Source: Spirochaetia bacterium
Lineage (GTDB): Bacteria; Spirochaetota; Spirochaetia; SZUA-6; Bin103
Length of the DNA: 64,000 nt
Reading direction: 5' to 3'
Assembly: GCA_965203905.1 (NCBI GenBank)
Contig: CBDBDQ010000005.1
Location: 5,472,001-5,536,000, forward strand
Part shown: positions 1 to 64,000 of the stretch, piece after piece
How the letters are laid out: the number at the start of each line of letters is the position of its first letter
Numbering within the stretch: position 1 is the first letter of the stretch
Made by a program: the position numbers and the translations under genes
Notes under the pieces: generated by a model
What the model was told of the DNA's origin: nothing
Seen by the model: only the letters and a program-made list of their open reading frames with translations
The model's database searches: none

Positions 1-321
1 GTGGTCACCGCCCGCGCCAAGGGGGTGGGGGAGCGGCGGCTGTTGTTCAAGTACCCGGTGCGGGTATCGCTGAACCCGATTGTCAGCACCATCGGCTGGA
101 CCCTGCCGGCGATCGTGTCGGGGCAGACCATTACCGCCATCGTGCTGAGCCTGCCCACGGTGGGGCCGCTGCTGCTCGAAGCGCTGGTCAACGAGGACAT
201 CATCCTGGCCGGCAGCGTGGTGATGATACTGAGCTTCCTGACCGTGCTCGGGACACTGCTGTCCGACCTGCTGCTGGTGGTGCTCGACCCGCGCATCCGC
301 TTCGAGGGCGGCAGCCGCTGA
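1..321 (+). CDS. Peptide/oligopeptide ABC transporter permease (DppB/OppB type), 5'-truncated by window edge
   Basis: TARAKG EAA loop and C-terminal LSDLLLVVLDPRIR typical of DppB/OppB. Confidence 0.9.
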   Translation: MVTARAKGVGERRLLFKYPVRVSLNPIVSTIGWTLPAIVSGQTITAIVLSLPTVGPLLLEALVNEDIILAGSVVMILSFLTVLGTLLSDLLLVVLDPRIRFEGGSR

Positions 322-337
322 TGCGCCGGATGCCGCG

Positions 338-1471
338 GTGATGAGGCGCCGAGCCGCGGCCCGTGCCGGAACGGCCGCGCCCGCCGCGAGCGAGCGCTAC
401 TACCTGGCCTCGCAGTGGCAGCTCGCCTGGCGCAAGCTGATCCGCCACCGGCTGGCGCTGGCCGGCGGCGGCGTGCTGCTGCTGCTGTACGTGGCGGCGC
501 TGTTTGCCGGTTTCATCGCGCCCCACGGCCCGTTTACGCGCAACAACGACTTCATCAACGCGCCGCCGACCCCGCTGCGCTTCGTGTCGCAGGACGGGCT
601 GCACCTGCGCCCGTTCGTGTACGCGGTGCGCGGCGAGGTGGACATGGAGTCGCTGCGCCGGCGCTACGCGGAGGACACCTCGCGCCGCTATCCGGTGTCC
701 CTGTTCGTGCGCGGCGAGCCGTACCGGCTGTGGGGTCTGATCGAGACCGACCGCCACCTGTTCGGAGTGGCGGCGCCGGGCGTGATCTACCTGCTCGGCA
801 CCGACGACCTGGGCCGCGACATGTTGGCCCGCGTGCTGCACGCCGGCCGCATCTCGCTCTCGATCGGCCTCCTCGGGGTGGCGTTCAGCTTCGTGCTGGG
901 GCTGCTGTTCGGCGGCCTGTCGGGCTACTACGGCGGCGCCGCGGACCTGGTGATCCAGCGCGTGGTGGAGTTCCTGATCAGCATCCCGCAGATCCCGCTG
1001 TGGATGGCGCTGAGCGCCGCGCTGCCGGCCAACTGGCCGCCGCTGCGGGTCTACTTCGGCATCACCATCATCCTGTCGATCGTCGGCTGGACCGGGTTGG
1101 CGCGGGTGGTGCGCGGCAAGCTGCTGGAACTGCGCGAGAGCGACTTCGTGATGGCGGCGCGGGTCGCCGGCGCGCTGGACGGCGCCATCATCCGGCGCCA
1201 CCTGCTGCCGTCGTTCATGAGTTACCTGATCGTGAGCCTGACGCTGGCGGTGCCCGGCATGATCCTGGGCGAGACCGCGCTCAGCTTCCTCGGCCTCGGC
1301 CTGCGCCCGCCGGTGGTGAGCTGGGGCGTGCTGCTGCAGAAGGCGCAGAACCTGCGCACCGTGGCGCTGCACCCGTGGCTGCTGATTCCCGCCGGCTTCG
1401 TGGTCGTTACCGTGCTCGCCTTCAACTTCCTCGGCGACGGCCTGCGCGACGCCGCCGATCCTTACAAGTAG
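338..1471 (+). CDS. Peptide ABC transporter permease (DppC/OppC type)
   Basis: LLGTDDLGRD motif, EAA loop FVMAARVAGA, C-terminal FNFLGDGLRDAADP. Confidence 0.92.
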   Translation: MMRRRAAARAGTAAPAASERYYLASQWQLAWRKLIRHRLALAGGGVLLLLYVAALFAGFIAPHGPFTRNNDFINAPPTPLRFVSQDGLHLRPFVYAVRGEVDMESLRRRYAEDTSRRYPVSLFVRGEPYRLWGLIETDRHLFGVAAPGVIYLLGTDDLGRDMLARVLHAGRISLSIGLLGVAFSFVLGLLFGGLSGYYGGAADLVIQRVVEFLISIPQIPLWMALSAALPANWPPLRVYFGITIILSIVGWTGLARVVRGKLLELRESDFVMAARVAGALDGAIIRRHLLPSFMSYLIVSLTLAVPGMILGETALSFLGLGLRPPVVSWGVLLQKAQNLRTVALHPWLLIPAGFVVVTVLAFNFLGDGLRDAADPYK

Positions 1472-1555
1472 CGGCTCGGACGCAAGCGCAGCAAGACGAG
1501 TTGGCTCCGGCGGCGACTCGTGTGCTATCCTCCCAAAGCCGACCGTGCACCGACT

Positions 1556-3172
1556 ATGGCAGCACCACTGACCGCAATTGGAAGCGGCCTGCCGGTGTCC
1601 ATCGAGGATCTGATCCATGCGCGCTCCGTCGGGGACAACCGGCGCGAGTTCAAGGCCGCCTGGAATCCGGCTACCAAGGCGGCCGTCGTCCGCTCGATCT
1701 GTGCATTCGCCAATGACCTGCTGAATCTGAACGGCGGATATGTGATTCTGGGCGTCGCGACCGATGCCCGAGGGAATCCCGTTCTCCCGCCGCGCGGCTT
1801 GGAGAATGCAAACGTAGACACCATTCAGCGAGAGATACTCGGACAGTGCAACCGGATCCATCCGCGCTATCATCCCGTGCTGTTTCCTGTTCGGAGCCGG
1901 TGTTTCCGGGGGCCACGATCGACGTCGTGCAGTTCGCGGATGGGGCCGGCGGCGATCTCATCGAGGAGAAGACGTTTCGGGGACCGCTGCACCACCAGGT
2001 CAGACAGACGCTGAGCTACCTGGACTCGCTCGGCAGCACGGTGATCGAGAAAGTGCCAGGCAGAGCGGAAGTAGACAGGACGGTGACCTATCCGCACGAG
2101 GCGATTCGGGAAGCGGTGGTGAACGCCGTCTATCATCGTTCCTACCAGGAGGTCGAACCGACCAAGATCTACCTGTACCCGGATCGAATGGAGGTCACCA
2201 GCTATCCCGGACCGGTGCGGGGAATCGATCTACACCATTTCGCGCGTAACGAATCGGTGCCCGCGGTGCCGGCGAGGAACCGGCGAATCGGAGGATTTCT
2301 GAAGGAACTCAAGCTCGCCGAGTCCAGGGGGACCGGTGTACCCAAGATCCGCCGCCACATGAGCGAGAGCGGGTCGCCGGAGCCGCGTTTCGACTTCGAT
2401 GAGGCGCGGACCTATTTCCGCGTGATTCTGCCCGTTCACCCACGCTATCGGGTGATCCACGCGCTGCGCGAGAGTGCGTTGTTGTGGGCCACCGGCAAGC
2501 GCCGTGAAGCGCTCAACCACCTGTTACGGGTGGCGCAGGATCAGCCCGGCTCCGGCGCCGTCACCGGGCAGCTCATCGAGTACGCCGGGGCGCTCGAAGA
2601 CCTTGGCCTGGCGCAGACCTGCCTGGAACGTTTCGAGTCGGCAGCGGATCGAACCGAGGGCTCGCTGCCTTATCTGCGCTATGCAGCGGTGCTGCTGAAC
2701 CGGGGACAGGACGACGAAGCGCGCAGGTGGCTGAGCCGAGTTCCCGTTACCAGCGGCTACGGTGATCTTCTCGAAGCCGCGCTCCTGAGCAAGCGAGCAC
2801 GAGATTACCGCGAGGCGCATCGACTGTTTCGACAGCATCTATCCCCGTGCCAACGATGACCCCAAGGTGGTGCAGGAATTCGCTCAGACCAAGCTCGCGC
2901 TGGCCCGCGCTCTGCGCCCGCGCGGGCGCGATCTGGCCACCAAGAAGACACTCAATCGACAAGCGGTCGAACTGCTGCGCCGCGCGATCCCTCTGACCGA
3001 TGATCCGACGCGCAAGGCATGGTGCTGGTTCGATCTGGCTCAAACGCTGGCCTGGCTGCGCGATCCGAAGAGCGACGTCGAGCACGCATACCTGCAGGCG
3101 ATGGCACTCAAGCCGGACGAAGACCGGTTTCAGGAGCGTTACGATGAGTGGCGCCACAGGATTGCAGAGTAA
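1556..3172 (+). pseudogene. Disrupted AlbA_2 (Schlafen-like) + HATPase_c_4 (RecG C-terminal-like) + TPR-like protein, in three fragments
   Basis: Fragment 1: REFKAAWN..ICAFAND..NGGYVILGV (AlbA_2). Fragment 2: YPHEAIREAVVNAVYHRSY..RNRRIGGFLKELKLAESRGTG (HATPase_c_4). Frame switch near 1890 with the middle of the protein apparently missing. Removing one T from ctgtttcgac (~2827) fuses fragments 2 and 3 as LFDSIYPRANDDPKVVQEF. Confidence 0.78.
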
Positions 3173-3320
3173 GGTCGCTGTTCGCTCGCTGCAATGTCGT
3201 TTCTCCGTATAAAATAGGCGGGACCGTCCAACTCGTCCCGGAAGTGAAAGAAGCCATCTTCAAGCAGGTGACTTAGAGGACCAGTAACGGTATACCATTA
3301 ATAGACCAGGATGGCGTGGA

Positions 3321-4067
3321 TCACCGTTGGTTGCCCGCTACGTTTTTCATTTTATTCTTTCTCCTCAACTCCTTTCTTAGGAAGTAATTTTTTAGAATTC
3401 CTGTTCCGTTCAGGTTTTTTATTTCATCCAATATCGGCCCCATAGGAGCCGCTGAATCGGAGAAGCTTGCATAGTAAAGATGTGGGATTCCACGTTCACA
3501 GACAAACTCGAGGAGACTTACACTGTGATTCGCTAGCACTCGATCATAATTGGACGCGGACCGCAAATCTTGTCCGCTAGGACCATCCATCCGGTACATC
3601 GAAGGATTCGGATTAGGATGGTTGTGGAAAACAACGATGGTATCTGATCGGAATGTTCTGGTGGCATCGAGCAATGAACCCATCTCCAAGAAAGACGCCA
3701 CAGTATACCGGTCTGGCCCCTTGTTCCACCATAGCATTGAAGCTCTGAAAGACCGAACAAATGCTACTACTATCCACTCGTGCTTCTTGTACTTCAGTAA
3801 TCCTGCAACGCGAGCTGGAAGATCGGTGAATCTCACATCGCAGCCGATGAACTCACCTTCGCTACGCATTGCCTTCTTCTCTTCAGCGGTTGCTGGCTGC
3901 GGTACACTGGAGAAATGGAACTTTGATAGCGCGCGGCTCCGTTGACGCTTCCTCGACAACGTCTGAACCTCCTGACGGCTGAGTGGCTTGGAGTTTAGAG
4001 CTACGTCAATCACCCAAATCAAAAGAGCTATACCGACAGTGCCAAGAAAAAAGGATAGGGCATCCAT
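3321..4067 (-). CDS. N-terminally membrane-anchored RadC-like JAB/MPN domain protein (low GC)
   Basis: AGGAG SD before ATG; hydrophobic N-terminus; E(HEWIV)...VFHNHPN...PSGQD JAB metal motif; visibly AT-richer than flanks. Confidence 0.72.
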   Translation of the reverse strand: MDALSFFLGTVGIALLIWVIDVALNSKPLSRQEVQTLSRKRQRSRALSKFHFSSVPQPATAEEKKAMRSEGEFIGCDVRFTDLPARVAGLLKYKKHEWIVVAFVRSFRASMLWWNKGPDRYTVASFLEMGSLLDATRTFRSDTIVVFHNHPNPNPSMYRMDGPSGQDLRSASNYDRVLANHSVSLLEFVCERGIPHLYYASFSDSAAPMGPILDEIKNLNGTGILKNYFLRKELRRKNKMKNVAGNQR

Positions 4068-4239
4068 GAAACGACTCCTGCGCCTATATTCGCTCCTTCA
4101 GTCTACCATACTCTGCGCCTGTCACTTGAGCGATAGCCAATTTGGCACGGAGGTGCGGTAACATCTCGCATGTGCTAAACAACGGTAGCGGCATGCCGGG
4201 ACTCGAGCGGCGATGAATTCGACCACGTCGAGGGTAGTC

Positions 4240-4480
4240 GTCGCCATCTCGGCTACCTATCTTGCCGACATGGGCACTCAGGCTGCGCTTCCCGCATGTC
4301 ACGCGCTTCGGCGGTGACTCTCGGAGTGGTACGGGCCGGTGGCGCAGGACTGCTTCAACCTTGATCCGGTATACGGCGCCATCGCAGATTCATCCGACTG
4401 ATGTCGGACTGCCGCGGGTGAGTTCGCGATCACGATGGTGGCCCTGCCCGACATCAGTAGCTGGGCTAGCACCTCTCGAC
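4240..4480 (+). pseudogene. Decayed fragment paralogous to the 5' part of the adjacent GH13 gene
   Basis: Colinear matches about 512 bp upstream of the intact gene: gacatgggca (4267 vs 4779), ggtggcgcaggactg (4338 vs 4850), gatccggt (4363 vs 4875), with indels. Confidence 0.75.
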
Positions 4481-4646
4481 CGTCACCTGTATCGTAGGGC
4501 TCCGTCATACGTCGGTTTCGTCGCCGGCCGGTTCGTCGCCAGATGGCGGATTTCTTGTGATCGATGCGCTGCATTCCACGAAGACGAACCCGCGGTGATC
4601 CCGCCCTTGCCTCAAGCCGCCCTTCGGGCAGAGTATCGATCCCGAC

Positions 4647-6005
4647 ATGGCTAAGCCGAAAGGGTGGTGGACCACCCATCCGACGATTCTCACGGTAACG
4701 GTGGCGGGGTGCTGGGACTCGAACGGCGACGGGATCGGCGACTTCGAGGGTATCCGCCGGCACCTCGACGAGCTCATCGACATGGGCATCACCGGGCTGC
4801 GTTTCCAACACGTGACCCGATTCGACGACGACTTCGAGTGGTTCGGGCTGGTGGCGCAGGACTGGTTCGACGTGGATCCGGTGTACGGCACCATGGCCGA
4901 CTTCGAGCGGCTGATGGCCGACTGCCGCGCCCGCGACTTCAAGATCATGGTGATGGCCGTGCCGGAGTACCTGGGCTGGCGCCACCCGGACTATCTGGCG
5001 GCGAAGGAGGCGCGTGCGGCCGGCGTCGACGATCCGCGCATCGGCTGGTTCGGCTGGGAGGATGACGGCAGCGTCACCCTGACCTGGAGCCGCCCCGGGC
5101 CCGACCTCGCCAATCCCTCCTACGTGGACGCCTACCTGAAACACGTGGCGTTCTGGATGGACAAGGGCATCGCCGGCTGGGACGTCGATGCGCCAACCAC
5201 CTGGCACCACTTCAACCTGGACGCGGTGCGTGCGCTCACCCGCTGCGTCAAGGCACGCGGCGGCTTCGTGACCAGCGAGAACCTGGCGCTGGAGCACGAC
5301 ATCATCCGCCAGGGCGGATTCAACGCCGGCACCGGCGTCCGCCGCATCCAGCTCTACCACGAGGTGCAGGCGATGCTGGACCGCGACGCGGATCACATCC
5401 GCCGCGGCATGGCGCGGCGGCGGCAGCTCATCGAGGCAGGCATGTTTCCGTACCAGCAGTTCGGCGACGACATGTACGAGCAGTACAGCGGCAAGAACCT
5501 GCCCTGGAAGGTGCAGATGTTCCGCCTGCAGGTGGCCTTCAACGCCGCGCTGCCCGACCAGGTGTGGGCGTTCGCCAACACCATCGCCTTTCCCACCGGG
5601 CCGCTGCAGCCCCTGCCCTCGCTGGATTGCGTGTGCTGGGGGCAGCTCGACCTGCCGGAGATCGAACGCCAGAAGGCCGAGCCGCACTCCCCATTCGGCT
5701 TCTTCACGCGCATGATGGCGTTGCGCGCGCGGGAAAAGGCGCTGGCGATCGGCGACATGCAGGAGCTGCCCACCGACCGCCGCCGGCCGGTATTCGCGGC
5801 GCTGCGCACCAGCGAGTATGGCACGGAGCGGGCGGTGACCGTGTTCAACTTCAGCGGCGAGCCGTGCCGGGTGCGAGTCACGTTGGGGGAGGGGATCGAT
5901 ACCCTGCGCAACTACCTCAGCGGCGAGGTGATCCGGCCTGTCGGCGGGACCTTGACGGTGGATCTCGGCCGGTTCGGCTTCAAGCTGTTCGCCGTGATCG
6001 ATTGA
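4647..6005 (+). CDS. Divergent alpha-amylase family (GH13) glycoside hydrolase
   Basis: DSNGDGIGDFEGI, VDPVYGTMADFERL, catalytic-like GWDVDAP and SENL, C-terminal beta-sandwich VFNFSGEP. Confidence 0.85.
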   Translation: MAKPKGWWTTHPTILTVTVAGCWDSNGDGIGDFEGIRRHLDELIDMGITGLRFQHVTRFDDDFEWFGLVAQDWFDVDPVYGTMADFERLMADCRARDFKIMVMAVPEYLGWRHPDYLAAKEARAAGVDDPRIGWFGWEDDGSVTLTWSRPGPDLANPSYVDAYLKHVAFWMDKGIAGWDVDAPTTWHHFNLDAVRALTRCVKARGGFVTSENLALEHDIIRQGGFNAGTGVRRIQLYHEVQAMLDRDADHIRRGMARRRQLIEAGMFPYQQFGDDMYEQYSGKNLPWKVQMFRLQVAFNAALPDQVWAFANTIAFPTGPLQPLPSLDCVCWGQLDLPEIERQKAEPHSPFGFFTRMMALRAREKALAIGDMQELPTDRRRPVFAALRTSEYGTERAVTVFNFSGEPCRVRVTLGEGIDTLRNYLSGEVIRPVGGTLTVDLGRFGFKLFAVID

Positions 6006-6081
6006 CCGATAACGACGGAGTCTGAGCAGCTATCATGATGCTGGACGAACATAATGTTGTTCCGGCATAATACTTCGTGAA

Positions 6082-7482
6082 GTGAGGCTGGCTTTTCTCA
6101 ACCGACAGCGTGAGTTGACCAGGCTGCGCCGTGCGTTGGCGCGCCCGGGCGAGTCGCTGATCGTCGTCTACGGGCGGCGCCGGTGCGGCAAGTCGCGGCT
6201 GCTGCAGGAGGCGCTGCGCGAACACCGGCACGTGTACTACGTGGCCGACTTGAGCGCCGCCGGTATCCAGCGCCAGGCGCTGGCGGTGGAGATGGAGCGG
6301 GTTGTGCCGGGCTTTGCCACCGCATCCTATCCTGATTGGACAGCGCTCCTGGAAACCTGGTGTGCGCGGGCGCCTGACGGCGCCTGGCTGGTATTGGATG
6401 AGTTGCCGTATCTGGTGCAGGTCTCCCCGGCGCTTCCGAGCATCATTCAAAAGCTGATCGACGCGCCACGCACCGGGTCGCCGCGGCTGCTGCTGTGTGG
6501 TTCTTCACAACGCATGATGCACGGCCTGGTCCTGGACGAGACCGCGCCGCTGTACGGCAGAGCCGCGGAGATCATCAGGGTCACCCCCATGCCGCCTGCC
6601 GCGCTGCGGGATGCGCTGCAGCTGGACCCGGAACAGAGCGTGGTTGCGTATTCCATATGGGGAGGGTTGCCGCGCAACTGGGAGCTGGCGGCGGACTACG
6701 GCTCCACGGCGGAGGCGATCTCGGCACTCATCCTGGACCGCAACGGCGTGCTGCACGGGGAACCGTCCCGTCTGCTGCTTGACGATGGGCGCAGCATCGT
6801 ACAGGCCAACTCGCTGCTGGCACTGATCGGCGCAGAGTGCCACCGTATAAGCGAGATCGGTGGGCGTCTCGGCCAGCCGGCGACCAGCCTGACCCGTCCG
6901 CTGAGCCGGCTGATCGAGCTTGGCTACGTCCGGCGCGAACTCCCGTTTGGCGAGAGTACGCGGTCCACGAAACGCACCGCGTATCGTCTGGATGATCCGT
7001 TTCTGCTGTTCTGGTATCGATTCGTGGCGCCCAACCGTTCCCGTCTGGAGGCCGATCTCATCGCGCCGGTATACGCCGACGTGCGCACGCGACTCGCGGG
7101 CCACGTAGCGGAGGTGTGGGAGTGGCTGGCGCGAGATTCCGTGGCTCGCATGACGCTGCACGGCATGGACTGGAACCCCGCTGCGCGCTGGTGGGGCCGA
7201 GGTTCCGATGGGGTGCCACTGGAGCTCGACGTCGTGGCCGAGTCCTCTGACCGGCGCCATCTGCTCGTCGGAGAGGTGAAGTGGACGGACCGTTTCCGCC
7301 CGGCGAGCGTGCTTGCCGACCTCAAGCGCAAGGCGCAGCAGTTGCCGTTCCGCCGCGGCCGGCGGGTGCACTTTGCACTGTGGATGAAGCGCACTGCCGC
7401 CACCGCGGTGGATGGAGTGCCCGTCATCGGGCCGGACACCGTGCTGGACCGAACGGCAGGAGGGAAAGCGCGCGCTCACTGA
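6082..7482 (+). CDS. Archaeal-type ATPase (ATPase_2) with wHTH, DUF234 and C-terminal PD-(D/E)XK-like domain
   Basis: FLNRQREL, Walker A YGRRRCGKS, Walker B LVLDELPY, LCGSS, YRLDDPFLLFWYRF, ELDVV..VGEVKW. Confidence 0.85.
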   Translation: MRLAFLNRQRELTRLRRALARPGESLIVVYGRRRCGKSRLLQEALREHRHVYYVADLSAAGIQRQALAVEMERVVPGFATASYPDWTALLETWCARAPDGAWLVLDELPYLVQVSPALPSIIQKLIDAPRTGSPRLLLCGSSQRMMHGLVLDETAPLYGRAAEIIRVTPMPPAALRDALQLDPEQSVVAYSIWGGLPRNWELAADYGSTAEAISALILDRNGVLHGEPSRLLLDDGRSIVQANSLLALIGAECHRISEIGGRLGQPATSLTRPLSRLIELGYVRRELPFGESTRSTKRTAYRLDDPFLLFWYRFVAPNRSRLEADLIAPVYADVRTRLAGHVAEVWEWLARDSVARMTLHGMDWNPAARWWGRGSDGVPLELDVVAESSDRRHLLVGEVKWTDRFRPASVLADLKRKAQQLPFRRGRRVHFALWMKRTAATAVDGVPVIGPDTVLDRTAGGKARAH

Positions 7483-7682
7483 GTTGGCCGTGGAGGACGA
7501 TCTGGACGTGGGACCTTCCAGAGCGTCTATCGGTCCGCACCGTCGCGCGTGGCCTGCAATGCTCCCGTGCTGTTGGGGGAGACCCTCCGGTTGGTATGAG
7601 AAAGTTGCCGATATGACCTCAAGGCGTTCCGGACATTTGCCGATATAGAAAAGTGAGGGCGTTACGCTCCTTGAGAGTTGCG

Positions 7683-7726
7683 AAGCCGCCGGGGTTTTTT
7701 CTTCTCCTTACCCGGCGGCTTTTTTT
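7683..7726 (+). terminator. Intrinsic terminator between convergent transcription units
   Basis: Stem aagccgccggg / cccggcggctt followed by a T run on the + strand. Confidence 0.75.
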
Positions 7727-7737
7727 GTCGGTTCGGG

Positions 7738-8601
7738 TCAGCCCTTGACGGCGCCCATGGTCATGCCGGCGATGAAGTAGCGCTGGAAGAACAGAAACAC
7801 CAGCAGGGTAGGCAGGCTGGCGAGCAGCGACAGGGCGCCCTGCACCCCCCACGCAACCGTGTACTGCCCGCGCAGGGACACGATCCCCAGCATGATGGTG
7901 CGCTTGTTGTCGCTCTGGGTGAAGATCAGCGGCCACAGGAAGTCGTTCCAGATCCAGGTGAACTGCAGGGTGCCCAGCACGGCCAGGGCTGGCAGGCTGA
8001 CCGGCAGTGCGACGCGGGTCAGCACGCGCCACTCGCTGGCGCCCTCGACGATGGCGGCTTCGCGCAGCGCTCCGGGCACCGTGGCGAAGAAGTTGCGCAT
8101 CAGCAGGGTGCAAATCGGGATGCCCATGGCGACGTGGACGATGATCATCGGCCACAGGGTGTCGAGCAGGCCGAGCCGGTTGAACATGCGGAACAGCGGA
8201 ATCAGGACGATCTGCGGCGGGAAGAACATCCCCGACACGATCACGATGAACAGCAGTTCGCTGCCGCGGAAGGGCAGCTTGGAGAACACGTACCCGGCGA
8301 GGATGCCGAGCGTGATCGAGCCGGCGGTGGCCGGCGCCGTGACCAGGAACGTGTTGATGAAATAGTGCTTGACCGACGGATGCGAGAGCGCCACCGCGAA
8401 GTTGGACAGGTCGAGGGTGCGCGGGATTGCCCAAAGGGTGCCGAAGGCGATGTCGCGGGTGCTCTTCAGCGCGCTCAGGATCACCCCCAGCGTCGGCATC
8501 AGGAACAGCAGCGCCAGCAGCGTGAGGGCGCCGAGCAGCACGCCGATCCAGGGTGAGATCCGCCGCCGCCGGTCCGGCGCCGTCACCGCAACGTCAGTCA
8601 T
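7738..8601 (-). CDS. Carbohydrate ABC transporter permease (MalG type)
   Basis: EAAIVEGASEW loop, WNDFLWPLI, FQRYFIAGMTMGAVKG. Confidence 0.93.
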   Translation of the reverse strand: MTDVAVTAPDRRRRISPWIGVLLGALTLLALLFLMPTLGVILSALKSTRDIAFGTLWAIPRTLDLSNFAVALSHPSVKHYFINTFLVTAPATAGSITLGILAGYVFSKLPFRGSELLFIVIVSGMFFPPQIVLIPLFRMFNRLGLLDTLWPMIIVHVAMGIPICTLLMRNFFATVPGALREAAIVEGASEWRVLTRVALPVSLPALAVLGTLQFTWIWNDFLWPLIFTQSDNKRTIMLGIVSLRGQYTVAWGVQGALSLLASLPTLLVFLFFQRYFIAGMTMGAVKG

Positions 8602-9475
8602 ACAGCTCGTCCAGTTTCCTGAGCTGGCGGAAGTAGATGGTGATCACGCTCAGCGTCATCAGGAACAGTATCACCGAGATCGAGCTGCCGTAGCCGATCC
8701 GGTACTTCTTGAACGACTCGCTGTACATGTACATCGCCAGGGTGTCGGAGGAATGGAACGGTCCGCCGCCGGTCATGATGAACAGGATGTCGAACGCCTT
8801 CAGCGAGTTGATCACGCTCAGCGCCACCGCCACCACCGTGGCCGGGCGCAGCAACGCCAGCACCACGTAGCGGATGCGCTGCCCGCGGGACGCGCCCTCG
8901 ATCTCCGCCGCTTCCAGCAGGTAGGTGGGAATCGAGGTGAGGCCGGCCAGAAAGATCACCATCGCCAGCCCCATCTGCTGCCACGACCAGGCGACGATCA
9001 CCGAGTAGAGGGCGGTCTCCGGCTCCGCCAGCCAGGCGAAGGTGGGCGGCGCCCCGGTCACCGCCTCGATGCCGGCGTTGAGCAGCCCCCAGTCGGGCTG
9101 GTAGATCCAGATCCAGATCTGTCCCACCACCACGGCGGCCAGGCAGATCGGCAGGTAGAAGATCGACTTGAACGCTTTGCCGAGGGGCACCTGAGTGTCG
9201 AGCATCAGCGCCAGGATCAGTCCTCCGGCGGTGGGTAGCACGATCGCCAGGGCGGTCCAGATCAGCGTATTGACCGTGGCGTTGGTGAACAGGCGGTCGG
9301 TCACCACGCCGGCGAAGTTGTCCAGCCCCACGAACCGGTAGTCGCGGCTGAAGCCGCTCCAGTCCGTGAAGCTGTAGTAGAAGCTGTTGAGCAGCGGCCA
9401 GATGACGAATGCGGCGAACACCGCCAGCGGCAGGAACAGCAGCGCGATCCGCCAGAACGCCTCTTTGCGCTTCAT
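8594..9475 (-). CDS. Carbohydrate ABC transporter permease (MalF type)
   Basis: FVGLDNF, LLEAAEIEGAS, MTGGGP; overlaps the next permease. Confidence 0.93.
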   Translation of the reverse strand: MKRKEAFWRIALLFLPLAVFAAFVIWPLLNSFYYSFTDWSGFSRDYRFVGLDNFAGVVTDRLFTNATVNTLIWTALAIVLPTAGGLILALMLDTQVPLGKAFKSIFYLPICLAAVVVGQIWIWIYQPDWGLLNAGIEAVTGAPPTFAWLAEPETALYSVIVAWSWQQMGLAMVIFLAGLTSIPTYLLEAAEIEGASRGQRIRYVVLALLRPATVVAVALSVINSLKAFDILFIMTGGGPFHSSDTLAMYMYSESFKKYRIGYGSSISVILFLMTLSVITIYFRQLRKLDELYD

Positions 9476-9570
9476 CGTCCGGCCTGGGGGAGAGGGCTGC
9501 GCCGCGCGCCGTTGCAGCCCGATTGCACGCTCGGGCGCAGCCTCTCCGGCAATCTACCTGTCTGTCCTGC

Positions 9571-10911
9571 CTAACTGTCGAACACGCCGCGGACACCCTC
9601 TTCGGTGTCGGCGAGGTGCTGCATGTAGTCAGCCGGGCTGTCCATGAAACGGGCGAACATGTCCAGGCCGAACTCCGCCGCGGGCGGCGTCGTCGCCAGG
9701 TCGTAGTTGAAGGCGAAGGTGTCGGCGTTGTTCACCGCCTCCAGGGCGCGCGTCATCACCGGTGTATAGATGCTCTCGTCCACGTTGACGTTGGGAGACA
9801 GCGCGCCCTGGATCTGCGCCCACTTGGCCTGCGACTCGGGATCGCTGGCCATGAACGCGACCAGCGCCTCGGCGTTTTCCCGGTTCTCGGCGTCGGCCGA
9901 GATCAGCCAGCCGTCCACCGGCCCTACCACCGCGTTGGCGACTCCGTCATCGATCGCAGGGAACTCGAAGAAGTCGTAGTCGTCCCCGGCCATCAGGCCC
10001 TGGCCGTTCCAGTAGCCGGTGATCCAGGTGCCCATCAGTGTCATCGCCGCATCGCCGCGCGCCACCTTGTCGGAAGCGTCGGTCCAGTCGTCGGCGTTGG
10101 CGTTGGCGGCGAAGTAGCCGGCGTCGACCAAGTCCTTCCACAACTCCATCGCCCGCTGCACCTCGGGGTCGGTGTAGGAGGCGTCGCCGGCCATCAGGGC
10201 GGCGCGGTAGTCGGGACCGGCGGTGCGCAGCAGCAGGTAGTCGAACCAGAACTGGCCCGGCCAGCGGAACTTGGAGCCGAGCGCGATCGGGGTGATGCCC
10301 TGCGCCTTGAGGTCCGCGCACAGTGCCAGGAACCCGTCCCAGTCGGTCGGGAACTCGGTAACTCCCGCCTCGGCCATCACCTTGGCGTTGTAGAACATGC
10401 CGGCGTAGTGGTAGCCGAACGGCACCAGGTAGCGGCTGCTGTTGTAGTTGGTGGCACCGTCCGCCACCGACTTGGCCACCACGGAGCCGAGACCGTACGA
10501 GGCCCACATGGTATCGATGGTGGCGAGACTGCCGCCATCGACCACGAACTGCGTCCGGGCACCGGCCCAGTAGCTGAACACGTCCGGCAGGTTGCCGCCG
10601 GCGGCGCGAACCAGGATGCCGTCCTTGAAGTCCTCGTGACCGATCGGACTGTCGACCACGGTGACCCCGGTCTGCTCCTTGAAGCTGGCGAAGATCTCCT
10701 CCAGCCCGGCGCGTCCGAGATCGCCGCCGAAGTAGTGGGTGATGGTGACTTCGCCGGGGCCGGCGCTCTCCATCTCCGCGGTCGCCCACGCGAAGCTCGC
10801 GAGCAGGCTGAACGCGCAGGCGAGTGCGGCGATCTTCGCCGCGGTCGTGACCCGCGTGCCGCCGCGGGTGCTGCCGGCGTGTCCGGCAGTGATAGACCCT
10901 GAATGTTGCAT
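9571..10911 (-). CDS. Sugar ABC transporter substrate-binding protein (family 1)
   Basis: AGGAGG SD upstream of ATG 10911; signal peptide; FYNAKVMAEAG, GDAAMTLMGTW motifs; upstream of two permeases. Confidence 0.9.
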   Translation of the reverse strand: MQHSGSITAGHAGSTRGGTRVTTAAKIAALACAFSLLASFAWATAEMESAGPGEVTITHYFGGDLGRAGLEEIFASFKEQTGVTVVDSPIGHEDFKDGILVRAAGGNLPDVFSYWAGARTQFVVDGGSLATIDTMWASYGLGSVVAKSVADGATNYNSSRYLVPFGYHYAGMFYNAKVMAEAGVTEFPTDWDGFLALCADLKAQGITPIALGSKFRWPGQFWFDYLLLRTAGPDYRAALMAGDASYTDPEVQRAMELWKDLVDAGYFAANANADDWTDASDKVARGDAAMTLMGTWITGYWNGQGLMAGDDYDFFEFPAIDDGVANAVVGPVDGWLISADAENRENAEALVAFMASDPESQAKWAQIQGALSPNVNVDESIYTPVMTRALEAVNNADTFAFNYDLATTPPAAEFGLDMFARFMDSPADYMQHLADTEEGVRGVFDS

Positions 10912-11451
10912 CGAGGGTACCCTCCTGCGCGCTGTTATGGTGCCGATTCGGTCCACCTGTCAACGCGGGTCGAGCAGGGGCACCGTGATGCCGGCGCGTG
11001 GGGGAGCCCCCGGCACCCGCTCAGGCACGCCCGTGCCGGGCATCAGCGGCGGCCGCAGGCAGCTCTTCAGTGCTCGAACGGTAGGGGAGCCGCCACGGCG
11101 AAAGCGGACCGCCGGGCCATGCGAGTCCGGGCCAGGCACTCCTGGAAAGACTGGTAGTAGACAATTGGGATCGAATGCTCTGGCCACTTGGGTGCGAAGT
11201 TGCCGCCATAGTATGAGTGTAACCCCGGGTACGTTGTGAGCGCTTGCTCACCGCAAGAATTCCCAAAAAAACCATCCAACAATTCGTCAAAGTGCACGCA
11301 TTGGCGCCCACCGGAGGCGTGAGTAAACGCTCGGAACGGCGTGCGGCATCAGACGAATGAACCACGCATCGGGCACTGAAAGATACTCCGATAGACCCTC
11401 GCCAAGTCCACGGAGCGCTCAAGGAACCCGCGTTACGGGTCGAAAAGGAGC

Positions 11452-14400
11452 GTGGACAGTAACCAGTGGATCAAGATGCGTATCGTTATCAACGACACGC
11501 GTGAGCGCACCTCACGGCGTGTCCGTACGCCCATTGCGGCGTCTCTTTTTGGCAAGAAAACAGCTTCTCCGGTGCCCCATGGCGCAGCCGCTGACGCTCG
11601 AGACCCTTTGCCCGGTTCTTCCGGAGCGCCGGACGTATTTCCTGACAACACTTCCAGGTCGCCGTCCGGCAATTACGTAGCGGCGCACCTGCCAAGCCCC
11701 CGGATACGCTCCGGGAATCTCTGGAAATACCCTCGCGCGCGCGCATTGCGCGCCCTGCTCATGGTCGCCGCGTTCGGCGCGGGGCACGTCGTACACGCCC
11801 AACCAGATGCCGAATCCGGCCCACCGACTGCCTCGCATGCCGCGTTCGGCGGCTCCGGGATGGCGCAACTCGGCAGTCGTCCGCTGCCCCACGTGCAGCT
11901 TCCGGACAGCACGGTGCCGGGCAGCGACCTCCTGCGCCGAGCTCTGCTGACGACCGGCACCGCCGTCTCCACGACAGCCAATCCGCGGATCGTGGAGGTG
12001 AGCCTCGACTCCGACTTCGGGAACCGGCGCTGGTACCCGCCGCGGCGCCGGATCGCGGTAGCGGTGAAGTTCGACCGCCCGGTGCGGGTCAGCACATTCG
12101 CCGGAACGCCGTGGATAGGGCTCAGCCTGGGAACCCAGCCGCTCGGCCGCGCGAGCTACGTGGCCGGCTCCGGATCGAAGGAGTTGATCTTTCATCTGGT
12201 GGTCGCGGACCGGAACCAGGACCTCGATGCGGTCGCGGTGGCGGCGAACTCCTTGAATCTGAACGGCGGCCTTATCCGGCAGCGGGCTTCGCTGGTGGAT
12301 GCGAGCCTGGCTCACGGCGCGGTGGCGGGGAGACTGGACAATGCGATCACTCGGTTGGAGACCCCCTTCGTCACTGACCTGGTCGCTGGGGCGGACGGCC
12401 CGCACCACGCCGTCGAAGGTCAGCCGCCTTCGGCCGAGGTGATCTTCGGTCGGGATCTCGCGCTGGCGTCCGGCAGTGTGCGGACCCCGCTCCCCGGGCT
12501 CGACTTCCAGAGTGAAGTGCGGCTTGCCCGCCACCCTGGCGCCGCACCTGCCGGGATGGCGGCGGCGGCGACCCCTCAGGCCCACGTCGACCAGTTGCGA
12601 GCCGCCGAGTCGGTGCTCGCCGCGGCACGCAGTTACCGCGTTGCGCCCGCCGGCAGCGAAGAGGCGGCCGCAAGCTCCAACACCCTGAGGGCAGCCAGTT
12701 CCCCGCCAAGAACCCCCTTTCTGTCCGCGTTCGCATATGGACAGTCGCGGATCGCTCTTCAATGGAGCAATTTGAGGGACAACAGAGTCACCGAGTATAT
12801 GCTCGAATTCTCCGATGATGGCGAGACAACCTGGGAGACCCTGCCCTACGTGGACGGCGAGGGAACCGAGCACGACACGCATCCCCCGGCCACCCGGCCG
12901 ACGAGCAACAAGTTCGACGACGACGGACTCGACCCCGGCACCACCCGCCACTACCGGGTCAAGGCGCTTACCAGCGATCCAGCAGTAGAGAGTGAGTGGT
13001 CGCGGGTGGTGAGTGCGACCACCAATTCCATGGTGTCGGTTGCTGAATGCAGCGCGGCGTTCTGGTCGGCCGAGATTACCGTGAGCGAGTTCGGGGCGTT
13101 CAACTACCTGGGTTTCCGCATCGATGGTGGGACTCCGAATGGTGACGGATCGATCTCCGACGGCGACTTCACGCTGGGAGCGACCGAGTACACGGTCACC
13201 GAGGTCTACTTTTCTGGCGGTAGGGGATACTACAACAGCCCCCCGGACTATCACTTCGCGGCCGATGACGATCCGTCGTCGGATACCGACTTTTCGCAGG
13301 CCCAGCTCGACGAGTTCAACGACCTCGTGCTGTACGTGGGCGACGTCCGTCTTCCCTTTGCCGGCGTTACCGCCCACAGCAACCAGTCGTACGGCCACGC
13401 CTACCGGTGGACTTCATACAACTACGAAGACACCTTCGGCTCCCCGGACGGCGACTACATAGTCGGCGACCGGGTGCCGGTGTGTCTGATCGACACCTCG
13501 CCACGGGTAACGCTGAAGCTGACCCCCGATTCGATCAGCGAGAACGGCGGCGCCAGCACCGTGACGGCTACCGTGAGCAGCGCGTCGAGCACCCCGTTTG
13601 CCGTGACCGTTTCGGCGGCGGCGGTTTCGCCGGCAACTGCGAACGACTTCACCTTGAGCAGCAACAAGGTGCTGAGCTTCGCCGCCAACGCCACCGAGAG
13701 CACCGGCACCGTGACCATCACCGCGCGGAACAACACGCTGGATGCGCCCGACAAGACAATCACGGTGTCAGGCAGCGTTCCCGACAGCGCTCCGGCGAAG
13801 GCCCCGGCAGACGTGACCCTGGCTATCACCGACGACGAGGAACTGACGCTGAGCGTTACGGCGAGCCCGGACACGATCGCGGAGAACGGGGGCACAAGCA
13901 CCGTGACGGTGAGCACCGGCGGCGTGACCTTCGCCATCGCTCAGACGATCGATCTGGCCTACGGCGGCACCGCTGGCAGCGGGACCGACTACGCCGCGCC
14001 GCCGGCGTCGCTGACGCTGACCGCCGGGCAGAGCACCGTTACGGCCACGTTGCGGGCGCGGGACGACGCCATCGACGATGACGCGGAGACGATCGAGATC
14101 ACGGCCACGTACGGGGGCCAGACGGCACAGGAGACGGTAACGATCACCGACGACGACGCGGCGACGCTGAGCGTGACCGCGAACCCGGACGCGATCGCGG
14201 AGGCGGGAGGTACGAGCACGGTGACGGTGAGCACCGGCGGCGTGACCTTCACCACCGCTCAGACGATCACCCTGACCTATGCCGGTACGGCGGGCAAGGG
14301 GACCGACTACGAGGAGCCCGTGGCGAGCGTGCCGCTGCCGGTCGGGGATCACACGGCAACGCTGACGTTGACGGCGAAGGACGACACGGTCGACGACGAC

Positions 14401-17400
14401 GGCGAGACGATCGAAATCACCGCTGAGCACGGAGGCCAGACGGCGCAGGACACGGTGACCATCACCGACGACGATGAGACGACACTGAGCGTGACGGCGG
14501 TGCCGGACGCGATCGCGGAGGCGGGAGGTACGAGCACGGTGACGGTGAGCACCGGCGGGGTGACCTTCGCCACCAATCAGACGATCGTGCTGGCCTATGG
14601 CGGCACGGCGGCCAACGGAACCGACTACGAGGCACCGCCGGCGACGCTGACACTGACCGCCGGAGCAAGTACGGCGACGCTGACACTGACGGCGAAGGAC
14701 GACACGATCGACGACGACGCGGAGACGATCGAGATCACTGCCACGCACGGGAGCAACACGGCGCGGGAGACGGTGACCATCACCGACGACGACGCGGTGA
14801 GGCTGAGCGTGACGGCGGTGCCGGACGCGATCGCGGAGGCGGGAGGTACATCTACCGTGACGGTGAGCACCGGCGGGGTGACCTTCGCCACCAATCAGAC
14901 GATCGCGCTGGCCTATGGCGGCACGGCGGCCAACGGAACCGACTACGAGGCACCGCCGGCGACGCTGACGCTGACGGCGGGACAGAGCACGGCGACGCTG
15001 ACGCTGACGGCGAAGGACGACACGATCGACGACGACGCGGAGACGGTCGAGATCACTGCCACGCACGGGAGCAACACGGCGCGGGAGACGGTGACGATCA
15101 CCGACGACGACGCGGTGACGGTGTCGATAGCGGACGCGGATCCCGTGGTCGAGGGTGGCACGGCCAGGTTCGTGGTGAGTTTGAGCACGTCCAGCACGAA
15201 GCAGGTGACCGTGACCTACATGACCGCGGACGGCACGGCGCTGCAGCCTGGGGACTACACGGCGGTGCCGAGCACGACGCTGGAGTTCGCGCCCGGAGAC
15301 ACGACGAAGACGATCAGCGTCGCGACCGAGGATGACGAGCTGGACGAGGAGGACGGCGAGACGTTCAAGGTGACGCTGAAGAGTCCCGTGAATGCGACGC
15401 TGGAGGATGACGAGGCCGCGGGCTCGATCGATGACAACGACGGAGAGCCGGAGCTGTCGCTCCTATCGGTAACCCGGAGTCTGTCCGAGAGCGGCGGCAG
15501 CATGACCTTCACCGTGACCCTCAGCGCCGCCAGTGGAAAGACGGTGACCGTGGACTATGCGACCGTGGCCGACACGGCGACGGCCGTCGACGACTACGTA
15601 GAGACCAGTGGCACGCTGACCTTCAAACCCGGCGCTCCCCTCAGCAGCAGCATTCTCGTGCCGATCCAGCCGGACACGCTGAACGAGGCGGACGAGACGT
15701 TCAAGCTGCGATTGAGCAACGCGGACAACGCGACGCTCGACGGTGGCGGGAGCACGCTGGATGCGACCGGAACGATCTCGGACGATGACGCCCTGCGGGC
15801 GAGGATCAGCGAGCACGCCGACAGCGTCCCCGAGGGAACGGCGGCGACGTTTACGGTGACGCTGTCGAGCACTCCTGCCGGTGTCGAGAGCACGGCCGAC
15901 GTGGTGGTGGTCTACACGTTGGGTGGCACTGCCACCAGCGCCGACTACACCGCACCGAGCGATCTCAAGCTGACGATCGGTTCCGGGGAGTCGAGCGGCA
16001 CGATCACCATTCCGACCAGCACCGACAGCGTGCTGGACCCGGGCGAGACGATCGTGGTGACGCTGACGTCGGCAAGCACGGCGGGCGCGGTGACGGTGGA
16101 CGCGACGGCGGCGACGACGACGCTGGTGGAGGACGGCACCGAGACGGTGTCGGTGGCGGCGGCGACGGCCACCGAGGGGAACGCGGCGAATTTCGTGGTG
16201 ACGCTGTCAGGTGCGGTGAGCAGCGCGGTGGAGGTGTCCTACGAGACCAGCGACGGGAGCGCCGAGGCCGGCAGCGACTACACCGGCGTCAACGACACGC
16301 TGACCTTCAGGGTGGGCGAGAGCCTGCAGCAGACGATCGCGGTGACCACGACCGACGACACGCTCAACGAGGCAACCGAGAACTTCACGCTGACGCTGAC
16401 GTCGATTACGCAGGTGGCTGGTTTGCGCCTGGGGACGGCGAATGCGACCGGTGAGATCACGGACAACGACGCGCTGGAAGCGGAGGTGAGCGCGGATGCG
16501 ACGGAGGTGGACGAAGGCAATCCGGCGACGTTCACGGTGAGCCTGACGGCGGGAATCGAGAGCACGGCGCCGGTGGAGGTGCGCTACACGGTAGGGGGCA
16601 CGGCGGGCAGCCACGACTACACCGCACCGAGCGGCACGTTGGTGATTGCGAAGGGAGAATCGAGCGGCACGATCACGATCGCGATTGACGACGACGACGT
16701 GGTGGATCCGGGCGAGACGCTGGAGGTGACGCTGAGCGCGGCGACGACGGCGACGCGGACGGTGACGGTGGACACCACGGCAGCGGCGAGCACCACGATC
16801 ACGGACACCGACACGGCGACGATTTCGATTGCGGAAGCGGCGGCGGTGGGCGAAGGTGAGACGGCGCGCTTCGTGGTAACACTGTCGTTGCCGGTGGCGA
16901 GCGCGGTCGAGGTCTCCTATGAATCCTCCGACGGGACGGCCACGGCGGGCAGCGACTACACGCGCGCCAGCGGTACGCTGACCTTCGGACCGGGTAAGAG
17001 CCTGCAACAGACGATCGCGGTGGACGCGACCGACGACAAGCTCAACGAGGCAAGCGAGGACTTTACGCTGGCGCTGACGTCGATTACGCAGGTGGCCGGC
17101 CTGAGTCTGGGGACGGCGAGCGCGACCGGTGAAATAACGGACAACGACGCGCTGGCGGCGAGGGTGAGCGCTGACGCCACCGATGTCGACGAAGGCAGCG
17201 CGGCGAAGTTCACGGTGAATCTTACGGCCGGCATCGAGAGCACGGCACCGGTGGAGGTGCGCTATACCGTTGGGGGGACGGCGGGCAGCGACGACTACAC
17301 CGCGCCGAGCGGAACGCTGGTGATCGCGCAGGGAGACGCGAGCGGCACCATCACCATCGACATTGCGGATGATGACGTGCTGGACCCGGACGAGACGATC

Positions 17401-20400
17401 GGGGTGACGCTGACATCGGCGACGACGGCGACGCGGACGGTGGAGGTGGACACCACGGAGGTGGCGAGCACCACGATCACCGACACGGACACGGCGAAGA
17501 TCTCGATCGCGGATGCGGGGTCGGTGGACGAGGGCGACACCGCGCGTTTCGAGGTGACGATGTCGACTGCGGCAGCTCGTGACGTGGTGCTCTCCTACAG
17601 AACCTGGGACTTTTCGGCGCAGGCCGGATCGGACTACCGGGCCAAGGACGACACGCTGACGCTCGCCGCGGGCACCACGAGCGCGACGATTGCCGTTGAG
17701 ACGATCCACGACACGCACAACGAGGCCGCCGAGAACTTCACCGTGACGTTGACGCTCGACACCCAGGTGGAAGGGTTGAGCGTAGAGAACGGCAGCGCGA
17801 CGGCGGAGATTACGGACAACGATGCGTTGCGGGCGGCGATCAGCGAGCACGCCGACAACGTCCCCGAGGGAACGGCGGCGACGTTTACCGTGACGCTGTC
17901 GAGCACTCCGCCCGGTGTGGCGAGCACGACCGACGTGGTGGTGGTCTACACCGTAGGCGGCACCGCGACCAGCGACGACTACACCGCACCGAGCGATCTC
18001 AAGCTGACCATCGATTCCGGGGAGGAGAGCGGCACGATCATCATCCCGACCAGCACCGACAGCGTGCTGGACCCGGGTGAGACGATCGTGGTGACGCTCA
18101 CGTCGGCCAGCACGGCGGGCGCGGTGACGGTGGACGCGACGGCGGCGACGACCACGCTGGTGGAGCAAGGCACCGAGACGGTGTCGGTGGCGGCGGCGAC
18201 GGCCACCGAGGGAGCCGCGGCAAACTTCGTGGTGACCCTGTCGGGTGCGGTGAGCAGCGTGGTGGAGGTGTCCTACGAGACCTCCGACGGGAGCGCCGAA
18301 GCGGGCAGCGACTACACCGGCGTCAACGGCACGCTGACCTTCGGCGTGGGCGAGAGCCTGCAGCAGACGATCGCGGTGGACACGACCGACGACACGCTCA
18401 ACGAGGCAACCGAGAGCTTCACGCTGACGCTGACGTCGATTACGCAGTTGGCCGGCCTGAGTCTGGGCACGGCGAGCGCGGCCGGTGAGATCACGGACAA
18501 CGACGCACTGGCGGCGACGGTGAGCGCGGATCAGAGCAGCGTGAACGAGGGGGACGCGGCGGAGTTCACGGTGAATCTTACGGCCGGCATCACCAGCACG
18601 GCGCCGGTGGAGGTCAGCTACACGTTAGGTGGCACGGTCGGCAGCGCCGACTATACCGCGCCTGCCAGCCCGTTGACGATCGCGAAGGGAGCGGCGAGCG
18701 GCACGATCACGATCGCCGTCGCGGATGACGAAGTGCTGGATCCGGGCGAGACGCTGGAGGTGACGCTGAGCGCGGCGACGACGGAGACGCGGACGGTAGA
18801 GGTCAGCGCCACGGCGGCGAGCACCACGATCACGGACACCGACACGGCGACCGTGGCGATAGCGAACGCGACGGTAACCGAAGGCGACACGGCGAGGTTC
18901 GCGGTGACGCTGTCGCTGCCGGTGGCCAGTGCGGTCGAGGTCTCCTATCAGACCGCGCAAGGCAGCGCGCTGCCCGGCACCGGCAATGACTACCTGACGC
19001 ACAGCGGTACGTTGATCTTCAGGCCCGGTGAGAGCCTGCAGCATACCATCGAGGTGACGACGGTCGAGGACGAGCTCAACGAGGCGGACGAGATTTTCAC
19101 CGTGACGCTGACGCTGGACAGCCGGGTCGACGGGCTGACCCTGGAGACCGCCAGCGCCACGGGCACCATCGAGGACGACGACGCCGTGCCCGAGCTGGCG
19201 TTGACGTCGGTGACCCAGCGTCTGGCCGAGGGCGGCGGCAACATGACCTTCACGGTCAGCCTGGGCGCGGCCAGCAGTCGGATCGTGACCGTGGACTATG
19301 CAGCCGTAGACGGTACCGCGACGGCGGAAAAGGACTACGCCGTGACCCGCGGCACGCTGACCTTCCGCCCCGGGGAGAATCGCCAGCGCAGCATCGAGGT
19401 GACGATCCTCGACGATGACATGGACGAGGATGACGAGACCTTCGCGCTGCGGCTGAGCAACGCGACCAATGCGACGCTGGCCGGCGGCGGCGAGACCCTG
19501 GCGGCCACCGGCACGATCGAGGATGATGACGTGCTGCAGGCGGCGGTGAAGGCGGACGCGCTCACCGTGGCGGAGAGCAATCCGGCCACCTTCACCGTGG
19601 AGCTGACCGGCGGCACCAGCATGGCGGAGGTGCTGGTTGCCTATACCGTGAGCGGAACGGCCACCGCCGGCGCCGACTACACGGCGCCGGGCGGAATCCT
19701 GCGAATCACGGAGGGCGCCGCGAGCGGTACCATCACCATCCAGACGCTGGCTGACGACCTGCTGGATGCGGGCGAGACGCTTGAGGTGAAGCTGGTCTCG
19801 GCGAGCAGCGGCACGCGGCCGGTCATCGTCGACACCACGGCGGTCGCGACCACGACGATTGCGGATACGGATACGGAGACCGTCTCGATCTCGGATGCGG
19901 CGGCCGCTGAAGGCGATACCGCCAGCTTCGACGTGACACTGTCGGGCGCCGTCGCGAGTCCGGTCGAAGTGCCGTATGAGACTTCCAGCGGCACGGGAGC
20001 CACCGACGCGGGGGCGGGCGTCGACTACACCGTGACCCGCGGAACCCTGACGTTCGAACCCAACGGGGTGCGCGAGCAGTCGATCAGAGTGGCGACCAGC
20101 GAGGACAGCCTGAACGAGGCGAACGAAACCTTCACGGTGACCTTGACGAGCTCGGGTCTGCCCGACGGGGTGAGTCTGGGCACGGCCAGCGCTACCGGCA
20201 CCATCAACGATGATGACCCGCAGGAGGCGCGGGTCGGCGCCAACGCCGTGAGCGTGACGGAAGGCGGTGCGGCGACCTTTGCCGTAACCCTGACCGGCGG
20301 CACCAGCACCGCTGACGTGGAGGTCGCCTACACGGTCGGCGGCACGGCGACCGCAGGCACCGACTACACCGCGCCCGGTGGCACGCTCACGATCGCCGCC

Positions 20401-23400
20401 CGGGCGAACAGCGGTACTATCACGATCAATACCAGCACCGACAGCGTGGTGGATCCCGGCGAGACCCTGGAGGTGCAACTCACCGGCGCGACCACCGCGA
20501 CCGGGACCGTGACGGTGGACACGACGGCGGCCACGACCACGATAACGGAAGCGGACGAGGTGACGGTGTCGGTGGCGGACGCCACGAAGGAGGAAGGCGC
20601 CGCGCTGAGCTTCACCGTGGAGATGTCGGGAGCAGTGGCTACTCCGGTGGAGGTAAGCTGGGCTACCTCTTCGGAGTCGGCTGACACGGCGGTGGCGGAT
20701 ACCGACTACACTGCTGCCCGCGGCACGCTCACGTTCAACCCGGACCAGGCGCTGACCCAAACGGTCACCGTGACGACCGATGAAGATACGCTGAACGAGG
20801 CGAGCGAGACCTTCACGGTGACGCTGACGGCTTCCGACCTGCCGTCCGGTGTGAGTCTCGGAACCGCCACGGCGACGGGGACCATCACCGATGACGACCC
20901 GCTCCAGGCGGCGGTGGAGTCGATGACCCAGAACGTCCCCGAGGGCAGTCCGGCGAAGTTCACCGTGACGCTCACGGGTGGCACCAGCACGGCCGACGTG
21001 GTGGTTGCCTACTCCGTGACAGGGACCGCCACGGCCGGAACCGACTATACGGCTCCGGGCGGCCGGCTGACGCTGGCGCCCCGCGCGACCAGTGGCACGA
21101 TCACCATCGCCACGAGCACTGACGACATCCTGGACCCGGGCGAAACCCTGGTCGTGACGCTCGACACGGCGACTACCGCCGGCGCCGCGACGGTGGATTC
21201 GGGGACGGCCACCGCGACCATCACGCAGGCGGGCTCGGTCACGCTGTCGGTGGCGGACGCGGCTGCAGAGGAAGGCGAGGCCGTGACCTTCACGGTCACG
21301 CTCTCCGGTGGGGCGGCGAGCGCGGTGAAGCTGTCCTATCAGACTGCCAGCGGCACGGAGGCCACGGCAGCGGACGCTGCCTCCGACTACACGGCTGGCA
21401 CCGGGACCCTGACCTTCAATCCGAGTGCAAGCCTGGAGCAGACCATCGCGGTGGCGACGACCGAGGACACGCTGCACGAGGCGGACGAGACCTTCACCTT
21501 GACGTTGACGGGCGTGGATCTTCCGGCCGGCGTGGAGTTGGGAGACGCCACGGCCACGGGAACGATCGAGGATGACGACGACCAGCCCACGCTGGCGCTG
21601 ACCTCGGTGACCGAAAGCCTGGCCGAAGGTGGCGGCAGCATGACCTTCACCGTGAGCCTCGATACGGCCACCGGCAAGACCGCGACCGTGGATTACACGA
21701 CCGTCGATGGCACGGCGCAGGCCGGGAACGACAAGGACTACGCGGCGACCAGCGGCACCCTGACCTTCAGCCCCGGCGGCGTACGGCAGCGCAACGTTGC
21801 GGTGCGGGTCCACCAGGACGACCTGGACGAGGATGACGAGACGTTCCAGTTCGAGCTCAGCAATGCAACTGCTGCGGCGCTCGCGGGTGGCGGCAGCACC
21901 CTGGCGGTGACGCGGACCATCGTCGACGACGATGTGCTGGCGGCGGCGGTGACGGAAGTCGCCCAGAACGTGACCGAGGGCAACGCCGCGCAGTTCACGG
22001 TGACGGTGACCGGCGGCACGAGCACGGCGAACGTGGTGGTCGCCTACGCCGTGGGCGGCACCGCCACCGCCGGCGCCGACTACACTGCGCCGAGCGGCAC
22101 CCTGACGCTCACCGCGGGCGCTGCCACCGGCACCATCGCGATAACCACGTTGACCGACCAGGCGCTGGATACCGGCGAGACCCTGGAGGTGAGGCTGGTC
22201 TCGGCGAGCACCGCTACCCGGACCGTGGTGATAGATGCCACGGCCGCGGCCACCACCAGCATCGTGGACGCCGGCGCGGTGACCGTGTCGGTCGCGGACG
22301 CGACGGTAGTGGAGGGTGCGACCGCCAGCTTCACGGTGGAGCTGTCGGCCGCAGTGGCGGATCCGGTGGAGGTGACGTACGAGACCTCCAGCGGCAGCGG
22401 CGCCGGCGACGCTGCGGCGGGCTCCGATTACCCCGTGACCAGCGGTACGCTGACCTTCAGCCAGGGCGGCGCCCTGGAGCAGACGATCAGGGTGCCGACC
22501 ACCCAGGACAACCTCAACGAGCCCAGCGAGATCTTCAAGGTGACCCTGGAGGGTCCCGATCTGCCCGCGGGGGTGGTGCTCGGAGACGCCGAGGCGACCG
22601 GGACCATCACCGATGACGACCCGCTGCGGGTGACGCTGCGGGCGGAGGCGCAGAACGTCCCCGAGGGCGAGGTGGCCAGCTTCACGGTGACGGTGCGGGA
22701 CAACACCAGCACGGCCGACGTGGTGGTCGACTACACGGTGGCAGGCACGGCGGAGCAGGACGTCGACTACACGGCGCCGGACGGCAGCCTGACGATCAGG
22801 CAGGGCAAGTCGAGTGGCACCATGGCCATCACGACACTCACCGACGACCTGCTGGATCCGGGTGAGACCCTGGAGGTGACCCTGACTCGAGCCACCACGG
22901 CCGGGCGCAGCGTGACGGTAGACACCACCGCCGTGACCACGACGCTGGCGGAACAGAGCACGGTAACCGTATCGGTGCGGGCGTCGACCGGGGGCGGCGG
23001 CGCCGTCACGGCAGTCGAGGGCGAGCCGATGCAGTTCACGGTGAACCTGTCGGGCGTGGCGGCGATTGCCGTCGAGGTGCCCTACCAGACCGCGAACGGC
23101 ACGGCTCAAGCCGGCGTAGACTATGCCGCGACCAGCGGCACGCTGATATTCGCGCCCAACGAGACCAGCAAGACGGTCACGGTGCCCACCATCGAGGACC
23201 AGCTCAACGAGACGGACGAGACCTTGACCCTGACGCTGACCGAGCAAGGCTTGCCGTTCGGCGTGGATCTGGAAACCTCCAGCCTGACCGGGACCATTAC
23301 CGATGACGACCCGCTGAGCGTCCGGGTGCGCGCGCCATCCGGCAGCGTGACCGAAGGCGATCCGGTGACCTTTATGGTGGAGCTCAACGGCACCAGCACC

Positions 23401-26400
23401 GCGAACGTGGTCGTCAGCTACACGGTGACCGGGACCGCCGCGGTGGGCACCGACTACACCGCTCCCAGCGGCGCGCTGACGATTTGGACACCTGCCTCGA
23501 GTGGCACGATCACGATCCACACCATCGACGACCACGTGCTGGAAGCTGACGACAACCTCTCGGTGACGCTGATATCGGCGGCCTCGGCAGGTACGGTCTC
23601 GGTCGACGACGCCGCTGCCACGGCGACCGCCACGATCGCCGACAACGACGAGGTAACCGTGTCGATTCGACCGCGGGGATCGACTTCAGCCGGAAGATCG
23701 GCGCGAGCCGCGCAGACGGCAGGTGGCTTTACCGTGCAGGAAGGCGCCACGATGTCTTTCTCCGTGGACCTGTCGGGCCAGATAGCGGCAGGAGTGGAGG
23801 TGAAAATCGAGTACGGCACCGAGGACGGCACGGCACGGGCCAACGAGGACTACCACCCGAGCAGCGGCACGCTGACCTTCACCCACAGCGACGCCAGCAA
23901 GACGGTGACGGTACGGACGATGGAGGACCAGTACAACGAGGCGGGCGAGACCTTCGCGCTGACGATCAAGTTGGCGCCGGGCAATCCACCGGGAGTCAAT
24001 CTTGGGATACACGCCGTAACTGCAACGATCATCGATAACGACCCGCTGCAGGCAACGGTCAGAGCCGACGATGCGGTGGTGCGTGAAGGTGAGTCGGCGA
24101 CGTTCACGGTCACTATAGCGCCTGCAGACGTCACCAGCACGGCAGATGTGCTGGTCGAGTACCAGGTGACCGGCACGGCAATCAGTGGCAGCGACTACAC
24201 GGCGCCGGCGGGCAGGTTGACGATCGGGCAGGGCAGGTCGAGCGGCACGCTCACGATTGACACGCGCCGTGACAGTAATCCCGAGCGCGATGAGACCCTG
24301 CGGGTGACGTTGGTGCGGGCGAGCTCGGCGGGTGAAGTGACGGTCGGCGCAACGGACGCCGTGACGACGATAACGGAGGATGTAGAGGATGTAACGGTCT
24401 CGGCGGAAGATGTCTCGGCGCCTGAAGGCGAGGCGGCGCTCTTGGTGGTGACGCTGTCGGACCCGGTGGACCAGACGGTGGAGGTCTTCTATCGGACCAC
24501 GGGTGGCAGCGGAGCCCGCGGCGCGATTGAGGGCACGGACTATACGGGAAAGAGCGGCACGCTGATTTTCGATCCGGGCGGGACGCTGCGGCAGACCATC
24601 ACGGTGGAGACGACCGAGGACAGGCTGAACGAGGCGGACGAGACGTTTGACGTGAACTTGGTGACACAGCTCGGCGGGCCGAGCGTCGTGACGCCCGCCG
24701 TAGCTGCAACGATCGTCGATGACGACCCGCTTCAGGCGACGGTTCGCGCCGACGATGCGGTGGTGGGTGAAGGTGAATCGGCGACGTTCACGGTCACTCT
24801 AGGGCCTGCTGACGTCACCAGCACGGCAGATGTGGTGGTCAGCTACCACGTGACCGGGACCGCGACCCGCGGCAGCGACTACCCGGCGCCCGCGGGCACC
24901 TTGACCATCGGGCGGGGCATGGCGAGCGGCACGATCACGATTGCGACGCTGCCCGACACGGTGCTCGAGCTGGATGAGACCCTGCGAGTGACGTTGCTGC
25001 AGGCGACTTCGGCGGGTGAAGTGACGGTCGGCGCTGCGGCTGCGGTGACGACGATAACTGACGACGACGTCACGCTCTCAGCGGAAGATGTCACGGTGGC
25101 CGAAGGCACCGCCGCCGTCTTCGTGGTGACGCTGTCGCACCCGGTGGACCAGACGGTGGAGGTCTTCTATCGGACCACGGGTGGCAGCGGAGCCCGCGGC
25201 GCGATTGAGGGCACGGACTATACGGGAAAGAGCGGCACGCTGACCTTCGATCCGGGCGGGACGCTGCGGCAGACCATCACGGTGGAGACGATCGAGGACA
25301 GGCTGAACGAGGCGGACGAGCCGTTTGCCATGGCACTGTCGTTGGTGACTCCGGTCGGCGGGCTCAGCGTCGGGACACCTGTCGTGGTGGCGACGATCCG
25401 TGATGACGATGAGCTGCAGGCGGTGGTGCGGGCCGACAAACAGGTAGTGCGCGAAGGCGAGCCGGCGACGTTCACGGTTACTCTAGGGCCTGCAGACGTC
25501 ACCAGCACGGCAGAAGTGGTGGTCGAGTACCAGGTGACCGGCACGGCGACCAGCGGCAGCGACTACCCGGCGCCCGCGGGCAACCTGACCATCGGGCGGG
25601 GCACGGCGCGCGGCACGATCACGATTGCGACGCTGCCCGACACGGTGCTCGAGCCGGATGAGACCCTGCGAGTGACGTTGCGGCAGGCGACTTCGGCGGG
25701 TGAAGTGACGGTCGGCGCTGCGGCTGCGGTGACGACGATAACTGACGACGACGTCACGCTCTCAGCGGAAGATGTCACGGTGGCCGAAGGCACCGCCGCA
25801 GTCTTCGTGGTGACGCTGTCGGACCGGGTGGACCAAGCGGTGGAAGTCTCCTATCGGACCTCGATGGCCTCCGGAGGAGTCACGGCCGTTGTGGCCACCG
25901 ACTACACCGCAACCAGCGGCACGCTGACCTTCGATCCGGGCGGGACGCTGCGGCAGACCATCACGGTGGAGACGATCGAGGACAGGCTGAACGAGGCGCA
26001 CGAGAGGTTCGCCTTGAGACTGAACTTGGTGGCGCAGGTCGGCGGGGTCAGCGTCGGGACACCTGTCGTGGCGGCGACGATCCTGGATGACGATGAGCTG
26101 CAGGCGGTGGTGCGCGCCGACAAACAGGTAGTGCGTGAAGGTGTATCGGCGACGTTCACGGTCACCCTAGGGCCTGCAGACGTCAACAGCACGGCAGATG
26201 TGCTGGTCGAGTACCAGGTGACCGGGACCGCAACCAGCGGCAGCGACTACACGGCGCCCGCGGGCAACCTGACCATCGGGCGGGGCACGGCGCGCGGCAC
26301 GATCACGATTGCGACGCGGCCCGACACGGTGCCCGAGCTGGATGAGACCCTGCGGGTGACGTTGCTGCAGGCGACTACGACGGGTGAAGTGACGGTCAGT

Positions 26401-29400
26401 CCAGCGGCTGCGGTGACCAGGATAACTGACGACGACGTCACGCTCTCGGCGGAAGATGTCAAGGCGCGCGAAGGCGCCGCGGCAGTCTTCGTGGTGACGC
26501 TGTCGGACCGGGTGGACCAAACAGTGGAGGTCTCCTATCAAACTACGGGCGGTAGCGGAACCCGTGGCGCGGTTGAGGGCGTGGACTACCAGGGCCGAAA
26601 GGGCACGCTGACCTTCGTTCCTGGTGGGACGCTGCGGCAGACGATCAGGGTCGAGACGACCGGAGACAGGCTGAACGAGGCGGACGAGATGTTTGCCCTG
26701 AGATTGGAAGCTCACATCGCCGGGCTAACCGTTGGGACGCCCGTCGTGGTTGCGACGATCCTGGATGACGATGCGCTGCGGGCGGCGGTACGTGCGGACC
26801 AACAGGTCGTGCCGGAGGGCGAGCCGGCGACGTTCACGGTAACCCTGTCGAGCACTCCTCCCGGTGCTACGAGCACAACCGAGGTGGTGGTTGACTACGT
26901 TGTCGCCGGCTCAGCGAGCTCGGGTATCGATTACACGGCGCCAGCCGAGTCGCTGACGATCGCGGCTGGGGCGCCGAGTGGCACGATCACGATCGAGACT
27001 GTCCTCGACGGAGAGATCGAGCCCGCCGAGACGCTGCAGATAGTGCTCGAAACGGCGCGTTCGGCCGGTGAGGTGATGGTGGACACAACGCCGGCGACCG
27101 CTACGACTTCGGAGCAGGCCCCGTTGCGGGCGGAAGTGCAGGCCTTGGCCGGCAGCGTGGCCGAGGGCGAGTCCGCGCAGTTCCGGGTGACGTTGTCAGG
27201 CGGTACGAGCACCTCTGAGGTAGTTGTCGACTATCTCGTGGAGGGTACGGCCACCCCGGATCAGGACTACACGACACCGAGTGGCAAACTGACGATCGCC
27301 GCTGCGGCCGCGAGCGATACTATTACCATCGAGACACTGCACGATTTGGTGCTCGATCCCGACGAGACCCTGACGCTGCGGCTTGCCAGCGCTCGGTCCG
27401 CGACCCGGGGCGTACGGGTCGTGACGACTCCGGTAACCACGACGATCACCGATGACGGCACGGTGCTGGTGTCGGTTGCGGGTGAGCCCGTTCTCGAGGG
27501 CAGCTTGGCGTACTTCGAGGTCGCACTGGACGGCCCGGTGGCTGCAGCGGTGGAGGTGACGTACGAGACCAAGGACGGTACGGCACAGGCCGGCGCCGAC
27601 TATACCGCGACGAACGGTGTGGTAACGATTCCCGAGGGCGCACTCGGGGGCACCATTACGGTAGCGACGAGTCCGGATTCGCTGAACGAGGCGGCTGAGT
27701 CTTTTGCGCTGCAGCTGACGTTGAGACGCGATCTCAGTGGGCTGGTTCTGGCGACGGACAGGGTCACGGGAACGATCACCGATGACGACCCGCTGACGGC
27801 GACGGTAAGCGCGGCTACCGGGATCATTGCCGAGGGCGAGTCAACTACCTTCGAGGTGACGCTTACGGGCGGCACCAGCACCGCCGACGTGGAGGTCGAC
27901 TACACCGTCGGCGGCACGGCGGACGCCGGCAACGACTACACGCCGCTGAGCGGCACGCTGACGATCTTGGCTGGCGCCGCCAGTGGAGCGATCACCGTCG
28001 ACACCTACATCGACCACATCGGCGGGACGATCGATCCCGACGAGACTCTGGTAGTTACGCTGGACGCGGCAAGATCCGCCGGTGAGGTCATGGTGGACCG
28101 GACGCCCGCAACGACGACGATCGCTAGAGTTTCGGTGTCGGTGGCGGCGGCAACGGCACAGGAAGGCGAGCCCCTGAGATTCGTGGTGACCCTTGCCGGC
28201 GAAGTAACGAGGGCCGTGGCGGTGTCCTACGGGACTTCCAACGGTACGGCGCAGGCCGGCAAGGACTACACGGCGGCCAGCGGCACGCTGACGTTCGAGC
28301 CGGCCGCGCTTGAGCGGGCGTTCACGGTTACGGTCGCGACCAGCCAGGATGAGCTGGACGAGGCCGACGAGACCTTCATATTGACGCTGCGCGACCCGGT
28401 CAACGCCGAGCTCGGGGACGACTACCGTGCGCCGGGTACGATCATCGATGACGACGCCGCGCCCGAGATGACGATCGCGGACGCGGTAGCCATCGAGAGA
28501 GTGGGAACGATGGTGTTCCCGGTGAGGCTGTCGACGGAGAGCGGACGCCAGCTGGCGATCCAGTACCATACTGAAGACGTTACGACGACGGCCGGAGAGG
28601 ATTACCGGGAGGTGGCACAGCGCACCCTGACCATCGAGCCGGGGCAGACCGTCGCCGAGATCCGGATCAAGGTGCACAACGACAGCCTGGACGAGGCGGA
28701 CGAGACCTTCGAGGTGCGGCTGAGCGAGGCGCAGCATGTAGCCCTGGCCGACCGCGCCGCTACCGGCACTATCATCGACGATGACGCGCCGGTGGCACAC
28801 GTCTGGTTGTCGCGTTTCGGGCGCACGGTGGCTACCCATGTGCTGAATGCGGTGGACGATCGCCTTGCCCGGACATCGAGCCGCAGTTCCCAGGTGACGG
28901 TGGCCGGCCGGAGGCTGCAGCCGACCGCTGTTGCGGCAACGCCGCAGGAGTTCGTGGCGACCCCGTTCCGCGTGATGGAGGGTCGCGAACTGCTGAACGG
29001 CAGCTCCTTTCGCCTGGCGGTGGACTACGGGAACGAGGAGTCCTCCGCCAGCGCGGCTACGTGGACCGCCTGGGGCCGCGCCGCGGTGACGCGATTGGCG
29101 GGGGAGGAAGGTGAAGTCGACCTGAAGGGCAATGTGATCACCACCGCCCTGGGCGTCGACTACGACTGGGGCCCGGTTCTGGCCGGACTGGCACTGGCAT
29201 ACAGCGGTGGCGGAGCCGACTATGGGGTGTCGAGGCCGAAACTGGAACTGGCCGCGGGCGACGTTGGAAGCTGGCTCATCAGCGCGCATCCCTATGCGCG
29301 GGTAACGGTGATCGACGGGTTGGAGGTATGGGGCCTGCTCGGTTACGGTCTGGGCATGGTGACACAGGTCGAAGACGATGAAGACGACAAGGACGAGGCT

Positions 29401-30180
29401 GCCATTGGCCTGTCGATGGCGGCCCTCGGGGTGCGTGGAACGCTGCTTGCGGCGTCCGACTCGGGCGGCTTTGACCTCAAGCTGAAGTCGGATGGCTTCC
29501 TGGCACGCGTGAACGCTGATGCAATCGCGGCTCTGCCTGCGGCGGAAGTGGACTCGAGCCGCGTGCGGCTGGTGATGGAAGGCGCGTACGAGGCGCACCT
29601 CGGCGATGGAAGCATGCTTGTTCCGATGGTGGAGACCGCAGTTCGCTACGACATCGGCCACGCGGAGGAGGGCTTCGGTGCAGAGGTCGGCGGTGGCGTA
29701 CGGTACTTGAAGCCGGAGTGGGGCTTGACCACGATGGCGCACGGACGCTTCCTGTTGGTGCATGAGAACAACGGTTACGGAGAGTGGGGCCTGCGCGCAT
29801 CGGCGCTGCTCAATCCGACTGGGTCACGATATGGCCTCTCGGCGGCATTGAGCTCTTCGTGGGGGGTGCCGGCAAGCGGTGTGCACCGTCTGTGGTCGGA
29901 CGTCATCCCCGTGCCGGCTGCAAGCGGACGAGCCGTGGCCAGTGGCCAGCTCGATGCGGAGGTCGGCTACGGCGTGAGTGTGCACGCGCTTGGCCGAGAA
30001 GGCGTGCTGACTCCCTTCGCGGGCCTGACGCTGGGTGGTGGGAACAGCCGTGGCTATCGGCTGGGCGGGCGACTGAACCTGACGCCATCGCTCAGCCTGA
30101 GCGTGCAAGGCGAACGCCGGGAAAGCGACGCCGCCGCACCAGCGCACGGCCTCGCGCTGAGCGGCTCACTGCGTTGGTAG
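11452..30180 (+). CDS. Giant surface adhesin: N-terminal domains + FN3 + ~45 Calx-beta-like repeats + autotransporter-like beta-barrel (start uncertain)
   Basis: Uninterrupted 6242-aa ORF; repeated EG..F.VTL..Y...GTA..G.DY...GTLT...DD...E.ETF...TI.DDD modules; FN3-like LQW..Y..GLDPGTTRHYRVKA; C-terminal WLSRFGRTVA helix then amphipathic strands ending in W. Confidence 0.9.
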   Translation: MDSNQWIKMRIVINDTRERTSRRVRTPIAASLFGKKTASPVPHGAAADARDPLPGSSGAPDVFPDNTSRSPSGNYVAAHLPSPRIRSGNLWKYPRARALRALLMVAAFGAGHVVHAQPDAESGPPTASHAAFGGSGMAQLGSRPLPHVQLPDSTVPGSDLLRRALLTTGTAVSTTANPRIVEVSLDSDFGNRRWYPPRRRIAVAVKFDRPVRVSTFAGTPWIGLSLGTQPLGRASYVAGSGSKELIFHLVVADRNQDLDAVAVAANSLNLNGGLIRQRASLVDASLAHGAVAGRLDNAITRLETPFVTDLVAGADGPHHAVEGQPPSAEVIFGRDLALASGSVRTPLPGLDFQSEVRLARHPGAAPAGMAAAATPQAHVDQLRAAESVLAAARSYRVAPAGSEEAAASSNTLRAASSPPRTPFLSAFAYGQSRIALQWSNLRDNRVTEYMLEFSDDGETTWETLPYVDGEGTEHDTHPPATRPTSNKFDDDGLDPGTTRHYRVKALTSDPAVESEWSRVVSATTNSMVSVAECSAAFWSAEITVSEFGAFNYLGFRIDGGTPNGDGSISDGDFTLGATEYTVTEVYFSGGRGYYNSPPDYHFAADDDPSSDTDFSQAQLDEFNDLVLYVGDVRLPFAGVTAHSNQSYGHAYRWTSYNYEDTFGSPDGDYIVGDRVPVCLIDTSPRVTLKLTPDSISENGGASTVTATVSSASSTPFAVTVSAAAVSPATANDFTLSSNKVLSFAANATESTGTVTITARNNTLDAPDKTITVSGSVPDSAPAKAPADVTLAITDDEELTLSVTASPDTIAENGGTSTVTVSTGGVTFAIAQTIDLAYGGTAGSGTDYAAPPASLTLTAGQSTVTATLRARDDAIDDDAETIEITATYGGQTAQETVTITDDDAATLSVTANPDAIAEAGGTSTVTVSTGGVTFTTAQTITLTYAGTAGKGTDYEEPVASVPLPVGDHTATLTLTAKDDTVDDDGETIEITAEHGGQTAQDTVTITDDDETTLSVTAVPDAIAEAGGTSTVTVSTGGVTFATNQTIVLAYGGTAANGTDYEAPPATLTLTAGASTATLTLTAKDDTIDDDAETIEITATHGSNTARETVTITDDDAVRLSVTAVPDAIAEAGGTSTVTVSTGGVTFATNQTIALAYGGTAANGTDYEAPPATLTLTAGQSTATLTLTAKDDTIDDDAETVEITATHGSNTARETVTITDDDAVTVSIADADPVVEGGTARFVVSLSTSSTKQVTVTYMTADGTALQPGDYTAVPSTTLEFAPGDTTKTISVATEDDELDEEDGETFKVTLKSPVNATLEDDEAAGSIDDNDGEPELSLLSVTRSLSESGGSMTFTVTLSAASGKTVTVDYATVADTATAVDDYVETSGTLTFKPGAPLSSSILVPIQPDTLNEADETFKLRLSNADNATLDGGGSTLDATGTISDDDALRARISEHADSVPEGTAATFTVTLSSTPAGVESTADVVVVYTLGGTATSADYTAPSDLKLTIGSGESSGTITIPTSTDSVLDPGETIVVTLTSASTAGAVTVDATAATTTLVEDGTETVSVAAATATEGNAANFVVTLSGAVSSAVEVSYETSDGSAEAGSDYTGVNDTLTFRVGESLQQTIAVTTTDDTLNEATENFTLTLTSITQVAGLRLGTANATGEITDNDALEAEVSADATEVDEGNPATFTVSLTAGIESTAPVEVRYTVGGTAGSHDYTAPSGTLVIAKGESSGTITIAIDDDDVVDPGETLEVTLSAATTATRTVTVDTTAAASTTITDTDTATISIAEAAAVGEGETARFVVTLSLPVASAVEVSYESSDGTATAGSDYTRASGTLTFGPGKSLQQTIAVDATDDKLNEASEDFTLALTSITQVAGLSLGTASATGEITDNDALAARVSADATDVDEGSAAKFTVNLTAGIESTAPVEVRYTVGGTAGSDDYTAPSGTLVIAQGDASGTITIDIADDDVLDPDETIGVTLTSATTATRTVEVDTTEVASTTITDTDTAKISIADAGSVDEGDTARFEVTMSTAAARDVVLSYRTWDFSAQAGSDYRAKDDTLTLAAGTTSATIAVETIHDTHNEAAENFTVTLTLDTQVEGLSVENGSATAEITDNDALRAAISEHADNVPEGTAATFTVTLSSTPPGVASTTDVVVVYTVGGTATSDDYTAPSDLKLTIDSGEESGTIIIPTSTDSVLDPGETIVVTLTSASTAGAVTVDATAATTTLVEQGTETVSVAAATATEGAAANFVVTLSGAVSSVVEVSYETSDGSAEAGSDYTGVNGTLTFGVGESLQQTIAVDTTDDTLNEATESFTLTLTSITQLAGLSLGTASAAGEITDNDALAATVSADQSSVNEGDAAEFTVNLTAGITSTAPVEVSYTLGGTVGSADYTAPASPLTIAKGAASGTITIAVADDEVLDPGETLEVTLSAATTETRTVEVSATAASTTITDTDTATVAIANATVTEGDTARFAVTLSLPVASAVEVSYQTAQGSALPGTGNDYLTHSGTLIFRPGESLQHTIEVTTVEDELNEADEIFTVTLTLDSRVDGLTLETASATGTIEDDDAVPELALTSVTQRLAEGGGNMTFTVSLGAASSRIVTVDYAAVDGTATAEKDYAVTRGTLTFRPGENRQRSIEVTILDDDMDEDDETFALRLSNATNATLAGGGETLAATGTIEDDDVLQAAVKADALTVAESNPATFTVELTGGTSMAEVLVAYTVSGTATAGADYTAPGGILRITEGAASGTITIQTLADDLLDAGETLEVKLVSASSGTRPVIVDTTAVATTTIADTDTETVSISDAAAAEGDTASFDVTLSGAVASPVEVPYETSSGTGATDAGAGVDYTVTRGTLTFEPNGVREQSIRVATSEDSLNEANETFTVTLTSSGLPDGVSLGTASATGTINDDDPQEARVGANAVSVTEGGAATFAVTLTGGTSTADVEVAYTVGGTATAGTDYTAPGGTLTIAARANSGTITINTSTDSVVDPGETLEVQLTGATTATGTVTVDTTAATTTITEADEVTVSVADATKEEGAALSFTVEMSGAVATPVEVSWATSSESADTAVADTDYTAARGTLTFNPDQALTQTVTVTTDEDTLNEASETFTVTLTASDLPSGVSLGTATATGTITDDDPLQAAVESMTQNVPEGSPAKFTVTLTGGTSTADVVVAYSVTGTATAGTDYTAPGGRLTLAPRATSGTITIATSTDDILDPGETLVVTLDTATTAGAATVDSGTATATITQAGSVTLSVADAAAEEGEAVTFTVTLSGGAASAVKLSYQTASGTEATAADAASDYTAGTGTLTFNPSASLEQTIAVATTEDTLHEADETFTLTLTGVDLPAGVELGDATATGTIEDDDDQPTLALTSVTESLAEGGGSMTFTVSLDTATGKTATVDYTTVDGTAQAGNDKDYAATSGTLTFSPGGVRQRNVAVRVHQDDLDEDDETFQFELSNATAAALAGGGSTLAVTRTIVDDDVLAAAVTEVAQNVTEGNAAQFTVTVTGGTSTANVVVAYAVGGTATAGADYTAPSGTLTLTAGAATGTIAITTLTDQALDTGETLEVRLVSASTATRTVVIDATAAATTSIVDAGAVTVSVADATVVEGATASFTVELSAAVADPVEVTYETSSGSGAGDAAAGSDYPVTSGTLTFSQGGALEQTIRVPTTQDNLNEPSEIFKVTLEGPDLPAGVVLGDAEATGTITDDDPLRVTLRAEAQNVPEGEVASFTVTVRDNTSTADVVVDYTVAGTAEQDVDYTAPDGSLTIRQGKSSGTMAITTLTDDLLDPGETLEVTLTRATTAGRSVTVDTTAVTTTLAEQSTVTVSVRASTGGGGAVTAVEGEPMQFTVNLSGVAAIAVEVPYQTANGTAQAGVDYAATSGTLIFAPNETSKTVTVPTIEDQLNETDETLTLTLTEQGLPFGVDLETSSLTGTITDDDPLSVRVRAPSGSVTEGDPVTFMVELNGTSTANVVVSYTVTGTAAVGTDYTAPSGALTIWTPASSGTITIHTIDDHVLEADDNLSVTLISAASAGTVSVDDAAATATATIADNDEVTVSIRPRGSTSAGRSARAAQTAGGFTVQEGATMSFSVDLSGQIAAGVEVKIEYGTEDGTARANEDYHPSSGTLTFTHSDASKTVTVRTMEDQYNEAGETFALTIKLAPGNPPGVNLGIHAVTATIIDNDPLQATVRADDAVVREGESATFTVTIAPADVTSTADVLVEYQVTGTAISGSDYTAPAGRLTIGQGRSSGTLTIDTRRDSNPERDETLRVTLVRASSAGEVTVGATDAVTTITEDVEDVTVSAEDVSAPEGEAALLVVTLSDPVDQTVEVFYRTTGGSGARGAIEGTDYTGKSGTLIFDPGGTLRQTITVETTEDRLNEADETFDVNLVTQLGGPSVVTPAVAATIVDDDPLQATVRADDAVVGEGESATFTVTLGPADVTSTADVVVSYHVTGTATRGSDYPAPAGTLTIGRGMASGTITIATLPDTVLELDETLRVTLLQATSAGEVTVGAAAAVTTITDDDVTLSAEDVTVAEGTAAVFVVTLSHPVDQTVEVFYRTTGGSGARGAIEGTDYTGKSGTLTFDPGGTLRQTITVETIEDRLNEADEPFAMALSLVTPVGGLSVGTPVVVATIRDDDELQAVVRADKQVVREGEPATFTVTLGPADVTSTAEVVVEYQVTGTATSGSDYPAPAGNLTIGRGTARGTITIATLPDTVLEPDETLRVTLRQATSAGEVTVGAAAAVTTITDDDVTLSAEDVTVAEGTAAVFVVTLSDRVDQAVEVSYRTSMASGGVTAVVATDYTATSGTLTFDPGGTLRQTITVETIEDRLNEAHERFALRLNLVAQVGGVSVGTPVVAATILDDDELQAVVRADKQVVREGVSATFTVTLGPADVNSTADVLVEYQVTGTATSGSDYTAPAGNLTIGRGTARGTITIATRPDTVPELDETLRVTLLQATTTGEVTVSPAAAVTRITDDDVTLSAEDVKAREGAAAVFVVTLSDRVDQTVEVSYQTTGGSGTRGAVEGVDYQGRKGTLTFVPGGTLRQTIRVETTGDRLNEADEMFALRLEAHIAGLTVGTPVVVATILDDDALRAAVRADQQVVPEGEPATFTVTLSSTPPGATSTTEVVVDYVVAGSASSGIDYTAPAESLTIAAGAPSGTITIETVLDGEIEPAETLQIVLETARSAGEVMVDTTPATATTSEQAPLRAEVQALAGSVAEGESAQFRVTLSGGTSTSEVVVDYLVEGTATPDQDYTTPSGKLTIAAAAASDTITIETLHDLVLDPDETLTLRLASARSATRGVRVVTTPVTTTITDDGTVLVSVAGEPVLEGSLAYFEVALDGPVAAAVEVTYETKDGTAQAGADYTATNGVVTIPEGALGGTITVATSPDSLNEAAESFALQLTLRRDLSGLVLATDRVTGTITDDDPLTATVSAATGIIAEGESTTFEVTLTGGTSTADVEVDYTVGGTADAGNDYTPLSGTLTILAGAASGAITVDTYIDHIGGTIDPDETLVVTLDAARSAGEVMVDRTPATTTIARVSVSVAAATAQEGEPLRFVVTLAGEVTRAVAVSYGTSNGTAQAGKDYTAASGTLTFEPAALERAFTVTVATSQDELDEADETFILTLRDPVNAELGDDYRAPGTIIDDDAAPEMTIADAVAIERVGTMVFPVRLSTESGRQLAIQYHTEDVTTTAGEDYREVAQRTLTIEPGQTVAEIRIKVHNDSLDEADETFEVRLSEAQHVALADRAATGTIIDDDAPVAHVWLSRFGRTVATHVLNAVDDRLARTSSRSSQVTVAGRRLQPTAVAATPQEFVATPFRVMEGRELLNGSSFRLAVDYGNEESSASAATWTAWGRAAVTRLAGEEGEVDLKGNVITTALGVDYDWGPVLAGLALAYSGGGADYGVSRPKLELAAGDVGSWLISAHPYARVTVIDGLEVWGLLGYGLGMVTQVEDDEDDKDEAAIGLSMAALGVRGTLLAASDSGGFDLKLKSDGFLARVNADAIAALPAAEVDSSRVRLVMEGAYEAHLGDGSMLVPMVETAVRYDIGHAEEGFGAEVGGGVRYLKPEWGLTTMAHGRFLLVHENNGYGEWGLRASALLNPTGSRYGLSAALSSSWGVPASGVHRLWSDVIPVPAASGRAVASGQLDAEVGYGVSVHALGREGVLTPFAGLTLGGGNSRGYRLGGRLNLTPSLSLSVQGERRESDAAAPAHGLALSGSLRW
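13500..28785 (+). repeat. Intragenic Calx-beta module array with 318-bp, 678-bp and 684-bp periodicities
   Basis: 318-bp units at ~13840-15110; 678-bp A/B pairs at ~15790-18800, including a near-copy 2034 bp apart; 684-bp pairs at ~24400-26770. Confidence 0.88.
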
Positions 30181-30188
30181 CGAGCCAG

Positions 30189-31256
30189 ATGGACAGAATT
30201 GGAGTCGGCTTTATCGGTGCCGGTCGCATTTCCGACCTGCACGCCATCGAATACCTCAGCAATCCGCACGCGACGATCGTCGCGCTGTGCGACCGGGAGT
30301 TGGCTCTCGCCGCGGCGCGCAGGAAGGCCTGGGGAGTGAAGGATGCGGTGATCAGCACCGACTATCACGAGGTCCTGGCGCTCGACCAGGTCGACCTGGT
30401 GGAGATTCTGCTTCCGCATAACCTGCATGTGGAGGCGGCCTTGGCGGCGTTGGCGGCGGGCAAGGCGGTCTCCCTGCAGAAGCCGATGGCGACCAGTCTG
30501 GAGGGCGCCGACCGTCTGGTCGCCGCCGCCGACCAGGCAGCGGTGCCGTTCCGCGTGTTCGAGAACTTCATCTTCTACCCGCCGGTCGTCAAGGCCAAGG
30601 CGTTGGTCGAGGCCGGCGCTATCGGCACGCCGCTGACCATCCGCATCAAGAGCAATCCCTGCAGCAGGGCATGCGCCTGGGAGGTGCCGGCCGGGGCCCA
30701 GGCGTGGCGCCAGGACCGCGCCCAGGCCGGCGGCGGGCCACTGGTGTTCGACGACGGCCACCACAAGTTCGCGTTGGCGTGGTACTTCATGGGACCGGCG
30801 GAGGAGGTGCACGCCTGGATCGACAGCACCACCGCGGCGGACGGCTACGTGTTCGACGCACCGGCGATGATCTCGTTCCGCTTTCCGCGAGGGCGCTACG
30901 GCAACCTGGAAGTGGTGTACTCTCCCGATCTGGAGATCGCCACCGAACACTACGCCCAGGACGATCGGGTGGAGATCACCGGAACCGGGGGCGTGCTGCA
31001 GATCAATCGCGGCCACGGCCAGCTCGGCGACGTGGTGCCAGTGCGCCTCTACCGCGATGGCGCGTGGACCGACTACCGCGACCAGGAAACCGGCTGGGAG
31101 CGGAGCTTCGTGCACGCCACCCGCCACGCCATCGAAGCGTTGCGGCGCGGCGCGCAGCCGCGGCTCAGCGGCCGCGAAGCCCGCGAGATCCTCGGTTTCG
31201 CCCTTGCCGCCGAGGAATCGGCACGGATAGGACGCGCCGTTGCTGTGAGTCCCTGA
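30189..31256 (+). CDS. Gfo/Idh/MocA family oxidoreductase
   Basis: IGVGFIGAGRIS Rossmann motif, LQKPMA, GGPLVFDDGHH; ATG 8 nt after the adhesin stop. Confidence 0.9.
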   Translation: MDRIGVGFIGAGRISDLHAIEYLSNPHATIVALCDRELALAAARRKAWGVKDAVISTDYHEVLALDQVDLVEILLPHNLHVEAALAALAAGKAVSLQKPMATSLEGADRLVAAADQAAVPFRVFENFIFYPPVVKAKALVEAGAIGTPLTIRIKSNPCSRACAWEVPAGAQAWRQDRAQAGGGPLVFDDGHHKFALAWYFMGPAEEVHAWIDSTTAADGYVFDAPAMISFRFPRGRYGNLEVVYSPDLEIATEHYAQDDRVEITGTGGVLQINRGHGQLGDVVPVRLYRDGAWTDYRDQETGWERSFVHATRHAIEALRRGAQPRLSGREAREILGFALAAEESARIGRAVAVSP

Positions 31257-31263
31257 CCGGCGC

Positions 31264-32043
31264 CTACATGCGGAAGTCCTGTCCCAGGTAGAACTCGCGC
31301 GCCAACCGGTTCTCCAGCACCTCGTGGCGGGTGCCGCTGACCATGATCTCTCCGAGGCGGATGATGTAGCTGCGGTGGGTGATCTCCAGGGTGTCGCGCA
31401 CGTTGTGGTCGGTGAGCAGCACTCCGATGCCGGCTTCCGCCAGGCGTTTCACGATGCTCTTGATCTCGTGCACGGCGATCGGATCGACGCCGGCGAACGG
31501 CTCGTCCAGGAGCAGGAACTTGGGTTGCGCAGCCAGGGCGCGGGCGATCTCCGTACGGCGCCGTTCGCCGCCGGAGAGGGTATAGCCGGGTTGGCGGCGC
31601 AGCTCGCTCATGCCGAGTTCGTCGAGCAGTTCGTCGCAGCGCCGGCGCCGGTCCCGCCGCGTCATCCCACGTTGCGTCTCCAGCACCGCCAGCACGTTCT
31701 GCTCGACGCTGAGCTTGCGGAATATCGACGCTTCCTGCGGCAGGTAAGAGATGCCGCGACGGGCGCGCCGAAACATCGGCAGACGGGTGATGTCGAATCC
31801 GTCCAGATAAATCCGCCCCGAGGTGGCCCGGATGAAGCCCACGATCAGGTAGAATACCGTGGTCTTGCCGGCGCCATTGGGCCCGAGCAGCCCGACGATC
31901 TCGCCGGTACGCATGGAGAAGCTCACTTCACGAGCCGCGTACTTGCGCCCGTAGCGCTTGCTCAGTCCCTCGGCGCGCAGGGTCGGCACTGCCGCTGTGC
32001 CGGGGGCGCCTGCGACCGCCTGCTCCGGTCCGGCATTCCTCAT
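31264..32043 (-). CDS. lptB: LPS export ABC transporter ATP-binding protein
   Basis: GPNGAGKTT, YLPQEASIFRKLSV, LSGGERRRTEIARALA, DEPFAGVDP, TDHNVRDTL, YLGQDFRM. Confidence 0.95.
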   Translation of the reverse strand: MRNAGPEQAVAGAPGTAAVPTLRAEGLSKRYGRKYAAREVSFSMRTGEIVGLLGPNGAGKTTVFYLIVGFIRATSGRIYLDGFDITRLPMFRRARRGISYLPQEASIFRKLSVEQNVLAVLETQRGMTRRDRRRRCDELLDELGMSELRRQPGYTLSGGERRRTEIARALAAQPKFLLLDEPFAGVDPIAVHEIKSIVKRLAEAGIGVLLTDHNVRDTLEITHRSYIIRLGEIMVSGTRHEVLENRLAREFYLGQDFRM

Positions 32044-32708
32044 GGGGCGGCGTCCCGCGTCGGGATAGGCGGCTCGTCTCCGGCGGTGCTGAGCTGACCG
32101 CTCACGGATCCATCCAGTACTATCCGGTCCTCGTCCAGGTCAATCAAGACGCGCGTGGCACGATATTCGTCGCCCTTCCACGTCACTACGGGCAGTCCGC
32201 TCAGGGCGACGGTCTGCTCGCGCCGGTTGTAACGCACGAACTGGGCGCGCGCCACCAGGTTCTCGCTGAGGATCCGGACGCCGATCTGGATCAGCGTCTC
32301 GTCGCGTTGCTCCCAGTGCTCCAGGAAGCCGCCCTTCATGACGATCTCGTTTTCATGGTCGATCAGCAGCGCCTCGCCCTGGATGATTACGCGACGGTTC
32401 GTCCGGTCGAACAGCAGCGACTCGCTGGCAAGCTCGATGCCACGCTCGGCCTGGACCACCCGCACTCCACCATGGGAGAGGGCGAAGTTCAGGTCCTCAC
32501 CGTACAGTTCGATCCGCTCGGCGGAGATCTCGAAGTCGTCGGTGATAAGGGAAACGTTGCCGGTCAGCACCGTGCGCTCGCGGCCCTCGGCCAGCACCGT
32601 CTCCATGCGGTCCGCCGCGAACGAGAAGCGCTCCTCATCACTGGCCACCGGCGTGGCCGTCACCAACAGTGCCACCGCGCAGGCGCCGCACCGGATCACG
32701 TGTCGCAT
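32040..32708 (-). CDS. lptA: LptA/OstA family periplasmic beta-jellyroll protein
   Basis: Signal peptide; FSFAADRM..TVLTGNV..ISAERIEL OstA-like strands; directly upstream of lptB. Confidence 0.8.
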   Translation of the reverse strand: MRHVIRCGACAVALLVTATPVASDEERFSFAADRMETVLAEGRERTVLTGNVSLITDDFEISAERIELYGEDLNFALSHGGVRVVQAERGIELASESLLFDRTNRRVIIQGEALLIDHENEIVMKGGFLEHWEQRDETLIQIGVRILSENLVARAQFVRYNRREQTVALSGLPVVTWKGDEYRATRVLIDLDEDRIVLDGSVSGQLSTAGDEPPIPTRDAAP

Positions 32709-33047
32709 GAGTCTCCCGGGATGGGTGAGGTGCGACCGAGCGGCATTGGCACCTAGCATAGCAGAGAGCGTGGACCGGCAAGCAAGCGGCAGGGTGCAGA
32801 GCACCGGTAACCGAGGCGGGCGGCCGCGTCCGCCCAGGTCGCCGAATCGGATGGCGCGCCCGGTAGCTGAGAAACGGGCGTGAGTCTGCTATTCTTCAAC
32901 GCCGACCAATATAGTGGATATCCGATCCAGAGTGCTCGGCAGCGTTTGGCGGCTGCATGATGTCTCTCTCGGTAAGGCATACTGTCTCCTGAGAATCCAA
33001 GCAGACCAGTATCAAGCTGAGCCAGTATACGGCCCGAATGTTGCTCG

Positions 33048-36000
33048 ATGATGAAGTGTATGACCGCTTACGGAGTTGGAGTACTGCTGGTTGTCTTGGC
33101 GACCCTGTTGGCGGTGGTATCTCTGAGCACCTGTCAGCAGGCGGTGTTCCCGAAACCTCAGGGGAATCCCGGCCAACCAGTCGAACGACCCTCCGAGGAC
33201 GCGGACAGCGATCACCCGACTGTCTCGATCACGGATGCGAACGCGATGGAAAGTGCTGGTCACGTAAGTCTCGCAGTGACCCTCAGCAGTTCGAGCGTTA
33301 CCACCGTGACGGCGGGGTACGCGACGGAGAGCGGCACCGCCCGAGAGGGGGAAGACTTCGTGGCGACTAACGGCACGTTGACCTTCAGCCCGGGAAGTGT
33401 CGGACAGACCATTGCGATACCGATCCGACCAGACGACACCGACGAGGCCGACCGGGAGAGCTTTATGGTGCGGCTGGACAGCGTAGAAAACGCGACACTG
33501 GGAGATGCAGTGGCTACCGCAACCATCCTCGACGACGATTTGACGGTAGGTGTGGCGGTGGCCGCGCCTAGTACCGTGGTGGAAGGCGGTGTGGCAAGGT
33601 TCGCGGTCACGGTGACCGGAGGACGCAGCAGCTCGCCGGTGGAAGTCGTTTACCACGTGGCGGGTACCGCACATCCGGGAGCTGACTATGCGGCGCCGTC
33701 CGGGCGGCTGACTCTCGCCGCCGGAACCGCCACCGGTACGATCGCGATCCACACGGTCGCCGACGAGGTACTTGATCCAGGCGAAACAATACAGGTGAGG
33801 CTGCGGAGCGCAACTACGATGCCCGGTGCGGTAACCGTGAATCCTGCGAAGGCGCAAGCCAACGCTACCATTGCGGACCCCGGAATGGTGACGATAGCGG
33901 TGATGGCGGTTAGCCAAGCTGTGGAAGAGGGGGATGATGCGAAGTTTGGCGTGACCCTGACGAGTCCGGTTGCGTCCGCGGTTACGCTGCGATGGACGAC
34001 AGCGGACGGGACTGCCACGGCGGGCGCCGATTACGCCGCCGTGATTGAAGGCTTGGTGACATTCAGCCCGGGGAGCACTGCGCAGACGATCCTGGTGGCG
34101 ACCCTGCAAGACAATCTGGACGAGGCAGACGAGAGTTTTTCGGTCACGCTGCTGCAGCCGCACCTGGCGGAGGCTGTGACCTTGGGCACCGCGACAGCGA
34201 CGGTAGTGATCGCGGACGATGACCATCCTCCGCTGCTGAGGATAGCAGATGTCACGGTGGTAGAGGGGACTACGGCGCAGTTCGCAGTCACGCTCGGGGC
34301 GCCGAGCTCGCGCCGGGCGTCAGTGGCATATGCGACCTCCGACGGCACTGCGGAGCAACCTGCCGACTACGCGGCAGCGAGCAACGTACTGACCTTCGCG
34401 GCGGGAGAAACGGTAAAGACGATCGGCGTACTGACCAACAACGACGTATTGGACGAGCCCGATTGGGAGACCTTCGTGGTGACGCTGAGCGATCCTGTCC
34501 ACGTGACGCTATCCGGTGGCGCCAACACGCTTCAGGCGACAGGGACGGTCGTGGACGACGATGACCCGCCGGTGCTGCGGATAACCGACGCTACGGCGTC
34601 CGAAGGGGAGGAGGCGGAGTTCGTGGTGACGTTGGACGCGGCGAGTGCGCTGCCAGTGACGGTGGCGTATGCGACCGGCGACGGTACTGCACAGGCGCCA
34701 GCGGACTACACGGCAGTGTCACGCACCGAGCTGCCATTCGCGGGCGGAACCAGAACCAAGACCGTCACCGTTGCGACGATGGAGGACACCCGTCACGAGC
34801 CGCGGGAGACCTTCGTGGTGACGCTGAGCAATGCCGTGAACGCGACGCTGGCGGGCGGTGGGAGCACGCTGCAGGCGATGGGAACGATCATGGACAACGA
34901 CAAGCCGCCGGTGTTGCGGATCACGGACTCCACGGCGTCCGAAGGGGAGGCGGCAGAGTTCGTGGTAACGTTGGACGCGGCGAGCGCGCTGCCGGTGACG
35001 GTGGCGTATGCGACCTCGAGCGTGAGCGCGGAGCAGCCCGTCGACTACGCTGCGGCGAGCGGCAGCCTGACCTTGGCTGCCGGCGAAAGGTCGCAGACGA
35101 TCGCGGTGCTGACGCGAGACGATGGGTTGGACGAGGCTGACCGGGAGACCTTCGTGGTGACGCTGAGCAATGCCGTAAACGCGACGCTGGCGGGCGGTGG
35201 GAGCACGCTGCAGGCGATGGGAACGATCATGGACAACGACAAGCCGCCGGTGTTGCGGATCACGGACTCCACGGCGTCCGAAGGGGAGGCGGCAGAGTTC
35301 GTGGTAACGTTGGACGCGGCGAGCGCGCTGCCGGTGACGGTGGCGTATGCGACCTCGAGCGTGAGCGCGGAGCAGCCCGTCGACTACGCTGCGGCGAGCG
35401 GCAGCCTGACCTTGGCTGCCGGCGAAAGGTCGCAGACGATCGCGGTGCTGACGCGAGACGATGGGTTGGACGAGGCTGACCGGGAGACCTTCGTGGTGAC
35501 GCTGAGCAATGCCGTAAACGCGACGCTGGCGGGCGGTGGGAGCACGCTGCAGGCGATGGGAACGATCATGGACAACGACAAGCCGCCGGTGTTGCGGATC
35601 ACGGACTCCACGGCGTCCGAAGGGGAGGCGGCAGAGTTCGTGGTAACGTTGGACGCGGCGAGCGCGCTGCCGGTGACGGTGGCGTATGCGACCTCGAGCG
35701 TGAGCGCGGAGCAGCCCGTCGACTACGCTGCGGCGAGCGGCAGCCTGACCTTGGCTGCCGGCGAAAGGTCGCAGACGATCGCGGTGCTGACGCGAGACGA
35801 TGGGTTGGACGAGGCTGACCGGGAGACCTTCGTGGTGACGCTGAGCAATGCCGTAAACGCGACGCTGGCGGGCGGTGGGAGCACGCTGCAGGCGATGGGA
35901 ACGATCATGGACAACGACAAGCCGCCGGTGTTGCGGATCACGGACTCCACGGCGTCCGAAGGGGAGGCGGCAGAGTTCGTGGTAACGTTGGACGCGGCGA

Positions 36001-38150
36001 GCGCGCTGCCGGTGACGGTGGCGTATGCGACCTCGAGCGTGAGCGCGGAGCAGCCCGTCGACTACGCTGCGGCGAGCGGCAGCCTGACCTTGGCTGCCGG
36101 CGAAAGGTCGCAGACGATCGCGGTGCTGACGCGAGACGATGGGTTGGACGAGGCTGACCGGGAGACCTTCGTGGTGACGCTGAGCAATGCCGTAAACGCG
36201 ACGCTGGCGGGCGGTGGGAGCACGCTGCAGGCGATGGGAACGATCATGGACAACGACAAGCCGCCGGTGTTGCGGATCACGGACTCCACGGCGTCCGAAG
36301 GGGAGGCGGCAGAGTTCGTGGTAACGTTGGACGCGGCGAGCGCGCTGCCGGTGACGGTAGCGTATGCGACCGGTGACGGTACGGCGCGCGCGGGAGAGGA
36401 CTACACGCCCGTGCCGGGCGGGACGCTCACCTTCGCCGGGGACACGGAGCAGACGATCAGTGTAGCGACCACGCAGGATACCCGGAACGAGGACCGGGAG
36501 TCGTTCACGGTGATGCTGAGCAGCCCGTCGAACGCGACGCTGGTGGCAGGCGCAGCCACCGCGACGGGGACGATCATCGACGACGACGCCCTGCCGGTGC
36601 TGTCGTTGGCGGGTACCACGGTGAGCGAGGGACAGACGGCGGAGTTCGTGGTGACGTTGCGCCCGGCGAGCGGGAGGCCGGTGACGGTTGCCTATCGGAC
36701 GGCCGACGGCACGGCCCGGGCGGGACAGGACTACACGGCGGTGTCGCGCATGGCCCTGACCTTCGTGGCCGGCGCCACGCTTCAGACGATCAGAATAGCG
36801 ACGACCCAGGACACTCGGAACGAAGGCGACGAGAGGTTCACCGTGACGCTGAGCAGCCCGTCGAACGCGACGTTGACCGGAGGCGCAGCCACGGCAACCG
36901 GCGTGATCACGGACGACGATGACGGGGATGACCACGGCAATACCCGATCGGCGGCAACCGCCATCCAACCCGGGACTCCAATTTCGGGCCGGCTCGAGAC
37001 AGCGACCGACGTGGACTACTTCAAGGTGGCGGTGAGCGCCAGCAGTACGCTCGTTGCCGCTACCGATGCCGCAAAGGCGGCTGACCGGCAGCACCACGAG
37101 TACCGGGATACGGTCGTCAGAATCGAAGGCTTTGGATACTTCTCGTCGAATGCCGATTCCTTCGACACGGCCGAGATCACCGTCGGGGTGCCCGGCACCT
37201 ACGACATTTTCGTCCGCGTTACTGGTGCCCACGCGTCCCGATATGATCTTGCCGTCTGGCTGACCAATCCGGAAGCTCTTGATTCGTCGTTCGACATTGC
37301 GCTTCGCTTCCTCGGAACGGAGCCGACACCCGCCCAAAAACGTACCATACGTGCTGCGGCCCGGGTCTGGGAGCGTGTCATCACCCGCGGTCTCCCGGAT
37401 CGGCCCGTCGTATCCTCTGACGAGGCCTGCGAAGATAGCGATCCGTCGCTGTTTGGCGAGCTGATCGACGATTTGCTCATCAATGTCAGACTGCAGGCCA
37501 TCGACGGTCCCCGGGGAGTGCTGGCAGCGGCAGGACCCTGCTGGATACGTTCCACTGACGGTCTCCCATACCTCGGGGACGTGTTGTTCGACACCGCGGA
37601 TCTGGCATACCTGGAGTTGCATGACGCTCTCGGCGGCACGGTCGCTCACGAGTTCGCCCACGTACTGGGGTTTGGCCTGCTATGGGGAGATTCGCTCAAG
37701 GAACCGTCTCTCGGTCCCTCCGGCAACCGGATCGCGGGGCAGGACACGCACTTCGCCGGGCGGCAGGCGGTGGCCAATTTCAACGCTGCCGGCGGCGCCA
37801 CCTACGGCGGCGCCAAGGTACCGGTAGAGAACGACACCGCCGAATACGGCATCGGAGCGCTCGACGCGCATTGGCGCGAGTCGGTGTTCGGCGCCGAGTT
37901 GATGACCACTTCCGTGGTGATCGCGGATCCTGCCGAACCGCTCAGCGCCGTGACCATTGCCTCACTTGCCGACATCGGCTATGAGGTTGACTACTCACAA
38001 GCCCAGAGCTACCTGCTGCCGACCGCCTTGTCGTCGCGCAAAGCCGGGCCCGGCGCGATACGCCTCATTCAGCTCCACAACGACATTCGCAGGAAGCCGA
38101 TCAGGGTGGCCAATCCTCCCGAGCTGCCCAACCCCGTCGTCGTCCGCTGA
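33048..38150 (+). CDS. Putative surface lipoprotein: 11 Calx-beta modules + PPC-like domain + leishmanolysin-like (M8) zinc metalloprotease
   Basis: Hydrophobic leader ending LSTC; Calx-beta modules; DDHGNT..GRLE..DVDYF PPC-like domain; HEFAHVLG...AHWRES..ELMT zinc/Met-turn motifs. Confidence 0.85.
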   Translation: MMKCMTAYGVGVLLVVLATLLAVVSLSTCQQAVFPKPQGNPGQPVERPSEDADSDHPTVSITDANAMESAGHVSLAVTLSSSSVTTVTAGYATESGTAREGEDFVATNGTLTFSPGSVGQTIAIPIRPDDTDEADRESFMVRLDSVENATLGDAVATATILDDDLTVGVAVAAPSTVVEGGVARFAVTVTGGRSSSPVEVVYHVAGTAHPGADYAAPSGRLTLAAGTATGTIAIHTVADEVLDPGETIQVRLRSATTMPGAVTVNPAKAQANATIADPGMVTIAVMAVSQAVEEGDDAKFGVTLTSPVASAVTLRWTTADGTATAGADYAAVIEGLVTFSPGSTAQTILVATLQDNLDEADESFSVTLLQPHLAEAVTLGTATATVVIADDDHPPLLRIADVTVVEGTTAQFAVTLGAPSSRRASVAYATSDGTAEQPADYAAASNVLTFAAGETVKTIGVLTNNDVLDEPDWETFVVTLSDPVHVTLSGGANTLQATGTVVDDDDPPVLRITDATASEGEEAEFVVTLDAASALPVTVAYATGDGTAQAPADYTAVSRTELPFAGGTRTKTVTVATMEDTRHEPRETFVVTLSNAVNATLAGGGSTLQAMGTIMDNDKPPVLRITDSTASEGEAAEFVVTLDAASALPVTVAYATSSVSAEQPVDYAAASGSLTLAAGERSQTIAVLTRDDGLDEADRETFVVTLSNAVNATLAGGGSTLQAMGTIMDNDKPPVLRITDSTASEGEAAEFVVTLDAASALPVTVAYATSSVSAEQPVDYAAASGSLTLAAGERSQTIAVLTRDDGLDEADRETFVVTLSNAVNATLAGGGSTLQAMGTIMDNDKPPVLRITDSTASEGEAAEFVVTLDAASALPVTVAYATSSVSAEQPVDYAAASGSLTLAAGERSQTIAVLTRDDGLDEADRETFVVTLSNAVNATLAGGGSTLQAMGTIMDNDKPPVLRITDSTASEGEAAEFVVTLDAASALPVTVAYATSSVSAEQPVDYAAASGSLTLAAGERSQTIAVLTRDDGLDEADRETFVVTLSNAVNATLAGGGSTLQAMGTIMDNDKPPVLRITDSTASEGEAAEFVVTLDAASALPVTVAYATGDGTARAGEDYTPVPGGTLTFAGDTEQTISVATTQDTRNEDRESFTVMLSSPSNATLVAGAATATGTIIDDDALPVLSLAGTTVSEGQTAEFVVTLRPASGRPVTVAYRTADGTARAGQDYTAVSRMALTFVAGATLQTIRIATTQDTRNEGDERFTVTLSSPSNATLTGGAATATGVITDDDDGDDHGNTRSAATAIQPGTPISGRLETATDVDYFKVAVSASSTLVAATDAAKAADRQHHEYRDTVVRIEGFGYFSSNADSFDTAEITVGVPGTYDIFVRVTGAHASRYDLAVWLTNPEALDSSFDIALRFLGTEPTPAQKRTIRAAARVWERVITRGLPDRPVVSSDEACEDSDPSLFGELIDDLLINVRLQAIDGPRGVLAAAGPCWIRSTDGLPYLGDVLFDTADLAYLELHDALGGTVAHEFAHVLGFGLLWGDSLKEPSLGPSGNRIAGQDTHFAGRQAVANFNAAGGATYGGAKVPVENDTAEYGIGALDAHWRESVFGAELMTTSVVIADPAEPLSAVTIASLADIGYEVDYSQAQSYLLPTALSSRKAGPGAIRLIQLHNDIRRKPIRVANPPELPNPVVVR
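34803..36371 (+). repeat. Near-perfect tandem repeat, 339-bp unit, about 4.6 copies
   Basis: cgggagaccttcgtggtgacgctgagcaatgccg recurs at 34803, 35142, 35481, 35820 and 36159; four identical antisense 75-aa ORFs are spaced 339 bp apart. Confidence 0.95.
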
Positions 38151-38173
38151 GAGTCGTCAGGCGCAAGGCTTAC

Positions 38174-38827
38174 TCAGGCGCGATCTGCCGTCCAGCGGAC
38201 GCCGCGGCTGATCACGGTGCGGAAGGCGGGATGGTCGTGGGAGCCGGCGTCGTGGCCCAGGGCGAAGTAGAACACCCGCCCGGCGCCGTAACGGTGGTGG
38301 AGCGCCATGGCGTAGCTGGCGCCGGTGGTCGGGTCGTACGCCTCCATCAGCCGCTGCGAGCGCGCCGGGTCGTGGGCGAAGTAATGCAACTCGTCGTGCA
38401 CGGTGAACGCTTCCAGGGCGCGGGTGATGGGGTGCTCGCGGTCGGTGACGGTCACGGTGAACTCCATGTAGGGGCTGTGGCCGTCGAAGGTGCCGTTGAG
38501 CATCTCGTGGTAGCCGGCGTTGGCGCGGAACGAGGCGGAAGCGGTGTGCAGGCCGAAGAACCCGCCGCCGCCGCGGACGTAGGCCAGCAGGCCCGCCTCC
38601 TGCGCCGGGGTCAGGGCTCCCACGTCGGTGTAGAACAGGGTGGTGTGGAACCGCTCCAGGCCGCCGGCCAGGATTTCGTAGTCCTGCGACAGCTCCGCCT
38701 CCACGCCCGGCTCCGCGGCCAGCAGGTCGCGCAGCAGGCGGCCGGTGCCGGGGTGGTCGTGATAGACGCCCTCGGTGCCGACGAACACCAGCACCTTGAG
38801 CGGCCCGGCCCCGGCGGCGGCGGTCAC
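38174..38827 (-). CDS. ThuA domain-containing protein
   Basis: GTG overlapping the upstream TGA; YHDH, GGGFFGLHTAS, HPITRAL..DELH, GAGRVFYFALGH. Confidence 0.85.
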   Translation of the reverse strand: MTAAAGAGPLKVLVFVGTEGVYHDHPGTGRLLRDLLAAEPGVEAELSQDYEILAGGLERFHTTLFYTDVGALTPAQEAGLLAYVRGGGGFFGLHTASASFRANAGYHEMLNGTFDGHSPYMEFTVTVTDREHPITRALEAFTVHDELHYFAHDPARSQRLMEAYDPTTGASYAMALHHRYGAGRVFYFALGHDAGSHDHPAFRTVISRGVRWTADRA

Positions 38828-39591
38828 CCGCGGACTTCGTGGGAGCTGGCGGTGTAGACCACCGACTGGCCCGGCTCCAGGGGCACGACCGCGGTGCCGG
38901 GACTGAGGAGCTCGACCTGCCGGGAAAGCTCGGCGATGTCGGCGGGCTGCCCCAGGGCCTCGCCGTAGTGGCAGGGAATCACCAGGTCCGCGCGGATCAG
39001 GCTGGCCGCGCGCGCCCCCTCGCGCACGCCCATGGTGAACTTGCCGCCGACCGGGAGGATCGCCACCTGCGGCCGGTACATCTGGCTGATGAGCTGCATG
39101 TCGCTGAACAGGCAGGTGTCGCCGGAGTCGTACACGGTGATGCCGTTGTCGTAGGCCATCACGAAGCCGGCCACGGCGCCGCCGGTGTGGTAGAGCACGC
39201 CCTCGGGCAGCGGACGCGGCAGCACGTGGTCCGACAGCGAGTGCGAGTGGTGCGCCTGGGTCATGGTGATTTCCATGTCCTTTACGGTGACCGAACCGCC
39301 GGGATTCAGGTGGTGCAGCGCGTCCGCCGGCACACCGACCTGGGCCGCGACCTCGCACAGCTCGTAGTGGCCGACGAAGGCGGCCCCGGTGCGCTTGCAG
39401 ATCTCGTAGCTGTCGCCGATGTGGTCGGTATGGCCGTGGGTGCAGAGCACGACGTCCGCCCGGTCCACGTCGTCGCGGGTCAGCGTGGCGGTGGGATTGT
39501 CGTTCAGCCACGGGTCGAAGTAGCTCACGCTGCCGCCCGACTCGAAGCGGAACGAGGCGTGGCCGAGAAAGGTAATCGTCAATTCTGCCAT
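38824..39591 (-). CDS. Metallo-beta-lactamase-fold hydrolase (UPF0173-like)
   Basis: AGGAGG SD; FLGHASF, THGHTDHIGD, SGDT, IPCHY. Confidence 0.9.
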   Translation of the reverse strand: MAELTITFLGHASFRFESGGSVSYFDPWLNDNPTATLTRDDVDRADVVLCTHGHTDHIGDSYEICKRTGAAFVGHYELCEVAAQVGVPADALHHLNPGGSVTVKDMEITMTQAHHSHSLSDHVLPRPLPEGVLYHTGGAVAGFVMAYDNGITVYDSGDTCLFSDMQLISQMYRPQVAILPVGGKFTMGVREGARAASLIRADLVIPCHYGEALGQPADIAELSRQVELLSPGTAVVPLEPGQSVVYTASSHEVRG

Positions 39592-39622
39592 TGCTGGTGA
39601 TCCTCCTGTTCTGAAGATGTGT

Positions 39623-39985
39623 TCAATCGCGCTGAAACAGTTGCAGCAGGACGCCATCCGGGCCGCGGAAGAACGCCAGCCGCAGCCCCGGCAGGGGGTC
39701 GAACGGTTCCTTTTCCATGGCGACGCCCTGCTCCTTGAGTGCCGCCGCCGCCGCGTCCACGTCGGCCACCCGGAACGACAGGTGATGGAACCCCGGGGCC
39801 ACCCCCATCGCCGCCTGCGGCATCAGCTCCAGGGTGGTGGAGCCTGCCCGCAGCATCACGTAGTCCTCATCGGTGCCGCTGGGGATGCGTTCGGCCACTT
39901 CCAGCCCCAGCACCTCGGTGTAGAACCGCTCGGCCGCCGCGACGCTTTCCGCCACCACGGCCGCCTTGTGCAACTCGCCGATCAT
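39623..39985 (-). CDS. VOC/glyoxalase family protein
   Basis: RFYTEVLGL, HHLSFRVADVD, FFRGPDG. Confidence 0.88.
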   Translation of the reverse strand: MIGELHKAAVVAESVAAAERFYTEVLGLEVAERIPSGTDEDYVMLRAGSTTLELMPQAAMGVAPGFHHLSFRVADVDAAAAALKEQGVAMEKEPFDPLPGLRLAFFRGPDGVLLQLFQRD

Positions 39986-40029
39986 GGGCGTTAGTCTATA
40001 TGATCGGAACCCGAGCGACGAGACGAAAG

Positions 40030-41190
40030 ATGACGATATCGGACATCGAGGTGATTCGATTCACGGTTCCGCGGGCCGTGTTTCACAACGGCGTGATAAG
40101 GCGGGAGGACACCGTCCAGACCCTCACTCGCATCGCCACCGACGCGGGAATGGAGGGCTGCTACTTTGGCGGCGGCGGGCACGGCGATCAGAGCGGCATG
40201 GACTGCGCCACCCGCGAATTGGTGAGCCACGGGCTCAAGGAGATGTTGCTGGGTCAGGATCCCTTCGACCGGGAGCGGTTGTGGCACTTCATGTGGACCC
40301 GCAACCTGCCCGAGCCCGCCATCAGCGTGATCGACAACGCCCTCTGGGACCTGGCGGGCCGGGCGCTGGGGATGCCGGTGTACAAGCTCCTCGGGGGCTG
40401 CCGCGACCGGGTGAAGGCGTATGCAAGCACCTACCCCAACATGGGGACTCCCGAGGAGTACGCCGCGCACGCGCTGGCGTGCAAGGAGCAGGGCTATACC
40501 CACTACAAGATCCACCCCTACTACTTCTGGGATCCGGTGACCGGGCGGGCCGAGCCGGGAGGCAGGCCGTCCCACGTGGCCCAGGACCTGGAGGCGTGCC
40601 GGCAGGTGCGCGCGGCGGTGGGACCGGAGATGGTGCTGAGCTTCGATCCGTGGGGCACTTATCGCACCCTGGAGGAAGCGCTGAAGGTCGGCCGCGAGCT
40701 GCAGCGGCTGGACTTCTACTGGTACGAGCAGCCGATGCTGGAGTACCGCGTGGCGGCATATGAACGGCTCACCCGCGAGCTGGAGATTCCGATCCTGGCG
40801 CCCGAGATCGCCGCCGGCAGCGTCTACAGCCGCGCCGACTGGATCCGGCGCGGCGCCTGCGACATGGTGCGCATCGACGTCCTTCGCGGCGGCATCACCG
40901 GCGCGCGCAAGACCGCCACGGTGGCGGAGGCGTTCGGCTTCAAATGCGAGATCCACATGGCCGGGTTCGGCAACCTGCAGGTGCTCGGCGCCACCAGCGA
41001 GGACACCTGCGAGTACTACGAGCGTGGCCTGCTGGCGCCGGGCATCGACTACGACGCACCCGAGCCCTACCTGGAGGCGAACTGCGATCCGCTGGATGCG
41101 GATGGCTGTGTCGCGGTACCGAGCGCTCCCGGGCTGGGCTACCGGATCGACTGGGACTACATCGACGCCCATCGGCTGGAGGAGCGATGA
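40030..41190 (+). CDS. Mandelate racemase/enolase-superfamily dehydratase
   Basis: DNALWDLAGRALGMPVYKLLGG, YKIH, metal ligands D / EQP / PE, terminal PGLG. Confidence 0.9.
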   Translation: MTISDIEVIRFTVPRAVFHNGVIRREDTVQTLTRIATDAGMEGCYFGGGGHGDQSGMDCATRELVSHGLKEMLLGQDPFDRERLWHFMWTRNLPEPAISVIDNALWDLAGRALGMPVYKLLGGCRDRVKAYASTYPNMGTPEEYAAHALACKEQGYTHYKIHPYYFWDPVTGRAEPGGRPSHVAQDLEACRQVRAAVGPEMVLSFDPWGTYRTLEEALKVGRELQRLDFYWYEQPMLEYRVAAYERLTRELEIPILAPEIAAGSVYSRADWIRRGACDMVRIDVLRGGITGARKTATVAEAFGFKCEIHMAGFGNLQVLGATSEDTCEYYERGLLAPGIDYDAPEPYLEANCDPLDADGCVAVPSAPGLGYRIDWDYIDAHRLEER

Positions 41191-42119
41191 TGACGGCGAA
41201 GTCGGACCCGGCCGCGTTGCGCGGCATCTTCCCGGTGCTGCCGCTGGCCCTGACCGCGGACGGCGGCATCGACCCTGCGAGCATGGAGCGGCAGGTGGCG
41301 TTCTGCATCGAGGCCGGCGCCCACGGCATGGTGTTCCCGGTGCTGGCCAGCGAGTTCCAGTACCTCACCGACCGCGAACGCCATCGTCTCGTGGAGGTGG
41401 TGGTCGGCGCCGCTGCCGGCGCCCTGCCGGTGGTGGTGGGAGTCGCCGCCAGCAGCGCGGCGGGGGCGGTGGAACATGCCCGCCACGCGGCCGCGGCCGG
41501 GGCCGACGCGGTGATCGCGCTGCCGCCGTTCCTCGGCGCCGGCAGCGGCGAGGAGACGGCGGCCTACTATCGCGCCATCGCCGCCGCGGCGCGGCGCCCG
41601 GTGTTCATCCAGCACACCTTCGCCGGCATGGGGGTGGAACTGATCAACCGGCTCATCGACGAGGTGGACGAGGTGCAGTACGTGAAGGAGGAGATGGAGC
41701 CCAGCGCGCACCAGATCAGCGCCCTCCTGGCCGGGGTGAGCGGTAACTGCCGCGGAGTGTTCGGCGGCGGCCACGGCCGCTGGATGCTGTCGGAGCTGCG
41801 CCGCGGCGCCACCGGCTTCATGCCGGCCACGGAACTGACCGACCTCCATCGCCGCATCTGGGACGCCTGGCAGGCGGGCGACGAGCCGCAGGCGCGGCGC
41901 CTGTTCAACCTGCTGCTGCCGCTGATCAATCTCACCCTGCTGCTCGGAGTGCGGGTGTGCAAGGAACTGCTGGTGCGCCGCGGCGTGTTCACCACCAGCG
42001 CGCTGCGCATCCCGGGAGAGCCCCGGCTGGACACGGAGGACCGGCGCGAGCTGGAGCAGATCCTGGCCGCCATCGAGCCGGAGCTGTCGCTGCCGCTGGT
42101 GTGGCGGAGCGCCCCATGA
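41187..42119 (+). CDS. DHDPS/NAL family enzyme, AraD (2-keto-3-deoxy sugar acid dehydratase)-like
   Basis: GIFPVL, ASEFQYLTDRER, FIQH (Gln in place of Tyr), Schiff-base YVKEE, RGATGFMP. Confidence 0.82.
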   Translation: MMTAKSDPAALRGIFPVLPLALTADGGIDPASMERQVAFCIEAGAHGMVFPVLASEFQYLTDRERHRLVEVVVGAAAGALPVVVGVAASSAAGAVEHARHAAAAGADAVIALPPFLGAGSGEETAAYYRAIAAAARRPVFIQHTFAGMGVELINRLIDEVDEVQYVKEEMEPSAHQISALLAGVSGNCRGVFGGGHGRWMLSELRRGATGFMPATELTDLHRRIWDAWQAGDEPQARRLFNLLLPLINLTLLLGVRVCKELLVRRGVFTTSALRIPGEPRLDTEDRRELEQILAAIEPELSLPLVWRSAP

Positions 42120-43081
42120 CCATCGACACCCACGTCCATCTTTACGATCCGACCCGGCCCGAGGGCGTGCCGTGGCCGGATCGGGACTCGCCCATCTACC
42201 GGCGGACGCTGGCCGCCGACTGCCGTGCCGTGGCCGAGCCCGAGGGCGTGGACGGCGTGGTCGTGGTGGAGGCGAGTGAACGCATCGCCGACAACCGCTG
42301 GGTGCTGGAGGAAGCGGACCGCGATCCGTTCGTGAAGGCGCTGGTGGCGCGGCTGGAGCCGGGCGCGCCGGAGTTCGCCGCCGAGCTGGCGCACTACGCC
42401 GCCGACCCGCGGGTACGCGGCATCCGCTTCTGGGGCGACCGCACCCCCGGCGGGCGCGGCGCCCTGTTCGCCCATCTCGACGCGGGCACTCTCATGGCCG
42501 ACATGGAGTTGCTGGCGCGCCGCGATCTGCACCTGGACGTGGCGCTGCGGATGGCGCCGCGGGACGGGGCCGACGAGGCGCAGCGGCGCGCGGACGTGGA
42601 CGGGTTCTTCACCCTGACCCGGCGCCTGCCCGAGTTGCGCGTCGTCATCGAGCACATCGGCGGGGTGGCGATCGACGGCGGTGCTCCGCCGCAGCAGTGG
42701 GTGGAAGCGATGCAGGCCGCCGCGGCGCTGCCGCAGGTTGCACTGAAGGTATCCTCGGTGATCGAGCACAGCGTGGTGCAGCCGCCGCCGGCGGAGCTGG
42801 ACTTCTACCGGCCGGCGCTCGATGTCATGTGGCAGGCGTTCGGCGCGGAGCGCCTGGTGTACGGCAGCAACTGGCCGGTGTGCGAGCGCGCCGGCCCCTA
42901 TGCCACCGCAATCGACATGGTGCGCCGCTACTTCGCCAGCCACGGCAGCCGCGCCGCGGCCCGGTACTTCGGTGCCAATGCGGCCCGTATCTACCGCTGG
43001 CCGGGCGCGGAGGCCGCCGCGCGGTCTGAAACAGCGGCGCGCAGCCAGCACCAGGGCGATCCCATGCTCACGGATTGGTGA
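42116..43081 (+). CDS. Amidohydrolase family 2 protein (sugar lactonase-like)
   Basis: IDTHVHLY, VIEHIGG, LKVSS, RLVYGSNWPV, NAARIY. Confidence 0.88.
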   Translation: MTIDTHVHLYDPTRPEGVPWPDRDSPIYRRTLAADCRAVAEPEGVDGVVVVEASERIADNRWVLEEADRDPFVKALVARLEPGAPEFAAELAHYAADPRVRGIRFWGDRTPGGRGALFAHLDAGTLMADMELLARRDLHLDVALRMAPRDGADEAQRRADVDGFFTLTRRLPELRVVIEHIGGVAIDGGAPPQQWVEAMQAAAALPQVALKVSSVIEHSVVQPPPAELDFYRPALDVMWQAFGAERLVYGSNWPVCERAGPYATAIDMVRRYFASHGSRAAARYFGANAARIYRWPGAEAAARSETAARSQHQGDPMLTDW

Positions 43082-43142
43082 ACGGGTACCGTCGGGAGCG
43101 TGAACGGCATGAGCCCGTCGCCATCCGTGATCACGCCTGCCG

Positions 43143-43406
43143 CTACGAGCGGGAGCCTTCCACGCGGGCCAGGAAGTCGGCGACGGTGGCGCAGTCCACG
43201 ATCCACTCGCCGGCTTCGGCGAGGTGGTCGGCGTCCGTGACGGCGGCGAGCACCGCTGACAGCCGTTCCGCCGCCGCCGGGCCGAACCGCCGCTCAGCCT
43301 GGTGGCGTAACAGCGCCTTCTCCCGCGCGATGCCTTGCTCGATGCCCTGCTTGATGCCCCGCGCCAGGATTTCCTCTCCCCAGCGGTCGATCTTCTCCAA
43401 CAACAC
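43143..43406 (-). CDS. Predicted nested in-frame small protein (RpnS-like antitoxin, 87 aa)
   Basis: Internal GAGGAGGT SD 7 nt before an in-frame GTG at 43406, just ahead of the GxxQG repeats. Confidence 0.6.
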   Translation of the reverse strand: MLLEKIDRWGEEILARGIKQGIEQGIAREKALLRHQAERRFGPAAAERLSAVLAAVTDADHLAEAGEWIVDCATVADFLARVEGSRS

Positions 43407-44129
43407 TGCGCTTACCTCCTCGTACTCGCGGATCGATGGCAGCGCCACCTCCCACTTCTCTGCCAGCGCCCCCAGCCACAGGTCGAAGGTCGTCGTCAGC
43501 CCCGGCTCGCCCAGTCCGGCCAGCCACTCGCCCAACTCCCTCACCCGCTCCGGCAGCGTCCCGGCCTGCACGCTCTGCTCCACCGATGCCACCCACCTCA
43601 GCAGGTTTGCGCGCGGCACCGCCTCCAGCCTCGCATCCACCAGGTCGACCACCTCGTAGCTCACTGCCAGCGGCGCCGGCCGGTCCTGCGGCTTGCCCGC
43701 CAGCAGCCCCGCCAGCGTCAGCGGCGCGTCCCAGCGACGCTCACCATTATATACCACCACGTGCAGCACCGGCTCAGCCGTGTCACCCTTGCGCCAGTTC
43801 TTGCGGTCGCGGTACCGCCGCTGATACAGCAGGTTGCTGTAGTTGAGGAACCGCAACGGCATCCCGTAGTGCACGCTGGACTGATGCTCGATCACCAGGT
43901 GCAGCGTGTGCGCGCAGCCGCTCTCATCGCGGCGGTCGATCGACCAGGTCAGGTCGCCGAGGCGGCTGCGCAGGGTGTCGGAGATGCCCTCGGTGGCGCC
44001 TTCGCACAGGGAGTCGAAGTCGAGCGCCGCGGCCCACTGCGGCGCTCGACGCGGGGCGATGAAGCCGAGCAGCAGGTCCTTGACGATGCGCTTGTGATTG
44101 AGCAGCCGTTTGTAGGAGGCGTCGTTCAT
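43143..44129 (-). CDS. Rpn family recombination-promoting nuclease / putative transposase (YhgA-like, PD-(D/E)XK)
   Basis: DASYKRL, LDFDSL, RLGDLTW, LVIEHQS..MPLRFLNY, VVYNGERRW, C-terminal GIKQGIEQG..RFG. Confidence 0.88.
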   Translation of the reverse strand: MNDASYKRLLNHKRIVKDLLLGFIAPRRAPQWAAALDFDSLCEGATEGISDTLRSRLGDLTWSIDRRDESGCAHTLHLVIEHQSSVHYGMPLRFLNYSNLLYQRRYRDRKNWRKGDTAEPVLHVVVYNGERRWDAPLTLAGLLAGKPQDRPAPLAVSYEVVDLVDARLEAVPRANLLRWVASVEQSVQAGTLPERVRELGEWLAGLGEPGLTTTFDLWLGALAEKWEVALPSIREYEEVSAVLLEKIDRWGEEILARGIKQGIEQGIAREKALLRHQAERRFGPAAAERLSAVLAAVTDADHLAEAGEWIVDCATVADFLARVEGSRS

Positions 44130-44394
44130 GATTCTCCACCGGGTGGCGGCGCCGAGGCGATGCGTGCGCAACGACCGCTCTCGGTCGTCGGCAGGCGCGT
44201 GCCGCGGGCGCCATCCATTCTCGATACCCTATGACAACGGCCGCGTTTCGCTGCTGCTTCAGAAATCCGCTGTCAACCGGCTACGAAAAATCCCCAGAGG
44301 CGTCGGCCCCGCGCCGATTCTCGTAGCATGGGATTGTCCTGAGCCGGTGCCGTGCCGGTGGCCGGACGGCGCGGGGGCGGCTATAGTCGCCCGC

Positions 44395-45186
44395 GTGAAT
44401 CATCCCCATACCTTCATGCGCAAGCTGCAGGCCGGCGAGCCGGTGCTCGGCGCCGCGGTTTCGGTGTCCGATCCCACCATCACCGAGGCGCTGGCCGACT
44501 CGGTCGACTTCGTGTGGATCGACCAGGAGCACAACCCGCTGTCGGTGGGCGACGTGCAGGGCCACATCATGGCCACCAAGGGCTCGCCCGCCACCCCGAT
44601 CGTGCGCGTGCCGTGGAACGACCACGTGATGATCAAGCGGGTCCTCGACGCCGGCGCCGCGGGCATCATCGTACCGATGGTGCGCACCGCCGCGGAGGCG
44701 CGGCGCGCGGTCGAGGCGTGCCTCTATCCCCCGGAGGGCATCCGCGGCTACGGGCCGCGGCGGCCCTCCAACTACGGGCGCCGCGGCGGGGTCGACTTCG
44801 TGCGTGACGCCAACGCTTCCGTGATCCCGATTCTGCAGATCGAGCACGTCGACGCCGTGGAGCAGATCGACGAAATCGTTGCCGTGCCAGGCATCGCGTC
44901 ACTGGTATTCGGTCCCAATGACCTCGCCGGCAGCATGGGGCTGCTCGGTGAGCCGCATCATCCCAAGGTGGTGGCGGCGATCGACCACGTGATCGCCCGT
45001 GCCCGCGCCGCCGGCGTGTTCGTCGGCTCCGGCATGGGCGGCAGCGCCGAGCAGATCGCCGCCGCGTTCGAGCGCGGCATGCACTGGAGTCTGACCGGTA
45101 TCGACTACGCCTTCATGCTGCACGCCCTGCACCGGTTGCTGGGCGACGTGCGGCGGCGCCTGCCGGGTGCCACGTCGGCGGACTGA
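44395..45186 (+). CDS. HpcH/HpaI family class II aldolase
   Basis: DFVWIDQEHN, IVRVP, LDAGAAGIIVPMV, YPPEGIRG, QIEH, GPNDLA. Confidence 0.92.
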   Translation: MNHPHTFMRKLQAGEPVLGAAVSVSDPTITEALADSVDFVWIDQEHNPLSVGDVQGHIMATKGSPATPIVRVPWNDHVMIKRVLDAGAAGIIVPMVRTAAEARRAVEACLYPPEGIRGYGPRRPSNYGRRGGVDFVRDANASVIPILQIEHVDAVEQIDEIVAVPGIASLVFGPNDLAGSMGLLGEPHHPKVVAAIDHVIARARAAGVFVGSGMGGSAEQIAAAFERGMHWSLTGIDYAFMLHALHRLLGDVRRRLPGATSAD

Positions 45187-45265
45187 TGGCGGCCATGCTC
45201 TTTGAAGTGAGCACTCGCTCGGCGACACGCCGGGGCGAGCCCTGGTACGGCGGCGGGAGCCGAGC

Positions 45266-46474
45266 GTGACCGAACTGCGCATCGGCGCGGTCGGCTGTGG
45301 GTCGCGCGGGCGCAGCGTCCTGCAGCGGTTGCAGGCGGTCGGCCGGACCCGCATCACGGCCCTGTACGATCCCGCCCCCGGCAGCGCTGAACGGGTACGG
45401 GCGGAGCTGGCTCCGGAGGCCCGCGTCGTCGCTGGCTACCGCGAGGTGGTGCGGCGCGACGACGTCGACCTGGTGCTGGTGTGCTCGCCCGATCATGCCC
45501 ACCGGGAGCCGGCGGTGGCCGCATTCGAGCACGGCAAGCACGTGTTCTGCGAGAAGCCGATGGCGACCACGGTGGCCGACTGCCAGGCGATCTGGGAGGC
45601 GTCGCGCGCCGCCGAGCGCCACCTGATCGTCGGCTTCGTGCTGCGCTACGCGCCCTTCTACCGCGAGATGAAGCGGCGCCTCGACCGTGGCGACCTGGGC
45701 CGCCTGGTGAGCCTGGAGGCGAACGAGAACCTGGGCGCGGCGCAGGGCGCGTTCTTCCGCCGCGACTGGCGCCGGTTCCGCAAGTTCACCGGCGGCTACC
45801 TGCTGGAGAAGTGCTGTCACGACCTGGACATCCTCGCCTGGTTCGCCGGCGCGCTGCCGCGCCGTGTTGCCTCGTTCGGCGGCCGCTCGGCGTTCACGCC
45901 ACGCCGCGAGGCGCCGCTGTACTGCCGCGACTGCGACCTGGAGTGTGCCCACCGGTTGCGCCTGGAAGATCCACCGCCGAAGCCCGCCACGCGCGCCGAG
46001 CTGGAGTTGAGCCGCGGGCGGACGCTGGACCTGTGCTGCTTCAACTCTGACCAGGACATCGTCGATCACCAGGTGGCGATCATCGAATACGAGAACGGGG
46101 TGCGCGCCACCTTCCACTCCAACCAGAACTGCGGGATGCCCAGCCGCCGCATGTACGTGGTCGGTGACGCTGGCTGCATCGAGGGCGACCTGTACTGGGG
46201 CCACTTCCAGTTCGCCCCCGTGACCTATACCCGAAACTTCGAGGGCAGCGAGTGGCAGCGCACCGAGGTAGGCAACCCCAGCCAGCACGGCGGCGGCGAC
46301 CAACGGCAACTGGCCTCCTGCGTGGCGGCGCTGCTGGAGGGCGGTCCGGCGCCGGCGGGCGGCCGCGACGGGCTGGTGGCAAGCGTCACCGCCCTTGCCA
46401 TCGACGAGGCGCTGCAACAGGGTGCCGTGGTGGACCTGAGCCAGCGCTGGCGACGCCTGGGACTGGCTGTTTGA
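45266..46474 (+). CDS. Gfo/Idh/MocA family oxidoreductase (YteT-like, Cys-containing insert)
   Basis: IGAVGCGSRG, CEKPMA, GFVLRY, LLEKCCHDLD, HGGGD. Confidence 0.9.
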   Translation: MTELRIGAVGCGSRGRSVLQRLQAVGRTRITALYDPAPGSAERVRAELAPEARVVAGYREVVRRDDVDLVLVCSPDHAHREPAVAAFEHGKHVFCEKPMATTVADCQAIWEASRAAERHLIVGFVLRYAPFYREMKRRLDRGDLGRLVSLEANENLGAAQGAFFRRDWRRFRKFTGGYLLEKCCHDLDILAWFAGALPRRVASFGGRSAFTPRREAPLYCRDCDLECAHRLRLEDPPPKPATRAELELSRGRTLDLCCFNSDQDIVDHQVAIIEYENGVRATFHSNQNCGMPSRRMYVVGDAGCIEGDLYWGHFQFAPVTYTRNFEGSEWQRTEVGNPSQHGGGDQRQLASCVAALLEGGPAPAGGRDGLVASVTALAIDEALQQGAVVDLSQRWRRLGLAV

Positions 46475-46638
46475 TCTGACGCAGGATCCCGTGCAACGCT
46501 GCAACCGCTGGGCCGATCCGGCGGCCGTCCCGCTGCGTCGCGAGATGGAGGGTCGGTTGCTGGAGAAGATCGTCGACACCCAGGCGCGACACCAGCGTCA
46601 GGTGGCGGTGGCATGACCAACGGCAAGGAGGCGGATCG

Positions 46639-47412
46639 ATGAGCATTGCCGAGCGAGTGGCGCTGGTTACGGGCGCGGGACACGGCATCGGGCGTGGCAT
46701 CGCGTATGCGCTGGCGCGCGAGGGGGCGCACGTGGTGGTCAACTGGTCGCGCGACGAGGAAGCGGCGACACACACCGTGACCCGCATATCCGAAGCGGGC
46801 GGGAAGGCCGCGGCGGTCAAGGCGGACGTCGGCGAGATCGACCAGTGCCAGGAGCTGGTGCGGCGCTCGGAGGAGGCGTTCGGGCCGGTGGAGATCCTGA
46901 TCAGCAACGCCGGCATCGGCCAGCCGCACCAGATCGTCGACACCCCGGACGAGGAGTGGGAGCGGGTGATCAACGTCAACCTGCGCGCCACCTTCGCCCT
47001 GGCGCGGGCGGTCATGCCGTCGATGATCGAACGCCAATACGGGCGCGTGGTGACCATCTCCTCCAACATCGCCTACGTCGGCAAGGGCGGCGCTTCGTTC
47101 GCCACCTACGGCGCTTCGAAGGCGGGGCTGATCGCACTCACCAAGGGCATCGCCCACGAGGGCGCCCCCTACATCACCGCCAACGCCATCGTGCCGGGCG
47201 GCACCAGCCGGCAGACCGCCGACGAGCGTGGCGAGGAGTGGCCGCCGCCGCCGGCCCACGACGACAAGTTCTTTCTCGGCTGGCGGGTGCCGCTGAACCG
47301 AACCGGCACGCCGGAGGACATCGCCGCCGCGGTGCTGTTCTTCGTGTCCGATGCCGCCTGCTACGTCACCGGGCAGTCGCTGCACGTGAGCGGCGGCGGG
47401 TACATGCCGTAG
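46639..47412 (+). CDS. Short-chain dehydrogenase/reductase (FabG-like)
   Basis: AAGGAGG SD; TGAGHGIG, SNAG, YGASK, VTGQSLHVSGG. Confidence 0.92.
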   Translation: MSIAERVALVTGAGHGIGRGIAYALAREGAHVVVNWSRDEEAATHTVTRISEAGGKAAAVKADVGEIDQCQELVRRSEEAFGPVEILISNAGIGQPHQIVDTPDEEWERVINVNLRATFALARAVMPSMIERQYGRVVTISSNIAYVGKGGASFATYGASKAGLIALTKGIAHEGAPYITANAIVPGGTSRQTADERGEEWPPPPAHDDKFFLGWRVPLNRTGTPEDIAAAVLFFVSDAACYVTGQSLHVSGGGYMP

Positions 47413-47414
47413 CG

Positions 47415-48224
47415 TCAGGCGGCGGTCAGTACCCGGCGCAGGGCGTCGACCTCTGCGCCGGTGAGGCCGATGTGCTCCAGGTAGCCGGTGATATCCCGGT
47501 AGTGTGAGCGCAACCAGAACAGCAGGATCGGGATCAGCTCGGCGGGGCAGAAGCGCGCCGCGTACTCGGATTCGTCGCGCATCGTCAGCGGCGGGTCTCC
47601 GCTCTTGCGCAGCAGTTCCAGGCGGCGGAAGTTGGTGTGTGCCGTGTGCGTGTAGTCGGCGGCGATCGCGAGGTCGGGCACCTCGGCAAGCATCAGCAGC
47701 AGCGCGCTGACGACGCCGGTGCGATCCTTGCCCGCCTCGCAGTGGAATACCGCCGGCGTCGCCGGTGGGTGCGCCAGCAGGCGCAGGATCGTGCGCAGTT
47801 GCGGCTGCCGTTCGTCGAGCCAGCGGCAGTAGTCGCGCAGGTGTGAGAACAACGGCAACGCCGCGTAGCGGGAGTCCACGTCCGCGTCGCGCCAGACGAC
47901 GTCCAGCACGTCGCTCGCGACCGAGTACTGGTCGCCGATCATGTCCACCTGGTGGTATGCGACCCGCGGGTGCCGGCGCAGCGGACTGGGCCACTTCCGC
48001 ACCGCCTCGTCCTGGCGCAGGTCGATCACCGTGCGGACGCCGAGCCGCAGCAGGGCGGCAACGCCGGCGGGGGAGAGGCTGGCGAGATTGTCGGCGCGAT
48101 AGATCCGACCCCGCGGAACGGCGCTGCCGTCGTGGCGCGGCAGGCCGCCGAGATCGCGCATGTTGTAGATGCCCTCGACGCTGACGCAGCGCTTGGCGGT
48201 CAGCTCTTCGAAACGGGGGATCAC
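47415..48224 (-). CDS. Tyrosine-protein phosphatase family 3 (PtpB-like)
   Basis: NMRDLGG, VIDLR, P-loop HCEAGKDRTG; GTG overlaps the upstream stop. Confidence 0.9.
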   Translation of the reverse strand: MIPRFEELTAKRCVSVEGIYNMRDLGGLPRHDGSAVPRGRIYRADNLASLSPAGVAALLRLGVRTVIDLRQDEAVRKWPSPLRRHPRVAYHQVDMIGDQYSVASDVLDVVWRDADVDSRYAALPLFSHLRDYCRWLDERQPQLRTILRLLAHPPATPAVFHCEAGKDRTGVVSALLLMLAEVPDLAIAADYTHTAHTNFRRLELLRKSGDPPLTMRDESEYAARFCPAELIPILLFWLRSHYRDITGYLEHIGLTGAEVDALRRVLTAA

Positions 48225-49027
48225 GCGGTCTTTCCGGGGGCCTGTTCTCTGGCCCGGTGCAGCAGTCCGATCAGCGTGGCGCGGGCCTGGTCGGAACCTT
48301 GCAGCGGTTCGGGAAACGGCACCCGCGCCAGCCGCGGACCCCCGGGAGTGTGCGCCCGCAGGGTCATCCCGTAACGGTCGATGCCCACCATGGTGGCGGC
48401 ACTGGCGTCTTCGAGCCGCGCCAGCACGGTGACATACTGCAGGTTGGCCTCGGCGTGGTCCTCGTTCATGTGGTTGATGATGGCCGCCGCGTCCCCGGCC
48501 AGGGGGTCGACCGCGGCGCTCCGGTAGGACTCGGCGGTGATCCAGCTCATGTGCCCGAATCCGCCGACGAAGCGGCACTTCTCCGCGGCGAGCCGCCAGA
48601 AGCTGAAGTCCGAGAAGTCGACGTAGGAGGCGGCGTAGGGGTGACACTCCAGGTAGGGGGCGCGCGGGGCGGCCTGATCGTCGACCCGCAGCAGGCGGCC
48701 GAGCAGGGTGAGGCGGGCACTGCCGAGGGGATCGGACTGGCGCGGCGTCGCCGCGGTCACCAGCATGCTCACCCGGTCGTCGGCGCGGGCGTTGATCGTG
48801 TGCTCGGCCAGCTCCGAGATCAGCAGCAACGGCAACCCGGCGTCGTCTACCGCGTAGGAAACGACGCTGCCGTACGGGTAGCCTTCGGCGGTAAGGGTGC
48901 ACAGCGTCGCCTGCCGTGCGCCCGCGACCAGGGTGCGCGCCAGCTCGGCGTCGGCGGGAAACGAGCCGGGGTCGCCGGCGATGCCCGGTCCCGGCTCGCC
49001 GCCGCCATGCTCGGTGGGACGTTCCAT
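48221..49027 (-). CDS. HugZ-like pyridoxamine-oxidase split-barrel protein with DUF2470
   Basis: GYPYGSVV, ISELAEHTIN, DFSFW, VGGFG, IINHMNEDH, GIDRYG. Confidence 0.88.
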   Translation of the reverse strand: MERPTEHGGGEPGPGIAGDPGSFPADAELARTLVAGARQATLCTLTAEGYPYGSVVSYAVDDAGLPLLLISELAEHTINARADDRVSMLVTAATPRQSDPLGSARLTLLGRLLRVDDQAAPRAPYLECHPYAASYVDFSDFSFWRLAAEKCRFVGGFGHMSWITAESYRSAAVDPLAGDAAAIINHMNEDHAEANLQYVTVLARLEDASAATMVGIDRYGMTLRAHTPGGPRLARVPFPEPLQGSDQARATLIGLLHRAREQAPGKTA

Positions 49028-49048
49028 CGTTACTCCAGTGTGGCGGAT

Positions 49049-49396
49049 TGGAGGTGGCGGGAATCGAACCCGCGTCCTGAAAGGTGCGCGTACGGCGTCT
49101 ACAGGTTTAGCCGGCTGTTGCAGTTCTTGGCGCCACCGTTGTGATCCGGCTCACGGGTGGCGGTGCAGCCCGCTGTTTGTCTGTCCCGTCACACCCGCGG
49201 GCCGATGTGACGGTAAGTTCTGAATTGCGTCGGGGAAGCTCGTCGCTCAGGACCGCACTTCAAGTCCCCGTGACCGCGTTAATTAAGCGGCCAGTGCGAG
49301 ATCTGTATCGGCAGATCAATTTTCCAGGTTAAGGAGACTGGAACTCCACCTGCAACCGCAAACGTCATGCCTCCCAGTCGAGGCCTTGTCACCCCC
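49049..49396 (-). ncRNA. ssrA: tmRNA; predicted tag (A)ADTDLALAA
   Basis: 5' GGGGGUGA; 3' GGGUUCGAUUCCCGCCACCUCCA T-arm and CCA; internal frame gcc gat aca gat ctc gca ctg gcc gct taa; adjacent to smpB. Confidence 0.95.
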
Positions 49397-49404
49397 AAAG
49401 AATT

Positions 49405-49887
49405 TCACAGCCGCCGCTGGCCGCTCCGGACCTGGCGGTCCAGGTCGCGGGCTAGGTCGCGGCGCTTGATGTCCTCGCGCTTGTCGAAGGTCTTCTTGCC
49501 GCGACAGATGCCGAGCTCGACCTTGACCAAGCCATTGGTAACGTAGAAGCGCAAGGGGATCAGCGTCAAGCCCCGCTCGGCGACGCGCTTGCCGAGACGC
49601 CGGATCTCGTCGCGATGCGCGAGCAGCTTGCGGGTCCGCGTCGGGTCGTGGTTGAACTGGTTGCCGAACGCGTACGGGGTGACGTGGAGACCCACCAGGA
49701 GGAGCTCGCCGTCGACCACCCGGGCGTATGAGTCAACGAAGGAGAACTGCCCGGACTTGAGGGATTTCACCTCGGTCCCGCGCAGCGCTATGCCGCACTC
49801 CAGGCGGTCGTCGACGTGGTACAGGTGACGCGCGCGGCGGTTGGTGGCCAGTGTCCTGCCGCCGTCGCCGGCATGGCGGCGGCTCAT
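49405..49887 (-). CDS. smpB: SsrA-binding protein
   Basis: NRRARH, GIALRGTEVKS, NHDPTRTRKLL, GLTLIP, GKKTFDKRE. Confidence 0.97.
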   Translation of the reverse strand: MSRRHAGDGGRTLATNRRARHLYHVDDRLECGIALRGTEVKSLKSGQFSFVDSYARVVDGELLLVGLHVTPYAFGNQFNHDPTRTRKLLAHRDEIRRLGKRVAERGLTLIPLRFYVTNGLVKVELGICRGKKTFDKREDIKRRDLARDLDRQVRSGQRRL

Positions 49888-51527
49888 GGCTCGACCAGCA
49901 CCAGCCGGAAGCCGAGCACCGGCGTGCACCACGGCGCCGGCTGCGAGCCACGGGTATGCACCTTGACGACGCGTGGATCGGAGGTGAACGAGCCGCCGCG
50001 GACGACGCGACGGGTGCCGATCAGGAACCGTACATTTGTCTGGTAATCGGTGACGAAGTCACGAGCCAGCAGGTAGCGGGTGGGCGAGTACCAGTCGGCG
50101 GTCCACTCCCACACGCTGCCGAGCATGTCGCGCAGCCCGTAGCCGTTGGGTGGCGACTGTCCCACCGGCAGGAGGCCCGCTTCCGGGGCTCCCAGGTGGC
50201 CGGCGGGCGGCTCGGAGCCGCGCGGGAAGGGTGCTCCCTCCAGCCCGCCACGCGCCGCGTACTCCCACTCCGGCTCGAACGGCAGCCGCACCAGCCAGCG
50301 GCCGCCTCCCGGTGCCGGCGGCAGCTGCTCGCCAAGCCAGGCCGCGAATGCCTCGGCGGCAAAGGCGGAGAGGTACACTACCGGCTCGTCCTCGCGGCCC
50401 GCCGGGGGGCGGCCGTCGTCCCAGTCGGCCAGGTAGTCCTCGGCTACCAGGCCGCGCGCCGCCAGTGCTGCCCGGTTGGCGGGAGCCCACTCGGGCACGG
50501 CCGCCAGGAAACGTGCGTACGCCTCCTTCGTGACCTCGCGTTCCTGCATGTAGAACGGGCCCAGTGCCACCGCGTGGGGCCACGCCGCGAACGGCAGCGC
50601 GGGATCGGAGAGCTCCGCGAGGCGAACGGAATCTCCCATCACGTAGCCGCCTCCGGGGATGCGATGGAACACCATGCCCGCAGCTTCGATTACCGGAGCC
50701 GGGGGAGTGGCCGGCGAGGTGGCTGCCGCCGCAGCGTTGCTCGCCCTGCGGTGATGGCGGACCGCGGCGTCGTACCAGGGGGTGGCGACCAGTTCGCCTG
50801 AGGCGCGGGCCGGAAGCAGTGCGGCGAACCACAAGGGCAGTCCGGGATACTCGCCGTCGAGCCGCGCCAGGTCGCGCAGCAGGCGCTGCAGTCCCGGCGG
50901 GGAGAGGGGGCTGCCGCCCGCGCTGAGCTGGCCGTGGGCCGCGATGAGAGCCGCCAGCCCCGCCTGGTCTTCGATCAGCAACATGGCGTTGTGCAGGAAG
51001 CTGCGTGCCAGTTCCGGAGGCAGCCCGGGGGTCGCGAGGTCGGCGGCGGCGTCGGTGATGATGCGCGCGATGGCGGGGCTCTGCGCCAGGTCGAGCAGCG
51101 CGGCTCGCGCCAGGGCCGGGGGTTCCTCGATCCGAAGCGCCAGATGATGGCTCGCGCGGCGCGGGAACGGCCAGCTCAGGAGCAGCCGGCCGCCTACCTC
51201 GAGCTGTTCTTCCCGGGGCTGAAAGTGTTCCTTCGACAGGAGCACGGTGCGCCGGCCCGCGGCTACGCGCGTGGTCACCGGCGTGGTACCGGCGAAACGG
51301 CCGTCGAGGTACACCGCGGCACCCGGCGGAGAGGACGAGAAGGTGATCAGCGAGCCGTTGAAACGCAGACCGGGATATACCGCCACCAGGAACAGCAGCG
51401 CCAGGAGCGCAGCACCGTAGAGCAGGGTGAGATAGGTGCCGGGAGCTACGCCGGCGATGGGCCGCAGGCGAACCGCGTGGTCCGCTGGCGCGGGGCCGTG
51501 AAGCGGCCGGTTGCGCTGGTCTGCCAT
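49884..51527 (-). CDS. Membrane protein with PEGA domain and FGE-sulfatase (SUMF1/GldK-like) domain
   Basis: TM helix; SSPPGAAVYLDG..GTTP (PEGA); RLPFEPEWEYAARG, PNGYGLRDMLGSVWEW, RGGSF, GFR. Confidence 0.88.
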   Translation of the reverse strand: MADQRNRPLHGPAPADHAVRLRPIAGVAPGTYLTLLYGAALLALLFLVAVYPGLRFNGSLITFSSSPPGAAVYLDGRFAGTTPVTTRVAAGRRTVLLSKEHFQPREEQLEVGGRLLLSWPFPRRASHHLALRIEEPPALARAALLDLAQSPAIARIITDAAADLATPGLPPELARSFLHNAMLLIEDQAGLAALIAAHGQLSAGGSPLSPPGLQRLLRDLARLDGEYPGLPLWFAALLPARASGELVATPWYDAAVRHHRRASNAAAAATSPATPPAPVIEAAGMVFHRIPGGGYVMGDSVRLAELSDPALPFAAWPHAVALGPFYMQEREVTKEAYARFLAAVPEWAPANRAALAARGLVAEDYLADWDDGRPPAGREDEPVVYLSAFAAEAFAAWLGEQLPPAPGGGRWLVRLPFEPEWEYAARGGLEGAPFPRGSEPPAGHLGAPEAGLLPVGQSPPNGYGLRDMLGSVWEWTADWYSPTRYLLARDFVTDYQTNVRFLIGTRRVVRGGSFTSDPRVVKVHTRGSQPAPWCTPVLGFRLVLVEP

Positions 51528-51667
51528 GGAAGGCGAGCATAGGGGTTTTGCTGGAACGCCGACAACCGCCTGGACGCGCCCGCCGCGGCTCGCCGCAAGC
51601 GCGTGGTACTGCATTTGCCGGCCAAGGACGTTGCCGAGTCCGGGGCGGTTCGACTACTCTCGGTCGC

Positions 51668-52693
51668 GTGGATGGCAAGTCGCGCCAGCGGCAGGTCCGC
51701 GGTCGCGCGCGTGGATGGCAGCGTTGGCAAACCGGGGTGGTCGGCGTCACCGAGCGCTACCTGTCGTGGCGGCGGCGGCGGCGTATCCGTCGCAAGATAC
51801 GGCAGCAACGCAAGAACCCGATACTGGACTGGGCCGAGGCGATCGGGTCCGCCATCCTCATCGTGCTGCTGATCAACCAGTTCCTGCTGCAGGCGTACCG
51901 CATTCCCTCCGAGTCGATGGTGCCCACCCTGTTGGTGGGGGACCGCATCTTCGTCAACAAGGTGATCTTCGGCCCCGAACTGGTGCCGGGCGCGGTGAAG
52001 CTGCCCAGTCCGCGGACTCCGCGCCGCGGCGAGGTGATCATTTTCGAGAATCCCACCTACGCGCCGGTGGGTCCGCTGATGGACCTGCTGCAGCGCGTCA
52101 TCTACATGGCCACGCTGTCGATCGTCAACATCGACACCGACGAGCAGGGACGGCCGCGTGCCCACTTCCTGATAAAACGCGCCATCGGCATGCCCGGCGA
52201 CCGCATCCGCCTGCAGGATGGCAGCGTTGAGATCAAGGTCGGCGGGGCCGGACCGTGGATGCCGGAACGGGAACTGATGCAGCAGCTCGGCCTGCCCTAC
52301 AGTGTGTCACGCCTGTTTCCGGAGGAACGCTATCCGGACCTGCGCCGGGCCGCGGTCGCCCGCGTGCGAGCCGCGGCCGGGATGGCCGTGTCGGCCGCCG
52401 ACCGGGCGGCGGTGGAGCGCATCCGCCAGGTGCGCTGGCTCGACTACAGCTACTCGAACACCTGGATCGTACGGGCCCGCTACGAGCTCGATCCTCACAA
52501 CCACTCCCTGGGACGCGATTGGAGCCGTTTGCAGCATGGCTGGCTGGTTCCCTCCGACACCTTCATGCCGATGGGCGACAACCGCGACGATTCGCGCGAC
52601 AGCCGCGACTTCGGCCCGGTGCCGTTGCGCAAGGTGCTCGGCCGCGGGCTGTTCCACTACTGGCCGCCGTCGCGCTGGGGCGCGGTGCGCTGA
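51668..52693 (+). CDS. lepB: Signal peptidase I (start uncertain)
   Basis: IPSESMVPTL (catalytic Ser), LIKRAIGMPGD (catalytic Lys), MGDNRDDSRDSR. Confidence 0.93.
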   Translation: MDGKSRQRQVRGRARGWQRWQTGVVGVTERYLSWRRRRRIRRKIRQQRKNPILDWAEAIGSAILIVLLINQFLLQAYRIPSESMVPTLLVGDRIFVNKVIFGPELVPGAVKLPSPRTPRRGEVIIFENPTYAPVGPLMDLLQRVIYMATLSIVNIDTDEQGRPRAHFLIKRAIGMPGDRIRLQDGSVEIKVGGAGPWMPERELMQQLGLPYSVSRLFPEERYPDLRRAAVARVRAAAGMAVSAADRAAVERIRQVRWLDYSYSNTWIVRARYELDPHNHSLGRDWSRLQHGWLVPSDTFMPMGDNRDDSRDSRDFGPVPLRKVLGRGLFHYWPPSRWGAVR

Positions 52694-52715
52694 CCCGTAC
52701 TCCGAGGGCGAGGCA

Positions 52716-53984
52716 CTGACCCGCCTGCCCGAACCCGGCCCGGCTCACCAGCATCGCGTCCAGACCGGTCCCGCCCCCGTGGCGTACTACGTGCACGTGC
52801 CGTTCTGTGCTGCGCATTGCTGGTACTGCGACTACCCGATACTGGTGGGAAACCTGGACCTGGCCCGGCCGCTGGTGGGCGCGCTGCTGGCCGAAGCACG
52901 CGCACTGCGTGCCGCGATGCCGGAGCGAGCGGTGGCGGCGTTGTACCTCGGCGGCGGCACCCCCAGCCGGCTGCCGCGGCCGCAGTTGTGGCGCCTGCTG
53001 GCGGGGCTGGCCGCAGCGCTGGTGGCGGACGGCGCCGGCGGCAAGGTCCCGGAGTGGACCCTGGAGGCGAACCCGGAGGACCTGGACGAGGAGTTGCTGC
53101 AGTTGTGCGGAGCGGCCGGAGTCAACCGTTTGTCGGTGGGCGCCCAGACGTTCGAAGACCGGCTGCTGCAGCGACTGGGACGCCGCTGCGACGGCCGCAC
53201 GCTCAGCGCCCGACTGGAGCTGCTGGCGCGGCACTGGCACGGCCGGCTCAACGTCGACCTGCTGGCGGGCGTACCGGGCCAGCGGCCGGCGGCGGTGACC
53301 GGGGCGGTGGACCGGCTTGCGGCCATGGGGATCGATCACGTGACCCTGCTGCAGTTGGAGGACCCGCCACCGGGCGGCCCGCTGCCGGCGGCCGACGCGG
53401 ACGCGTTGTGGCTGGCCGGCCGCGAACGGCTCGGTCGCCACGGCTACCGCCAGTACGAGGTGACCCACTTCGGCCGCCATGGCGACCGCTCGCGGTACCT
53501 GCGGCACGCATCGTTGCTGCGGCCGGTGGCCGGCATCGGGCCGGGAGCCGCCGGCACCCTGCCGGTGGCCGTGGGTGCCGCCGTCTACCGGGTGCCGCCG
53601 CCCACGGCCGCCGGCGCCTTGCACGTGGGGCACGCCGCGGAGATTGCACCCTACCTCGCCGCCAGCGGCCGGGACTGGGGTGCCGCCGTGACGGCGCCCA
53701 CGGCCACGGAGTTGCTCGGTGAGTTTCTGCTGCAAGGATTGCGCCTGGCCGAGGGAGTGGAAGCCGGTCCGCCCTGGTTCTCGCCTCCCCCCAGGGACTT
53801 GCTGGCGCCGTTGTGGGAGCGGTGGGCGCAACGCGGCCTGGCGCTGCCGTCGGGCCGGCGCCTGGCGCTGACGGCGCGCGGGCGCCTGCAGCTCGATCGC
53901 CTGGCGGCGCAGGCGCTGGCGCACGTCGGTGCGGCGCGGGACGCGGCCGTGCTTACCGCGGCTTGGCCCGACGGTGACGGCTGA
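52716..53984 (+). CDS. hemW: Radical SAM HemN/HemW family protein (start uncertain)
   Basis: YVHVPFCAAHCWYCD, YLGGGTPS, EANPED, NRLSVGAQTF, QYEVTHF. Confidence 0.8.
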   Translation: MTRLPEPGPAHQHRVQTGPAPVAYYVHVPFCAAHCWYCDYPILVGNLDLARPLVGALLAEARALRAAMPERAVAALYLGGGTPSRLPRPQLWRLLAGLAAALVADGAGGKVPEWTLEANPEDLDEELLQLCGAAGVNRLSVGAQTFEDRLLQRLGRRCDGRTLSARLELLARHWHGRLNVDLLAGVPGQRPAAVTGAVDRLAAMGIDHVTLLQLEDPPPGGPLPAADADALWLAGRERLGRHGYRQYEVTHFGRHGDRSRYLRHASLLRPVAGIGPGAAGTLPVAVGAAVYRVPPPTAAGALHVGHAAEIAPYLAASGRDWGAAVTAPTATELLGEFLLQGLRLAEGVEAGPPWFSPPPRDLLAPLWERWAQRGLALPSGRRLALTARGRLQLDRLAAQALAHVGAARDAAVLTAAWPDGDG

Positions 53985-54000
53985 TCGCGGCTGCGCACGC

Positions 54001-55281
54001 CTATCCGGCGCGGGCGGTGAAGCGCCGCTCCCCGCGGCCCAGGGGCAGCAGCGCCAGGGTGCCGACCACGACGAAACCGATGGCGATCCAGGCTACCAGG
54101 GGTGCCCCCGCCTGGCTGGCGACGCGGATCCCGATGGTGGCGCCGAGGATCATGCGCATGCCGGTGGCGAAGGTGTGCACCGACATGTAGGCCGCGGTGC
54201 GGTCGCGATCGGCAAAGCGGGTGACCCACAGGTTCCAGGCGAGCAGACCGCCCGCACTGAACGCTCCCATGAGTGCCGAGCCGATCAACACCGCCGGTAC
54301 GCTGTGAAACTGGAAGAACAGCGCAATGCCGGCCACCGTGAACAGGTTCAGGGCTACCCGCACTGCCACGAAGTTGTAACGGTCGAACAGGTTGGCCCAT
54401 ATCGGTGTGAACAGCAGGCGCATGATGTCCGGCACCGTGCCGGCGATGAACGCGACCTGCACCGCCGGCAGGTCGAACCCGTACTGCGGCTCGGTGAGAT
54501 ACAGGATCCGCAACGGCGCCACCAGCAGGCTGCCGAAGCCGAACAGGAACCAGGCACCCACCGTCAGACCGAACGTGCGATCGCGCCACAACAGGGCAAG
54601 CGCCGCCAGCGGTGAAATCGCGGCGGCGGCCGGAGCGCGCCGCCGCCAGCGGCGCACCGGCACGAACAGCAGAGCGCCGGCGGCGAGCAGGTTGGCGCCG
54701 CCGTAAGCTGCCACCACCCAGCGGTAGCCGGCCGCGGACTGTTCCAGGATGGCGCCGCCGGCCACGTGGAACAGTGCCGAGCCCAGCATGGCCAACACCA
54801 GCCCCACGGCCAACAGCCGGCCGCGCAGGCGGGCGGGGTAGTTCTCCTTGATGATGGAGGTGTAGAGGGGCAGCGTGACGGCCCCGGTGGCGGCAGCGGG
54901 GATCAGCCACAGCACATGCCAGGTGAGGGAACTCGCGAGCGCCGAACCGCCGAATCCGAGCGCTGCCAGGGCCAGCGCCGCCGCCGCCACCACATTGCGC
55001 CGCAGCGGAATGCGTGCCAGGTAGGAGACGACCAGCAACGCGGCGACCAGGCCGAAGGCCTGCGGCAGCGAGACCAGGGTCTTGACCGTGTCGCCGGCGG
55101 CGAAGTGGCGCACCACGATCAACAGGAAGAACGTCTTGGGGCCGGTCTCGAGGACGCCGAAGGCGAAACTGCGAATCGAATCGAACAGCAGCGTCCGCCG
55201 GGCCAGGGGAGGCACCCGCCTGCCGCGCGCCGGCCGGCCGCGGGCGGGACCGCCACCGGCGGCAGATACGGGCGAACCCAT
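54001..55281 (-). CDS. MFS transporter
   Basis: About 12 hydrophobic segments; YPARLRGR and WANLFDR loop motifs. Confidence 0.8.
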   Translation of the reverse strand: MGSPVSAAGGGPARGRPARGRRVPPLARRTLLFDSIRSFAFGVLETGPKTFFLLIVVRHFAAGDTVKTLVSLPQAFGLVAALLVVSYLARIPLRRNVVAAAALALAALGFGGSALASSLTWHVLWLIPAAATGAVTLPLYTSIIKENYPARLRGRLLAVGLVLAMLGSALFHVAGGAILEQSAAGYRWVVAAYGGANLLAAGALLFVPVRRWRRRAPAAAAISPLAALALLWRDRTFGLTVGAWFLFGFGSLLVAPLRILYLTEPQYGFDLPAVQVAFIAGTVPDIMRLLFTPIWANLFDRYNFVAVRVALNLFTVAGIALFFQFHSVPAVLIGSALMGAFSAGGLLAWNLWVTRFADRDRTAAYMSVHTFATGMRMILGATIGIRVASQAGAPLVAWIAIGFVVVGTLALLPLGRGERRFTARAG

Positions 55282-55408
55282 GTTCGGGTTGCAGTGTACT
55301 GTGCGTCCGGCCCCTGCGCCAGATGCCGCTGGCGGCTGCTGTGCGGCTGGCCAGCGTTGACGTCCGGCAATGCGGCCTGCTACTGTGAGGCGGGGGGAGT
55401 GCAAGCTA

Positions 55409-56158
55409 TTGTCCGGCCACAGTAAATGGCATTCGATCCGGCACAAGAAGGGCGCCACGGACGCCAAGCGCGGCAAGATGTTCACCAAGCTGATCAAGGA
55501 GATCACCGTAGCCGCGCGCCTCGGCGGGGGAGATTCCGACGCCAATCCGCGCCTGCGTACCGCGGTCATTAAGGCCCGCGACGCCAACATGCCGCGTGAC
55601 AACATCGACCGTGCCATCAAGAAGGGCACCGGCGGCGGCGAGGGTACCGACTTTCAGGAGCTGCTCTACGAGGCCTACGGACCGGGTGGGGTGGCCTTGC
55701 TCATCGAGGTCATGACCGACAACAAGAACCGGTCGGCGGCCGAGATTCGCAACATCCTCACCAAGGGGGGCGGTAATCTCGGAGAGTCGGGATCCGTATC
55801 TTATCTCTTTTCTCGTAAAGGTATTATAGCATTTCCTTCCGAGCGTTACAACGAAGACCAGATCATGGAGGTGGTGCTGGAGGGCGGCGCCGAGGACGTG
55901 TCCGCCGACTCCGATACCATCGAGGTGCTCACCGAACCGGAGGACTTTCATGCCACCCTCGACGTGGTGGGCCAGGCCGGCCTGGAGCACGCCATGGCCG
56001 AGATATCGTGGGTCGCCGAGGCCAGCATCCCCTTGCAGGGGGGCAAGGCGCAGAGTGCCGTACGGCTCATCGAGACCCTGGAAGACCACGACGACGTGCA
56101 ACAGGTGTCCACCAACATGGAGGCGCCGGAGCAGGTTGCCGTCGCAGAGTCGTCGTAG
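55409..56158 (+). CDS. yebC: YebC/PmpR family protein
   Basis: TTG start, SGHSKWHSIRHKK, YEAYGPGG, TDNKNR, DDVQQVSTN. Confidence 0.96.
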   Translation: MSGHSKWHSIRHKKGATDAKRGKMFTKLIKEITVAARLGGGDSDANPRLRTAVIKARDANMPRDNIDRAIKKGTGGGEGTDFQELLYEAYGPGGVALLIEVMTDNKNRSAAEIRNILTKGGGNLGESGSVSYLFSRKGIIAFPSERYNEDQIMEVVLEGGAEDVSADSDTIEVLTEPEDFHATLDVVGQAGLEHAMAEISWVAEASIPLQGGKAQSAVRLIETLEDHDDVQQVSTNMEAPEQVAVAESS

Positions 56159-56224
56159 CGGCGAGCCGCGCGGCTCCAGGCGGCCGTATGCCGAGTGGCA
56201 TGAGGCCGCGGGGATAGGTCCGGC

Positions 56225-56734
56225 GTGAACGTGGTACTGGGAATCGATCCCGGCCTGGCTGCGACCGGCTACGGCGTGCTGGAGGTCCGGGGCAGCCGGG
56301 TACGGAGGATCGCCTCCGGCGTGATCCGCACGCCCGCCGGGGCCGAGCATGGCAGCCGCCTGCTCTCCCTGAGCGAACGGCTGCGTGCCCTCGTCACCGA
56401 GTATCGGCCTGACGAGGCGGCCATCGAGGAGTTGTTCTTCTCCAAGAACGTCCGCTCCGCACTTCCCGTGGCTCAGGCCCGGGGAGTGATCATCCTGGTG
56501 CTGACACAGTGCGGCGTCGCCTGTAGCGAGTACTCACCCGGAACGGTGAAGCTGGCGGTGGCGGGCCACAGTCGGGCGCCGAAGGGACAGATTGTCCGCT
56601 CGGTTCGCCTGGTGTTGGGGCTCGACGAAGAGCCTGGCAGCGACCACAGCGCCGACGCGCTCGCGGTCGCCCTCTGTCACGTACAGCATGCGCCGGTGCG
56701 GGCCGCGGTCGCCCGCGCCGGCGCGGCTCGCTAG
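56225..56734 (+). CDS. ruvC: Holliday junction resolvase
   Basis: LGIDPG, AIEELFF, QARGV, ADALAVALCH. Confidence 0.96.
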   Translation: MNVVLGIDPGLAATGYGVLEVRGSRVRRIASGVIRTPAGAEHGSRLLSLSERLRALVTEYRPDEAAIEELFFSKNVRSALPVAQARGVIILVLTQCGVACSEYSPGTVKLAVAGHSRAPKGQIVRSVRLVLGLDEEPGSDHSADALAVALCHVQHAPVRAAVARAGAAR

Positions 56735-56740
56735 CAGCCG

Positions 56741-57388
56741 ATGTGGAACAGTGTCAGCGGGCGCCTGACCCACAAGGGGATCGAAGTCGCACATGTCCTG
56801 ACCGGCGGTCTGGAGTGGGAGCTGCACACTTCCGCGCGCAGCCTGGAGGCGCTGCCGGCGCCGGGCGAAGACGTTACCATGTACACCTATCTGTACCACC
56901 GCGACGATCAGATGCGGCTGTACGGCTTCGCCAGCCGGGCGGAACGCAACCTGTTCCTCGATCTGCTGCGGGTCGACGGCGTAGGACCGCGGCTGGTGAT
57001 CCGCATTCTCTCGGGGATCGACGCCAACGAACTGGTGCAGGCGCTGGAGGGGAACGACCTGGTGCGCCTGGTGCAGATTCCCGGGCTGGGCAACAAGACG
57101 GCGCAGAAGATGGTGCTCGCCCTGCAGGGCAAGCTCACCATGCCGCCGGCGAGCTCGTCGGCGGCGCCGGGACTGGAGGCCGACATCACGGCGGCGCTCA
57201 CCGGGATGGGCTTCGGCCGCCGCGAGGCGCGGGACGCGGTACGCGCCGTCCTCCGGGAGACCGCGGAGTTCGCCGGCAGCGGCGCCGAACGCGAGCAGGA
57301 AGTGCTGCGGCGGGCGGTGGCGCGCCTCAGCTCGCTGACCAGCGAGCGGGCCGCGCCCGGCGCCGACCCGGGCCGCGGCAGTGGCTGA
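56741..57388 (+). CDS. ruvA: Holliday junction branch migration protein
   Basis: LYGF, VDGVGP, IPGLGNKTA HhH motifs. Confidence 0.95.
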   Translation: MWNSVSGRLTHKGIEVAHVLTGGLEWELHTSARSLEALPAPGEDVTMYTYLYHRDDQMRLYGFASRAERNLFLDLLRVDGVGPRLVIRILSGIDANELVQALEGNDLVRLVQIPGLGNKTAQKMVLALQGKLTMPPASSSAAPGLEADITAALTGMGFGRREARDAVRAVLRETAEFAGSGAEREQEVLRRAVARLSSLTSERAAPGADPGRGSG

Positions 57389-58424
57389 CCGCACGGTCGG
57401 CGGCGACTACCTGCCGGAGACGGATGCCGACGAGGCGAGTCTGCGGCCGGTACGGCTGGGCGACTTCATTGGCCAGGAGCGCCTGTGCGAGAACCTCGGC
57501 GTGTTCATCACCGCCGCGCGCGGGCGGCGCGAGAGCCTGGATCACGTGTTCTTCAGCGGTCCGCCGGGACTCGGCAAGACCACCCTGGCCGCCATCATCG
57601 CCAATGAGATGGGGGTGGAGTTGCACTCCACCTCCGCACCCGCCCTGGAGAAAACCGGCGACCTGGTCGCGATCCTGACCCAGACCGGCGCCCACAACGT
57701 GTTCTTCATCGACGAGATCCATCGCCTGCGGCCACCGATCGAGGAATTGCTGTACACCGCCATGGAGGACAACGAGATCGACGTCGTGGTGGGACAGGGC
57801 CCCGGTGCCCGCTCCATCAAGATCCCGCTGCCGCCGTTCACCCTGGTCGGCGCCACTACCAAGACCGGGCTGGTGTCGGGCCCGCTGTACTCCCGCTTCG
57901 GCATTACCATGCGCCTCGATTTCTACGAGCCGCCCGAAATCGCGGCCATCGTGCGCCGCTCGGCCGGGATCCTGCAGGTGGAGCTGGACGGTGGCGCGGT
58001 GAAGCGGCTGGCGCAGTGCTCCCGCGGCACGCCGCGGGTCGCCAACCGGCTGGTGCGGCGCATGCGCGACTTCGCCCAGGTATGGGGCGACGGCACCATT
58101 TCACCGCAGATCGTGAAGCGCGGTCTGGAGGCGCTGGAGGTGGACGACTACGGGCTGGACAAGCTGGACCGCGAGATCCTCGACACCATCATCTCCAAGT
58201 ACGACGGCGGGCCGGTGGGATCGGAGACCCTGGCCATCTCCATCAGCGAGGCGGTCGATACCCTGGAGGATGTCTACGAGCCCTACCTGATTCAGCGCGG
58301 CTTCCTGCAGCGTACCGCGCGCGGCCGCGTGGTGACGCGGCTGGCCTACGAGCACCTCGGCTATCCGCCGCCCGGCGGCGGGTCCCGCGACGACGGCGAT
58401 GGAGACCAGCAGGTTCTGTTTTGA
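57381..58424 (+). CDS. ruvB: Holliday junction branch migration ATPase
   Basis: LRP..FIGQ, GPPGLGKTTLA, FIDEIHRL, RGTPRVANRL, EPYLIQ. Confidence 0.97.
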   Translation: MADRTVGGDYLPETDADEASLRPVRLGDFIGQERLCENLGVFITAARGRRESLDHVFFSGPPGLGKTTLAAIIANEMGVELHSTSAPALEKTGDLVAILTQTGAHNVFFIDEIHRLRPPIEELLYTAMEDNEIDVVVGQGPGARSIKIPLPPFTLVGATTKTGLVSGPLYSRFGITMRLDFYEPPEIAAIVRRSAGILQVELDGGAVKRLAQCSRGTPRVANRLVRRMRDFAQVWGDGTISPQIVKRGLEALEVDDYGLDKLDREILDTIISKYDGGPVGSETLAISISEAVDTLEDVYEPYLIQRGFLQRTARGRVVTRLAYEHLGYPPPGGGSRDDGDGDQQVLF

Positions 58425-59421
58425 GCTGCCGCCGGAGTTGATCGCGCAGCGTCCGCCGGCGCAGCGCAGCGCGGCCCGCCTCATGCTGCTGGAGCGCGCG
58501 GGCGGAACGCTGCAGCACCTGGGGGTGCGCGACCTGCCGGGGCTGCTGCAGGCGGGGACGGTGCTGGTGCTGAACGACACCCGGGTGTTGCATGCGCGCC
58601 TGATCGGGCACTTGCCGGGAGGCCGCCCGGTGCCGTTCCTGCTGCTGGAAGCGACCGCCGGAGGCGCCTGCTGGACCGCGCTGGCACCCGGCGCGCGCCG
58701 CCTGCCGCGCGCCGCCGGGCGCCTGTCCTTCCCCGGGGGAGTCGCTGCCACGCTGGCCGCGGGAGTCCGCGGAACGGTGCGGCTCACCTTCACCGCCCCG
58801 GTCGACGCAGCCTATCTGGAGCGGCACGGCGCCGTGCCGCTGCCGCCGTACATCCGGCGTGGCCCCGACCGCGCCGACGCCGACCGCTACCAGACCGTGT
58901 ACGCGACCACCCCCGGGTCGGTCGCCGCTCCCACCGCCGGACTCCACTTCACCCCTCTCCTGCTGCGGCAACTGGAGCGGGCGGGGGTGATCGTGGTGCG
59001 GGTCACGCTGCACGTCGGCGCCGGCACCTTCGTGCCCATCCGTACCGCCCGCGTGGAGGAGCACACCATGCACCGGGAACGCTTCGTGGTCCCGGAGTCC
59101 ACCGCCCGGGCGGTGGCGGCGGCGCGCCGCGAAGGACGCCCGGTGATGGCGGTCGGCACCACCGTAGTCCGCACCCTGGAGTCGGCCTGGGACGGCGCTT
59201 CTGTACGCGCCGGCGCCGCCGACACCGACCTGTTCATCTACCCGGGATATCGCTTCCAGGTGGTGGATCAGCTCCTGACCAACTTCCACACTCCCGGCTC
59301 GACGCTGCTGGCCATGGTCAGTGCCCTGGCCGGCGAACGCCTCATCCGCACCGCCTACGCCACGGCCATCGCCCACCGCTACCGCTTCTTCTCCTACGGC
59401 GACGCCATGCTGATCCGCTGA
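58399..59421 (+). CDS. queA: SAM:tRNA ribosyltransferase-isomerase
   Basis: LIAQRP, PLPPYI, YQTVYA, AAPTAGLHFT, TNFHTP, YRFFSYGDAM. Confidence 0.97.
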   Translation: METSRFCFELPPELIAQRPPAQRSAARLMLLERAGGTLQHLGVRDLPGLLQAGTVLVLNDTRVLHARLIGHLPGGRPVPFLLLEATAGGACWTALAPGARRLPRAAGRLSFPGGVAATLAAGVRGTVRLTFTAPVDAAYLERHGAVPLPPYIRRGPDRADADRYQTVYATTPGSVAAPTAGLHFTPLLLRQLERAGVIVVRVTLHVGAGTFVPIRTARVEEHTMHRERFVVPESTARAVAAARREGRPVMAVGTTVVRTLESAWDGASVRAGAADTDLFIYPGYRFQVVDQLLTNFHTPGSTLLAMVSALAGERLIRTAYATAIAHRYRFFSYGDAMLIR

Positions 59422-59529
59422 CGCCGCACGCCGGCGCCCGCGTCGGCTGCCGCCTTGGGCGCCCTGGGCGCCGCGGGGCGCTGGGCAGGCTGCGCACGGT
59501 GGCGTACCATGGGCCCACCGTGGCTCGGT

Positions 59530-60159
59530 TCAGCCGCGTCCCTGCAGGTGATGCCAGATGCGCGCGAACACCGCGTCTCGTGAGCCGCTGCCGTCGACCC
59601 GACCTACGGTCATCCCGTGGTCCGCGAACTGGCGCAGCACGGCAAGGTACCGTTGGCGCAGCCGTTGCTGCAGGGGCAGTTCCTCGAACAGCTCGCGCCG
59701 TTGCCGGGCCGCCATCCGCTGCTGGCATTGCTCCGGCGGCGTATCGACGAAAATCAGGTGGCGGGGCAGGGGGAAGCGCCCGTTGAGTGCGGCGACGTAG
59801 GCGGCGGAGCAACCGAGTGACTGGTACACGAGACTTGAGAACAGGTAACGGTCGCAGACCACGTAGCCGCCTGCCTGCAGCCTCGGCACGATGCCGTCGG
59901 GCGCATACAGGTGCTCGCTGCGGTCGGCGGCGAACAGCAGCGCCAATGTGCAGGGGGTCATCCGGAGTTCGCCCCGCAGCGCGGAGCGAAGCAGTCTGCC
60001 GATCGGCCCCCCGGTGGGTTCGCGAGTGGCGTGACAGCGTTCTCCGCGGCGTTGCAGGGCTTCCATCAGCAGCCCCGACTGGGTGGTGGTGCCGGCGCCG
60101 TCAAGGCCTTCCAGCACCACGAACCGGTCCAGGATTCCGCCTTCCCACGAGGTCGCCAT
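59530..60159 (-). CDS. tmk: Thymidylate kinase
   Basis: EGLDGAGTTTQ, TREPT, LFAADR, DRYLFSSLVYQ. Confidence 0.94.
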   Translation of the reverse strand: MATSWEGGILDRFVVLEGLDGAGTTTQSGLLMEALQRRGERCHATREPTGGPIGRLLRSALRGELRMTPCTLALLFAADRSEHLYAPDGIVPRLQAGGYVVCDRYLFSSLVYQSLGCSAAYVAALNGRFPLPRHLIFVDTPPEQCQQRMAARQRRELFEELPLQQRLRQRYLAVLRQFADHGMTVGRVDGSGSRDAVFARIWHHLQGRG

Positions 60160-60239
60160 GTACGTGTCCCCGCAGTGTATACCACGGGGGGCGGTGGCGG
60201 GGTACGGCGCCGCGATGGCCGCGGCCGCGGGGAGCTTCC

Positions 60240-61670
60240 GTGGCGCTGCTGAGTGTGCTGGCGGTCGCGCTCTCGGCGTGGTCCGCAGCGGCGCAGGCTT
60301 CCGACCGCGCCGTGGAGTTGGAGGTGCCCGCGCTCACCGTGACTGCGGAGGATCCGCTGACGCTGCTGCCACCCCTGGGACCGGCACCGGATGATTCCCC
60401 GATCCCGCTGCCGGCGCCCGACGCCACGCGGGCCCGGCACCGCGAGTCACCGCCGGCGCCTCCGTCCGGAAGCGGCGCCGTGCCGTTACCGGCGGTCGCA
60501 CTGCAGTCCGCGCGGGCCCCGGACGCGCTGCCCCGGAGCAGCGACCTTGCAGGGCGTGTGGTACTCCTGGACGTGGCCGGTTTGCGAGCATTGCACGCCG
60601 CCTTGCTGCTGGCGACCGGGGCTGCGGACCGGGAGGAGGCGTTGGCACTTGCGGCAACCACGCCACTGCTGGGAGAGGGTGCGACCCGAGTCGCGGCGCA
60701 CGCCGCGATGAATGCCGGCGGCTGGCGGATCGGACTGGATCTTGCCCTGGCCGGGGCGGCCAGCGCCCGGCTTGGCCAGGGGCGGCTGGCGGCGGACGGC
60801 CCGGTTGCCGCCACGGTTACGTACGCAAGCTGGCGTACCGGGTCCCGCGCCGCGCTGGAGGCGCTGCTGGGCCTTGAGCTACTGCCACTGCCACCGGCGT
60901 TGGAGGTGGCAATTGGCGCCGCGGTCGCCATTGATGCCGGCGCCGTGTCCGTGTTCCCGGCCGGCCGCGTGACCTTTGCTCCGGCCGCGGAGTGGAGCAT
61001 CGAGGCCGGCATACGTCCCGTTGTCGGGTTCCCGGCGTGGCTGATTGATCCCGCGGCAAGGGTGACGGACCATCTCGAGGTGACGCCGGAGCGCGCGTGG
61101 ATGGCATGGCTGGGAGGCGGCTACGGGGATCTCGACCTGCGCCTCGGGGTGGCGCATGGCCTGATTCACCGATTCGACGGCGAATCGGTGGCCAGCATGG
61201 GCGCCGATGCCGTGTTGGCGCGGCTGATGCTGCAATGGGACACGGTGGCGCGCCGCGGCCCGCCCGCCGACATCAGGTTGCGGGTAGTCGCCGGTGCGAC
61301 CGTAGCATGGACCCCAGGAGTGGAGCCGCGGGCGGCTGAGGCCAGTTTCTGGTCGGCCGAAGTGGTGGGACGGCTGCTGCTGGAGGCGGACTGGCCGGTC
61401 CTGGCGACGCCTCCGGTCGCCGTGCTGGTGCGGGCCGGGCTCCTGCAGGCACCGGTGTTCGGAGTGGAGGAATGGTTGGCGGCCGGCCCGGCGTACCTCG
61501 GCCTGTCCGCGGCCGCGGGCCTGCGCTGGGCGCCGGCGCACGGTCATCAACTGAAGTTTCTCGCCGGAATACGCGGACCTTCCGAGCGCGACTTGACGGC
61601 GTTCGCAGGAATCGAGTACGCCCGCAGTGTGGTGCGTCTGGTGGCACCTCCGGTAACGGCTGCACGATGA
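60240..61670 (+). CDS. Secreted protein, Pro-rich N-terminus plus predicted beta-strand-rich body (possible outer-membrane protein)
   Basis: GGGGAG SD + GTG; signal peptide ending AQA; alternating hydrophobic strands; stop overlaps the exbB-like start. Confidence 0.6.
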   Translation: MALLSVLAVALSAWSAAAQASDRAVELEVPALTVTAEDPLTLLPPLGPAPDDSPIPLPAPDATRARHRESPPAPPSGSGAVPLPAVALQSARAPDALPRSSDLAGRVVLLDVAGLRALHAALLLATGAADREEALALAATTPLLGEGATRVAAHAAMNAGGWRIGLDLALAGAASARLGQGRLAADGPVAATVTYASWRTGSRAALEALLGLELLPLPPALEVAIGAAVAIDAGAVSVFPAGRVTFAPAAEWSIEAGIRPVVGFPAWLIDPAARVTDHLEVTPERAWMAWLGGGYGDLDLRLGVAHGLIHRFDGESVASMGADAVLARLMLQWDTVARRGPPADIRLRVVAGATVAWTPGVEPRAAEASFWSAEVVGRLLLEADWPVLATPPVAVLVRAGLLQAPVFGVEEWLAAGPAYLGLSAAAGLRWAPAHGHQLKFLAGIRGPSERDLTAFAGIEYARSVVRLVAPPVTAAR

Positions 61671-62281
61671 TGAGTCTGATTCTGCAGGGCGGGTTCCTGC
61701 TGGTGCCGATCGTGTTGCTCTCGCTGGCGGCCGTGTTTCTGATCTTCGAACGTTCGCTGTACTACTGGCAGCAGCGGGAGCGTGAACCGGATCTCACCGC
61801 CGCGGTGGTGGCACGCCTGGAGCAGACCTCGGTGCGCGCGCTGAGCGTCGATCTGGGTCGCAGCCGTTCACCCGAAGCGCGCGTGATCGCGGCCGCCCTC
61901 GGCAGTGGCAGGCAGCTTGCCCGGGCCGACCATCGGCGCCGTCTCGACTACGCGGTGTTGAAGGAAATCGCAGCGTTGGAGCGCCACGTTCCCTACCTGC
62001 AGAGCATCGCCAATATCGCCACGCTGCTCGGACTGCTGGGCACGGTGATCGGCATGATCGCGGCGTTCCTGAACATGCGCGCCTCCGGCAGTACCGATCT
62101 CACCGTCCTGTCGGGCGGCATCGCCCAGGCGCTGATCACTACCGCCGCCGGTCTCACGGTGGCGATACCGAGCACCCTGTTCCATCATCTGTTTGCCAAC
62201 CACGTCCAGCGTACCGTGGCCCGTCTCAACATCGCCGTGAGCGAGTTGAGCGCGTACTTTGCCGGCAGCGACAGGGTATAA
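61667..62281 (+). CDS. exbB: MotA/TolQ/ExbB proton channel protein
   Basis: ATLLGLLGTVIGMI, GGIAQALITTAAGL. Confidence 0.85.
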   Translation: MMSLILQGGFLLVPIVLLSLAAVFLIFERSLYYWQQREREPDLTAAVVARLEQTSVRALSVDLGRSRSPEARVIAAALGSGRQLARADHRRRLDYAVLKEIAALERHVPYLQSIANIATLLGLLGTVIGMIAAFLNMRASGSTDLTVLSGGIAQALITTAAGLTVAIPSTLFHHLFANHVQRTVARLNIAVSELSAYFAGSDRV

Positions 62282-62314
62282 TGTAAGTGCGCCGCGTATG
62301 GCGAGGAAAGGCCG

Positions 62315-62746
62315 GTGGATCAGCAGTACTACCGCAGTTCGTTGAGCACGGGAGCGTCGCTCCCCCTGACACCGCTCATCGATATGGTGTTCCTCATCGT
62401 CGTCTTCTTCATGGTCAACGCCACCTTCGCGGTGCATTCGGCCATTCCGGTGCAGTTGCCCCACGCGGACGGTGATGACGCGTCCGGCAGCCCGGCATTG
62501 ACCATCACCGTCGACGGCTCGGGCCAGATCTTCATCCAGAGCGGTGGCGAGGCGGTGGCCGTGACGCTCGACCGGCTGCCCTTCGTGTTGGCTGCGCTCC
62601 AGCCCGAGGGTTCGATCTCGCGCGCGGTGCTGCACGGCGACGCCGGCGCCCGGTACGGCCGCCTGGTAGCGGTCATGGACGTACTCCGCAGTGCCGGGGT
62701 CACCGATCTCAACCTGGTCACCGCGCGCCCCCCGGCAGCGCCATGA
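62315..62746 (+). CDS. exbD: ExbD/TolR biopolymer transport protein
   Basis: LTPLIDMVFLIVVFFM, GD..YG..VMDVLRSAG. Confidence 0.88.
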   Translation: MDQQYYRSSLSTGASLPLTPLIDMVFLIVVFFMVNATFAVHSAIPVQLPHADGDDASGSPALTITVDGSGQIFIQSGGEAVAVTLDRLPFVLAALQPEGSISRAVLHGDAGARYGRLVAVMDVLRSAGVTDLNLVTARPPAAP

Positions 62747-63465
62747 CCCTGGCGCGCGAGTCCCGGGCCCTCATAGCGAGCCTGGCGCTCCATCTGCTGC
62801 TGCTGTTGCTGCTGATCTCGATACGCCAGCCGGTCATGGAACCGCGCGCGCCCGTGCTGCGCCTCAAGCTTCCGGACCCGGGCAGCGATCGGGAGCTGTC
62901 GGGCGCCGCTACGGCGCAACGCGCGCCCGCACCGACGCCGGCGGCGGCGGGAGTCGGCCCAGGTGCGTCGGGGGCGATCGCCCCGCGGCCGCAACTCGTG
63001 ATGCCCACCGGTGATGGCGGTCCGCCGGCGCTGCAGGCTCCGGTGGTGGGACGTCCGGTGGTGGGGAGCGCCGGCCTGTTGCCGCAGCCCGCCGCGGCCC
63101 TGGCGGCTGCCGTGAGCGCCTACCGGGCCGGCGTCGCGCCGGCGCCGGTAGCGGTCAGTGACTCCGAGGCGCCTCCGCCGCTGCCCAGGGTCACCCGCTA
63201 CGGACTCCCGGCGCTCAGGCGCGGCATCGCCTTGCCCTATCCCGAGGAGTTGATCGCACGCGGAGTCGAGGCCGACGTGGTGCTGCGTCTGACGGTGGCC
63301 GAGGACGGCAGGGTGACCGGGGTAGAGGTGCTGCAGAGCTCCGGGCTCTCCACGGTCGACGCCGAGGTGCGGCAGGCTCTGCGCCAGTACCTGTTCGCGG
63401 CTTCCGCGGAGGGCCCGGTAGCAGGCACCGTTCAGGTCCGCTACCGTCTGGAGCGCGGTTTTTGA
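62743..63465 (+). CDS. tonB: TonB family energy transducer
   Basis: N-terminal TM SLALH, Pro/Ala linker, YPEELIARGVEADVVLRLTV..G.V..SSG TonB_C. Confidence 0.85.
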   Translation: MTLARESRALIASLALHLLLLLLLISIRQPVMEPRAPVLRLKLPDPGSDRELSGAATAQRAPAPTPAAAGVGPGASGAIAPRPQLVMPTGDGGPPALQAPVVGRPVVGSAGLLPQPAAALAAAVSAYRAGVAPAPVAVSDSEAPPPLPRVTRYGLPALRRGIALPYPEELIARGVEADVVLRLTVAEDGRVTGVEVLQSSGLSTVDAEVRQALRQYLFAASAEGPVAGTVQVRYRLERGF

Positions 63466-64000
63466 GTAACGGGCGACTGTTCCGGCGCAGCTCGCGCTGG
63501 CGGCCTTCGATGCTGGAGTTGGCGCTGCTGCTGCTGATCATCGGCGGCGCGGGGTGGGGCGTGCGCTCCCTCGGCGAAGTGGTGGAGAGCCATGTCGTCG
63601 CCAAGCGCGAGGAAGCGATCGGCGCGCTGTTCAAACTGTTGAACCGCAACGTCAGCTACCGTGACATCTCGCCATCCTTGCTGCGTGCCATAGAGATTCG
63701 CGACCTGACCGTCTACAGCAGCGACACTCCCGATCAACCGCTGATGACGATCCGCCGGCTGCGCCTGCGTTACAGCCTGACTCGGCTCCTCACCACTCTG
63801 GACCCGGTTGCTTCATTGCGCGAAGTGCAGCTTGTGGATTCCCGCCTTACCGTCGACCTCGAGCGGGACCAGGAGCTGGTTCAGGTGCTGCAGGCGATCG
63901 GGCTGGCGGTCGGCGGCACGGGCGACTCGCGGGCGGTCGAGGGTGTCATTATTCCGCCGGTGACGCTCGCGGGAGCCAATCTCGGCGTGACCCTGCAGGG
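63462..64000 (+). CDS. N-terminus of a large membrane-anchored protein, probably TamB/AsmA-like (runs off window)
   Basis: TTG overlapping the tonB stop opens MSNGRLFRRSSRWRPSMLELALLLLIIGG...VSYRDISPSLLRAIEIRDLTV...RLRYSL; not in the ORF track because it lacks a stop in the window. Confidence 0.55.
   Translation, partial: MSNGRLFRRSSRWRPSMLELALLLLIIGGAGWGVRSLGEVVESHVVAKREEAIGALFKLLNRNVSYRDISPSLLRAIEIRDLTVYSSDTPDQPLMTIRRLRLRYSLTRLLTTLDPVASLREVQLVDSRLTVDLERDQELVQVLQAIGLAVGGTGDSRAVEGVIIPPVTLAGANLGVTLQ

Follow-up and report, generated by a model that had tools for sequence, protein, structure and literature searches.

What does a small protein that joins a membrane anchor to a RadC-like JAB domain do in a GC-rich spirochaete genome, and on what might it act? 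The question is raised by a single gene in the 64,000-nucleotide stretch of DNA analysed here (the window), an intact open reading frame for a protein of 248 amino acids, P0001. The features discussed below are collected in Table 1.

Table 1. Features of the P0001 gene and its insert, in window coordinates.
Feature	Position	Strand	Remarks
Coding sequence, membrane-anchored RadC-like JAB protein P0001	3321..4067	-	open frame, stop codon included; 154 homologues
Shine-Dalgarno-like AGGAG	4075..4079	-	7 nt 5' of the ATG; read from sequence
Hairpin GGGACG...CGGUCCC with U-rich run	3219..3240	-	about 80 nt past the stop; possible terminator, weakly supported
Hydrophobic membrane anchor, residues ~4-24	3996..4058	-	predicted N-out/C-in; Kyte-Doolittle
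Basic linker SRKRQRSR and conserved family-specific segment, residues 25-85	3813..3995	-	matches no Pfam family
Divergent RadC-type JAB (MPN+) domain, residues 86-195	3483..3812	-	profile-profile match
E97 codon (in KYKKHEW)	3777..3779	-	aligns with the RadC catalytic Glu; Glu in 94/95 members
H148-N-H150-P151 codons, inferred zinc-binding HxH	3615..3626	-	H148 in 95/95, H150 in 94/95; aligns with RadC HNHP
S164-G-Q-D167 codons (SxxD)	3567..3578	-	13 residues past HxH; S164 in 94/95, D167 in 95/95
Inserted block of about 1.4 kb	3175..4590	.	absent from two congeners; boundaries approximate
Decayed partial copy of an alpha-amylase-family gene, 5' part	4181..4480	+	74-76% identity; inside the insert

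Recent horizontal insertion of the gene

The composition of the locus sets it apart from its surroundings. In 300-nt windows, GC content is 0.457-0.523 over positions 3151-4200, compared with 0.61-0.73 on both flanks, in agreement with the AT-richer insert that had been described in an earlier reading of the letters by themselves (hereafter the sequence-only reading). The site was identified in two genomes of the same genus (G043 and G046) by synteny, blastn and alignment of the junctions, and in both of them a spacer of only 117-118 bp stands where the insert lies here. Members of the family were found in just two of 61 relatives, the other carrier having a member of another subfamily at a different locus, and there was one clear case in 401 genomes of the phylum. 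The gene was thus acquired horizontally, as the sequence-only reading had proposed, through a recent insertion into this genome.

Neither a target-site duplication nor a terminal inverted repeat was found at the junctions, no tRNA was found in the window, and no mobility gene was present among the ORFs and Pfam matches within the insert. The amylase fragment inside the insert is a rearrangement scar: it forms direct repeats with the neighbouring alpha-amylase-family gene (4181-4416 and 4697-4929), and was matched by blastn to the amylase genes of the congeners as well. On one side, the P0001 gene adjoins a Schlafen AlbA_2/HATPase_c_4 gene with PADLOC pAgo-associated matches, which is split into three ORFs, and a second inserted gene about 2 kb off matches the PADLOC candidate PDC-S27.

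The scarring of the region, the decayed amylase fragment alongside and the Schlafen-like neighbour in three ORFs raise the question of whether P0001 is itself an inert passenger, or a remnant in decay, that at present serves no function in its host, and our search of the minus strand, the strand of the gene, for a sigma-70-like promoter, which returned none, points the same way. The frame, however, has the full length typical of the family and keeps every catalytic and near-invariant residue, and its AGGAG is well placed, features that make an inert passenger or remnant highly improbable. Downstream, the RNA of 3175-3330 (minus strand) did not, as a whole, fold better than shuffled sequences (z 0.79). 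A 72-aa ORF just upstream of the gene (4084-4302, minus strand) was considered as a partner and rejected, because half of it runs antisense to the amylase fragment and the other loci have no conserved upstream ORF.

A 2112-nt contig from a public run covers positions 2541-4652 with 0 differences, which does not amount to independent support since the window may itself derive from the sample sequenced in that run; likewise, contigs from two runs of one study cover the P0001 gene, which shows no more than that the gene is present, perhaps in that source sample. No RNA dataset was listed that spans positions 3000-4700.

Membrane anchor and RadC-type JAB domain

The N-terminus of P0001 is strongly hydrophobic (best 19-residue Kyte-Doolittle mean, 2.35), with no lysine or arginine ahead of the hydrophobic stretch and eight in the 25 residues after it. 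The same arrangement is conserved throughout the family, bearing out the transmembrane anchor of the sequence-only reading: 89 of 95 members reach a Kyte-Doolittle value of at least 1.6, with a median start at residue 3, and the mean number of lysines plus arginines rises from 0.1 ahead of the helix to 5.9 behind it, the C-terminal side being the richer in all 95. Among the relatives, P0260 carries a PG_binding_1 domain N-terminal to the helix, and in some others an extracytoplasmic LRR_5 or NADase_transloc domain follows a second transmembrane helix. The conserved segment of the linker region has the pattern PL..E...L..KR.R ... KK.M...G.F, and L29, L37, K64, G71 and P84 are invariant or near-invariant in alignments A1 and A2.

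When a profile of the family was compared with 24 RadC JAB domains using hhalign, the match had a probability of 97.8% (E 8.7e-13, 101 columns), and the reversed and five column-shuffled controls reached 1.2% at most. The best PDB match of the family profile was the RadC homologue 2qlc (E 0.013). RadC (PF04002) was also the only JAB-kind Pfam match of P0001, at 12.6 bits (E 0.13), which is below the gathering threshold of 22.1 bits; relatives above the threshold are P0244 (28.1 bits), P0126 (26.1), P0141 (25.9), P0260 (25.4) and P0162 (24.3). In the ESM Atlas clusters nearest to the homologue P0004, 13-16% of members carry RadC. Searches of P0001 against NCBIfam and PHROGs returned 0 families, and a single-sequence PDB search was set aside as giving chance-level matches only, among them an aminotransferase (E 0.007) aligned over HNHPNP.

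The residues of the predicted active site are kept in 94 or 95 of the 95 members (Table 1), and the RadC-type JAB with an intact catalytic motif seen in the sequence-only reading was thus upheld. That reading had also described the motif as spaced like that of RadC, which proved correct for the interval from the glutamate to HxH (51 residues in P0001, 50 in RadC) and incorrect for the interval from HxH to the serine, which is 13 residues in 70 of the 91 HNHP-bearing family members and 7 in all 24 RadC domains. Judged by profile and motif comparison, the JAB domain of P0001 is homologous to RadC JAB domains, with the predicted catalytic set of Glu, His, His, Ser and Asp conserved.

We consider it very likely that P0001 is a small bitopic inner-membrane protein, predicted to have almost nothing outside the cell, whose helix tethers a divergent but catalytically intact RadC-type JAB/MPN+ zinc hydrolase to the cytoplasmic side. 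If it works as other JAB enzymes do, H148, H150 and D167 would bind Zn2+ and E97 would activate water. The single N-terminal helix would keep the enzyme at the membrane, and such a tether would limit it to substrates that reach or sit on the membrane.

Family context and candidate substrates

The family is unannotated, patchily distributed and stand-alone. P0001 has 154 homologues at E<=1e-3 (best non-self E 1e-92), and 283 representative clusters at 50% identity make up the family, with 60 loci among 185,579 species genomes, scattered across many phyla and some archaea. For the tree, a quick method was applied to 52 rows, and 6 of 57 loci were left out for an ORF of less than 200 aa or the lack of a KKHEW-like anchor. 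The host genome has five canonical RadC-domain genes besides P0001. A full-text search found no published work on a membrane-anchored RadC-like JAB, and the supplements of the papers cited here may list such architectures.

The family is mobile well beyond this genome. Gene GC is more than 3 points under that of the flanks in 43 of 57 loci, and genomes labelled as belonging to different phyla, even to another domain, have ORF-sized DNA in common at 82-90% identity, with no carrier element visible. Tyrosine recombinases form the largest neighbour cluster, and at 5 of 57 loci they are encoded no more than a few genes away. Mobility of this kind, together with the recombinases, could mean that the gene is cargo that aids a mobile element, as an anti-defence or establishment factor, in the manner of the RadC/YeeS-type JABs found in prophages and conjugative elements. 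Against this, tblastn found no match to the family in collections of 50,697 phage records and 72,556 plasmids, the 164 pattern matches obtained in IMG/VR viral contigs included no relative, the insert in the window has no mobility gene, and an element context is missing at most loci; we regard a cargo role as very unlikely.

All-against-all clustering of 622 ORFs from 60 loci revealed no conserved neighbour, the ORFs being taken from a greedy longest-ORF caller that may miscall in GC-rich DNA. In 57 other genomes, the neighbourhoods mix housekeeping and mobile genes, with a majority of housekeeping functions such as CTP synthase, RmuC, Mg chelatase and sugar isomerases. A gene for an E1, E2, ubiquitin-like protein (Ubl) or cyclase was found neither among the six ORFs scanned within positions 1520-7482 nor among the top 25 Pfam families of 150 neighbour ORFs, and the earlier observation that no E1/E2/Ubl partner is visible therefore holds for the scanned ORFs of the window and, as a conserved feature, across the 57 loci.

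These neighbourhoods bear on the proposal, made from the sequence alone, that P0001 is a stand-alone, single-gene factor against phages or mobile elements. Several observations favour it: the gene is AT-rich, horizontally acquired, patchy and single, and sits in a variable spot beside the Schlafen-like gene and close to the PDC-S27-matching one; Mrr_cat is fused to two relatives; and OLD/Gabija-like ATPases account for 2 of 150 neighbour ORFs. However, P0001 itself matched 0 families of PADLOC-DB 2.0 at E<=1 and no PHROG, defence-like neighbours are only sporadic, and the surroundings are mostly housekeeping. PADLOC models at E<=1e-10 numbered 127 near the gene (150 of 179 ORFs within 2 genes) and 54 far from it (150 of 217 ORFs at least 4 genes away), a comparison inflated by redundant models, many of them on two OLD-like ATPases, and too crude to serve as enrichment because the tool counts models and not proteins. 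The proposal was not borne out, and a defence role for P0001 is no more than plausible. The more specific suggestion, that it works like the JAB isopeptidases of CBASS and Bil, appears to be the weaker lead, because P0001 is homologous to the RadC clade rather than to CBASS/Bil-type JABs, and because the fusions of its relatives point to DNA and not to ubiquitin-like proteins; in view also of the absence of E1, E2, Ubl and cyclase partners from the ORFs examined, we judge a defence factor of that kind to be quite unlikely.

An indication of the substrate comes from domains fused to the JAB domain in longer relatives. Among 30 long representatives scanned, of 34 with at least 330 aa, we found RuvB in 3, KTSC in 4, Mrr_cat in 2, and FtsK and SWIM in 1 each, the FtsK case being P0234, with FtsK_alpha and FtsK_SpoIIIE domains C-terminal of the JAB. 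A search for longer relatives gave four matches, all of them RuvB fusions, and two complete Ca. Multivorans chromosomes contain four TM-JAB-RuvB ORFs while also keeping a canonical RuvB. The fused RuvB-like modules may not be motors, since three of the six examined have no Ser/Thr directly past the P-loop lysine and a fourth lacks the P-loop altogether. Fusions unrelated to DNA also occur, namely PTS_EIIA_2, LRR_5 (P0256 and P0262, weakly P0263), NADase_transloc/F5-8-type-C (P0196) and PG_binding_1. Fusions are found in a minority of the family, and P0001 has no fused DNA module.

Because the cytoplasmic fusions of the relatives are mostly DNA-handling (RuvB-like AAA+ rings, an FtsK motor, an Mrr-type nuclease, SWIM, KTSC), the most likely substrate would be DNA located at the membrane, or a protein that is bound or linked to such DNA, and we tentatively favour the view that P0001 acts there, while giving it somewhat less than an even chance. 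The gene would then serve as an accessory 'conflict' gene, its product processing or restricting DNA that enters, or is moved, at the membrane. Fusions to HhH, ArdC, primase and DinG led Iyer et al., in the sections cited, to infer that RadC-type JABs have a role involving nucleic acids (PMC3239186, PMC5512222). Against a mechanism of this kind stands the finding that no recurrent neighbour supports any pathway.

A second possibility is that P0001 is a membrane-tethered peptidase or isopeptidase that processes or de-tags a membrane-proximal protein, in which case the JAB of longer relatives might act in the cytoplasm as the output module of a sensor that spans the membrane, by analogy with BlaR1-type sensor-proteases. 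The pairing in relatives of a cytoplasmic JAB with extracytoplasmic domains of ligand-binding type (LRR_5, NADase_transloc/F5-8-type-C, PG_binding_1) would suit such a role. So would the available text of two papers, in which biochemical activity is known for no RadC-type JAB and the JAB/MPN+ enzymes that have been characterised biochemically are all peptidases (PMC11981726, PMC5512222). However, the homology of P0001 is to the RadC clade, which Iyer et al., in the part of their paper cited, argue is without the groove for a ubiquitin tail (PMC5512222). Moreover, no Ubl, E1, E2 or other substrate-candidate gene is conserved nearby across 57 loci, the cytoplasmic fusions are mostly DNA-related, and P0001 itself cannot sense outside signals, since it has essentially no extracellular part. 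A peptidase of this sort is possible, though on balance rather unlikely.

Returning to action on DNA at the membrane, a bolder version would make the whole family a membrane barrier to incoming DNA, which either cuts the DNA or, as the DNA comes in, clips a protein that is covalently attached or tightly bound to it; candidates for that protein are a conjugative relaxase, a pilot protein and the terminal protein of a phage, and certain lineages would have the enzyme joined to a ring translocase (RuvB-like, FtsK) or an Mrr nuclease. We consider this version unlikely as a whole. If it were true, it would provide the first biochemical handle on RadC-type JAB domains and a new single-gene barrier to gene transfer. 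One possibility is that RadC-type JABs are DNA-dependent metalloproteases, which would reconcile the equation of JAB with peptidase and the DNA context of RadC. A peptidase, for its part, would be a new membrane-tethered JAB.

RadC-type JABs are among the most widespread bacterial domains still without a known activity, and the present family offers a compact form in which the soluble part is about 220 residues long, the active site is invariant and the cellular address is fixed, while its natural RuvB, FtsK and Mrr fusions suggest concrete test substrates. The transfer of ORF-sized DNA across phyla raises the separate question of how the gene moves.

Comparison with known systems

To judge by their manner of movement, members of the family may be integron cassettes: they are promoter-less single-ORF units that cross between genomes unrelated to one another, with boundaries only a few bases away from the ORF. 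The DNA shared within one subgroup ends at GTTAGGC, which fits the integron core-site consensus GTTRRRY, and the inverse GCCGAAC lies 48 nt upstream. A candidate cassette-end hairpin folded better than shuffled sequences in one of four loci, an integron-integrase-like recombinase was nearby in 1 of 57 loci, an Rfam search of nine family loci returned only a tRNA, and no cassette-like GTTAGGC boundary was seen in the window.

Cap3 of CBASS and BilC of Bil have the JAB/MPN+ metalloenzyme signature in common with P0001. They differ from P0001 in that the latter is membrane-anchored and of the RadC clade, has no adjacent E1, E2, Ubl or CD-NTase genes, and matches no PADLOC model. The FtsK/SpoIIIE translocases have a similar layout, with a cytoplasmic nucleic-acid module on N-terminal helices; we claim no homology, and P0001 has no motor domain.

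RadC/UPF0758 (PF04002, 2qlc), of which YeeS, YkfG and YfjY are prophage copies in E. coli, provides the homologous domain, with a shared E...HNHP...PSxxD signature and a similar spacing from E to HxH. The P0001 family differs in a 6-residue insertion between HxH and Ser and in its own motifs KYKKHEW, WxNKG and FVCERG. Whereas housekeeping RadC consists of HhH and JAB, P0001 has a membrane anchor and a basic linker, and Pfam finds no HhH in it. RadC-like DinG helicases and the fusions of RadC with ArdC or DnaG primase (Iyer et al. 2011, 2017; a 2025 review of DinG) likewise combine a RadC-type JAB with a DNA-handling partner, a combination found here only in the relatives of P0001, where the partners are different (RuvB-like, FtsK, Mrr_cat and SWIM) and the JAB is N-terminal and anchored in the membrane.

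RadC-type JAB domain and predicted membrane anchor

The JAB gene has an AGGAG 7 nt upstream of its ATG, as read from the sequence, and GC across 3151-4200 is 0.457-0.523 in 300-nt windows, compared with 0.61-0.73 in the flanks. Its product begins with hydrophobic residues (~4-24), followed by the Arg/Lys-rich run SRKRQRSR, and carries E97 (within KYKKHEW), H148-N-H-P and S164-G-Q-D167. Open frame, GC profile and translation thus agree with the sequence-only reading, which had described an AT-richer insert encoding a hydrophobic N-terminus, a basic linker and an E/HNHP/SxxD motif.

When the window protein was searched alone, Pfam RadC scored 12.6 bits (E 0.13), under the 22.1-bit cut-off, no match was obtained in NCBIfam, PADLOC or PHROGs, and the PDB returned chance-level matches only. 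A word-indexed search detected 154 proteins at E<=1e-3, the closest non-self homologue having 60% identity (E 1e-92) and all named homologues being called 'hypothetical'; among 1.84 billion representatives, searched exhaustively with HMMER, 283 clusters scored E<=1e-3, 53 of them E<=1e-30. The doubt left by the weak single-sequence evidence was settled at the family level, where comparison shows RadC-type JAB homology. When a profile of 95 usual-length family members was aligned with 24 RadC JAB domains from host-phylum genomes, hhalign returned 97.8% probability (E 8.7e-13, 101 columns), placing E97 opposite the RadC Glu and matching the HNHP and PSxxD motifs of the two profiles, while controls with the RadC alignment reversed, or with its columns shuffled (five versions), reached a probability of at most 1.2%. 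The top PDB match of the family profile was the RadC homologue 2qlc (E 0.013), and five relatives reached the Pfam RadC threshold in their own right. The catalytic set is nearly invariant across the 95 sequences (E97, H150 and S164 in 94 each; H148 and D167 in all). The window protein carries a RadC-type JAB domain whose predicted active site is preserved.

In one respect the spacing of the motif is not that of RadC, contrary to what had been read from the window: the HxH-to-Ser loop is 13 residues long in 70 of the 91 HNHP-carrying members, compared with 7 in all 24 RadC domains. The family also has a signature of its own, with K94 and W98 invariant, K95 and H96 almost so, and W113-x-N-K-G117 and C190 (within FVCERG) conserved. 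Apart from the JAB gene, the host genome contains five canonical RadC-domain genes (L063-L067): one open frame is 378 aa long and the other four are ~205 aa, two of them lying on small contigs.

A near-N-terminal 19-residue window with a Kyte-Doolittle value of at least 1.6 was present in 89 of the 95 members (median 2.46; median start residue 3), and a comparable window further along the protein in only 5. Mean Lys+Arg content was 0.1 in the 15 residues before the helix and 5.9 in the 25 residues after it, and the positive charge was greater on the C-terminal side in every member. The positively charged flank of a membrane helix faces the cytoplasm (the positive-inside rule), and this asymmetry therefore predicts an N-out/C-in anchor rather than a Sec signal peptide, which would place the JAB domain in the cytoplasm. 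The N-terminal helix noted in the earlier reading is thus upheld as a prediction, and the anchor is conserved family-wide. Two kinds of longer relative agree with the predicted topology: in P0260 the helix is preceded by a signal peptide and PG_binding_1, and P0196, P0256, P0262 and, weakly, P0263 have an extra helix past the JAB domain, followed by NADase_transloc or BspA-type LRR.

Acquisition by the host and gene-sized mobility

RuvB, whose gene lies elsewhere in the window, shares 82% identity with a protein of a 'Spirochaetaceae bacterium' MAG and 73% with RuvB of two high-GC 'Spirochaetes bacterium' MAGs, which places the host in a large-genome (8.0 Mb), GC-rich spirochaete lineage. Two congener genomes, G043 and G046, share the order peptide-ABC permease, Schlafen/HATPase_c_4/TPR gene, alpha-amylase-family gene and sugar-ABC permeases, and have 117-118 bp at the site where the window has ~1.4 kb. 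Within this insert, a decayed partial copy of the amylase gene's 5' part separates the JAB gene from the intact alpha-amylase-family gene; it is the scar of the rearrangement that brought the JAB gene, and may derive from the homologous locus of a donor. The insert showed no integrase, transposase, tRNA or terminal repeat. Of 61 genomes from the order, two carry the family, namely the host and the congener G048, and among 401 genomes sampled from the phylum a clear match was seen in the host only, with one more that was weak and stop-interrupted. The horizontal acquisition proposed earlier is accordingly borne out by the empty site, the low GC and the presence of the family in 2 of 61 genomes of the order, and the JAB gene is a recently acquired, intact, stand-alone gene. 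A public-run contig matches 2541-4652 without differences, although that run may be the window's source sample. The G048 copy (L117) belongs to another subfamily at a different locus, again in an AT-rich island (GC 0.41-0.47 compared with ~0.67), and is a second, independent acquisition within the genus. Upstream of it lies a small opposite-strand ORF that resembles an HTH/antitoxin gene by eye.

Features of the window and of related loci, with their coordinates
Feature	Coordinates	Strand	Remarks
Peptide-ABC permease gene	1-1471	+	
Schlafen AlbA_2 + HATPase_c_4 + TPR gene	1520-3172	+	upstream of JAB insert; PADLOC pAgo-associated matches to part
Insert relative to G043/G046	~3175-4590		alignment of both junctions
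JAB gene	3321-4067	-	open frame, 248 codons
Decayed partial amylase-gene copy	4181-4480	+	300 bp, 74-76% identity, codons ~17-115
ATPase_2 + DUF234 gene	6082-7482	+	PADLOC candidate PDC-S27, E 4.9e-26
G048 locus with JAB copy (L117)	G048:C149:35375-39064		
Inverted repeats around JAB gene (L005, Ignavibacteriales)	L005:5109-5350; L005:7058-7498		210 nt at 88% complementarity + 27 nt at 96%
Ca. Multivorans anchor-JAB-RuvB genes	L009:6001-7896; L015:6072-7910; L008:5878-7938; L010:5878-7704		L010 copy ends early
Relative with C-terminal extension	L016:5950-7038		

A pattern scan of one genome per species (185,579 species) found 60 loci, an undercount because the scan requires conserved peptide patterns. 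Bacterial carriers come from phyla that include Acidobacteriota, Nitrospirota, Ignavibacteriota, Dormibacterota, Hydrogenedentota, Rhodothermota, Zixibacteria, Verrucomicrobiota, Planctomycetota, Cloacimonadota, Chloroflexota, Bacillota, Thermotogota, Armatimonadota and Thermodesulfobacteriota; among the archaeal ones are Methanolobus, Methanofollis, a Woesearchaeote and a Bathyarchaeote. With a custom crude ORF caller, a recognisable member was obtained at 57 of the loci; its GC was more than 3 points under the rest of the locus in 43 and more than 3 points over in 4 (median -6.1). Conserved motifs rich in Lys, Asn, Phe and Tyr may account for part of this deficit, and the window's 19-point gap exceeds what motif composition would give. 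In a quick maximum-likelihood tree of 52 rows, the window protein fell within a 15-row clade with eight or more phylum labels (SH-aLRT 100), and the labels required 29 changes, compared with a minimum of 19.

Copies from genomes labelled Ignavibacteriales, Dormibacterota and Nitrospirota share 87-90% DNA identity over 744-785 bp, the similarity reaching no more than ~7 bp beyond the ORF upstream and ~45 bp downstream; for copies from a Woesearchaeote, Cloacimonadota and an unclassified bacterium the values are 82-89% and 742-770 bp. Flanks are unrelated in both groups (L003, L004, L005, L006; L019, L029, L031), and the moving unit is therefore approximately gene-sized. The shared stretch of the first group stops exactly at GTTAGGC, with the inverse GCCGAAC 48 nt upstream, a boundary that we take to be reminiscent of an integron attC site. 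A hairpin there beat shuffles in one of four loci folded, and an integron-integrase-like recombinase was nearby in 1 of 57 loci, and an integron link for this group is only a tentative lead. At L005, long inverted repeats flank the JAB gene, and the segment may be invertible or duplicated. Searches of 50,697 phage records and 72,556 plasmids yielded no relative, and none of 164 pattern matches in IMG/VR proved to be one. The family is mobile and unannotated.

Neighbouring genes and the question of defence

All-against-all clustering of 622 ORFs from family loci revealed no partner gene; the largest neighbour cluster, tyrosine recombinases, spanned 5 loci and the next largest 3. No CBASS/Bil-type partner gene was found in the window or at these loci, which makes a CBASS/Bil-like isopeptidase, mentioned in the sequence-only reading, unlikely. 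Of the 179 ORFs located no more than two genes from the JAB gene, 150 were compared with Pfam. Phage_integrase (4), HTH_31 (3) and AAA_15 with OLD-like TOPRIM (2) were the commonest families, and otherwise housekeeping families occurred singly (CTP synthase, RmuC, Mg chelatase, sugar isomerases, dehydrogenases). These 150 ORFs matched 127 PADLOC models, compared with 54 for 150 ORFs at least four genes away, counting redundant models rather than proteins, and each model matched at most two ORFs in either set. Given these redundant counts, a defence-island association was not established.

The window context is mildly suggestive of a defence link, with its Schlafen-like gene and PDC-S27 candidate. 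In G043 the counterpart of the former is a single 569-aa ORF; in the window a frame change and a stop codon leave three ORFs of 164, 337 and 101 aa, and the gene is either a pseudogene or an assembly error. Compared with G043 and G046, in which the amylase gene abuts the sugar-ABC permease genes, the ATPase_2 + DUF234 gene is a second insertion; genome G045 has the amylase gene and an ATPase_2 + DUF234 gene together. The site has the look of an accessory-gene hotspot. The peptide-ABC permease gene has dozens of paralogues (70-76% DNA identity) in the host and each congener, a very large expansion of one transporter family.

Domain fusions and possible function

The main clue to function is domain fusions. 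Among 150 listed representatives, 34 are at least 330 aa long, and 30 of these were scanned for Pfam domains. On the cytoplasmic side we found RuvB-like AAA+ in three (P0121, P0123, P0145), KTSC in four (P0141, P0158, P0186, P0240), Mrr_cat in two (P0162, P0216), and FtsK_alpha with FtsK_SpoIIIE (P0234), SWIM (P0172) and PTS_EIIA_2 (P0129) in one each; on the outer side, LRR_5 in three (one weak) and NADase_transloc and PG_binding_1 in one each. P0122 had only a weak FlgD_ig match under the Pfam threshold, and 12 of the 30 had no additional Pfam domain. P0127, P0091 and a protein at L016 share, by eye, a ~130-aa C-terminal extension with conserved Cys/Gly motifs, which in the first two had no Pfam match.

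A search limited to longer proteins gave four matches, all RuvB fusions. Each of two complete 'Candidatus Multivorans' (Acidobacteriota) chromosomes carries a pair of genes for anchor-JAB-RuvB proteins of ~610-690 aa, in addition to a separate gene for a canonical RuvB, which is the top-scoring match; the fused modules are therefore paralogues and not the housekeeping motor. Of six fused modules read, two have the P-loop GK-T, three have Gly, Arg or Ala after the lysine, and one lacks the P-loop. Neighbours of the RuvB-fusion genes were varied and partly element-like (ParA-like, HTH, a DUF222-HNH gene, a CO-dehydrogenase flavoprotein).

By analogy with other JAB enzymes, the JAB domain would carry out zinc hydrolysis, on a substrate probably located at the membrane. 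RuvB-like and FtsK proteins are ring-shaped dsDNA translocase families, and because the fusions add these, a PD-(D/E)xK nuclease and a SWIM finger, we tentatively favour action on DNA, or on a DNA-bound or DNA-linked protein, at the inner membrane face. A purely protein-directed peptidase or signalling role ranks second, as a somewhat less likely reading. A putative role in conflict with invading DNA would fit the mobility, patchiness and fusion partners.

We found no description of a membrane-anchored RadC-like JAB in the literature searched, though supplements of domain-architecture papers could list one. What is new here is the architecture in which this RadC-type JAB occurs, together with its distinctive loop, its fusion partners and its unusual gene-sized mobility.
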